A DNA stretch of 64,000 nt. Source: Octopus vulgaris. Its lineage: Eukaryota. The DNA lies in NCBI GenBank assembly GCA_951406725.2, contig OX597816.1, forward strand, positions 105,090,001-105,154,000. Direction: 5' to 3'. This document shows positions 1 to 64,000 of this stretch, in pieces. Under the pieces are notes generated by a model. It had not been told where the DNA came from, did not search any database, and worked only from the letters and a program-made list of their open reading frames with translations. A program made the position numbers and the translations under genes. Position 1 is the first letter of the stretch; every line of letters begins with the position of its first letter.

Positions 1-59
1 AAAGTGTTTAGTTAAAGAAAATTAATTAATCGAGCTGCCCATGTAAAGGAAAATACCCC

Positions 60-436
60 TGCTACTTATTGTATTGACTCTGAAAGGATGAAAAGCAAAG
101 TCAACCTGGGTAGAATTTGAACTCAGATCGTAAAGACAGACGAAATGCCGGTAAGCATTTTGTCTGGTGCGCTAACGATTCTGCTAGCTCGCCGCCTTAC
201 AATGATTTAATATTAATGATACTGGTTTCAAAGTTTGTCACAAGGCCAGCAGTTTCGGGGGAAGGGGTTACTCGATTACATCTACCCCAGTATTTCAACT
301 GGTACTTATTTCATCGTCCTCGAAAGGATGAAAGGCAAAGTCGACCTCGGTGGAATTTAAACTCAGAACGTAGACAGACGAAATGCTGCTAAACATGTTC
401 CTGGTGTGCAAACGTTTGTGCCAGCTCGCCGCCTTA
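60..436 (-). mobile_element. Two tandem copies of tRNA-derived SINE family 1 (Meta-domain-like core)
   Basis: Reverse complement of ggcggcgagctggcagaatcgttagc...gagttcaaattcc...gtcgactttgcctttcatcc...gataaaataagtaccag, present twice. Confidence 0.8.
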
Positions 437-919
437 CAATAATATAATATTAATGATATTAATTACTAGAAGTCATTGGACCAGTTATAAAAATTACAAT
501 GGTGATGCTAATAATTCTGTCGACAGTATACATGAATCAAATGAATTAAATATTGTAAATATTGAAACTAATTCCAAATATATGAAATAATTGTATGATG
601 GACTTATAAGCAAAGGTTACATTTCGGCACAGATCAATAGTAAATTGATTAAATTCAAATTAGATACTGGCAACACTAGAACTTTGATTGATTTAAAAAT
701 CTTTAAAATTATTGGATCTCCATCATCAGAATCGGTATTGATAAAATTAAAGACTTATTGTAATAAAAATATTCCAATTAAAGGAAAGTGTCTATTAAAT
801 ATTAAAATTGGAAATAAATAACAACAAAATTTAGAGATTATTATAATTGATTCCGTAATAGGTTCAAATATAATTGGATTGGGTCGGGTAAAAGCATTTA
901 ATGTCACCGATATAAAGCG

Positions 920-1128
920 GTGAGCGAGTGGGATCGTAGCACATCGAGTAAAAATGCTAAGCGACATTTTCTCCGTCATTAGGTTGAGTTCAAATTCCGC
1001 CTCGGTCGAATTTGCCTTTTATCTGTTCAGGATCGATAAAATAAGTACCAATTGAGCATTGGGATCAATTTAATCGACTTACTCCCTCCCCTGAATTGCT
1101 GGTGTTGTGCCAAACTTTGAAACCAATA
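920..1128 (+). mobile_element. SINE family 1 copy nested in the gypsy relic
   Basis: Head gcggtgagc..., B-box gagttcaaattcc, core gataaaataagtacc. Confidence 0.75.
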
Positions 1129-1488
1129 TGTTAGCGATATTTTGCTCAAAAGTTATTAGCGATATAGTTAATGTTTATAATTCAAAGGATTTGACATGAA
1201 TGTTAAAAATCGACGATTTATGTTCTAAATATTCCGGGGCATTATCACTTGCCTTAAGGTGCAACACAAAAACACAGATCATAATTCTGCTACGCCCAGG
1301 TGGGAAACCGGTTTATCGGAAGACAAATCATTACTTTGTACAAAAGCTTAAATGGTAAAATTTTTTAAGATTTGGAATACAAAATTCTGAGCCGTGCATT
1401 AGAATTGATCCATTAGAGCGGTCGAGCTACGCCAGTTATCTCTGTTTGAAAACCAAAAGGCAAATTTCGCATCTACAATGATTCAAAT

Positions 1489-1618
1489 CAGGCAGATGCA
1501 GCCTTTTTTGAGAGGTGGGCCGCATGAGACATGGGCCGTTCTGCTAAAAAATTCAAGGTAATGTTTCGTTAAGCGTGCCGTTCAGAAAGTCCCACGGGCC
1601 GTATGTTGCCTATTACTG
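1489..1618. mobile_element. Short hAT-type MITE nested in the gypsy RT region
   Basis: cagg...actg termini, gggccgcatg / cgggccgtatgttgcc subterminal motifs, degenerate 8-bp flanks attcaaat / gtttaaag. Confidence 0.4.
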
Positions 1619-1964
1619 GTTTAAAGTACCAACATGAAGCATTGAAGATTTCCACCAGGTGCTCAGGCACGAAGACTTTTCCATAAACCTGAGCATGAAA
1701 AAAGAAAGCGCCAGCGTAATCAATTTAAAGAAACATATATCTACAGCTTGAGTTAACAGAAGAATCACAAAAATTACTTGCGAGTAATATACATTTCGAT
1801 TTTTACAACTACAAGCGAGTGCCATACGGTATTTCCATCGCGTCTGTTATATTTCAATGGGTTGTGCGGGTATTTGGGCGCTTACGACAGATGAAAAGAA
1901 TTAAATAATTTAGAAATATACTTAACCATTTAAAAGATTATAGCTTAAAATATAATAAACAAGT

Positions 1965-2062
1965 ACTAGGCTTACAAAGAATAAGTCCTGGTGTCGATTT
2001 GCTCGACTAAAGGCGGTGCTCCAGCATGGCCACAGTCAAATGACTGAAACAGTTAAAAGAGT
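1965..2062 (+). mobile_element. 3' fragment of SINE family 2
   Basis: Matches the 3' part of the copy at 42402-42801 (gcttacaaagaataagtcc...gctccagcatggcc...tgactgaaac). Confidence 0.8.
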
Positions 2063-5000
2063 AAAAGAAAAAAGTAATTTTTTTCTGAAAATGGTTGATT
2101 ATCGAGACGACTATTTACGTTTCAAGAAAAAGATTACCCGGAAAAATACTGACGTTGTTAAAAAGAAATTGGCAATCCCCAAAAATAAACGTGTACTTTT
2201 AGCATTTATTTTGAAAGCCGGATGTGTCCATATTCATTAAGATCATAACTGAATATTACTGTACCATGATATAATTTAACGAAAAACTTGTCATTCAAAT
2301 AGTCAGATGATAGTTAACAAATTTTTATGAATAAATGCGACAATTAATCGAGCCCGAAAGATCACAGCTAATGACAATTTTCCACTAATTTTGGTAGTAG
2401 ATACGTCACCAGTTTGTATTGGAGAAGTTCTGTAACGACGTGAAATGGAATTGAACGTTCATTGACTTACGCTTCTAAAGCACTAAATTACACATCAATG
2501 GCGATATTCGTAATTAGATCATGCGGGATTATCTCATATTCCATTTTCAAAAATGTAATCAGTTCCTATATTGAATTAATTACCAATTTCGAATTAATTA
2601 CTAATCACAAGCTTCTGAAACACATTTTTGTCACCGAATAAAATTATATCGGTACGTCTCACCATCTGCAATGTTGCACGATGTTATTGGCGTCGTATAA
2701 ATATACGGTGTAGAGCTTCATTCGAGACATAAAAATGCTGATTCATTATCAAAACTGACGATCGGACCTGATTATGGTTTTGACGAAAGTCTTAAAATTC
2801 ATATTCTATCAGGATTCCAAATACATCAAATTATTGAAAGCATCGATGAAACGCTGGTTATCACTAAAAAAAATTGAATTAGCATTGAAGCTTGATGTCA
2901 ATATTATTCGAACTAAATATTTCGTTGATATTACTTGATCATAAAAATTAAATAATGGAAATGAACATCTAAGAAGGTATTGAATAAAATGAGGTGCAAT
3001 AAATTATCACAGGAATTTACTAATTTTACATTCTAATTTTTCTAGAGTAATTATATCCAACAATGGAACTCAGTTCACGTCATCTAATGTAAACAATTTT
3101 GCAATGAAATGGACATTTAGCATTTGACGTCACCTTTTTTCTAACCAGCTTCAAATGATAAAGATTGTTTTGTTCAAGCCTTGAAACAAGGAATTCAAAG
3201 AACATGACATTAAAATCATTCATCAGTAGAAGGGCAAACAAATATTTGACTATCATATTGTTCCACTCCAAACCCAGCATTAGACGGAAAAACCGTCAGT
3301 AGAAGTGCTGCGCAACCAACAGCCATGAAAAATTAGAGAATTATCATTGCCGCCAACCATGACCAACTCAAGAGCTGTTCCAATAAAATACATATTTGGC
3401 GATCGATATTTGTCAGAGGTTATGAGAATAAAAATATTAAGTGAAGTTGTAGTATAATTAGGACGAAACTCGATTCAGTGTCATACTTAGTTCAAACTGA
3501 CAAGTGTCAATGGAAACGGCACCAGAATCAAACTCTGTTACAGGATCGTAAGGTGTCAGTGCCGACCAAATAAACATTGAGTAAAAATCAATGATTTTTT
3601 TTTTTTTTTCGTGTAAAATCGGTTTTCAGGCAACATCATCTCCACTTGCTTATAATGATTTACTCATTGCCACAGTTGAGAGAATTGGTACAAAATCTAC
3701 GCAGATCCATCGGGCAACGGCAAGCACTGGTACGTTATCCGGCATCAACAATAAAACTACAAAGAACATACACTTTATTTTTATTTAAATTATGTATTGA
3801 TAATGTTATACTATTTATCAGTTAATACATTTATTAGTATTTCAAATTCATATTTTCATCTCTTCATTGTCAATCTAACACCATAAAAATGATTACTACG
3901 TATTTTTTGTATTCGGAAATGACCACTAACGTATTCAATTATTCAAAGTTTGTTATGTCTTAGTTATTAAATTATTTATTCAATATTATCGGCATAAATA
4001 TTTAGAGGGAATATTATTATACTAGCGAGTAAATGCGGGCGCAAGATTGATATCTTGAATAAATTGAACCTAGAAAAGAGTAGGACAAGAAGGGAAAGCT
4101 TAAATATATTACAGCTGAAGTTGGAATTTGAATTTAAATAATATACTTTTGTGGTGAATTTCGAATAGAAAAAACCGTAGGAAAAAGATTAAAATGAAAC
4201 TAATGTGCGCTTAGGAAGCATGTTATTAATGTAGATAAATCTGAAGGGTTATTTTCTTTCCCATCTATTTTCCTCTCATGTGCACATCCCCAAAGATTTA
4301 TGTGAGTCTGAGTAAGATAAATTTAATGTTGCTTACTCTGTGGAAAGGAGGTCAATGCTTATAGAATATATGTGTTAGGGGTAAGAGTTTCTGAGTATCA
4401 AGAGTTATATGAGCATAAATTCCGAAATTTTGTGTCTTTTGTGGGGATAAATTTTTATTTTTCAGCGTGAAAAGTTGGAGCTCACTAAAACCATCATATA
4501 ATATATGTCTCATTGTTTCTGAGCTGACAGGATATGACTCTCTATTTGACTGTTAGTAGGCAAATGAAGGAGCATCCCACTCACTCTTTCCTCCTATTTG
4601 AGCTCGTATTTCTGTATGCCTGACTGTCAGCTCAGGAAAAACATGAGAGGAATTTTGAAAGACGGACAGTATCTCCATCATATATGAGTGCTTCAATCCT
4701 CTCATCATCCACCACATATTATTTTAAAAGGAGTAAATCTAAGAAGTTTCCTATATACTATTTTTCAGAAAGGGAGTTAGAAAGCTGCGAAAATGGGTAT
4801 ACTTCTACATTTAATCGAATTAAAAACAACTTTTACTTTTGTCGGTTTCTCCTTATATCCTGCTATAGAATTTGGATGAATAATTTTTTACAAGTAGCCA
4901 TCACTTGATAGAAATTTTGAAATTAAATGAATTCTATATTATATTCCCAAAAGAACAAAAAATTACATTTATGAAGTATTCGACATAAAACTGAAAAACA

Positions 5001-5734
5001 CTGTTTATTGTCGAAAAAAAAAAGCATTTCTTAAATAAAGTTTTGATATGTAATTGACTATTTTAAAACTGTCTCACCATTAGAAGTGTTTATTTACAAA
5101 AATTTAAAAAATTATATTTACTTCAAGCACAAGGGTATAAAAAGTTTATTCCCCTGTTAAAGCTTAGCTTAGGGTTGGTTGCAAATGCAAAATAAAGCGG
5201 TTGCACATAAAGGAGAAAAGTTTTAACAGAAGAAAAAACGATGAAAAAATAACAAGTGGCTAATAATTGGAGTATCTATGAAGATTTACTTCTTTTCTGA
5301 ATTTCATTTCTGGCATATTTCAGCAAATAACTATTTTACTAAACTTTAATATCATTTTATTTAACATTACTAAGCCACGACTACAAAGAAAAAAATTAAG
5401 CTATAACAAATTTATGCATATTCAAAAGAAATATCATAATTTGCTGTAATTTACATACCATTGAATACAAGATGTAATAATTTAATAAGTAAATAAATAG
5501 ATAACATTATTACACTAATATAACGTTAACTAAATAGCAAGCATGCTGCCTACTTCGCAAATCAGCAAATGACTTATGATGTAATTATAGATATCGAATT
5601 CGGGTTTTAAGTAATTCAGTAATTATATATAACCAGTAATATATTCAAAGATGATAGAAGCCATAAAATGAATATATCTGTGTGTGTGTGTGTGTGTATG
5701 AATGTGCGCATAAACATAGATAAATACTCGCATA

Positions 5735-5978
5735 CATACATATATTTAAACATACATACATACGTTACATACATACATACATACATACATGCATAAATAC
5801 ATACATGCATGCATGCATGCATGCATACATACATACATGCATACATACATGCATACATACATGCATACATACATACATACATACATACATACATACATAC
5901 ATACATACATACATACATACATACATACATACATAATACATACATACATACATACATACATACATGTATGCATACATA
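5735..5978. repeat. (CATA)n microsatellite
   Basis: Direct inspection. Confidence 0.95.
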
Positions 5979-6224
5979 GGTATCACGAGACTGCTATTTG
6001 AGACTGTTATCATTTCATTCAGAAGATGAGTGGAGAGGGTTCCTAAAAAGTTAATTTTCCAAACAAAACATAATGAAGAACTGATGAAAGCGTTACTTAA
6101 AACAAGAGATTACACTCGAGTGTAGCTGTCTCTTAAGTGTACGCGTGTGAGTGAGTGAATGAGTGAGTGAGAGTGTGTGTGTGCGTGTATGTGTGATTGA
6201 GTGTGTGCGTGCACGCGAACACGG

Positions 6225-6650
6225 AAAGAAGTTTGCTTCCCAACCACATGGTTCAGGATTCAGTTCCTCTGCATGATACCTTGGGCAACTGCCTACTACT
6301 ATAGCCTCAGGTCGACCAAAGCATTGTGAGTGGATGTGGTATAGGAAAACTGAAAGATTTCCGTCGTATATGTGTGCTTGTGTGTGTGTGTGTGTGTGTG
6401 AATGAGTGTGTGTAAATATATGTATTTATGTTCGTATGTATGTGTGTATGTGAATGTGTGTACATGTCTTCTCTTTGAGTTTGTCCCCCACCATCACTTG
6501 ACAACCGGTGTTGCTTTGCTTACGTCTACATAACTAGCAGTTTGGCATAAGAAACCGACATAATAACTACCAGGCTAAAAGTTAAATTAAGTACCGGGGT
6601 CGATTATTCGACTAAAACCCTCCAGGACAGTACCCCAGCATGGTTGCAGA
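6225..6650 (+). mobile_element. SINE family 2, diverged copy
   Basis: caaccacatggttc...ccttgggcaa...ggaaaactgaaaga, internal (TG)n, then gacaaccggtgttg...ccagcatgg. Confidence 0.75.
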
Positions 6651-8154
6651 CTAGCAAATGATAAAATATATAGCTACAACAGCAAGGCGCATGCTAGGAG
6701 TCCGAGCGTGCGAAAGAACTAATGAACGGACCGGTGTATGGGAGCGAGGGGCGGACGTGTACGAGCGAGCGTTGTTGCTACCGGGCTGCGAGGCGGAGGG
6801 CAACAATAGCAGTGAAGGCGAGGCACTCGCATGCAGATGGACGAGGTGACGGTGGCAGCGACATATCAAGAACTCGCTGGCAGTGTAGAGTCAAGATGGC
6901 AAACACGAAGCGAAAGAGAGTGATAACTACCCTTCCATTGGAAATTTCACCTGATCAGCAAGACCCTACTGGCTAGAGGTGTGACCCTCGTGATCGTGAG
7001 ATCAAGGTTTGGCGTTGTGTTCTTGAGCAAAAACACTTCATTTTACTTTGAGTTGGTTGTAAATGTGTAACCCTGTGATGGACTAGCCTTCCGATTAGGA
7101 ATATTGGCCTGCTTACCTAGCCAGTGTGGGTAGCATCATTCGAAAGTTAAAACGATGCGAAGTACATTGTGACAAGTGATGTATAACAACATCCAATAGG
7201 GATCTTATCGGTTTGGATGCCACCATTAATTCTGTTTGAATTGATTTCATATTCAGTGTAATGATACACTTCTATAGGCTAATTGATGATGCGAAAGTAA
7301 TTTTCGCTTTAAATCAATAAATAAAGAGATATAAGTAATTAAAGTTTGAAAATTTTAGTAATTTTAGCCAATCGTAAACCACAGACACATTCGTGCTTGT
7401 TTCGATAGTAAGAAGCGGAATATGAGAACTCCTTTGTATCTCAACGTGCTTGTTGCCATAGTAACAAGCGGATCCGAGCAGTCTTTGGAAAGTCTTTATC
7501 TGAAAGGAAACACGTTTTGACAAATTTGACGCTGTGTTCTGTGTGATTATGGAAGCAAACTCAAGGAACGTCACTTCTATTATAGAAACATTGAAAACAG
7601 GGGAAATTTTAAAAATTAAAACCGAAGGTTAAATGTTTTTTTAATGCTTAAATGTTTGTTTTTTAAGCATATTTTGTTCACTCTTATTTTCATATATAAC
7701 ATATAAACATGTACATCATTTGGAAAATTATCATTATATAAGATTTTGCTGGCAAATTTTTAAACTAATATAAACATTTATTTACATGAAAGAAAATTAC
7801 AGAACTTTCATCTAATTCTTCCAAATCTTTCCGTTAAAAATTGTAATGCGTTTATCTTGTAACGTGTTGTTTATCGCATTTGCATTAAATGCATATTCAA
7901 TGCTTAAATGTTTGTTTACTTGTTTCTTTTTGTCATTGAGCATTGAGGTGGTATGTTGGGTGCTAAACATATATTTACATGAAAGAATATTACTGAAGGC
8001 ATAACACGCGTTGTTTACAAATATTGACAACACGTGCTATTTCCAGAATGTTGACGACAAAATGTGCAGTCTTGCACAAAATGACAGCTTGACAGCTTCC
8101 AAATCCTGTTTCCTGACTGAGAGAAAAGGATCAGACTTTAAACCTCTCTCTCTC

Positions 8155-8355
8155 TTTTACTCTTTTACTTGTTTCAGTCATTTGACTGCGGCCATGCTGG
8201 AGCACCGCCTTTAGTCGAGCAAATCGACCCCGGAACTTATTCTTTGTAAGCCCAATACTTATTCTATCGGTCTCTTTTGCCTAACCGCTAAGTGACGGGG
8301 ACGTAAACACACCAGCATCGGTTGTCAAGCAATGCTAGGGGTACAGACACACAAG

Positions 8356-8433
<78 letters not shown>

Positions 8434-8597
8434 TACGACAGGCTTCTTTAGTTTCTGTCTACCAAATCCACTCACAAGGCATTGGTCAGCCCGGGGCTAT
8501 AGCAGAAGACACTTGCTCAAGATGCCACGCAGTGGGACTGAACCCGGAACTATGTAGTTGGTTAGCAAGCTACTTACCACACAGCTACTCCTGCGCC
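8155..8597 (-). mobile_element. SINE family 2, near full length with internal (TA)n
   Basis: High-identity reverse complement of 42402-42801. Confidence 0.88.
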
Positions 8598-9249
8598 TAT
8601 CACTTTTTAAAAAGATTTTTCTGGAAAAAATGAAATAACTCCAGCAATTCAGTTTGGGCAAGTGTATTGTTGTACCACAGTTTCGGTAAACTTTAATTTT
8701 TGAAATACTGGCAGCCAAACTGATAAGATCCTCCAATATTTTGGTCAATACCAGTATATCTTAACATGCGCGCGCACGTGTGTGCGAGTGTGACACTCAC
8801 TAATAGAGAAACTTCAAAGTCAGAGGCAATAAAATTATGAATAACATTTGACTCAGCACTTCTAATGAGTGCCTGTGTATGTGTATGTGTATGGTCATGT
8901 GTGTGTGTGTTGTCTGTATGTCCGTGTGTTAGTGAGCTCGTCTGCGTGCAAACGCGGATGTATACAAACGCACATGGAATAAATCCAACACATACGGAAA
9001 TAAATTTATAAATTTGTGTGTGCATATATACATGTGTGTATGTGTGTGTTTATATACACTATGCATATATATAGATAAAAATAACACAGATAACGCATAA
9101 TATTTGAAGCAAAACCTACAAGGAATAGTGAACCAAAGTAAAGCACAAGCTTTAAAATGCATACACACGTATAAGTGAATATATGTTAGTGTGTATATGT
9201 GCCTATGGTTGTGTTGTGCGTGTGCCTGTTATTTATGTACACACACATG

Positions 9250-9259
9250 CATATATATG

Positions 9260-9330
<71 letters not shown>

Positions 9331-9383
9331 TTATATATATATATATGCATGTATGTATGTATGTATGCATGTATGTATGTATG

Positions 9384-9415
<32 letters not shown>

Positions 9416-9613
9416 TGTATGTATGTATGTATGTATGTATGTATGCAATGATAACTATATATGATAATAATAATATATAAACTCCGATTAAAGCGACATT
9501 TATCTAAACAATTGACTGAAAAATGATAAGCTAACTTCAGCTTGAAATGAACCCACAAATCAAGCTGTCAAACCACCAGGTTTGTTTACAAAATATTAAT
9601 ATAATATAATATC

Positions 9614-9700
<87 letters not shown>
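9250..9700. repeat. (TA)n and (TATG)n microsatellite cluster
   Basis: Direct inspection: tracts at about 9265-9445 and 9620-9695. Confidence 0.9.
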
Positions 9701-10319
9701 TTATAGGCAGAGAGATGAATATGATATTGAAATTAATATCATATCTACTGATGTTGAAAGGAAAAGCAGACCATCTCTAGTTGAAAGACCATGTTAACAA
9801 TTATACTACTCCCGGTTTTCATTCAAATTTTACCTTGTCTCCTTTTCCATCTGTTGCATTGGTAGTTATAATCCGTCTGCAGCCATTTTCTTCCCTTATC
9901 GTTTATACACACACATACAAGTACGCGTGCGCATTTGTGTGAATGTAGAAATGTATGTATGTATGTATAAATTTCTTTTCATTTATGCTTTAAACTAATG
10001 CTGTGTTTGTTAAATCTTGTATCTTTTGCGTTGTTTGTTCGCAGTCTTAGCTTCATTGTATTTATTTCGTATATGCGTGTATGTATGTGTGTGTTATTTA
10101 TATATGATGTGTGTAATATATATGTTATTATACGGAGTGGGCGAAAAGTCACGCACAAAATAAGTTCAATATGCTCCGGAATTGTTAAAGCCTTGTTTCA
10201 TTTTTTCTAAAATTAAATAGAATAAATAAGATAGCGATAAATACACATGTACTTGTACACAGTGAAGTCAAATTTTAAGAATCTTTTGAATGTCTCTGAC
10301 AATATCAGTATGACACGTT

Positions 10320-10533
10320 TCTACTAATATGTGTCTCAGTGTCTATCACCCTCGCCCTCTTATGTAGCAGTCCGTGTGTAGAGCGGAGTTCAACAATTTC
10401 CATAGAAACAATTTTCACCTTTGTGGTTCACAATCTCTTCATCTTATCCGTTACATCTCGATATATCTCAATTTCTTGATTCCTTTGGTATCCACTCTAC
10501 TATGATACGGAATTGCAAAATCAACGATGATAC

Positions 10534-10608
<75 letters not shown>

Positions 10609-11030
10609 TGATTACATCTGGTCACCTTGCTGCATTATTATGTTCAGTTTCAATTAAGAAACCCCTTAATATCCTGCATTATTACACTCCATGACAGCCT
10701 CTGATTTGTGTTAATACCACTTTTCAGTCTCTACGTTGGCTTACATTTTAATGCACTTTTTTACCGACACTATCATGCTTAAGTTTAAACTCTTTTTATG
10801 CTTGCTTACTGCACAGGCTCAGAATATGGTTAATACTTTCGTCCTTTTTTCCACACATTCTGCTTTTGTAATGAGACTACGTTTTACCAATATCTGTCTT
10901 TATTAAATTTGTTCTAATCACTTGTTTGTGTGTGATTCTAATTAGCAATTTCATTTCTCGTTTTAGGTACCCATCTTACAGCCACGGCCAGTTTTCTTAA
11001 CTACCAGCATTTCATCAATCTTTATGTTCT
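10320..11030 (-). mobile_element. Decayed 3' fragment of an RTE-like LINE
   Basis: Minus-strand translation near 10420-10505 gives IVEWIPKESRN*DISRCNG*DEEIV, resembling the RTE C-terminal W-x-P...R...RW-x-DEI motif. Interrupted by (GT)n. Confidence 0.45.
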
Positions 11031-11160
11031 GATTTTAAATTTCGCCGAGGTCGACTTTGCCTTTCATCCATTTCGGGGTTGATAAAATAAGTACCAGTTG
11101 AACACTGGGGTCAATGTAATAGACATATTCCCTACTCTGAAATTTCTGATTATTATCATT

Positions 11161-11322
11161 ATTTACATTATTTACATCATTTACAGTTGACGGATATTTG
11201 TCCTCATCTTGTTTGTTATTAACACAACGTTTCGGCTGATATACCCTCCAGCCTTCATCAGGTGTCTTGGGGAAATTTTGAACCTAGGTTCTCATTCCTA
11301 AGGTATTTTTCGATGTTGTTGC

Positions 11323-11381
<59 letters not shown>

Positions 11382-11455
11382 TCACTGCTTGGAACCGAAC
11401 TCGGAATCTTGGGATTTGTAGCCCGCGCGCTTAACCACTACGCCATTTGCCCGTG
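11161..11455 (-). mobile_element. tRNA-head / (AAT)n / hammerhead element, left arm of inverted pair A
   Basis: Minus strand: GGCGTAGTGGTTAAG (A box), GAGTTCGGTTCC (B box), (AAT)n, then gacacCTGATGAaggctg-loop-cagccGAAAcgttgtgtt. Confidence 0.8.
11221..11266 (-). ncRNA. Minimal type I hammerhead ribozyme motif with intact core
   Basis: Stem I acac/gtgt, CUGAUGA, stem II ggctg/cagcc, GAAA, and a palindromic loopless stem III (AACGTT), as in the dimer-cleaving minimal HHRs of Penelope-like elements. Confidence 0.75.
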
Positions 11456-11498
11456 TGTCCAGTGGCTTTCTCTGCCTAACCACTCTGTGCCATATACC

Positions 11499-11593
11499 TA
11501 CGGGCATATGGTTAAGAGCGCGGGCTACTAACCCCAAGATCTCGAGTTCGATTCCAGGCAGTGACGTGAATAATAATAATAATAATAATAATA

Positions 11594-11629
<36 letters not shown>

Positions 11630-11800
11630 TCGAAAAATACCTTAGGAATGAGAACCCAGGTTCGAAATTTCCCCAAGACACCTGGTGAAGGCTGGAGGGT
11701 ATTTCAGCTGAGATGTTGTGTTAACAACGAACAAGATGAGGACAAATATCCGTCAAATGTAAATAATTTACATAATTCCTCATCATTTAAATATAGAACT
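11499..11800 (+). mobile_element. tRNA-head / (AAT)n / hammerhead element, right arm of inverted pair A (HHR core mutated)
   Basis: Reverse complement of 11161-11455. A box partly deleted; core reads CTGGTGA...GAGA. Confidence 0.8.
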
Positions 11801-11801
11801 G

Positions 11802-11860
11802 TATTATTATTATTACTATTATTATTATTATTATTGTTATCATTATTATTATTATTGTTG

Positions 11861-11895
<35 letters not shown>

Positions 11896-11970
11896 GTTAT
11901 TATTATTGTTGTTTTTGTTTTTGTTATCATCATCATCATCATTATCATCATCAACATTATCATCATCACC
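11802..11970. repeat. (TTA)n/(TTG)n/(TCA)n compound microsatellite
   Basis: Direct inspection. Confidence 0.9.
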
Positions 11971-11979
11971 AATATTTTT

Positions 11980-12390
11980 GGCAATATCGTTAGAATATTT
12001 TACTGTTTTCACTTCTGGCTCTTTACGTTTTCAGTTCAAATCCCGCCGAGGCTAACTTCACTTTTCATTCTTTCGGGGTCGAAAAAATATGTACCAGTGA
12101 AAGAATGGCGTCGAAGGAATCGACTAAACTCCCACCCCACTGCTCTTGTGCTTTAATCTAAATGCATAAAACGGCGGATTCGCAGATTCGTTAGAACATC
12201 AGAAAATAAACCTTGCAATATTTCTTCCTAAGCATTTTGTACTAATTTCAAGTGCCGTCGAGGTTTGCTTTTCCTTTCATCATTTCGGGGTCGATAAAAT
12301 AAGTAAATAAGTACTAGTCAAGTGCTTGACTAGATATAATCAACCTCCCACTCCCCTCAAAATTACTGATTTTGTACTAAATTTAGGAAG
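11980..12390 (+). mobile_element. Two diverged tandem SINE family 1 copies
   Basis: tttcggggtcga(t/a)aaa core occurs near 12071 and 12283. Confidence 0.65.
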
Positions 12391-12619
12391 AATTGTCATT
12401 ACTATTACTAACGCATTACATTAGATATAGCGTATCACATATACTAGATATCTTAGTTAGAGAATGCGATATGTTAAAATCTTAAGTATTGTATTATATC
12501 ACATCAAATCATATTAGATGATATGGAATGTAAAAGCAAGTTGTATTAAAAATTATAATCTGAAAACGATTTTAATGTGTGTGTGGGTAGGGTTGGTGTT
12601 TAAATGAGATCTTTCATCT

Positions 12620-13062
12620 TTTGTCCTTTACTTCCTTCAGTCATTGGACTGCGGCCATGCTAAAGTACTACCTTCAAGGTTTAGTCTAGCAAATCGAACT
12701 AGTCCTTTTTGAAGCCTGATACTATTCTATTGACCTTTTTTGTCAAACCACTAAGTTGCGGTGACGTAAGTAAATTAACACCGGATGTCATGTAGTGGTG
12801 AGACAAAAGTGAACACAAAGACACACACACATATGTACATGCATACTTATGCACACACACACTCACATACATATCTGTATGTTTGTGTGTGTGTGTGTAC
12901 TATTAAACGGGCTTCTCTCAGTTTCCGTCTACTCACAGGGCTTTGGTCGGCTCGAGGCAAGAGTAGAATTTTCATATCGAAGGCCGCACAAGGAGACTGA
13001 ACCTAAAAACACGAGCAGGAGATTGAAAAGCAAGTTTCTAAAGCACACAACCAGACCTACGC
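12620..13062 (-). mobile_element. SINE family 2, diverged copy
   Basis: ttcagtcattggactgcggccatgct...cagtttccgtctac...ggctttggtcggc. Confidence 0.7.
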
Positions 13063-13250
13063 CTATAATATGCTATAATTGCTTGATCAGCGAACTGCTT
13101 GCCTTCAGGTAGAAATTTCAGAAACTCTAGTCCAAAACAAATCATCTATATTTATAAGGTGTGAAGAAAACTGACGAAATTTTAAAAGAATATATCTATA
13201 GCACTACTTGAATATATCACTTGCATTATATTTTGTTATATATCGTATGA

Positions 13251-13378
13251 CAGTGTTTCCGAATCCCGGTTCCCCAAAGTTAAACACGAAATTACTCAAA
13301 AGAATTTTTGCTTAGTCCTTTATATGCTTAATTCTATATTTCAAGGGTTCCGCGAGAGTAAAAAGACTGGAAACACTG
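13251..13378. mobile_element. hAT (Buster-like) MITE
   Basis: 10-bp TIR CAGTGTTTCC / GGAAACACTG. Both 8-bp flanks have a central TA. Confidence 0.65.
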
Positions 13379-13451
13379 GTATATTACAGTAGATAGTACT
13401 ACACAACGTTATATTATGTGTTATATCATTTTATATTATATATCATAAATA

Positions 13452-13650
13452 TGGCGTCAAGCTGGCAGAATCGTTAGTTCGCCGAACAAAATGCTTCGTA
13501 GCATTTCGTTCGAGTTCAAATTCTGCTATGGTCGACTTTTTTCATTCTTTCGGGGTCGCTAAAATAAGTACCATTTAAACACTGGGGTCGATGTAAACGA
13601 TTTAGTCCTCTCCCCGAAAAGTGCTGGCCTTGTGCGAAAATTTGAAATCA
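13452..13650 (+). mobile_element. SINE family 1 copy
   Basis: gctggcagaatcgttag...gagttcaaattc...ttcggggtcg. Confidence 0.75.
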
Positions 13651-14384
13651 ATGTTATATATCATATAACATTATAACACATAATATTATGCAATATATAT
13701 TTTATGCACAACACGATACTATTCACAAGAACTGAAATAAATTTAAAAGTCTGGTTGTGAGAGAAATATCTAGAATGCAAATACATTCTTTCAATGCGGC
13801 AAAACGTGGTGGGGTCCGTCAGATCTTTTTAAGAGTCTGTTGATTGTTCTTAAGAGAAGATATCTCCGCTTTCTATCCCCAATCAATATCATACAATATT
13901 CAGTCCCTATATAAGTTAATTATAGATTAGTCTATCACCGTAATAGACAGCTGAATTTGCATATTGTGATTTTGAAGGTTAGTCATCAGTTAAACAATGT
14001 ATATTTTATGCACAGCGTGATGACTGAACAGAATTGAAAAATATTTTCATATTAGAAAGCCTGGCTGTGAGAGAAATATTTAGAATGTAAACTCATTCCT
14101 TCTATGCTTTTTATATGCGGCGAAAAGAGTGGAAAGTCTCTTGATGGATCCTTTCACGGTTTGTTGACCGCTTCTCAGAGAAAATTTACTATATTAATGT
14201 GATATATTTTATTGCATTATATATTATATATCATCATATGCCCATGTATATTATATATCATGATATGATCATATATACGTTATATATTACCAATGATCAT
14301 ATATATTTTATATTATCAAACATATTATGTAATGTTAAATCTATTACACTGTATTATTTTACATTAGATTATATTAAACAATAA

Positions 14385-14877
14385 TTCTTCTACCGGCCGT
14401 ACCCAACCACTCCCGGGCTTATTATCTCTAATCATTCAATATATTCAATATATTTTGAATAAATTTGTTCAAGAAAATGCTGGTTGTCTTCAGTTGGTCG
14501 GGGAATATTGGTTCACTCAGAATCGTTGCATCCACACAATTTCAGAACATGGTTCAAACTGAGATTCGTAAAAATGATCCAAAGAAATGAACAAACAACT
14601 TTAGAATCAAAAATAAAAATTTTTTCTTACTTTTTTTTTAATTTCTGGTAAAACATGCTCCTTATACATAATTAGTATAAATTTATTATTTTTCTAAATA
14701 TATTTTTCCAGTGACTATTGCAGTACTCTGGGAGTTTTTTTTTTTCCTTGGGAAATGACAAATGCGAATTTCAGAAAAATGATGTTACCCTATTCAAAGT
14801 TTCACCATCCTAGCTGCAACATTGTGCCCTGCAACTTAAAATACACATGAATATATTCTCTTTTGTGTATTAAGATT
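14385..14877. mobile_element. Possible non-autonomous Helitron-like element
   Basis: Terminal-like motifs ccggccgtaccc at one end and caaagtttcaccatcctagc...attctcttttgtgtattaagat at the other resemble invertebrate Helitron ends. Family recalled, not verified. Confidence 0.3.
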
Positions 14878-15574
14878 ATATCAGATTGTGTTACCTTATA
14901 ATACATTACATATTATACAAAAATGTTTTATATCATCTTATATTGTATAAGATTCCATTGTATAAGATTACATTGTTATATATATATATATTACATACTA
15001 TATCATATTGTGTTAGTTTATATAATATTTTATTTCAATACTTTATTATTTAACATCATAGATAATATTATACTACATTATCTATCTTTTCATGTTTTGT
15101 TATATTATCTATTATCATACGACATTGGATTATGCAGAGGCATGATGTTTGAATAAATACAATATTGGATTACCTACTGATAGGTCATGAGTTCAAAACC
15201 GCTGCAGGTGTTTTATTGACTTTCTAAACAGAACACTTTATTCTATAGTGCTTTAGTTCACCTACTTGCGAGGAATAGGTATCAGATCTTCTAAGAATAT
15301 TATTAGATATATATACACCAGTATTTTAACATGTGAGAGAATCATTAAGCTAGAAGTAATTCCCTGCAGTTTGTAGCACTTCAGTTTTAGGATGTAACAT
15401 ACTGTATTATATTTCATTGTAATATAATATATCTGTTCAATTCATTGGACAATGGTATATTATATCATAACAACACATGATATAATGTTAGTTCAAAATT
15501 ATTTAAAACTATATTTCACTGCATTCGGTTAGCATTAAACTATGCTATAAAATCGCATAATTTAGTGCTAACCG

Positions 15575-16760
15575 AAGCGGTGGTTTGAGAGAATGGTTAG
15601 AATGTCATTAAGATAATTGCCTTAAGGGAATTGTACCAATTCTTTACATTCTGAGTTCAAATCTCGTCTACATCGTCTTTACCTTTCAGTTCATTGAATT
15701 CAACAACATAAGGTACCAATCAATTACTGGGATCGATATGTCAATCATTCCCTTCCCCAAAATTTCAGGCGCTGTGTTGATATTAGAAACAATTATATTA
15801 TTCCATCCTGATCATTGACATATTGTCCTGTAACATATTTAACTTTTTATATTATTTTCAATACTGCTTTTATATTTTTTGGTAATAATTACTTCGTTTA
15901 ATCCAAGTCGGTGAGCTGGCAGAATCGGTAGCACGCCGAACAAAATGCCTAGCATTATATCGTCCGTCTTCACGTTCTGAGTTCAAATTCCGCCGAGCTC
16001 AACTTTGCTATTCATCATTTCGGGGTCGATAAATTAAATAATGGTTCAGCATTGAAGGTCGATATATGATCGACTTACCTCCTGCCTTGTACCAAAATTT
16101 ATTATTGCTTAACTAAAATGGTGGCAAGATAGCAGTATCGTTACCACGCCGGGCAAAATGCCTAGTGGCACTTCGTCCATCTTTACGTTCTGAGTTCAAA
16201 TTCCATTTTTCGGGGTCGATAAAATAAGTACCAATGAAATTCTGGGGTCGACGTGATCAACTAGTCCCCTCCCTCAAAAGTTCAGACCTTGTACCTAAAA
16301 TAGAAAGGATTAGTATAAAGCTAAAATGGCGGGGAGCTGGCAGAATCTTTACCACGCCGAGCAAAATGCTTAGTGGCACTTCGTCCGTCTTTACGTTCTG
16401 AGTTCAAATTCCACCGAGATCGACTTTGCCTTTTATCCTTTCGGAGGTCCATAAATTAAGTACTAGTGATACACTGGGATCGATGAAATCGACTGATCTC
16501 CTCCCCTAAAATTGCAGGCCTTGTGCCTTTAGTAGAAAGGATCATTAGATAGATTTTAAATTTTGGCACAAGACCAGCAATTTCGATGAAGCGGGTACAT
16601 CGAGTACGACTCTAGTGTACAACTGGTACTTATTTTATCAATCCGGAAAGTATGAAAGATAAAGTCACTCTGGGTAGAATTTGAACTCAGAACGTAGACA
16701 CGTACGAAATAACGCGAAGCATTTTGCCAGGCGTGCTAACGGTTCTGCCAGTACGCTACC
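15575..16760. mobile_element. Cluster of five SINE family 1 copies (four plus-strand tandem, one inverted)
   Basis: Heads near 15575, 15908, 16119 and 16328, each with ttctgagttcaaat. Reverse-complement copy at about 16555-16760. Confidence 0.82.
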
Positions 16761-16844
16761 TTGTGACAGGAAAGAATTATTATGTAGCTAAATTAAATGT
16801 CCTTATCAAGTTTTGCTGAACCGTTAGCCTTTTCATTTCTGTCT

Positions 16845-16855
16845 TAATCTATCTA

Positions 16856-16925
<70 letters not shown>

Positions 16926-16974
16926 TATATATATATATATAGATATATAGATAGATAGATATATATAGATAGAT

Positions 16975-17035
<61 letters not shown>

Positions 17036-17048
17036 TATATAGATAGAT
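16845..17048. repeat. Compound (TA)n/(GATA)n/(GA)n microsatellite
   Basis: Direct inspection. Confidence 0.95.
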
Positions 17049-17061
17049 TAAGTTCTTGTCT

Positions 17062-17125
17062 TAATAACTGATGAAAAATTCCTAGAAGCTTTCAGCTGAG
17101 GTATTTGAAACTCTGAGTATCATTA
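17062..17125 (+). ncRNA. Hammerhead ribozyme motif in the pLTR end (identical copy on minus strand at 17660-17723; mutated copy at ~19818-19880)
   Basis: taataa-CTGATGA-extended stem II (aaattcct...aggtattt)-GAAA-ctctgag-TA-tcatta. Near-palindromic minimal stem III; stem I has one mismatch. Confidence 0.65.
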
Positions 17126-17146
17126 TGACAATTTACTGATTGTCTT

Positions 17147-19905
<2,759 letters not shown>

Positions 19906-19925
19906 TATATATATATATATAAATC

Positions 19926-19992
<67 letters not shown>

Positions 19993-20052
19993 TCCTCTAT
20001 TTACATAATATCGAGGTCTTATTCATTCTTTTGATGTCATATTATTATTATT

Positions 20053-20089
<37 letters not shown>

Positions 20090-20207
20090 TTTAAAATAGG
20101 ATAAAATCTTTATAAGAATTTATCAAGTAGTTAGCGTGCAAAACCTCATAGGAGAAAAACACATCAAATTTTCTCTTTAAAATATTTATTTATATTATAT
20201 AGAGGGC

Positions 20208-20341
20208 ATTACTATGCATAAACGCCACATGCTAGAAGGGACTCTTAAAGTCAAAACTATCAAAATAAATAAATGTTTATTTATTTAGGTAGTTTTGACT
20301 TTAAGAGTCCCTTCTAACGCGTGGCATTTATGTATAATAAT
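20208..20341. repeat. ~66-bp-arm foldback palindrome
   Basis: Perfect 27-bp core 20233-20259 / 20290-20316, with almost no spacer at ~20274. Confidence 0.9.
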
Positions 20342-20343
20342 AT

Positions 20344-20428
<85 letters not shown>

Positions 20429-20654
20429 AGGAATATACATATATATTTTTTCGTCAGAAATTTACCAGTGTACAGTACAGAACTCGTTCACTCCGAATAT
20501 CACCCCAGGAAATACAACTGGTTCCCATTGTACAGGTAAACCGTTGCATAATCAAATACCTGTATATATAAAGAGCTATGCTGTATGGAAACATTTGTTG
20601 TGATTAAAAAATAACTGTCCAACCGTAATCCTTTTTGGTGACTCTATCTTATTC

Positions 20655-20726
<72 letters not shown>

Positions 20727-21029
20727 GTTCGAACAAAATATTGTCATTATCGAAATATATACTAGAGTATTAGAAAATAACATATAGTATTTTTTGTGTT
20801 CTTAAAAAGCTAAACTACAACAATTCATGACCTTTCAGTAGGTAATCTACTGTCTCAGACCTTCATCTATCTCACCTCCATTATCGAGACGCATTTTCTA
20901 TTTGTACCCGCCAAGATTCATAATGTTTCAGCAATATGCTCAAAGTTAGTTAAACTAACTCTGGTACTCTTCTTCAAATTTGATCTGGTGACTAATAAAT
21001 TATTGTATATAATAGGAATTATATTTAGA

Positions 21030-21170
21030 AAATATATATATATTATACATATATTATATGTATATATATACATATATATGTATATTTATGTATATATATA
21101 TGTATGTATGTATATATATATATATCATATGTATGTATCGTATGTATGTATATATATATGTATGTATGTG

Positions 21171-21207
<37 letters not shown>

Positions 21208-21858
21208 TATGAATGTATGTATATATATATATATGTATGTATATGTATGTATATATATATATGTATATATATCATATGTATATATATGTATGTATATGTA
21301 TATATATGCATGTATATGTATGTATATATATATATATATGTATGTCTATGTATGCATATATATATGTATTCATACATACATATTAATGTTTGTTTTTATG
21401 TTGAGTTACAACAAAAACAATTTTATATTAATCTAAAGTGTTGCTCTACACTTTTATACAGTACACATTTATTAGTCTTATACAAGAACGTTGTTGAATG
21501 TAACTTCGAAAATCCGACCAGCTGGTCGTAATTTCGAGCTCACTGTTAACAACATTCTTATGTAAGAATTACATAAATATATATATATACATATATATAC
21601 ATATATATATACATATATATATACATATATATATATATACACATATATATATACATATATATATATACTTATATATATACATATATATATACATATATAT
21701 ATATACATATACATATATACATATATATATATACATATATATACATCCATACATATATATGTATATATATACATATATATACATCCATACATATATATGT
21801 ATATATATACATATATATACATCCATACATATATATGTATATTTATGTATGTGTGTGT

Positions 21859-21892
<34 letters not shown>
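21030..21892. repeat. Degenerate (TA)/(TG)/(CA) low-complexity tracts
   Basis: TG-biased tract ~21030-21380 and CA-biased tract ~21575-21890, the latter with a repeated catccatacatatatatgtata unit. Confidence 0.85.
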
Positions 21893-21895
<3 letters not shown>

Positions 21896-23867
21896 GTTTA
21901 TCAATGAAATATTTGATTTTTTTTTGTTCAGCTATTTCATTAAATTTTATAATTTTTTTAACATTTTTTCATATAATATATTTTGCACCGTACTTTAATT
22001 CATATTGTATTGCAATAAAATACATTCTTATTTTATATTTTGCTATTTTGCAATTAAAATATATGATTTTATGAAAGAGGCTCAATACTACAATTTTTTT
22101 TTTCTTTTTATAATCTGATCAACTACATTGATCCACATTGATCCAATGTCTGACTGGTACCTATCGATCTCAGTAAAATGCAAAGTCAATTTTGGCCAAT
22201 TTCAAACTGAGAGCATAAAATACATTACTAAATATTGCAAAGTGTTTGGTGTAAAATTCTAGCGTTTCGGCCAGTCTACCATCTATCAAATGATTACATA
22301 ACACATATATTATATCATTTTATGTAACATAATATCGCGTTATGTTATATCTTTAATAGTATCAATCATGATATTGAGCTACCACGAGTTTGATACTCCT
22401 GTAAAACATACAATTCCAGAAAGTACCTTCTTTCAAAATCATTAGTGAATGGCAGAATCTGTAGAGCACCAGATGAAATGCTTTCACGCTGTAAATATGT
22501 CCTTTTACACGTTTAATTGAAAACTTGCTGAGATCGACTTCGCTTTTTATCTTTCATTGAAGATGGTCATTGAAATAACTACCAGTCAAAGATTGGAGGT
22601 GCCCACCAAACAAATTACCTAGTATTGTACCAATCAAACAAATCGTTACTTCTACTTTTATTTTATTTTTATTCTTATATTGCTTTTTATAATATTTTAC
22701 AATATATCACCTTCAAAATCTTTTTTATAAGCCGTTAGTTATAAAGCAGAATATGCATCATCAATAGAATTTTAAAGTAACTATTTCAATAAAGTATTCT
22801 GATATTCAATCAGGAGGCCTAAAAAGATGGCAAACAAAATATAGCAAAGAAAATAAAATCCTTTTGTTGACAATTATACCAAAATTAAAATTCGACTTGG
22901 ACAAATCTTTTATTACAATTTAGTAATATATTTTTGCCATATTTTATTTTCAATTATCTTATAACAAATTAGCATAACGCTTTTGCCTTATATCATTTTC
23001 AGTTTTTATCGATTTTTTTACATTTCTATTTGCCAACGGTAATTACAGGACACTACTTTCTAGATATTCTCAAGGAGAAACGGATTCCATGCTTTATTCA
23101 CAAATGTAACCTTTCTTTATATTTTACTACATAATGATTGACAGGTGTTTATATGCCAGAAATTAGTTTCACAAAGTACTTACATAATTCAAGGGGCACG
23201 ATTTTCTGTATGTCTCGGATAATAACATGACAAATGAGTGTCTTTACTATTATTACATACTGCTGGTATCCAAGTCATTTCAATACGGCTAATTGCCCTC
23301 TGTTGATTAGAAATGGTCTAAACTGCACGTCTTTCCTATCTACACTAGTAAAAAATGTTGGTAAGAAGAGGAACATATCACTGAGTGGTTAGAATTCCAG
23401 ATAACTAGCCGTGATCGCGGTAGTTCGTATCCTGATCCGGTCACGATTTCAGAATTGTTCATGTGACCAAGATATATAACTCTCAAATGGCCTACTTCAA
23501 AGTTTTGCAAGAGTAACTACACTTTCTTTGTCCTATATAAGTTTATATTTAAAAGTACCAAACTACAATTCGCTTGCCTTGCTTCAATAATTTGTCAAAC
23601 CTTAGGATAAAATATTTATTTTTAAATACATTCCAAATTTTATGTCAAAACTCACTTTAGTAGCATTACATACCATTTTATTCCAATGGTCCGAGTTATA
23701 AAGAATGATTCTGAAATGTTATATAAGGAGTTTTATCTTACCAGTCCCATACTCCTGTAGCATTAACTAAGTAACTGAAGAATATATAAATTGATTTTAC
23801 AAGACAGGTCGACAGAGAGTTAGCCAGCTAGTCGGACAGTTAGCTTGTTAGCTAGCTAACAAGCTAG

Positions 23868-23871
23868 ATAG

Positions 23872-23903
<32 letters not shown>

Positions 23904-23910
23904 GCAGACA

Positions 23911-23943
<33 letters not shown>

Positions 23944-24005
23944 ACAGACAGATGGAGAGAGGGACCGACGGAGGGAGAGAGGGAGGGAGGGAGGGAGGGA
24001 TGGAT
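23868..24005. repeat. (GACA)n/(GGCA)n/(GGGA)n compound microsatellite
   Basis: Direct inspection. Confidence 0.9.
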
Positions 24006-25589
24006 GAGTGAATTGTGAAATACTATTCATTGTGGATAAGGCTCATCAATATTCGAACAAATGAAATAGTTACTTAAGTTAGGACACTAACACATATGAA
24101 AACTAAAATTCTTGACTCATGGAAGAGATTTTTCTATCAGCTTTTAAACTTACCTGCTTTTCTGATGTTTTGGTATAGTTTAAAATAGATGGTGTCCCAT
24201 TGTCCCTAATACTGACACCATGTAGGATACATTCTTATGATTAATTAAACAAGCGTTCAAATTTAAAGCTATGCATGACGGTATTAGTATTATACAAATT
24301 CTGCCTTTCCATGAGCTCCCTAACTGCAACCTTAGCACTTTTAAATATATATTAGCTATATGGCTTCACGGTATGTTTTCTACTATATTTATAATAGTTA
24401 AGTGTTGTCTACCTCTTTACATGAACGGCTGATGATTGCTTAGTTTGCACCTTGGATCAAGAGTACACCACTTAATTGTATCGACATCAATATTCCAAAT
24501 GTGATTGGTGTTGTGAAAACGCTAAAAGAAAAACTAAATCGAAAATTTTAATTATATTTCTTTAAATATACCATTACACAAAATGATTGAAGTATAATTA
24601 AATCGTTCTTTAGTTTCTAAACTACGCTAATGGTTTTTATTACATCTAAAGCTTTACTTGTGCTATAACAATTATCCTGTAATATCATGTGAAGCCAATA
24701 AAGTCGACGACTACATGTACAGTCGCAGTGAAGTATTTTTTCAAATGTATGAATGTAAGCAGAGTATAATTATTTTTAAAAAGTACTATATCAAAAGACG
24801 ACTATATTTTAAATTGCGTCGGGCGTAATAACCTCAGTAAACATTATCTTAAAAACATATACTTGTAATTCGATCAGTGTAAAATTGTTGTATATTTAAC
24901 ATCCCAGTTTGAAATGCTATCAGCTAGCTCTCGTAATTATTATATATTTCTAAAATTCCAAATGCATATGGACGTTTTATCTGTCATTGTGACTTATCTC
25001 CCTTCAATAATCAACGTTTTTAAACTCGAAAAAAACTTCACTCAATCGTGCCTTGAGACAAAAATTAACGTTTTTATATCTATAAAAACAAAATAAATAT
25101 TTTCTTTTCTCTATCTCTTTCTCTCTCGTAATTATAGTTTAACTCGTGTTTGTCCGCAGGAATTATTTTAATTAAACATATTTTCTTTCATTTTTAATAT
25201 TGAATTTAAAAACAAAATACTTAAACTTCAAAATATATCGTAATTTTAAGCAGTTTCTATATGGCTTCTTTCTGTCAATTTTTTTTTCTTGTTTTGAGTC
25301 ATTTCTATGAATAATTTTCTTGCAGATTTATTTAACAAAATTATTGTATGAAAACTAATTAATGATTAATAAAAGTAAACAAATCAATAATTTCACTCTT
25401 GTTCCAGGCCTCGTTTTTTATATTGTGATTTCCACAATTTGTTAAACTGTTGAGGTAAAAAAAAAACTACTTTCTTTTAATTTTGATGAATTATTATGAA
25501 AATGTATGTCCAGATTTACTTTCGGATTTTCATAAGTTTCTTTTTGACGTGGCACAAGATCTTACATTTTGGAAGTAGGTTATTTTTGT

Positions 25590-25897
25590 TGCTGCTGCTG
25601 CTGCTGCTGTTGCTGTTGAGCGAAGCAGTCTTCGTCCCAGAGCTCGCAGTGGGAGAAGTCTGAATCGTGGTCCTTTGCTATTCGTAAGACCCGCAGAAGA
25701 GAAAGCAGGTCAACCCCCGACACCGAGAGCATCGATGGATGGATGAATGCGCATCCAGGCTCAGCGGTTGCGTAGGAAGTCGGGGACAAGAAACAGAAAG
25801 AAAGAGTGAGAGAAAGTTGGGGCGAAAGAGTACAACAGGGGTCGCCACCACCCCCTGCCGGAGCCTCGTGGAGCTTTAGGTGTTTTCGCTGCTGCTG
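25590..25897. repeat. GC-rich interspersed-repeat-like block bounded by (GCT)n
   Basis: Sharp GC rise against the flanks; gctgctgctg at both ends. Class not determined. Confidence 0.45.
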
Positions 25898-27105
25898 ATT
25901 AGCTTATTGTCTGCTGTGAGCTACAAGACGAATGATCAACGAGGTTCTAACCATGACCACCATGTCTTTTTAGGGATATCTGAAACTACACTATCCAATT
26001 TCTTTTCATTAGTTAATATGATATGGCATCGTTTGAGGGAGATTTTTTTTTTTATCAAATCGAGCGGCCGTTTCGAAGACGGATGAAGCGCTTTTGCTTT
26101 TCTTCGAAGTGGACTTGGGTCCAGCAAAATTGCTTCACATTCTCGTCTCAGCCGGAACTTTACTCTATATCACGTTTTGTAAAATATCATTTTTCATATT
26201 AGTACAAGGTTATCGATTTGTTTTGTAAAGGAGGGCGCAGATTGCGTAAACTAAAGCATAATGATTATTATAATTATGTTTTGGATTTTCTTTGATTTAT
26301 ACAAACTACATCCAAATTTCAATAAAAGACGTGAAGGAAGAACAAGATTTTCCATCTAAAGAGGTTAACAAGTGAGGTGCCAAAAGAAACTGCTGTTTGT
26401 GTGTAAAAAAAATCTCCTTATCAAAATTATCATATAACCCGGTAAGTTTAGGATTGTATTTACATGGAGAGGAATCTACGTAAAATATCTGAGATAACCA
26501 TAAGTATGATCTTTTGAAGATCACTTATTTTGAAGCAACAAGGAATTTGGTCTATATATTTGCTTATTTTGATATCATTCCAATAACAATAGGTAATGTT
26601 ATTGCTTTGAGATGGCACATTCTGATATCTGTCTCCAAGCCCTTACATTTGCTAAATTTCTCAGACGTTTTCAGAGATGTGTTTTTGTTAGCTGGGGTTG
26701 CATCATCAATCAAAAGACATTTCATTTCAGCGTGATTTTTTTTATCTTGTCTGTTAGCCTGTTCCCCGATCAGCCTGAACACTGAAATTCTAAAATGTGA
26801 TAACTTCATTGTGGTCAAATTTTCTTGGTTTGTGTTCCCATCAGTTCTCGTTGTGAGGAAGGTTGTATATTGAGAAGGGTATGTGCTGAACTGCAAATTG
26901 TGTGTAGTCTGTTAGTGCTAGTCGGCAGCAACCAGAGATTGGTCAACTCCTAAGCTACATTTGGAGCTACAAAATTTGAATTTGATTCAGTAGAAAAAAT
27001 AGCTGAGATTTCAAATATGTGAGGTTAAAAAAGGGAGAATAACACCTGAAATCGATTTCAGGGATATACACGCGACGCTGCAAACATGCTTTCGTAAACA
27101 CATAT

Positions 27106-27171
<66 letters not shown>

Positions 27172-27349
27172 ACACACACATACACATACACACACATGCA
27201 CATACACATAAGTAACTTTTAAGACGTCCATGAAGGGAAACAAAGGAGAGTGTGATAAATAAATAGCTTTAAGAAAAAAGAGAGTAAATTGACAACAATT
27301 GATGACAAGTGAACTCTTTTCTGCTGTCCATCGTACATAAACACACACT

Positions 27350-27387
<38 letters not shown>

Positions 27388-27442
27388 CATATATATATAA
27401 GAAAATAGTAAAGTGTGAAAAAACGACAGAAGGCTTAAATGT

Positions 27443-27482
<40 letters not shown>

Positions 27483-28434
27483 TTACTTGGATGAAGACGC
27501 GTGCGTTCAATCATATAATAACAATTTAATAAATAAAACATATGCATACATGCATACATATATGTACATACCTACATCTATATGTATATATACATGCATA
27601 TATGGGTACAGGACACCACAAAAAAAACGTAGAACACAATGAGAAACGAAAACATAAAAACAAAACAAGGAAACAGACTTTTTTAACAACGAAAAAACAG
27701 AGTACAAGATATACAACACAAGGAACATTCCCCCTTCTTCAGCTGCCCCTGTTTCGACTCAATGCGTGTTTCGAAGGTAAGGGCAGAACACGACTACTTG
27801 GAAACAGTCCTTCCCGCAAAGCGAATTAAGTAACATTTTTTTTTTTTGCGGAGGGGTAAAAAAAGGTGACAAGAACAGGACAGTAAAAGCAATACAAATA
27901 AAGAAAAAAGCAGTACAAATAAAGATAAAAACAGTAAAAGATAGGACAAGGAGAAACCAACATTAAGGGTTTTTTTAAGCCTAGTCGGTGGAAAAATTCA
28001 TTTGAACGCATTCTGAAGAACGGCTTACGAGGGCAGCATCCTTTCTGGTTTCTTCTCCTCTCCCTTTCACCGTTCCCTCTCTCTCACTCCTCCTTCTCCC
28101 TCTCGTCGCTGACCAGAGAGCTACTAACTTTCTTTCTGACTTGTGCCTTCAACAAGTCAACAACGGCTTCTCCTGTCTCTCAGCTGCACCAACATCATCA
28201 AGATTTAATCTGTCAGTAGGAGCAACTACGGTGGCGAAAAATAACGCCACCCAAACGGTATCACATCCCAGCATTCTCTTTCTCTCTTTTCATCTTTCCT
28301 CTTCCTCCTGCGGAGACTGACCCTTGCTTTTCATTATTCAGAGTCAAGTATTTGAGTCAAAGAGACTGTCCACTTCCAGCAAAATGTGTAGCCTTGTACC
28401 TTTTTTAGAAATCATTACGCTGTAATTTTTTTTT

Positions 28435-28880
28435 CTTGCCTGTGGTCAGTAAGTATTATTTCCTATTTACTTCTATCTAGAAATCAAAAGGAAATGACTA
28501 TTCTCCTCAAACTTTGCTTTTGTAATCTGGACATCAATATTTTGAAACTTACCTATTTTCCATTACATTTCAGATTCAGTGCTGAGTTGCTGAAACAGAA
28601 ATATCGTTATATCAAATATTCTGTTCAATACCACAGATTTACTTATCCGTTGCTTGACCTTAACAACTTGAGCATGTCCCTTAGCGGCTGACAATATGTG
28701 CATCTCTGGTCATGAGCAGGAGTAGAGGAGGAGCATCATCGTGTTAAGAGGGATTTTGGGGGGTTTTGAATTAATGTAACAAAAGCAGAGTTTGAAGAAA
28801 ATATTAAGAAATATTAGCCATTTTTCATACTTTGCAGGGGTAAGCAAATAGTAAATAATAGTTGCTACCCAAGGACAAAT
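28435..28880. mobile_element. MITE-like element with long imperfect terminal inverted repeats
   Basis: Left tattatttcctatttactt...tcaaactttgcttttgt matches the reverse complement of right acaaaagcagagtttga...aagcaaatagtaaataata. Confidence 0.55.
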
Positions 28881-31735
28881 ATCATGTAACACAGTGTTAT
28901 TTTCATTCTTAGTAAAAAAAAATGTTTAGCTTTTGACCAGCTGACAATTTATTTAGATTAGCATACAGCAAGGATGTGTAATTTGACTATAACTTACATG
29001 CATTTAAAAAAAAATTTCATTTATATATCTTCTTGCGAACAGATTGTTGTTTTTCATAAAAATTATATTCAAAATGGTATTTATCTAAATGCAGAGCCTT
29101 TTATAGTATTTTGCATTCGTTGTTTCGTCAAATTGGCATTCAAGGCTTTACGCTTTATAAACTGCAACCGAATATTTACAAATAAGCTACACATATTTTC
29201 CAAACTTTTCTGTGAAAATGAATAATTATTTGTCCATTTTTCATAGTTCAAAGGACTTTCACCGGAAACGGATTATTTTTATACTCTTTACATGATTCGC
29301 TTAAAATTTTCAATTAAAACAGGCAAATGAACTATAAATACTGCGAATATTCAAAATTATTGTACTTAACTTGTAATGACACAAGTAACCCAGAGTTTAA
29401 ATTCACATCTATTTATTCATTACCAATAAAAACATTACCAATAACAATATACCCCCGCATGCAGAGATTCAGTGAGAAAGAGGGCAAATGCTAAGTGTTA
29501 AATGTTCATTGGTTGTAATAAAGATGCGAGGCTGTCATCAGTTCGTGTTTATTCCTAATCATTAATTTCATAATACAACGTTTGCATATGACTAATATTA
29601 AATTAATATGATTTTTAGGATTAAGCTTTTTTTAAGCTTTTTCTTGTCGATTTTAGAGACCTTCGTCGTCAAGTGATTTCAGTTTTCAATGAGTGTGAAA
29701 TTTTTCCCGCGGACAAGGGGCGAAGGGATCTGTCTTAAATAACAAAAAATACAACGGACGATGGAGCTGTTCCTAATATACATGAAGATGAAATAATCAC
29801 AGTCAGAGCACCTTGGAACAAAACAACAACGTATGTTCTATCTAAAACGTTACATTTAAAGTGGCCTAATTATATTTTTGGAGAGGAATTACAAGTGAGT
29901 TTTAACACTATTTGGAAGACTTTAGACAAATCAAATATTACTAGATCGAATGTCACCTTTTCTGAGAGATTTCACATGAGAGTTGTGATCGGAGGTGAAC
30001 CTAATTCCCATCTTCCTTGAATTATTGAAAAATAGGTAGCACCACCACTGATTTAACCAATATAGGGCCTAAAAGAGGACTAACAACAGATAAAACAACC
30101 ACAATAGGAGAGCCAGAAAACTTTATGCAGTCACTCGACTTACTCGAAATAGGGACAAATTTCCTCTCACAATTTACTGCTCACGTCTGAAACAAGTTGA
30201 TTGGATAATATTATTGTGTGATGTATCTGTGGTCTTGTAATCTATTACAGGCCCCTGGTATTGATAAATTAATCGAGGACAATTAGATTAGAATTCACTA
30301 ATATTATCAAAGTGTAACAATAGAGTACTCTCGAATAAAGAGGCTTATAATAAAGAAACTGGAGCAGGCCTGCAAGAAAGTTATTGCGACCGATATGATG
30401 TACCATTTCTCCTACTCTAAACATGAAGGCTGAGTTAATAGTGTTATAACTTGAATCCTAAAGTATAAAAGTACAAAGGACTACGAGATTCGAAGACATG
30501 GCAACAAAGGTAAATTATGGCAATAAAACCACGATGTAGTATCAGACAACACATAACAGGCTTAATGTCCGACTTTGAGCAAATGTATGCAATCTTCAAA
30601 GAGTCCTTTCACAAACTGAAGAAAGTGGAGAAAGTGGGTGGAAACAGGGAACTTCTAAAATTTGACTCAACAGGCAGCCTTGTCTCTCGTGTTAGAGAGT
30701 TAGGAATATGTGTGGAAAGACTACTATAGGCCCCCTGGTGCAGGAAACGTACTTAGTAGTTGTGAGAGGAGTGAATAGCCTGGACTGAATGATCTCTATG
30801 ATTTTATACTAAAATTCTAGAGTTGTCTTTTTCTGTCTTTCTTGACATACCTCTGCTGGGATTAATGTTGTTTAAGATAGGAAAGAACTGAAACGTGCTC
30901 TTAAGGAATGACGCAAAATATAGGCGATGCTGAAAATCACTTAGATTCTAGGCTAGGATAATGTGTGAGCTAAGAGATTGGCGCTTGTTCTTCGTAGTAT
31001 CATCAGTCCTACACAAGTTTATGCGCTTCTGCAAAGATGTATTCAAGACAACATTCGTTTGAATCAATACACTTAAGAAGTAGGGAATAGTTTTCGTTTG
31101 TTTTTTGTTAGTTTATTATTTTTTTGTGTGTATGTGTATTGAGTGAAGATATAAAGGTCAGTTGAATGTACCCAACAAAACACTTGCTAAAGCAACAACA
31201 CATGTTGTTTGACCACGTTTAGCTTAAAGTGTTGAAGGTCAAGTCAAGTGGTTTTCAATTATTTTTGTTCAAACACCTTCTCTTAATCATGTAAAGGTCA
31301 TCAAATTATCCTCACACCTTATTACGCTTCTAATGAGTTAGCTAAGTGTCAAACGTTTGGTTGAATCAACCTCCACAACTGTATATACTGGGGAGCTGAG
31401 AAATCGCATATTATGGAGGAACATCGTGTTAATTTACCAGGAATTACTGTAAGGTACATCTTATCATCAAAAGAATTATTTGGATTTTTTTTCACAGTAC
31501 TGTAACTGATCCCATTTATTTGAACTTGCTAGAATAATCTGTCATGCCAAGCAAGTATTTTATGATGTTGCTATTTTTATAAGCAACACGGGGTACCCTC
31601 ACATTTCCATACTAATGTTAGGGTCTTTCGTCGGTCCGAGGTTATAGCAAGAAATACGTGTCTGAGGTGTTTAGTGCTGAGACTGAACATGTGATTCAGA
31701 CGCGAAACTCTTGCCACTCGGCCACTACAGCTCAT

Positions 31736-31992
<257 letters not shown>

Positions 31993-34700
31993 AGCTCTTT
32001 TCTAGTATTTTAAATTCTCATATAAAATATATCTACAAATATACTTCGGATACGGGAAATGCAGATTTGCTTCATGAGGACACAGTTTTGATTATAACCC
32101 TATCAACATACTCTGATTATATAAGAGAATAGGAGGAGACACGTGGGATGGAGAGTATCTGAAGAGGTCACAGGGTCTGTGACGAAAAATTCCGAAACAC
32201 AGGACATAAAATAAGAACAATAATAAATCTGGAGTGAAGGACGAACATATAGTGTGTGGGTTTATTTGGAAAAAAATGACCGTGTCTAAAGAAAGAAAGA
32301 AAGAAAGATGTGTTTTGATAGGCAATCGTTGTATATAAAATGTATATATAAGCATATATGGATGCTTGCCCTGTTTTGTTGTTTCATTCATAATGAAGAG
32401 AAGAGAAGAGAAATAATTATCTCTAATACATTGCTGTGTGTCTTGATATCTTCAGATTGAGAAACATTGCACTATATAATAGTGTTAGTCAAGCGGCCAA
32501 TGTTGTCACGACACAGCTGAGTGAAATATCCAGTATTAGAGTATATTTCTTGAGTAAATGAAAGCCATATGAGGTGAGGCAGACATAGTAGCAATAATGT
32601 TCTTTTAACTGGCATCATTTAAAAGAAAACCTATTTTGAACTATATGTACTAATGTGTCTTTTTCCTTATTTCTTTTTCTCTTTTTGTTTTTCTTTTTTT
32701 TTTTTTGAGACAGCAGAGTGTGGCTTCAGGAAAATTTGGTTGCTATTTCTAATCGGCCTAGTGATTACATACCGGGTGACACGACCTACGAGAAATAGCA
32801 GCTTATCTCATTCTACCGATTGCTACTGGATTTCTTAAGTATATAAACAGTTGGCTGCTTGTTTCTCTCTGAGATTGGTCAAATGGATGTAAATACCTCT
32901 GATTAGAATCCAGTAAGGTTCGAAAATCGATTTAAGTTGTAATCGTTTTTTCAATCTACGGATAAATAGCTAAAATTGCCCTGTTTATATGTCTTTCATA
33001 TAGGCTACATGTTTTTTTTAAAATGAGTTACCCGCGACTGGAACGCTTTTCTTCTATATGTCGACTTAAACAGGACGCAGCTAGGACTAAACAACAACGA
33101 TGTCCGGGGAGAAAGCATCTCTCATATAGAAGGAATTGCTCTTAATCAATCTTGTTATATGTAAGGATATCTTACACACACACACACACACACACACACT
33201 TCAGCCATTGGACTATACCGCTATGCCGAGACGCTACTTTGAAGGCTTGAGTCAAATAAACCATCCTCGGTACATATTTTTGAAGTCTGGTACTTATTCT
33301 ATCGATCTCTTTTGCGGGGACGTAAACAAACCAATATACATACATATATATGTATGCATGTATTTATGTATGTACATGCACACACATACATACACGTAAA
33401 TTCAAATATATATGCATACATATGTATATATACACACGCACACACACACACACACACATCTACATACTTATGTACATACACGTAAATGCAAATACATATA
33501 TATGCATACATATGTATATATACACATATATGCACACACACACACATACACATCTACATACTTATGTATATATACATATTTGCACACTCACACTTTTGAG
33601 CGTAGGCACAGAAAGTGTCTATGATACATATAGTATGTATCAAAATAGAGAAACGGTGGCAAAGCAGGGATACCGAAATATGCAAACAGGGATGTGTAGG
33701 CGACAAAAAAGATAAATGAATTGACTGTGTGTGCGCGCGAGTGAATGTGTGAGAGAGTGTGTATCTGCGGAATGCTAAAACCCTTGGCGATTATGGTGCA
33801 AGGGAGATAACTTCGGAACGACTTTTATTTTAATAACCATACAAATTTATCACTGCCGCACTTTGGATCAGTTTCTTTTTAGCCATATAAATAGATGAAT
33901 GGCCTTTAATAATGTGTGGACGCAACGATTTCCTATTTTGTGGGCATCAATAAGCCAGAAGAGAGGATAAAATATCACGCACTTAAGTGATATATATATC
34001 ATTAATCAACAAACCTATCATCAAAGGTTTTCTAGCTGTGACTCATCCTCATTTTACAAATCAGTGACATTTGCCTTGTGTATCTTGCTATTTAAGGGAA
34101 ATTTAGCTGCTATTTTTAGCAATTCCAGCAACAAAATAGGCTTCCTCTTTAATTCAGACTATAGTACATTAGATTTTAGCTTTGTCTAATTTTATTTTCT
34201 TTCGTCTATTTTCAGGATTCAAAAACCCTATATGGATTTACTTAGCCTCAGATGGTATGAGTAGATAATATGGGTAGCTGTTGTCGTCTTTCTTTCGGTC
34301 TACCAGTTAGGGTATACCTATGGCAAGAGGAATTTCTAAACTTAAACATCGTGTTTATTTTGGCATATCTTAGTTTTAAGAAAGTCGTTCTTTTAAAGAT
34401 AAGACTGTCAGCATTTTGTTGTTTCTTAATAATGTTAATCATAAAATTTCAACCCACTAAGTATAACTTCATTTTGGCATTGCTCCTTTGGTGTTGTCAT
34501 TGAAAGGGATCGAAATCTTAACCAATCATTTCTACAACAGAAACTAAAAAGTTTCATTGTTTATTTTCATTGTTACAAACTTTAGAAAAGATACATTTAA
34601 TTGATACGTACGCTTAGATGGCTCATTATTACTTTTAATTTATATAAAAAAAAAAAAAGAAAGATTCTAACGCTTACAATTTGCAAGTGCTTGAGTAACT

Positions 34701-35117
34701 TATTTCTTTATTGCCCACAAGGGGCTAAACATTGAGGAGACAAACAAGGACAGACAAACGGATTAAGTCGATTACATCGACCCCAGTGCGTAACTGGTAC
34801 TTAATATATCGACCCCCGAAAGGATGAAAGGCAAAGTCGAATTCGGCGGAATTTGAACTCAGAACGTAACGGCAGACGAAATACCTATTTCTTTACTACC
34901 CACAAGGGGCTAAACACAGAGGGGACAAACAAGGACAGACAAACGGATTAAGTCAATTACATCGACCCCAGTGCGTAACTAATACTTAATTTATCGACTC
35001 CGAAAGGATGAAAGGCAAAGTCGACCTCGGCGGAATTTGAACTCAGAACGTAGCGATGGGCGAAATACCGCAAAGCATTTGGCCCGGTGTGCTAATGTTT
35101 CTGCCAGCTCACCGCCT
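34701..35117 (-). mobile_element. Young SINE family 1 subfamily: full copy plus tandem 5'-truncated duplicate
   Basis: tatttcttta...cccacaaggggctaaaca...gaactcagaacgta repeats at 34701 and 34886. Confidence 0.88.
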
Positions 35118-36080
35118 TTAAGTGCCTGTGTAACTTGCAACTACTTTGTCGGGTTTTCAAATATTTACTGTAGAAATCCGTGTTAGTAAGTGTTAAAATA
35201 AAAATTTCTGATCTTCGACACAAGGTCAGAAATTAGCGAAAGTGAGGCGTGTGACAGTCGATTTAAATCGATACTAATAATTTAATATCGATTTATTTTA
35301 TTTTAACGGCCACGATGATATTTATTTTGAAAGTTGTGTCTAACCCCAGCATAACTAACTAGTGTGAGGCCAACTTTGAGTAAATACTTAATATCACTTT
35401 ACAAGATGTCAGCGTGAAATTTTGTCGGGTGTGACTTGTGAACCTGTCATCCGGAGCAAAATAGTTAGTACAAATTACAACCATTGCCTCATTTCTCACT
35501 AATTAATGCACGACATTATTTTGCTAATGGGTAAGTAATTTCACCCCCACACACCCCCCAAAAAAAACTATGTAGAAAAAGTGTATATGCCAACCGATTT
35601 ATATTAGCTTCATCGGAAATTTTCATTTACTTTGGTGACTCAGAACAGCAGCTGTATCTACGATGTGTAAGTCTTGATAGTTGCAGTTTTAAGAACATTT
35701 TTCTAATGAGTTGCAAAGAATAAAAATTTGGAAAATTCCACGAATAGTACAAAAAAATTATTTCGCAAATAAACTGAAAGATATTTTAATTCACTTAGAA
35801 AACATTTAAGTATTACATAGTAACACTTAGAAACCATTATTTTTGTTACATTAATAACAATATGAATTCATGAATAAATCTGCATAAATGGAAACGAGGT
35901 TTCCAATGCGAGAAGATAAACAACAGTCCTGATTGTTTTGATTGCTACATCTGTATAGAACTAAGGTCTGCTTGGATAAGAGACTCGGCGGTCCTTTAAA
36001 AACACCCTACATGAAAATATATCACAAACTCAAAAATATTGACCAAGATGACTACGAAAACCTTGTGTTATATTTTGAAA

Positions 36081-36311
36081 GGCGGCGAGCTGGCAGAAAC
36101 GTTAAGCACGCCGGGCGAAATGCGTTGCCGTATTTCGTCTGCCGTTACGTTCCGAGTTCAAATTCCGCCGAGGTCGACTTTGCCTTTCATCCTTCCGGGG
36201 TCGATAAATTAAGTACCAGTTGCGCACTGGGGTCGATGTAATCTACTTAATCCGTTTGTCCGTCCGTGTTTGTCTCCTCTGTGTTTAGCCCCTTGTGGGT
36301 AGTAAAGAAAT
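36081..36311 (+). mobile_element. Young full-length SINE family 1 copy
   Basis: ggcggcgagctggcagaaacg...gagttcaaattccgccgaggtcgactttgcctttcatcc...ccccttgtgggtagtaaagaaata. Confidence 0.9.
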
Positions 36312-37558
36312 ATATATTTATGGAACACTCGTTGAGCCAAGCTGCTGATTCTGCAAAGTGGTTTCCATCTCCTTTCGTTTTACCATTATTGTAATTAAAG
36401 CTGATGTAAACATTATCATTTGAAAATTTTCATTCTCAATTTTTAAGCTTATAGTCTAAAAAAAAAAAAAAACTGCGAAATACTTTTGAAACTTCAGTTT
36501 TTATAAAATTTTATTTTAAGCCCCGAAAATGCGGCAGTGAATATGGACCGAGTCACTTTGTATGCAACTTAGATCTCATTTAGTACTAATCTTCTCAAAA
36601 ATGCCACATCTATAACAGTTCTTGGGAAAACCTCACTGAAGTTATTATTATCCCAAAAAGAAAAGAAACGATGGGCAGGATAGCGGCATCAGAAGAAAAA
36701 AAAACAGCAAATGCTAACATAGAAATTCTACGTATAGATCGTACGCAAAATATGACTGGTTTTGCCTGGAAACGAAAATAACTGGACTAAAAACAGTGGG
36801 AAACAAAACATTGACTGGAAAAACGGACCAGAACTAATAATTTCTATTCAATCATTTTTAGCAGATTCACATTTGAATTCTTAATCCCTGGGGTTCGTTA
36901 GACACATTAACAAGTGTTTCAGATACATAATAAAACGGCAAAAGGTGTCAACAAAATTTTATCGTAAGCAGAACAATAACGCCATGTAAGACTTACCTAA
37001 AATTTATTTTGTGATTCTAAAGACTTGTTTACATTTTAACAAAGATTTAGTTAGAAATTCCGTTTTTTTTTTTTTTTTGGTATTTTTTTTGGTTTTTTGT
37101 GGGGTTGTCTTTTGTCATAATCTTTTGAGAGAGAAAAAAAATCTTCAACATACGCACTGCAAAATTCAATTGTCTAAGGATTTTTCCCTTTCTCTTTTTT
37201 ACTCAGAAAAAAACTGTATATATTGGGTAAGAAAATACAGAAACGCTAAATTTCATGAATAATAATGTATTCTGGTTAAAACCGAAATATTTTATTACAG
37301 AAAAGAAAACGGGTTTCATGTTGAACCGGGGTTGTGGAGGGTGAGAGTCTCAATAACGATATAAATCTGAAACTCCCATAAGTTTCAAGGCTTCAGTGAA
37401 TGATGTACACAAAATATGAGGCGTCCTTGTTTATTTCGGCGTCTTAGTGGTATATATTTTAAGTCTACGGCAAAAATTCCGGTTCAGTATATTCTGCATG
37501 CGAACTTTATAGTTATCCATGTCCTGATACACACACGAAATTAATTCGTTAATTACAA

Positions 37559-37564
37559 TTTATT
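37559..37564 (-). terminator. Polyadenylation signal AATAAA of the FReD gene
   Basis: AATAAA on the minus strand about 45 nt after the stop codon. Confidence 0.5.
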
Positions 37565-37608
37565 ACCATCTAAACAATGTACCTTTAGAACGATAAAAGC
37601 CTCATCTT

Positions 37609-38309
37609 TCAAACCCTTGCGATTTCCAAAACAACTTTACGTAAAGGAGATTTCATATCCCACAGATTATAGTAAAGAGTGTCCCAATAAATTCCTCTTT
37701 TGTAATCAGACGATGAGATAGAGCCACCCGGGATTATTTCACCGTTCAAATTAGAACAACCACAGTCGGTAAACCACCAACCACCGCTGCGTCTCTTGGC
37801 ACACAGAGTCGATACACCATAATCAGTAGTCGAGAAGGTTTGATTATAATTAGCGGTTTCATTGCATCTGCTAGTAGATCGAAAACTATCTCCACCGTTA
37901 CTTTCTTTCGGGAGATACTTCCCTAAGATTAACGGATATGAAAGATTTTTGTGGCCAATTTGGAAACTTTCATACAGAGAATATGCTTTGCCATTTTTTA
38001 TCCCGAAACCTTCCATAGTAATTCGCAGCTTATATTTATGCATAATTGTCAGGGCATGTATAATATTGTTGCCAAGCCAATAATCCGCTTTACCTTTTCC
38101 AAAACCTTTAGCATACTCATCCCAAGTTCTATTAAAAATATTTTCGCCATGAACCCGGCGAGAAATAGTTGTCCAAGATTCATCGTTAGTAAAATTACAA
38201 TACACTTTCTTTCGTGGACAGCCAGGCACTTCGATAATATAAACTCCACTTTCCAGATCTGGTTCTTTGGATGTTTCTTTCACATCTTGACAATCATATG
38301 GTACTTCCT
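37609..38309 (-). CDS. Exon 2 of the FReD gene: complete fibrinogen C-terminal (FBG) domain, ficolin/tachylectin-5/angiopoietin-like
   Basis: ORF 37609-38319 carries FBG motifs PYDC, SGVY, VYC, W-T-x-x-RR, FNRTWDEYAKGFG, YWLGN, FST, GGWWF, SNLNG and GIYW. A polypyrimidine acceptor (ttttctttgtcttttgtttttag) ends at 38310. Spliced CDS is 855 nt = 284 aa plus stop. Confidence 0.93.
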
Positions 38310-38464
38310 CTAAAAACAAAAGACAAAGAAAACAACTCTTTTAAAATAGAAATGATACACAAAGATTTAGAATTGATGCGTTAGTAAATATTCTATTTCA
38401 TGTCAATCTTAAAGACTTTGTATAGGTATTTGAGAATTAAAAATTAATAGCTTATCGTCCAGTG

Positions 38465-38671
38465 CAGTAGTTCTCAGCAGCATTTTTACAGTGATCCCCA
38501 ACAGTGTTTCCCAACACTTATCTAAAGGAGTTTTCCCAGGGGCCCCTTTTAATGTACTTATCCTTACGTGCATATATATATATATATGAAATTTTGAATT
38601 TAGTTCACGGACCTCCAGTACTACCTTTGCAGAACACCAGGGGCCCGCGGATCCCAGGTTGGGAACCACTG
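38465..38671. mobile_element. hAT (Buster-type) MITE in the FReD intron
   Basis: cagtagttctc / gggaaccactg ends, TSD gtccagtg / gtctagtc, homologous to 63213-63399. Confidence 0.75.
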
Positions 38672-38740
38672 GTCTAGTCTGTAGTTGAGGGAGCACTTTA
38701 GACTCAGACGTCATGTAGTAGTTCAAAGGTTTAACTAAAT

Positions 38741-41078
38741 CAGTGGTTCTTAAACTGGGGACCGCGAAGCGATTTTGCAGGGACCGCGAAGGTATCGGAA
38801 TTTTTTTTCTGCAATTGAGTGGCAAATCGCCAACAATTTTAGAAATTTTTTACACCAAAAAATAATCATATGTTCATAGTGGGTATTTGTATGCATACGT
38901 AATTCTCATGTGCATTGCTGTAGAATATAGTATTCTGGTAGCTTGGCAATACCCGTCTTGACATGCACGGTATGGTCACACTCGCGGGTACTCGCATGCG
39001 TATGCAGCGCACTGTATCGCCGTTATGCTAGCAATTTTGGTCTCAAGTGAGTGGTCTGTGATTATGGATGCAGTTTTAAAACACTTTTTATTCACAGTGC
39101 AACTTGATTAAGCAGACTTTCCTTTTTGCAACTGGTCTTGTACGCACGTGTGATTTCATCAACTTCAATTGGTCTCAGACGATTTACCGTTACAGAGAAA
39201 TTCATCATCTTTGTAATCTAATGTAAGTTTACATACACTGTTTTACGTTATCGTGCGTTAGGGTTATGATTACTCGATCTTGATTCATTTTCAAAGTAAA
39301 ATAAAGCTATCATGTCGAATAATTTTGCCAAATCGAATGTGAAGATGTAGTTTATCAATTACCATTAGTTGCACGGTTGACACCATGTAAATTTCCGCTT
39401 TTTAGAATGAATCCAAGAAAGAAAATGAAATACGACATATCCTTCTTGAAATTTGGCTTTACTGTTATAATTTAAAATGGGGAAGAAAGACCGCAACACG
39501 TTCTGTGTTCCGCGGTTTTGGCATCATCTCTCAAACCTAACAAGTTAAAGCCTCACTTGGAAATAAAACACCCAGGCTTTGTTAACAAAAAGGAGGATTT
39601 TTTCGGACAAAAACCTGATGCTCTGATACGCTCTAGACTTGATGACACGGGAGGTTTTTCTTTTGATATTGCTTCTGGTCTCAAAACTTCCTACGAAATT
39701 TCGAAAAAGTCGCTACCACAAAAAAGCCACACAACTTTGGAGAGCAACTAATCTTGCCTTGTTGCAGAATGATTATTTCAAATGTTTTTGGCCAATGCGA
39801 GCTTTCAAAACTGAAACATATATCCCTTTCAAATGACACCGTCAATAGACGAATAGCCGAATTATCTAAAAATATCCTTTCCCAAGAGGTGGCAAAAATA
39901 AACAATTCCACGTTCAACTTTTTTTCTATGGAACTTGATGAATCTACGGATATCGCTAATATGGCTCAACTGTGCGTCTTTGTACAGTATAAGAGTATGG
40001 AAAACGATTTTATTTTTTGCGAATTTCTCCACTCTAAAACGACAGCAAAAGACATTTTCGTTAAAGTTGACAACTTCTTTCGTGCACATGACATCAGTTG
40101 GGAGCACTGTATCGGTGTCTGCCTTGACGGTGCTCCAGTTATGCTAGGTTGCCGCTCGGGTTTTCAAACACCTGTCAAACACAAAGCCCCGAAAGCTCAT
40201 GGGACACATTGTACAATTCACCGACAAGCTCTTATGGCTAAGACTTTTACCAGATACACTTTAAAATGTTCTGAATGACGTTATTGCTATAGTCAACTTC
40301 ATCAAAGCTGGGGCACTAAATTCTCGTCTCTTCGCAGATTTATGCCGAGAAAATGATGCCGATTTCGAAAATCTTCTGTTGCAGTCTCGCGTCCGATGGC
40401 TATCTAAAGAGAAAGTACTGATGCGAGTTTTTTTTTTTTTTTTTTATTTGCTTCGAAACGAAAAAAGGGAATTTATTCGGGACTCGAAGCCTTGTTTGCG
40501 AGCTAAATTTTGTGACGCCCGATTTCTTATATGTCTGGCATTTTTGGTGGATATATTCGACTCTTTCAACACTTAACGCTGCAAGGAAATGGCGTGACAG
40601 TACTTCACTGTCTTGAAAAAATATCTGCTTTTAAAATGAAACTGGAACTATGGGCTTCAAAATTGAGAGGAAAAACTTTGCACCTTTTCTTTAGCTTAAT
40701 AAATTCATTGATGAAAACGAGTTTCTCGTCGATGATGATATGGTTGAGGTGATGCGAAACCATATTTGCATTCTTAGGGAAGAATTATCCCAATATTTTC
40801 CCAACTTTACTGCTTCATGAACAATCCATTTTCCATATCTCTTGCTGATCTCCCTTCCGAGGGCATAACTGTGCAGGAGCAGTTCATAGAATTGTTGAAT
40901 AACGGAACTGCAAAACAGATTTTTAGTGAAACGAGTTGTGACTTTTGGATTCAGATAGCACGGCTTTATCCAGATATTTCAAAGATAGCACTGAAATTTC
41001 TGGTTCCCTTCACAAACACTTATGAGTGCGAGTTGGCGTTTTCGCCTCTCCAATCGATCAAAGGCAAACAACGAAGGC
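38741..41078 (+). mobile_element. Decayed hAT Buster/Charlie-type DNA transposon in the FReD intron
   Basis: Left TIR CAGTGGTTCTTAAAC. Broken transposase from ATG 39407 with a BED-like finger (LKPNKLKPHLEIKH), LDESTD, DGA, HCTIH, RWLS and TYECELAFS. Right TIR not found. Confidence 0.9.
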
Positions 41079-41849
41079 GATATAATCAACTGATCTTTGC
41101 AAGAAGTTGCTCTGTGATGGCAACAGTAATCTCTTAAATATCAATACAGCAGAGAGTCTATCATTCAATATGAATTTCTGTAAATATGCATATAATATGG
41201 TGGTGGTCGTAGTTGTAGCCGACCACAATCGTTCATTGATATGGATTCAGTTATTCAATCAAATGAACAACTAGATCCTTATTAACTTGTGATTGAGCAT
41301 GTCGAAAATAAGTACATACATCACGTAAAAGCAGAATTAGTATAGCACAGTGTTTGTGACAAAGTTGTACCTTTTGAATCACTGTGAAATCCGACAGATT
41401 TCTACACAGTATCTGCCTATACAATTTCACTCACATAGTATAGATCAACTTGAGGTTGCAGAAAATTACATTTAGCCAATCTACCACACAATGGAATCGA
41501 ACCCAGGAATTCGGAGTTGCGAGGCAAACATTCTTAATCATTTGGTTATGATACACCTTGACGTATAGACTAAACGTACTGTAAGACAGAGCTATAAGGT
41601 CGTAGAACAAACGCTTTATTGTATTTGTTCCGCCTCAATACATTCTGAATTCAAATCCAACTGATATCAACGTTGCCTTTTATTATTCCAGGGTCGATAA
41701 AATGAAGTATCACATAATCGACTGTGTCTTCCCTACCTCACTGTCAAAAAGCATCTCACTTTCTGCCTATCATTACTACTGCTGGGTTGTTTTTGTATTC
41801 CGTGGTGGCATTTCAGTTAGTAAAAATAAACGTTGTTGCACGAATATGA

Positions 41850-42195
41850 TAGTCTCGGGTGAACTAAATAGCAGCCAAATCTCCGCCAAATATACATACA
41901 CTACGAAGTCCTATATACATTAAATGAGGAAAGAGAGAAAGGATTATTCCGGCTTGACTCCACTCAATTAGGACAGGACCGATGTTAAATATAAGCTCGA
42001 GGCAACAAACGAGGCTTTACATGGTCATTCGATATACAAGAAAGAGCTGATAATTTTCCCTCAAACCACATCCCGCCGTCTTGAAAAGGAAAGGTTACAC
42101 TCGATACAGCGTGGCTTTTAAAGAAGACAGAATGGTTACGGCCGGGGCGTATTTAATCATAGATGAGGATTGGCCTTGAGCTAAACAACAACCGA
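41850..42195 (+). repeat. Repeat family 3 tandem dimer
   Basis: aaatagcagccaaatctcc...gctaaacaacaac consensus. Other copies near 30130, 32790, 43930, 47395, 47600, 58150 and on the minus strand near 26000. Confidence 0.6.
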
Positions 42196-42401
42196 ATAAC
42201 TTTAGCATATGGTTTTACAATTCTTATTTCAAAATTTATTGAGGGTTAATTTTGCTTTCCATCCATGTGCAGTGTCCTTTAAACAGGTAGCAGGCACCAG
42301 TATTATTGACCATCTGTTCTGACTATCTGGTCCATACGCATGGATCAATTCGTCTTGTAAATAGTACCGCTAATTGACAATGCAGAAGCAATAGTATCGT
42401 T

Positions 42402-42801
42402 GGCGTAGGAGTGGCTGTGTGGTAAGTAGCTTGCTAACAAACCACATGGTTCCGGGTTCAGTTCGACTGCGTGGCATCTTGGGCAAGTGTCTTCTGCTAT
42501 AGCCCCGGGCCGACCAATGCCTTGTGAGTGGATTTGGTAGACGGAAACTGAAAGAAGCCTGTCGTATATAAGTATATATATATGTGTGTGTGTTTGTGTG
42601 TCTGTGTTTGTCCCCCTAGCATTGCTTGACAACCGATGCTGGTGTGTTTACGTCCCCGTCACTTAGCGGTTCGGCAAAAGAGACCGATAGAATAAGTGCT
42701 GGGCTTACAAAGAATAAGTCCCGGGGTCGATTTGCTCGACTAAAGGCAGTGCTCCAGCATGGCCGCAGTCAAATGACTGAAACAAGTAAAAGAGTAAAAG
42801 A
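42402..42801 (+). mobile_element. Full-length SINE family 2 copy in the FReD intron
   Basis: tRNA-like head ggcgtaggagtggctgtgtggtaag...ggttcagttc, cttgggcaagt core, internal (TA)/(TG), tail (agtaaaag)n. Confidence 0.9.
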
Positions 42802-43358
42802 GTATTGGAGTTCATCGTTAGCATTGGAGCGGCCAAAGATCTATCCATCTTCATTTTTTTCTTTTTTTATAACTTGAACCTAATTTGTCGAACTAATTCT
42901 TCAGTGCTGACTATACTCAAAATCCTCCCGTGGTCCTGTAGAAGATAACGCCAATACTCCATCATATTTTCCTTTGAAATAATACGGAAGAAGACTTCAA
43001 TGGTGAACTAACAACTCACAGCATTCTGGAAATTTCTTCTGCTACAATACCTTTTGTTATGGCGATTGCTTCTACACAGTTGTTTCGAATCATAGCCATA
43101 TATGCCCTCTAGGAACTGTAACAGCAAATTCCTTCGACTCAAATTCAAAACAGTATTCAAAAAACATTTAAAAATAATAAATTCACAGCTGTTGCAAATA
43201 AAACTATTAACATGTAAGAACAAAGATAGCTGCAAAGAACATGCACACTTTAAACACAGATAGTTTTCAAAGGGTTTCAAACTTAGTAATTCAGAAACAG
43301 ATTCTTTTTTGTTGCTATAATTAGTTCATATTTGAAGAAGAAATGTGTTATAACTCAC

Positions 43359-43512
43359 CCGGTTTAGTAATTTCTGCATAAATGGCGTCAATTTTTTTGT
43401 CCATTTCAATCATCTTCTTCCGAATATTAATGAGCGACATTTTTAGATGTATGCAACTTTTTGATGAAACTAGCGGCAAGCAACATAACAAAAATATAAA
43501 CTTTGAAATCAT
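43359..43512 (-). CDS. Exon 1 of a secreted fibrinogen-related (FReD) protein: signal peptide plus short coiled-coil neck
   Basis: ATG at 43512 reads MISKFIFLLCCLPLVSSKSCIHLKMSLINIRKKMIEMDKKIDAIYAEITKP plus one base (154 nt, phase 1), then a consensus donor GTGAGT. Hydrophobic N-terminus. The phase matches the acceptor at 38310/38311. Not in the ORF track; translated by hand. Confidence 0.85.
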
Positions 43513-43578
43513 GGTGTTTATAGAATGAACAGCAAAAAATTAAAGCGAGAAAAGTATTTGCTCCTCCAGAAAGCACAG

Positions 43579-43588
43579 TATTTATATA
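43579..43588 (-). promoter_or_regulatory. TATA box of the FReD gene
   Basis: TATATAAATA on the minus strand about 70 nt upstream of the ATG at 43512. Confidence 0.6.
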
Positions 43589-44699
43589 AAGAAAAATATC
43601 AGTCCTGTCCTTACTTCAACCTCTTTTTGACAACTTAAAAATATACCATATGACGTAAATATTTATACAGATGGTGTGTGTGCGCGCGCTTTGTTTTTCT
43701 TTATGTTTTTTAACGTGTTTATATAGATGCAAAATCATGCTTATCATTTTCCTCAAGCTGCAGGATTTCCGCCACTTGTAACCAGCAAAGGCCAATTATG
43801 TTGTCGGTGGATGAGTCTGCACTTGGGTTTCGATTCCCGACTGTCGCAAATTTTCTTCGTTAATACCTTTGGGAAAGACGTGAATACCAAGGAGATGATA
43901 GAACCTCTATATAGTCTTTTATCGTGCTAGAAATAGCAGCGGAATCTCCTTCACATTACACTCAGCTATCTTTTACATAAATAATCCTACACACACAACG
44001 CCTGCATAAAAGGATTTGATAGTCGAGGATAGTCGAAGTACTTGTGAACTTTGAATCTGTACATTTATCGATTGTGTTACAGAATCATATCTATCTCTCA
44101 CCAGAAAGAATACTTTTTTGTTGATCTTACCTTAACGGAAAAGTAAACATTGTATGTATGTGTGTGTGTGAGTAAGATGTATGCACTAGCTATATATGCA
44201 TATATATAGTCACATCTGGAACGACCTTGATCATAAATATCTGCTCGATCAAGACACTATTGGAGATATGTCGCCAGTTTAACACTTCAAATCACAGTCC
44301 GGCCTTTGAGTACCTTTAGGTGACCCCTACTCCATTCAGACCAGTTCTCCAGTTTGAGAATAACCCCAGAATGATATTCTTTCGTCTTCTTCTTTCCTCA
44401 TTCTTGAAAGCCTTGAAAAAGTTTAAGGACGATGCCAGTTTTTTTCTGACTAATCCATAATGCATTTGATAGAGCAACAAAACTGTTTAGGAATGCTCAC
44501 TCACTGGAAGTTTGCTTCATTTTTATTCAATGGTTCTTACCGAAGTAAATAAAAAATAAATGAACCCCCCCCCCCCCCGATCATCACAATCACCACCGGA
44601 ACAATAAAAATAACAAACAAATTAAAATCCAATAAACAGTCTCCTCTCTTTATTATTGATTTGTTAAGGCCGTTATTACTTCTGCGATACAGCTGCTCG

Positions 44700-44968
44700 G
44701 TCCACAAAGGGTAACGTTCTCCAATTTGCCAAAAGAAACTTGTATATGTGTTTGGATTTGCTGAAAAGTTCTAATCTGGAATTCAGCAGTGCGGTGAAAT
44801 TTATAGATCTAATAAGGACATGCGATCTAAAAAAACTGGAAGATCGCATATCTTTTTTTTTTTATGAATTACACCGCACTGCTGAATTCCTGATCATGGA
44901 TTTTCAGCAAATACCAGCAAACGGATAAGTTTCTTTTGGTGAACTGAAGAACACCACCCTTTACAGAC
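44700..44968. repeat. ~130-bp-arm diverged foldback
   Basis: Perfect 19-bp core 44778-44796 / 44872-44890, plus ccaaaagaaactt / aagtttcttttgg and atgcgatct / agatcgcat. Confidence 0.85.
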
Positions 44969-45271
44969 AACTCTAATTCTTCTCCTTTTTCTTTTTTACT
45001 TTGTTTTTTTTTTCGTTTTTCACCATTCCACTTTTTCAAGACATTTCATCTCGTTTTTTTCTCATGATTTCTCTTATTCTAGATGTCCTAATTTGTAACT
45101 TGTATAGGCCATATGACAGAGCCTAAGATTACTTGGATACACTAAGCGTCTCTTTGTTCATAGAGAGAAAAGCAGTCCGTTCAACTGTCAACCATTTTTT
45201 TTACCAGGCTTGTTATAAAAAATATAGGAAATAGTATTCATTATCCGGGAGAATGAATAGTTCTCCATACA

Positions 45272-45436
45272 AATGTATGTATGTGTGTATGTGTGTATAT
45301 GTGTATGTGTGTATGTGTGTGTGTGTATGTATGTATGTATGTATGTATGTATGTATGTATGTATGTATGTATGTATGTATGTATGTATGTATGTATGTAT
45401 GTGTGTATGTGTATGTGTGTGTGTGTGTATGTATGT
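45272..45436. repeat. (TATG)n/(TG)n microsatellite
   Basis: Direct inspection. Confidence 0.93.
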
Positions 45437-47389
45437 AAGTAATTAGGCATGTATGTATGATGAAAATTATGGAAGTCGGCTCAAATATTCCGGCCACCGC
45501 TGGCATTCCTTTAGAGAAACGGTGTGGATGGGCTGAATGTCGTGAGATGAACATGCAGTCATCAGAAACGTGCGAGTGCTGGCATCTGCGAGCGACCATC
45601 ACAGTGTTTATAACAGTTACTGATACACCGCATCACTCTGACACTGCGTGTAGCTGACCATCTAAAGGAAGCAACGCTGTGGCACACACAAAGCTCTGGG
45701 CCCAGCCATGCATGCACCGTCGACTAATGCCTGAGTCTGCGGTATGAACGAACCACTAAAACTGACTTTTCGATAATGCTTATTCTCTTCTAAGCTTCAT
45801 ACACGAACAAATATTTTATTAAGTGACGCAAACATGGCTGCCTGGTTAAGAATTAAGCTTTCAAACGCGATTTTGGTTTCGACCCCTCTAAACATCACCT
45901 TGCCAAGTGACATATTATAATTCCAAGTTGAACAAAGCTTTATAGGGTAAATTTGGCTGGAGGATATATCTGATATATCCATCATATATATCAGTCTTGT
46001 TATTGAATGGTAAACTAAATAAGTTGCCCTGTTTAATACTTCAGCTGTTCCGTCGAGGTCTTTAATAAAGCAGTTTCTTTTCCAAGCATTCAAGCCAGAT
46101 CTTCAGTCAGAAGATAACTTCCTACCCTAGTCCTACGAATAACGGAAGTTTCAATAAAATGTCAGTAGTTACTTTTACTCCTCCAACTGAGCTGTAAAAT
46201 ATCGAATAAATAGGTATCGAAATCAGTTGCCCAGACATAGGATCGCAACCGCTAATCAGACCAAAATTAATTCACTGATAATATAATACTTGCATTCAGA
46301 GTAGATGTATTTATTTAAACTCCAATTATTTTGGAAATAACTTCCCATAAGTTATGAAAGGTATGAGGGCTGTCATAGTTGTACTGTTTCTACTTCGTGG
46401 ATTTTCACCTCTCGCGCGGGGTTTTGGAACGTAACACTCGCGATAGTCGAGGGATTACTGCATATTTGTTGGATGAGGTTGTAGTTAGTTGAATCAAGTA
46501 CAGTACAATGCTGGTTTCTTTTTTTACCGACAACAAATGGAGGAGTGACAACTGACTTCGATGGATTTCGAACTCAAATAACCGATTACTACTGTTAAGT
46601 AATTTAATCCAGCACTTCTCGCTTCGTGTCTATAATGGTGGAGTAACAGGTCTAAAGCAAAATAGACAACAATGTAGAAATATTATTATATTTAAAGTAA
46701 AATAATAAATTGATTGCTTAGAATTTTACTTTTGCAGGCTTTTTCCCTTTATAGATGACAATAACTAACATGTTTGGTGCAAATTGTTGTTTGTATTGTC
46801 TGCACATAATTTCTGTCAAGTAACGCCCATCCTATTGTTTTATTGTCTGTCATAGTATTCAGTTTTAATAATTTCTCTTTAATACACATTGTGTATTATT
46901 TACTCATGATCTATTCGACAAATGTTCATTGTGATTAAACGAAGAAAATTTATTTTAAAAACATAAGTTTATTCAATAGAAAATTAAACAGGAAAGCCTC
47001 GCATTGTTTATTCAAAATATATTAAACGCATTATCAGCATAATTTGTTCTGGTTATTACTGTATTCTTATTATTTTGTCAACTGTTCTAAAGATTCACAT
47101 TTTAAAAACGAATTTGTATAAACATTAGTGTATATAACGCGCATCATCTGTCTTTGAAGCCATTGTTGTTAGTGAGTTCAACGTTCACAACTCCACTTTG
47201 CTATCACATTCATCCCATATTGATGACGTAGAGAGTGAATCGTTTGAAATCATCAGCTCTTCATTTTAATTAGTCCCATTACCTGCACACATCTTTGAAC
47301 GACACAGAGACACATCGAATGCCTTTAATCGCTTTATCAACTCTAGACCTTCTAATAAGCTATCGCCGTCTCTGAACCTATTGGCTCAA

Positions 47390-47770
47390 CTAACTAGAAA
47401 TAGCAGTCAACTCTCAGATAACACGCTAACATCTAAATCAAAGAAAAATGCACCGGACAGTATAATCCTTGATATTAAAAAGATAAGATGGCCTTAATTG
47501 GAATGTTTTAATTATGTCTACTGGGCGACAACTGACCTGGGTTTAAATGACAATACCTATGACCCCGAGACAATGAAGAGGCGTCTCTTGCTCGGTTTGC
47601 TAAACATAGCAGCTAAATAACTTTCAAATATCGCTTTTGCAGTCTTTTAAAAAAAACACATTAGTCCTAGATATATGTTTGAAAATAAAACTGAGCAGTG
47701 GGTAAAGCTGGAACGCCTTTTATCATAATTCTGCTCAGTCAGAACTGACCAAGAGCTAAACAAAAATAAC
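47390..47770 (+). repeat. Repeat family 3 tandem dimer
   Basis: atagcag...ggaatg / ggaacgcctt...actgacc...taaa occurs twice. Confidence 0.55.
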
Positions 47771-48929
47771 AACCGACTATGACCAACCAGCCAGTATACT
47801 AAATCCACTCAACTAGCGAACATTAAGTCCTAAACCTATGAAATTTAACGTCTTGAATCTAACTGACGAGCGACTAAACATCTGACTTCTAGCCAAACAT
47901 TTCAACCTAATCACTTCTCATTAGTTGACAATAAAGTATTTGAGCCAAAGTAAGCAATCAACCAAATGCACTTAGATAGCCAACAATGTTTACTCCATCC
48001 AACTTTCCTGTTTATTTCATTTCCTTTACTATTTATTTCATCTTTTATCTTGTAATTAAATTCAATACAGACATATCCTACGACTTTCATTTGTGTTTGA
48101 ATGTGAGAAATTGGATGATAATAAATCTAGTGAAATAACACTGCTTGATTAAGAGAGTTAGCAACTTTCATGTCTTCCATATTCTGACTAAAAATGACAA
48201 TGAATGGAAATATTTTTGCTTTATCTTCGAATAGGAAGGGCATGAAGAAGAATAAACAAGAATATTATTTCCCATGAATTCGACACAAGCTAATCTAAAG
48301 ATAGTTTTCAGTGGTGCAACAATGCTGATAGTAATTGACAATTTCTTACACTGAATGTATCAAAAATGTTAGCATAATATTTTGAAGACATATTTGTGGT
48401 GAAACAGAAAAAAAATTACATCACAACCAAATAATTTCTGTTTCGAAGCTTAAACTTCAGAATATCAAAAACAGATACTTTTCAAAATGGAAAGTCAGTT
48501 GGCTCATTTTTTGTGCATGTTAAGAAATGCATGATTAAAAGATACGAAGTAACGAAGTCCTAGGGATTAAAGTTAGTGTTTAAAGTACTGCTTTTTTTCT
48601 CTCTCTCTGTTTTCAAAACAAATTGAACCTGAACTAGAGGTTTTTTCAGTCACAGAATCCGAAAATGACATCCATTTATTACTATTACGTCAAGATTTTT
48701 AAGATACAGGATCCATAAAATTTCATAGTTTTGGGGGGTTTTTTTTTAATGTAACAGCTTATGAAAAAGAAGGCATAACATACAAACACACACAGAGTTT
48801 GGTTTTTCTGTAAAACCAGAATATTTCTTCTTAATTCTACTGAAAAACTAGTAAAAACCTGAAATTTTTTTACAGACAAATTACGTCATTTTTTTATGCC
48901 TAATTTCCCATGAGTTTGCGTTCGGATGA

Positions 48930-49740
48930 TTTACTTGAGCGCTGAACCTCAAGAAAATCACAAGCTATATTCCAGCAATAGTTCCCCATCATATGCAAGA
49001 CTCATCTTCCTTGTTCCATTGATTTTATGTCCTGGTGGAAACGTTCTCCCTGCTCTTATGCCAAGATTTTTTGGCAATTTATCAAGGTAACCGTGGGGAT
49101 AGTGCAGCTTTACGCTTATATCTTATCCTAACTTTTGGAGGCTCTCTAGCATGTTGTCGACTATTTCGCCATAACTGACTGCTTTCTTGTTGCCCAGACA
49201 GCTATTTACAACAATTACAAATGAATTTGATGTTGCTGCTTCAATGCACTTCATCGAATTTACAAAGTCCCTATCTTCCATCAATTTTCTGATTTCAGGC
49301 CCATTAAATATTTCAACTTCTGTTCAAACCGAGGAATATGCTGCAGATATAGTAAAAGCATGATCATCTTACCCAGAGCTTTAACAAACAGCTTCATAGT
49401 GCCAAGTTCGATATGGAGTGGATGTATAATGATTTTTTCCGGTTGAACTAAAGGCTCTACAATCACATTAAAAGACCCTGAAACCAATGTTCGCTACGTC
49501 CATTCTTTGATCATCCAATGTTTTTTCCTGCTTCTGCTGTCCCACATATATAAAATGAACAAGTATTTTACAGGTTAGCAAAGCATTTTTCCCAAAAATA
49601 AACAAAATGGCGAAAATTGTTGGTGTTGAGTATCTTGAAATCTAGACTTGATAGAATACGGATTCCATTTTTGGATTCAGCATATCAAAAATCATTTAAG
49701 TAAAAACGTCCTGACAAGAAAATACCTCTAGAATGGTGTT
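48930..49740 (-). mobile_element. Decayed DNA transposon, Chapaev3-like (CMC) transposase C-terminal half
   Basis: Minus strand: LYMWDSRS, IIIHPLHIELGTMKLFVKAL, LGNKKAVSYGEIV, KLHY, NLG..AGRTFPPGHK (frameshifted GERFHQDIK). Superfamily assignment is from recall. Confidence 0.6.
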
Positions 49741-50662
49741 ATTGAAATTTGGTAAATTTTTTTAATTACGTTTTATTTCTTTCGAATGGGAGTGAAGCTG
49801 CAATTTCACAATGTTTGAATAATATTTTAAACACCAGATGCACTATCTGTCTTTTTTTATAGCTAGTCTTTTTTCAATTAGTTCTAAACTTGATTAAGCC
49901 CGCTTTAGTTTTTTTGCGACTTGTTTTGCTTTGGCTTTTGGTGAGGGGGGGTGCTTTTTTTCTTCTTGCATTATTACAGTTTAGTGTTCACCACCCTCCT
50001 GGATTTTATTTCCGCATAACATTTTAAAACGCGCATATTTTTGCATGTTCAAAGGAATTGCATCTTCCATTTTTTTGTTGTACTTTTTACATCACGGATT
50101 TAGTTGCCCAGGAGTGAAGTGGTTCGCTCAGATTTCAAACCTATTTTTTTAAAGAGATTAATTCTGAGCTTTGTTTTTTTACACAAAAAACACAGCTTAC
50201 AGTAATCTTTGAACCTCAAGCACAAATTATGAAAAGCCTGCGCGAATTCTAAATTAAGAATATATTATCCGTTTAGTCTGGGGAGTCATAATTGTCTTAA
50301 TGCCTTATTATCTGACACGCTCAACGGTTCGATTTCCACTCATGTATTATCTATATTTTTTTTATATTTTTTTCTTCCAAAATTTTCGTTGCTTTTGCAA
50401 CCTTGTCAATAGATATTAACTCTTTCCGTAATTGGAGCTACTTTCTGTTTTTTTGTCTCTTTGGGAGCAGTATACATGTGTACTTGTGTATGCATATATG
50501 CATGTGTGTATATGCATATATGTATGTATGCGTGTAGATATATATATATATATATATGTTTTTTATTTCATTTGATACATATATCCTCTCACCTCTGCTA
50601 CTAGCTGGCATATACAGGTGCTTATACTTATCAAGTATTCACCCTGAATTTATTGTACCTAC

Positions 50663-50738
<76 letters not shown>

Positions 50739-51224
50739 GTATTTATGTATTCTGCATATTGATGTTTGTGTGCGTGTTTGTGTGTTTTATGTGTGTGTGT
50801 GTGTATTTGTGTGTGCACCTCTGTCTCCTTGAATGTGCCTGTTTGAGAGCGTCTATATGTATGGGTTTGTGTGACTATGTACGTGCGTCTGTTATGTATG
50901 AACGTGTGTCTCCAAATGTATCTTTGCGTTTATGCGTGTGTGGAATGCATATACGTACATGGTCATGTATTTCTGTCTCCTTGTGTGTGTGTGTGTGTGT
51001 GTGTGTGTATTTGCCTACATAATAGCCTACTAACAAATGTACCTATGTATGTATATTCTGTGGGTATTGGGATATCACTACCTTCTACGAGTATTTCCAA
51101 TATAGTATGTGGGGCTTTTCATTTGTGAGGACGTACTCCTGTATTTGTCTTTTAATTTGGTATCTTTTAATCTATTGGAAATGCAGTATATTCAAAGATG
51201 ATTCAAGTATAACATTCCAGTAAT

Positions 51225-51272
<48 letters not shown>

Positions 51273-51309
51273 ATTATTATCAACATCATCATCATCATCA
51301 TCATCATCT

Positions 51310-51672
51310 ATATTCAAATTGCTGCGGTCAACTTTGTCTTTCATTCTTTCGGGCTCGGTGAAATAAGTACCAGTGAAACACTGGGGTCGATGTAATAAAC
51401 TTGTCCCATCCCCCAAAATTTCAAGCCGTGTGCCTCTAGCAGAAAGTAGTAGTAGTAGTAGTAGTAGTTGTTGTAGTATTTCTACTACATCTCAAGGCCT
51501 GACATTCTGAGGGGGTGCTGTTCAATTACATAAAATCCTGAACAAGACTGGTACTTATTTCATCGACCCGAAAGGACGAAAGGCAAAGTTGACCTCTGCG
51601 GAATTTGAACTCAAAATGTAAAGAGCAGGAAGAAATGCCGTTAAGCATTTTTTCCGACATGCTAACGATTCT
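51310..51672. mobile_element. Tail-to-tail pair of SINE family 1 copies separated by (AGT)n
   Basis: Plus copy ~51310-51445 and minus copy ~51490-51672. Confidence 0.75.
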
Positions 51673-53401
51673 CCGATGAAAACATTCAAAAGATTTCAGA
51701 AATAATTCATTGGCATGAGTCAAACAATTATCATTGTGGATGTTATCGTCATCGTCGCTTTAGCGTTTGTGGAATGATTGGCTCTATCACAGCTAAACAA
51801 CATGACATGTTGAATAGATTTGTAATACTGAATATCAACTTATCAAAATATTCTATGCTTAGGGAGCAGAAGTGAAACGTATGCTTCAAAATCTCAGGCA
51901 AATCTATAGATTGACAGACTTTTCCAATCTCGACTGGGAGAGGTTTATGAAAAGAAAACCATGGATTTGGAGAGGAATGTGGATTAAATGAATTTATTTT
52001 AATTTTGCAAGTTTAAAAGTGCATAATAAATAAAGTATGCAAAGAGAACAAAGGATTAGTTTCGCCTAACTGATTTGGATTGCCAGTCTTTGAGAGGCGC
52101 CATCTATAATTTATGTTATCGGTTGTTTCAATGAACATTTGGATACAAAAACTATTCTTGAATATTTAATGAAAAACAAGTTTCGAATTGAAATGCATAA
52201 TAAAATATTAAATGTTCTCTTTCTGTATTGTTGATTTTCTTTATTTCATTGCTTAAAATTCTAGTGAATGATAATCGAAAACTCTACAGATGGTAAATAA
52301 AATATTTACAACGTGGAAAAATATTTTTAAAGAATTTTATTGATCAAATATTTAGGGTAGAGGAAACGGAAAGCAGACCACAACATACCTTTATTTATTT
52401 TTTCGTTGTTGGTTTTTATATCTGTTCTTTAAAAAACTCATAATATAAAATGAAATACGGATTCATAACTTGACATGTTAAGTTCTTTTTCCTAAGTTAA
52501 TAGGTATTTGATTAAACTTATTATCTAGTAGTCAGACGTACTAATTTATAACAGAACAAATAATGATAATGATAGATCTCCCAACAAGGTAAATCGGCTT
52601 TGAACTCATCGTCTGCATAGAAAAGTAGATAGCAGAATCTCTTGGAATGTCTAATGCTTGCTTTACAATTGAAAGTTCCTATATGCCTAGTTTTGATTCT
52701 ACATACAATATGAGATTGAACTTCGCCATGTAAATTGTTTTATTATTGAAATGTGAACGTATGATATTCATTATTGCATCTTACATTTTTTATACGTAGG
52801 CTTAAAGATTCTTTACTTTAGGAAGAGAGTAACATATCTTTCTTAAGAGCGTTAATTGCATAAATGCAGTTAAATTACCTTTAACGAGACTCGAAATTTC
52901 ATTTCGAACTCGAGTTACTTGATACAAAATTGATTTCTGTTTCACCGTACACGAATTTATTTTATTATATCATAATGAATGATATAATACAATTTAAGAC
53001 ATCCGTATCTTTTTCAATAATGTTATAGAAATCTAAGATGACATCGCTTTAACAAGGCATAAAAATTAGAGGTCATAACGTCACGAACATCAATTTTACA
53101 TAGACAAACTTCAAGGTTATCTTACACCTAAATACTTTCTCAATGTACCCACAAACCAAACTAGTCTCTACACTGTATTAGATCGCAATCAAACCACCCA
53201 AATAACATCACTAGAAACTTATGTGTATGTATATATATAAATATACAAAGTATGGAGTTTAATTCACAGGTACGCTAGGTAAGTGCTTTACCTTTCATCG
53301 TTTCGGGGTCATTAAAATAAGTACCAGTTGCGTGCTGGGGTCGAACTCATCGACTTGCCCTCTCGCCATAAATTTCAGGCCTTGTGTCTATAGTAAAAAG
53401 G

Positions 53402-55125
53402 ATATTTATTATTATTTTATTGTCTTTGCACAGCTTCTAACGCTGGAGATGTACTACGGTGTCAGCTGCTCACTACCAGTGAACTAATGTAACACCCCTT
53501 ATTTTTCGAGCACCACCTGGAGTATTCGATCGGTCCCAAGCATGTACTTCTCAAGATTTTTACTTACTGTTCCCAAGGCTCCGACAATTATTTGTACTAC
53601 TACTAGGTTTTTTTCAGCGACCACAACTGCTTAACCTCCCAAGATAACTTGATATATATCTATCAAATTCTCTTTCTTCCTTATCGCATACCTTGTTGTC
53701 GGCTGGGCTTGCTATATCTATGATCCAGCATCGTTTGCTTTCTTTCTCAATTAACACAATGTCTGGTTTCCTATTCTCTGTCTCATGGTCGCACTGAGTC
53801 ATAAAATCCCATAGGATCTTTGCATTATCATTTTCGATGATGCCTTCGGGTTTATGTTCGTACCACTTTTTTGCTCTGTCAAGTCCACACTTGTAGCAAA
53901 ATGTTTAATGGACAATCCTTGCTATATTGTCATGACGTTTTTTATATCCTTTCTTGGCTAGTGGCGTATATTGACTGGTAATGTGCCATACAGTTTCATC
54001 ATTTTGTCCACAAATTCTGCACTTATCATTTTCTGATGTGTTGCCTATTCTGTATTTGATGTAATTGGTTCTTAATGCTTGCTCTTGGGCATCACAGATT
54101 AGAGCTTCCGTTTCCGGTTTTAAATCACTTTTAGTTATCCATAATCATCTTTTTTTCTTCAACACCCCTATGGAATTGTCCATGCATTCTCTTCTTTATC
54201 CACCTATTTTCAGTTCATTCATTTTCAAGTGCTTATACAAGTGCTTTTTGCAATCTTCCATCCTACACAAGCCTGACCTCCTTACTTCCAACAACAGCGG
54301 TTCTGTGGCATTTTTTTTACATACCATGCTATACTGTTTTCTTCTAGTCTAATGCTGAGTTCGCATCCAATCAGTCCTCTTCCCTCTCTTTTTTGGTACA
54401 TATCGTCTGTCTGTGTCACTTTTTGGATGGAGTATCCCACATCTAGTCAGCAATTTCCTTGTCTTTCTGTCTAAGCTGTCCATGCGATTATCCCTGCTCT
54501 ATATCTAAGGAGTGAAACCGCCTAGGTATTGATAGCTTCAATCTTATTCCGTCCATTTAATTTCGACTTTAGGATCACTCTCAGTCTACACAAGTATTCC
54601 ACCTTAAATTTTTCTGTCATTTCTTCTTCCATCAATTTATCTACTCCAAATATCCCCGTCTCTTCTATCTGCTTCTTAACCTCCCTGACGGTATCGCTAG
54701 CCCATTCATACATTTGATTTTGCCTCTCTTCAAGACTAACACACCACACTTTTTCAGTCCAAACTCCATTCTGATATCAGCACTGAAAGTATACACCGTA
54801 TCAACGAGAGAACTGACTTGGGATTCATCTTTACCTTAAAGTTTGAGGTCATCCATGCTTTCCTCCGAATCAGTGTTAGTCGTATCAAGCAGAGTACAAA
54901 GATTAGTGGAGACAGGTAGTCCCCTTGGAAGGTACCTCTCCTGATTTCTATTGTCCCTAAACTTCTTCTGTATGCTGTCAGTTCCGTCTTCCCAAGTAAT
55001 CGCTCAACATTCGATGCAATATCAATAGGTCCATACATTCCATAATCCAAGAATGTGGGACAATATCGTGCGCCTTACGATAGTCGATCCATGACCTGGC
55101 TAAGTTATTTTTCTTCCTCTTACAG
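53402..55125 (-). mobile_element. 5'-truncated R4/Dong-like non-LTR retrotransposon (RT, CCHC finger, restriction-like endonuclease)
   Basis: WIDYRKAHDIVPHSWI, RRGTFQGDYLSPLIFVL, LKSKLNGRNKIEAINT, CRICGQNDETVWHI, RHDNIA, ILWDF, RKPDIVL and DIASP. The 3' end abuts a short (TAA)-like run. Confidence 0.88.
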
Positions 55126-57610
55126 TCAAGAACGTACCGGTTCACCGTGAACCGTCGAGAGTTTTAGCCATTCTGGAGCATGGGGTTATTGTAGAGGTGA
55201 AGTCCACCCCACAACTCAACAGGACTGGAATTCTTATGGAATTCCTGATACTAGTTTCTCCAGAGGAAATAAATCGTGTTCCCGACTTTCTCTGTTTCGG
55301 GGAATACGAACAGATGCCCGTTTATACAGAAGGGAAAAAAAACAAAGTGTTTTGTGTATGGGAAAACGAACCAATGGTGAAGGCACGAAGCTCTCCACCG
55401 TTACTACCACCTCCTCAACGTGTGAACAAAACTACTACCTCACATCTGCCTACTTTATCCGACTTGGGCCTCACAAAAGCAAAGACTTCATTGACATCGC
55501 ATCAAGAGGCCTTTGTCAAGGAGAAGAGAAAAACTGAATCTGAAGCAACAGAGACCGGCCAAAATTGAAGGCCCTAAGACATGACAGTTAAAAGTAAAAT
55601 CTATCACAACACCAATTAAAAAAACAAATCAACACCAACATCAACATCCTCATCACAAGACAACCCATTTTACAAACACATTCATAGCCACAAAAATCAC
55701 GAAAACAAAAAGAAACATCCGTAAAACAAAATGGCTAACAGTCATACTCTCGGGAACGTACTTCCTTCATCAACTCCACCGTTGCTCAGAAGAACACCAT
55801 TGAATTGATTGAAGAAGTAAGTAATTACTAACAAAAACATTGTAACAGGTGGAGAAGGTTTTGCAGAACTCCTTCCGAAAACTCCATCTGACAGGATGTT
55901 AATTCAAACAGATACGGATACGTATCTTGATTTGAAACAGAAATTCCACTAAGACATTGAAGGATTTAGTTAAGTACCCAAGACTTAGAAAAACATTGCC
56001 CAACTCCCACCTCGATTAAAAAGAAGACTGTGTCAACAGTCATCCCTTTGAAGACAAAAGTACGTAACTCTAGGTTCAGCTTGGAAGCAGGGTTATCTGC
56101 TAAACGATATCAGGTCCTTTAATTTAGATGTGACAGCAATTAGTGAGACGAGAATTTCCGGAAAACATGCTCTAGCATCCATTTTTCGAAGACTGCGTGG
56201 TATTATCATCTTGTGGTTTGTCGGGGGCGGGCGGCTGTATAGTAGTGTTATTCCGAAAATCCTTAGGTCTCAAAGTAAGAGCAGACTTCACGGACCCGGT
56301 CGGTAGGTTGGTGGTACTAGATGTGAATGGCAGTGATGATGGTACCTTTAGACTGGTGGCCATGTATGACCCGACAAGGGCTGGAAGGTCAGATTTCTTC
56401 AGGCGTCTAGAAATATTCCTGGAAACGTCTCGTATTTCAGTACTAGCTGGGGACTAGTTGGACCTTCGGAAGGACTGTGCGAGTCTTGTATATAGAAGAA
56501 GTGAGTGTAAAGGCCTCGAAAACCTGCTCAGAAACGTCCAGCTGCCTGATTGGTATTGAATTTTCCTGATGTGCCACTTTGGGCATGGAGCAACCACAAT
56601 GGATCATCTAGATTGTATCTAGATAGAGAGTATTTGTTAGGCCAGCGGATAAGTATATCATAGGGTGTCTACAATTCAAATTAATCGGCTACACAGACCA
56701 CAAATTTGTGATCTACACAGTCGATTTAGATAGAACTTGTAGACAGGGATTCGATTACTGGAAGTTGGACGCGTCCTTTCCGGCACGCAAACACTACAGG
56801 GACCAGATTAATGAACCAGTTAAGCAGCAGTTGACGGGGGTAATTGTCAACAATCGGTGGTGTATAGCCCTCGAGCAAGCAATTAGAGCAGAATCGATAG
56901 TGTTTAGCAAATAGTTAGCAATAAAAAGAAAGAAATCAGAGGGAGAACTAAACTAGCAAACTGGAAGAGGCGATTAGTAAAAGCATTGCAACTGACGTGT
57001 TAGCAGCGAGAATGGCTCTTGACCATTTCCTGGAGGCGAAACACGAAGGATGCGTTGTCAGGGCTAAGGTCTGTGCGCTAAAACATGAGGAAACTAAAGT
57101 CGTCTGATGAGCCCGAACGGTAAATATGCGACGTGGCAAGAAAACTACGATGTGCTGTCAGACGGGCTTGTCCGAGGTGTACGCAGGGCGATGAAACCGG
57201 TCTGCGTGCACTCGATCAGTGTCCGGGAATAGCTGATCTATGGAATTATGTCGAACAGCTGTTATTGCGCGTGGGACGGATCCGTCTGTCATCCAAGCCC
57301 ATAGTGTTGATAGCCCTCCCTTAATCGTGCTGGCAAGGCAATTTTCCTTTGCTAGGTTGTTGTGGCGAAAGAGGTTGTCTGATGGACGAGGCTGAACGGA
57401 ATGAGGACAGAGACATCCCTTTTTGGTAAAGCCCTCATCGACTGTTTTAAGCCTCACTTGAAAAGTAAGAGTAAATAGGAAGATGCTGTCCTCGAGTGAA
57501 TTTATCAAAAAGTGGGTTCAAGTTAAGAAAATGGCGAAAGGAGATGGTAACACTTTCAGTGTAGACTTGTGATTCGGTGGAAAAATACACAGAGAGAGAA
57601 AATAAAAAAA
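55126..57610 (+). mobile_element. Internally deleted Tx1/L1-clade LINE (ORF1 part, APE endonuclease, C-terminal finger)
   Basis: ORF1 with CFVCGK knuckle (~55350). APE motifs AISETR, DPVGRLVVLDV, VLAGD, YLDR, TDHKFV and YWKL, then directly CPRC..DET..C. No RT domain; A-rich tail. Confidence 0.8.
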
Positions 57611-57729
57611 GATTTAGTGGCTGTAAAAATTTATTATTAATTAAATTAATATCTATTTAAACCAGTGGCCTAGCATATTGAAAATAATCTGAAGATTCAG
57701 AAAATTATATTACATACATATAAGAGGAA

Positions 57730-57779
57730 TGACCACTAGGTGGATTCCTTTAGCATATTAGGAATCCACCTAGTGGTCA
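57730..57779. repeat. Perfect 20-bp hairpin with 10-nt loop
   Basis: tgaccactaggtggattcct / aggaatccacctagtggtca. Confidence 0.92.
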
Positions 57780-57791
57780 ATAAGTGTGTGT

Positions 57792-57854
<63 letters not shown>

Positions 57855-58442
57855 GAAAGATAAATGTGTGAGTGTGCGTGTGTGTGCATATATATAGAGA
57901 AAGAAGGGGATGGGAGATGAGATAGAGGAGGGAAGAAAGATAGATAAAGATAGAGATGTACGCTTGCGCGCGCGCGTGTGTGTGTGTGTTAGAATGTGTT
58001 TATTTGCGGAAATTGAAAGCATAATTCATAATAAAGAACTCAATACTAATTAATATGATTATAATAAGTTTATTTATTTTCTATTGGCAATGGATTACAT
58101 TTGTTTCTCTCAACGTGCAAAATTGTATGAGCCAACAACGGAGCCTTTACTTACTAGAAATAATAAGCAAATCTCCCTAACATAACACCACACTGTTCTT
58201 CAAAGATGATAAACACAATGGATAATGTAACTTTAGAAAGATTTCTTTATTAGCCACACGGGGCTCAATGTAACTTTAGATTAAAAAAAGACGTCGGTAA
58301 CACATCTGGATCCCTTCTGGTCATACATCTGTTTAATAAAAGCGTACCTAGGCAGTATATAAGAACTGAGAAACTCTTCCTTAACATGCAACATATTACC
58401 ATAATGTCTTGGGTTAAATAGAATCATCAAGGTGAATCACTC

Positions 58443-58549
58443 TGTACATGTTATTGACGGCTATTTGTACATGTTACTGACCGCTATGTTATTGACCGCT
58501 ATCATGCTATTGACAGATATCAATAAATGTTATTGACTGCTATTTGTAC
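58443..58549 (+). repeat. Minisatellite with five TGTTATTGACNGCTA-like units
   Basis: Direct inspection; variable unit length. Confidence 0.75.
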
Positions 58550-58874
58550 GATAGAAGTTTCGGAATATAAATCTGCCAAGGAAAAGTCAGTTTCATATGC
58601 GAGGTAACGGCAATTTCATTTATTCACTCGGAAACTTTATAAATTTGTGTTCAAGCTATATTCTGTGTATCATTTAATTATATTTGTTCTCATTAAAGCA
58701 TATTACATAGCCACTACACATTCTTTATTTTCTCTCCTTGTTTCTTTCAGCGTTCCTTTCTGTGGAAAAGCGTAGACTCGAAACATTAAAGACTTTTTCA
58801 CTTCCTGAGCGTTAAACTTATACATCTGTTAGTTGTCTACACCACCTGTCTTCGTCTTTTGTTTTTTTATGAAT

Positions 58875-58926
<52 letters not shown>

Positions 58927-58937
58927 CATATATATAT

Positions 58938-59011
<74 letters not shown>

Positions 59012-59299
59012 ACATTTATATACATACATATATTATATATAATAATAAAGGATAAAATCTTTTAAAAAAATTTTCAGTGGCCAGCATATAAAAATAGACC
59101 TATTAAGATGAAATCATATTTATAATTATTATTAAGGGCATAAAAAAATATCTACCTTATATGCTGAAAAGCGACGCTAAATCGTCCAACCACTTTAAAA
59201 CAGTTTTACTTTCTCTTTTTCCTTTTTTCTATTAAGTATGGTGCTGTGTATAGAGAGTGCTGCAACTTTAGTCTACACATTTTTAATTTACCCATCCCG

Positions 59300-60440
59300 A
59301 AATAGCAAGGTTCATATTATCGATCAAAAAACAAAAGAAAAGTAGTTGATGAAAATAATTACATCTACGATTTTCATTCAAGCCATACAAAACTAGGAAA
59401 AGAATACTGGAGATGTGAAAAAAGAAGGCTATGCTCAGTGCGAATTCACACGGTAACGGAAAACAATGAACCGAAAATTATTTATTTTTCTAGTGAGCAC
59501 CTTCATCCAGATGGTGTAGAAAATCAGTTGCAAAAATAAAGCATGAAGCGGTAGAAAACATAACAGCAAGTTCGCGTAACATAATAACTGCGAAGTTTAC
59601 TCTGCTAGCAGAAAATACTTGCGCTCAACTTTATTTGCTTGTACTTTCAAGAACTATTCAAAGGTGCCGACAAAAAATGAAATGGATTTACCGCTAATCT
59701 AAGGGCTAGAACTGGTTTTGAAATATCTGAAGAATATTGTTAACTTGATAATGGCGAACATTTTCTGCGATACGATACGGGTATCGAGGATTAACAGCGC
59801 ATACTAGTATTTGCATCAGAAAGTGCTCTTCAGGACATAGCATCATATCGTCATTGGGCATGTGATGGAACGTTCAAAATTGCGCCAGAACAGTGGTTTC
59901 AATTGTTTAGCATTCATGTACAAGTTAAAGGTGGCAGTTTTCCGCGGGTCTTTGCATTACTGCCGAATACAACAAAGCTGACATACGAATTATTTTTCGA
60001 CCAATTGAAAATCATGCAACCTAATCCATACCTATTTCTTTACTACCCACAAGGGGCTAAACACAGAGGAGACAAACAAGGACAGACAAACGGATTAAGT
60101 CGATTATATCGACCCCAGTGCGTAACTGGTACTTATTTAATCGACCCCAAAAGGATGAAAAGCAAAATTGACCGCGGCGGAATTTGAACTCAGAACGTAG
60201 CGGCAGACGAAATACCGCTAAGCATTTCGCCCCCAGTGTTAAATTTCTGCCATCTCGACGCCTTACAACCTAATCCATACCGCTTGATCTTATGGCAGAT
60301 TTCGAAGATGCAGTACATAAGGCATTTAATTCATCATTCCCTAATTCATCTATGGTGGCGCGTTTGTTTCATCTGAGCCAATCGATATTTCTAAAAATCA
60401 CAGATTTATGCCTCAAAGAAAAATACAATAAAGACTTTGA
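59300..60440 (+). mobile_element. Decayed Mutator-like (MULE) transposase with FLYWCH-like N-terminus
   Basis: YWRCEKR, FLRYDTG..RILVFAS, WACDGTFKIAP, QLFSIH, VFALLP, MADFE and LFHLSQS motifs. Split by a SINE and truncated at ~60440. Confidence 0.82.
60033..60265 (-). mobile_element. Young SINE family 1 copy with a 16-bp TSD inside the MULE
   Basis: caacctaatccatacc at 60017-60032 and 60266-60281. Confidence 0.92.
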
Positions 60441-60443
60441 ATT

Positions 60444-60623
60444 CTGTTCTATATTTAAGAGATGAGGAATTATGTACATTATTTACATTATTTACATTTG
60501 ACGAATATTTATCCTCATTTTGTTTATTGTTAACACAACGTTTCGGCTAATATACCCTCTAGCCTTCAACAGGTGCCTTGGGGAAATTTCGAACCTGGGT
60601 TCTCATTCCTGACGTATTTTTCG

Positions 60624-60688
<65 letters not shown>

Positions 60689-60838
60689 TATTATTCAGGT
60701 CACTGCTTGGAATCGAACTCGGAATCTTGGGGTTAGTAGCCTACGCTCTTAACCACTACGCCATTTGCCCGTGGGCGTAGTGGTTAAGAGCGTGGGCTCT
60801 ATCCCCAAGATTCCGAGTTCGATTCCAAGCAGTGACCA

Positions 60839-60913
<75 letters not shown>

Positions 60914-61003
60914 GTTCGAAATTTCCCCAAGACGCCTGATGGATTGTGTTAACACCAAACAAGATGAGGACAAATATCCGTCAAATGTAAATAATGTATA
61001 TAA
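60444..61003. mobile_element. tRNA-head / (AAT)n / hammerhead element, inverted pair B
   Basis: Minus arm 60444-60773 with HHR at ~60532-60577 (core CTGTTGA...GAAA), joined directly to a plus arm 60774-61003 whose HHR stem II and GAAA are deleted. Same family as 11161-11800. Confidence 0.82.
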
Positions 61004-61016
61004 TGTACTACTACAT

Positions 61017-61758
61017 CATGTATGAAAAATGACATCGCTTAAATGACAGCCATTTTCAACTTCGCACACCCGTACTCTTTCCAAAACTTGCACCATAACA
61101 CCATCAAGATTTTCAGACCCTACTCTGATTTCTCTATAGGTGTTCTTCAGTTGCACCAGGGTCTCCGGTTTGTTGACGTAAACCCTCTCTTTCAGGTATC
61201 CCCACAAGAAAAAATTCGGGATAGTCAAGCCTGGGAAACGTGAAGGCCAGTTGACATTGCCGTAGCAGGTGATTATTCTCTCTCCAAAGCACTGCCATAG
61301 CAACTGCATTGTTTCTCTTGTGAAATGAACAGTTTCCCCATCTTGCTGGAACCATGTCTGAGGTCTACTTTGAATGGCCTTCATGTTCCCCAGTCTTGAC
61401 TATCCCGGATTTTTTCTTCTGGGGATACCTGAAAGAGAGGGTTTATGTCAACAAACTGGAGACCCTGGTGCAACTGAAGGAAAACATCAATAAAGAAATC
61501 AGAGAAGTGAGGTCTGAAACTCTTGAGAATGTTTTGGTGCAAGTTTTGGAAAGAGCACGGGCGTGCGAAGCCGATAATGACTGCCATTTAAGTAATGTCA
61601 TTTTTTATATATATTGTAAAGGTGTTGCTAAATTTGACTTGTGCATATTAATTTCCATTATGTTCTTTGTATTGTATCAAACTTTCGTGTAATTATTTGT
61701 AAAGTTAAGGAAGTTATCAGAAATTGAAACCCATCAGTGGCTTTTGGGACACCTTGTA
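61017..61758. mobile_element. Tc1/mariner relic with inverted duplication of the transposase C-terminus
   Basis: Minus: WFQQDG...NWPSRFPGLT...FFLWGYLKERVY. Plus: WPSCSPVLT...FFFWGYLKERVY. Right end ttttgggacaccttg followed by TA. Confidence 0.85.
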
Positions 61759-62794
61759 TATAGCGCACGTGCATGTGTGTGTGTTTGTGTGTGTGCGCGC
61801 GCGCGTGAGGGTATGTATCCACTGGTGTTATGTATACGCGTTTTATAATTGCTGTAGCGCATATGCTTTGAGTGCATGTCCCTGGTTATGTCTCATTGCA
61901 TGCTTTAGTGTGCTTATATGCTTAATGGTCTTTGTTGATTCCGAGTCAGTGAATATCTTTGTATACATGTATATCGCCATATATACATATTCTTCAAATG
62001 ACAGTTAATTAGGTCAACCGAAAATTGTTTTAGAATCCAGCAATACCAATCATTATCGTCTCTATACAATAAGCTGTCGTACAGATATAGTTTATTTTGA
62101 AATGTTACTATATACAAAAGCAAAAATGGTGTATATTTGAAAGAAATTTTGAAATATAAAATGCACATTTACACACACACATACACAAATACACACAAAC
62201 ACACACACAGACACACACACACACACACACACACACATGCTCACATAAACGTTTCCATACGCACAAGCGCTTAAAAATTGTTGTAAAATGTTGTTCCTCG
62301 TATTTAAGCGAGCCGGCGGAATCGTTGGCGTTATGTCCGTAAAAACGGACAAAATGCCACTAAGTTCTGAGTTCAAATCCCGCCAAGTTGACCAAATTAC
62401 ATACGGCTGTCTTGAAAACAAAAAAATGATGCATTTGATAGTGTAGTCCTACAAATAGCGTATCTGAACAAGAAAGGATCAACACAGCAGAAACACTTGT
62501 TGTCTTAGGTAATGACTGACCTGAGGTAAAGCACTTAGAGACACATAAGTGCACATAAAACTGGCAGTTAACATCCAAACATTCAATTACGTTTTGACAT
62601 ATTTAGTTGAATTTGGTTTTAAATCAACAAATGCATCTAGGTGTATGTTCTTACCAGGTAAGTTCATTCAGATTGGTGATATTTTGCTTGGAAATGATAA
62701 AATCAACGTACTATGTTACAGAGTTATTCTACGATGACGAAAATCTTAAATTTGGGTTAAATTTTCTAATAAGGTAAGTATAAGCCAAGACTAC

Positions 62795-63032
62795 GAGCTG
62801 GCAGAATCGTTAGCACACCGGCGAAGTGCTTAGCAGCATTTCGTCCGTCTTTATGTTCTGAGTACAAATTCTGGCGTGGTCGACTTTACGTTTGACCCTT
62901 TCGGGTTCGATAAAATAGGTAACACTGAGATCAATAAAATATCGGATTCGATAAAATAGGATCACTGAGATCGATGTAATCGACTTATTCCCTTCCCCAA
63001 ACTTACTGGCTTTGTGCCAAAGTTTTTAACCA
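62795..63032 (+). mobile_element. SINE family 1 copy with a small internal duplication
   Basis: gagctggcagaatcgttagc head; ttcgataaaatagg..cactgagatc occurs twice. Confidence 0.8.
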
Positions 63033-63212
63033 ATATAGGTATAAACTATGAACAATACCGATGAAATATAAGAATACTGAAACGTGCATCTGCAGATGAT
63101 GGGAATTTTAAAAAAAAACTATATCATTCTTAATTTTAACTATCTTTTATTATTCTACCACGTACAAAATCTTAACTTTGGTTTAAATGCTCTAATAATA
63201 CATAGGCTACAC

Positions 63213-63283
63213 TAGTGGTTCCCAACCTTTTACTTAAATGAGTTTTCCCTCGGACCCCTTTTGCTATGCTTATCCTTATGTAT

Positions 63284-63333
<50 letters not shown>

Positions 63334-63399
63334 GAAATTTTGAATTTAGTTCACGGACCCCCAGTATTGCCTTTGCGGACCCCAAGTTAGGAACCACTG
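63213..63399. mobile_element. hAT Buster-type MITE with internal (TA)n
   Basis: TIR tagtggttcccaac / gttaggaaccactg; 8-bp TSD ggctacac / agctacac with central TA. Confidence 0.85.
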
Positions 63400-63488
63400 A
63401 GCTACACTAATAAGATATAAATATATTGAAACGTGTATTTTCAGATGATGGTGATAAAAGAAAAAAGAACAATATATACACTATAGAA

Positions 63489-63690
63489 GGCGGTTAACTG
63501 GCAAAATCGTTGCCATGCCGGGAAAAATGCTTAGCGACATTTCTTCCGGCATTACGTTCTGAGTTCAAATGCCGCAGGCGTCGACTTTGCTTTGCAACCT
63601 TTTGGAGTCGATAAAATAAGTACCAGTTAAACACCGGGGTTGATGAAACCGACTTAACCCCTTCCCCCAAATTGATAGCCCTGTGCCAGT
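63489..63690 (+). mobile_element. SINE family 1 copy
   Basis: ggcggttaactggcaaaatcgtt...gagttcaaat...gtcgataaaataagtaccag. Confidence 0.82.
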
Positions 63691-64000
63691 TGCAGTGCAG
63701 ATTATTACACATCACAGGAGGGGGAAAATCAATAGATATATTTTTCAGTGACACAATGCAGTATATTAAACTTTAGCAAGGTTCGAACTTTCACCCAAAC
63801 TTTGCATTGAAACAATAATTACTTCATCCTATTCTTATCCCTTAAAAAGAGGGAAAACCGTACGATTCTACTCGCTGAATGGTAGTATGAAAAGAGAAAT
63901 TATTAATTGAAATATGAACGGTACAAAAACAATATTTTTTTATCATTCATATATCACATAAATTTCTTTTTCCCATTGTTTTCCATCCAGTAGAATAGAT

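Follow-up and report, generated by a model that had tools for sequence, protein, structure and literature searches.

A tRNA-derived A/B-box head in the pseudo-LTR of a hammerhead-bearing Penelope-like element of Octopus vulgaris

A dispersed unit of about 300 nt in the genome of Octopus vulgaris is the pseudo-LTR together with the ORF start of a Penelope/Poseidon-type element residing in the same genome. This pseudo-LTR carries a tRNA-derived A/B box, and the numerous short copies probably stem from RNA started by RNA polymerase III (Pol III) and copied by the element's own reverse transcriptase (RT), a reading of the combined evidence to which we assign a probability of about 0.7. The first-pass annotation of this DNA had described a ~300-bp unit made of a tRNA-like head, an (AAT)n tract, a hammerhead and a short tail. 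Such a unit is real: the window (the whole stretch of DNA that was analysed, 64 kb) holds two inverted copies, A (11160-11452, minus strand) and B (11502-11801, plus strand), which are 89% alike, and a second inverted pair at 60446-61007. Copies A and B together form one head-to-head insertion, of which a single arm carries the tail, and the features of the two insertions are as follows.

11381-11452, minus strand: tRNA-like head of copy A, 72 nt, a likely Pol III promoter
11435-11445 and 11391-11402, minus strand: A box and B-box variant of copy A
11318-11377, minus strand: (AAT)n/(AAC)n tract of copy A, of variable length among copies
11160-11317, minus strand: body of copy A, the start of the Penelope-like ORF, with the short 3' end and without the tail
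11295-11293, minus strand: ATG of the ORF in copy A, followed by a stop at codon 4 in this copy
11221-11266, minus strand: intact minimal type I hammerhead motif of copy A, within the coding frame, with features as in PMC4209133
11226/11225, minus strand: predicted hammerhead cut of copy A, between these two positions
11453-11501, no strand: head-to-head junction with an extra partial, degenerate piece of head
11502-11568, plus strand: tRNA-like head of copy B, with the A box partly deleted and the B box at 11544-11555
11569-11625, plus strand: (AAT)n tract of copy B
11626-11801, plus strand: body of copy B, with the long 3' end
11677-11722 and 11776-11801, plus strand: mutated hammerhead core and optional tail of copy B
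60446-60773, minus strand: second insertion, arm carrying the tail, its hammerhead with one core change
60774-61007, plus strand: second insertion, inverted arm with internal deletions and without the tail

The ~300 nt of the unit comprise the tRNA-like head, the (AAT)n tract and a body of ~185 nt, the latter including the minimal hammerhead motif and an optional tail of ~30 nt. The promoter boxes originally reported do occur, but in different copies: the A box as quoted belongs to copy A alone and the B box as quoted to copy B alone, so that the unit as first described is a composite. The hammerhead is intact in copy A (11221-11266) and has a mutated core in copy B. An exact 35-mer spanning the hammerhead occurs 1598 times in the 2.8-Gb genome, with 0 occurrences of the control, and five body matches in 606,475 bases that had been fetched for other purposes (~8 per Mb) correspond to ~2x10^4 copies, a rough estimate with a wide error. 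Sequencing runs of six organisms contain the stretch, no RNA run being listed among the indexed ones. The copies fall into two subfamilies, Y and O, which have the core and stem II in common and differ in loop II and at other sites.

The link with a Penelope-like element rests on the junctions between the unit and the ORF. A profile scan of the loci detected remains of an RT thumb and a GIY-YIG domain directly upstream of some heads, and ORF-bearing long copies end in head, tract and hammerhead in five cases out of five, the head beginning 25 nt past the ORF stop codon. At the other end, the tail or 3' module precedes the ORF in 14 of 16 ORF 5' ends (out of 40 scored), five of the 16 also having the tRNA head; one of these copies (L355) starts at the tRNA 5' end and three of the 16 (L356, L357, L359) follow the element's own 3' end. 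The modules are ordered as ORF end, tRNA-like head, (AAT)n, ATG, hammerhead motif, tail and rest of the ORF. Specifically, the body frame opens at an ATG 34 nt before the core and reads through the hammerhead and the tail into the ORF (L351), its translation beating all 500 shuffles against the N-terminus of an intact 847-aa homolog (P0003) in all eight stop-free copies among the 22 examined, and the 6-nt insertion present in 23 of the 23 subfamily O copies read is in frame. The ORF is 55% identical to P0003, with homologs overall at 38-68%. What had been taken for the short tail of a SINE-type unit is the start of this protein-coding ORF, and it is not a LINE 3' end, in line with the earlier proposal. 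Moreover, the RT/GIY-YIG element of Penelope type sharing the hammerhead and tail that had been postulated was found in the same genome, although the unit is this autonomous element's own pseudo-LTR and ORF start, with the tRNA head, in both subfamilies and is probably not a separate non-autonomous SINE-retrozyme hybrid.

The partner family gave 5887 first-look candidates, and the 150 that were scored are all broken, the longest open frame having 569 aa, with an RVT_1 match (E 2.7e-6) just under the curated cut-off and a GIY-YIG-like C-terminus. The CX2-5CxxC linker before the endonuclease, a criterion for Neptune/Nematis (PMC8557442), is absent from the partner translation, and the partner protein separates from the Neptune-like ORFs of the genome at 100/100 in a tree that contains no named Poseidon reference; it is therefore by motif that the partner is placed with Penelope/Poseidon, and every feature tested is that of a Penelope-like element. 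Neptune-like elements of this genome were considered as the partner and rejected, having no sequence match, different hammerheads and insertion in (TA)n. These elements form at least five families (L031-L060, L081-L100), one with many open frames of 781 aa, insert in (TA)n and carry hammerheads with core variants, including a U3-A8 covariant. A search by exclusion patterns, aimed at a partner with just a portion of the 3' end in common, returned no more than unit variants among the matches listed (100 of 710 in one search). A short intron spliced out across the tail was rejected, since it is the unspliced frame that matches P0003, and alternative 5' sequences before the AAT tract, at first candidates for other heads, are later insertions into the tract. 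Other retroelement 3' ends lie within the (AAT)n tract at L009, L018, L027, L135 and L183, and a second family lies there at L002, L004, L112, L132, L133, L181, L192, L196 and L347; one of the inserted retroelements ends in an ORF whose C-terminus we take to be like that of R4/Dong-type elements, which would presumably target AAT repeats.

The insertions have a two-armed anatomy, with an inverted head-to-head neighbour beside 14/29, 8/20, 11/29 and 14/29 focal copies in four locus sets (one locus lacked a focal match and one duplicate was dropped). Among 210 body matches there are 62 head-to-head, three tail-to-tail and six direct pairs (a few counted twice), against six head-to-head and six tail-to-tail pairs among 176 matches of another tRNA-like repeat used as control. 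The 3' ends are of two kinds, one lying 46-73 nt and the other 84-93 nt beyond the predicted cut site, and exactly one arm has the long end, with the tail, in 50 of the 52 classifiable pairs (ten were unclassifiable and a few were counted twice). None of 39 classified pairs mixes subfamilies, and a shared flank word of 8-14 nt accompanies 22 of 55 pairs, a few of them counted twice, where ~1 would be expected, the sign of one target duplication (7-14 bp) around the two arms. The arms might derive from different RNA templates: those of the same pair are slightly more alike than shuffled pairs (92.6% vs 91.9%) and differ in eight of 36 comparisons at two common sites, but one of these sites is a mutation hot spot. 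Where visible, long ORF copies have the same inverted arms or duplications. This pattern is the ordinary part of the findings, a known Penelope signature: an adjacent inverted 5'-truncated copy and a pseudo-LTR formed by partial tandems are the architecture of endonuclease-bearing Penelope-like elements (PMC8557442), and the protein of the anole Poseidon nicks and extends both strands, with two internal RT start sites that explain the one-sided tail (PMC11167929). At L027, the optional tail, in the 3' 85 nt of the body, has a predicted pairing, scored without a shuffle control, with purine-rich sequence upstream; the resulting hairpin would enclose the short 3' ends.

The hammerhead is of the minimal Penelope type that had been proposed, copy A showing every feature listed in PMC4209133 (short helix I, long helix II, an extra base after A9, G10.1-C11.1 and a palindromic helix III, 15.2-16.2): its stem I has 4 bp and a G.U pair, followed by CUGAUGA, one extra A, a 6-bp stem II, GAAA, a palindromic CG and a UU cut site. 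Relatives from metagenome contigs (6/79 loci) have the same layout with other stem II sequences. Three checks came out negative: Rfam calls no hammerhead in the unit, no stem covariation is demonstrable within the family, the double changes in stem II fitting common transitions by eye, and genomic copies diverge about as much in the hammerhead as elsewhere (4.0% vs 4.4%, p 0.57), as expected for dead copies. The core is intact in 12 of 41 unselected copies, and an apparently lower core divergence (2.3% vs 3.9%) was discarded as a selection artefact, unselected copies having no such difference. Cofolding of two monomers gave no clear double hammerhead, and RNA-seq of a related organism contains no read ends at the predicted cut site and, among the joints listed, no cut-site back-joint; for the anole element, no read ends were found at the hammerhead site either, and cleavage depended on protein, while insertion in vitro did not require it (PMC11167929). 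In RNA viruses, ribozyme cleavage can promote cap-independent translation (PMC13725137); in the octopus element the predicted cut falls within the coding frame, an argument against such a role. Two other hammerhead-bearing repeats were observed. At L205 (G000:C25:19152500-19156500), a two-armed insertion with a Y-type lead contains ~33 head-to-tail units of 76 bp, each made of the hammerhead part with an O-type loop; the array resembles that of retrozymes and could allow dimeric hammerheads to form. A second abundant group of short repeats (L141-L170, L201-L204) has a minimal hammerhead motif with a 4-bp stem II and ends in (TA)n, with no ORF linked to it in those loci.

The head of copy A aligns without gaps over 72 nt with a tRNA-Arg(TCG) gene of the octopus genome, scoring 69 where 200 shuffles reached at most 48. 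For the heads of other unit copies the top match is Arg, in some cases level with Ala, in a comparison set of 30 tRNA loci from a few isotypes only. Neither ARAGORN nor Rfam calls the head as a tRNA; its acceptor-stem pairing is largely gone, and the A and B boxes are retained in both subfamilies. Of 101 head matches, 59 start within ten bases around the tRNA start (positions 1-10) and the other 42 are spread over 49 positions; only eight of the 59 run on into an element 3' end, with about four more by eye, so that ~50 of the 101 begin at the tRNA 5' end. This pile-up coincides with the tRNA +1 plus a few bases of leader, and a start site at the tRNA 5' end would be its simplest reading. No TATA-like word is evident by eye before the hammerhead, unlike in several relatives. 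The tRNA copy is a likely Pol III promoter of the short, SINE-like copies, as judged from its sequence and from these ends, and may also drive the whole protein-coding element. In three RNA-seq runs of the related organism, neither read starts nor read ends accumulate at the head or cut site, a weak result given equal strand depth in libraries that look unstranded; the runs contain plentiful embedded reads on both strands and joints between the inverted arms and the head, and they neither show nor exclude a free Pol III RNA. A distant relative on a metagenome contig (L266:2815-2920) has, between the ORF end and the hammerhead, a short run of AAT and a tRNA-like stretch containing words similar to A and B boxes; the stretch has a marginal score of 51, equalled by one of 200 shuffles, and no Rfam match, the element has two T4 runs in 2.7 kb, and it possibly represents a second or older tRNA capture.

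A run of four T (T4) terminates Pol III transcription in animals. The sense strand of a full-length copy (L262) contains 25 runs of at least three T, none of them of four, in 2622 nt, and 21 alignments covering 12,298 bases contain three T4 runs, each private to one copy, against 190 A4 runs; L263 has one further private T4 run. In related elements, T4 accounts for 122 of 486 TTT runs and 32 of 34 elements hold at least one, a rate at which the chance of 0/25 is 7x10^-4. Against the element's own sequence, the lack is not significant under a Markov test (P 0.06), and codon-shuffle tests were mostly not significant (P 0.10, 0.12, 0.035 and 0.61). Moreover, two of the 34 control elements are also free of T4 over a shorter 1.2-1.6 kb, one unrelated ORF has T4 in only one of 23 TTT runs, and the lack is one evolutionary observation from a single lineage. 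Taken to its limit, the argument would make this an autonomous Penelope-like element with a captured tRNA-gene promoter, transcribed by Pol III end to end, with T4 purged from its 2.6-kb sense strand, its uncapped RNA translated and the element serving as its own SINE factory, a bold proposal that we regard as less likely than not.

In the mechanism that best fits these data, Pol III would start RNA at the tRNA-like promoter in the pseudo-LTR, and the element protein, by analogy with the anole Poseidon, would nick both DNA strands and begin cDNA synthesis at two sites within the RNA, which lie ~50-70 and 85-93 nt beyond the cut (PMC11167929). Priming near the 5' end of the transcript would yield only the ~300-nt module and priming at the downstream repeat would yield ORF-bearing copies, the lack of T4 allowing Pol III to transcribe across the ORF. 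Cleavage by the hammerhead would require a dimer or help from protein, and the ribozyme is perhaps dispensable for insertion.

A rather unlikely alternative, compatible with this mechanism, holds that the short unit is an independent non-autonomous SINE whose short copies act as Pol III source genes and are mobilised in trans by the Penelope-type protein. Among head-bearing matches there are ~9 short copies for each ORF-linked one; the short copies contain the promoter boxes, the hammerhead and both priming sites, and a codon-4 change that creates a stop is common (present in 21 of the 94 Y copies for which this base was called). However, ORF-linked copies occur in both subfamilies (Y 14, O 2), the reading frame is kept in both, and no short-only subfamily was seen in 219 matches. 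The codon-4 change also recurs in subfamily O (2/23) and in ORF-linked copies, without linkage to other sites, and therefore reads as a mutation hot spot; lastly, the RNA of the anole element must extend past the priming sites, which isolated short copies do not provide (PMC11167929).

It is also unlikely, and slightly more so, that the tRNA-like piece is inert and that the transcripts are made by Pol II, the ends at the head arising from a Pol II start or from RT stalling at the folded tRNA-like RNA. Promoters in the pseudo-LTR are the rule for most Penelope elements (PMC6765202), some templates start upstream, since three of the 16 full-length 5' ends extend beyond the head, the 5' ends are scattered over ~10 nt, and RT stalling at a structure can give 5' pile-ups as well. 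On the other side, both subfamilies have retained the A and B boxes where the acceptor stem has largely decayed, the pile-up matches the tRNA +1 with its short leader, and neither a TATA-like word before the hammerhead (by eye) nor T4 runs are present. An ordinary tRNA SINE mobilised by a LINE, with a hammerhead-like string present by chance, would agree with the missing Rfam match and the missing covariation within the family, but has next to no probability left: the insertions are two-armed with a one-sided tail and have no simple-repeat 3' tail, relatives preserve the hammerhead layout with different stems, and the body is the ORF start of an RT/GIY-YIG element. ORF copies that end in the unit and ORF starts that are preceded by it refute this explanation.

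Among described elements, the closest is Poseidon_Ac of Anolis, which likewise has a single ORF with RT and C-terminal GIY-YIG and without the zinc-finger linker of Neptune/Nematis, a partial-tandem pseudo-LTR, an adjacent inverted 5'-truncated copy, an optional tail of 30-40 nt on one end and a minimal hammerhead overlapping the ORF start (PMC11167929; PMC8557442; PMC4209133). In contrast to Poseidon-clade elements as those sources present them, only the octopus element has a pseudo-LTR described with a tRNA-derived A/B box and (AAT)n, most of its copies begin at the tRNA start in the manner of SINEs, and its sense strand is without T4. A Pol III-type head combined with a hammerhead has been published for schistosomes: the SINE-like repeats SM-alpha and Sj-alpha place a Pol III-type promoter before a type I hammerhead in a short repeat, but are often in tandem and cleave in vitro, and the account in PMC6765202 reports no autonomous element that contains them. 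The octopus hammerhead, by comparison, has the minimal form found in Penelope elements and is embedded in a coding frame, within a unit that belongs to an autonomous element. Animal non-LTR retrozymes are also short, hammerhead-bearing and derived from Penelope pseudo-LTRs, and are defined by head-to-tail arrays, a hammerhead per unit and circular RNA (PMC7229834; bioRxiv 10.64898/2026.07.22.740005); the octopus copies are single or head-to-head and have a tRNA head, only six direct pairs occurring among the 210 matches, and the unit is not a tandem retrozyme. The elements Cassandra, Helenus and Ajax similarly carry a small-RNA-gene-derived sequence of Pol III type in a retroelement terminal repeat, yet these are non-autonomous LTR elements, whereas the octopus case concerns the pseudo-LTR of an ORF-bearing Penelope-like element (PMC10886601).

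The unit shares with tRNA-derived SINEs the tRNA head, a length below 700 bp, a high copy number and target duplications, and differs from them in its coding body, in its Penelope-like partner and in the lack of a simple-repeat 3' tail. By the SINEBase criteria, it has the length (<700 bp) and the tRNA-derived head of a SINE and lacks the LINE partner and the simple-repeat tail, that is, it works like a SINE and fails on these two features. The short unit may already bear a SINE name, as one of the octopus families OK, OR1 and OR2 that Ohshima and Okada reportedly described in 1994; the "OR" of OR1 and OR2 we take to be linked to tRNA-Arg.

In the main texts returned by searches of the open-access literature, no tRNA or Pol III promoter in a Penelope pseudo-LTR and no Penelope-mobilised SINE are described, and short non-autonomous Penelope elements are mentioned there without a tRNA head (PMC6685494; PMC8557442). 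What appears new is the predicted tRNA-derived A/B-box promoter inside a Penelope pseudo-LTR, with 5' ends at its putative start and a T4-free copy of 2.6 kb. A high-copy tRNA family that looks like a SINE is in this way tied to a Penelope-like element instead of a LINE, and a pseudo-LTR that takes up a tRNA gene ahead of the sites where RT is primed offers a route to such families; repeat annotations in this animal group may count Penelope end modules as SINEs. If the T4-free ORF does reflect Pol III transcription, the element would be a protein-coding retrotransposon driven by Pol III and a testable case of uncapped-RNA translation. Moreover, thousands of short two-armed insertions with clean target duplications constitute a large natural data set on how Penelope elements integrate.

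Other repeats were recorded in the window. The tRNA-like dispersed repeat that served as control has seven copies (36107-36256, 939-1088, 11985-12134, 15932-16081, 16353-16502, 62813-62962 and 63514-63663), a palindromic (TA)n microsatellite of ~680 nt occupies 17052-17733, and two low-complexity repeat blocks lie at 23842-24029 and 31716-32006.
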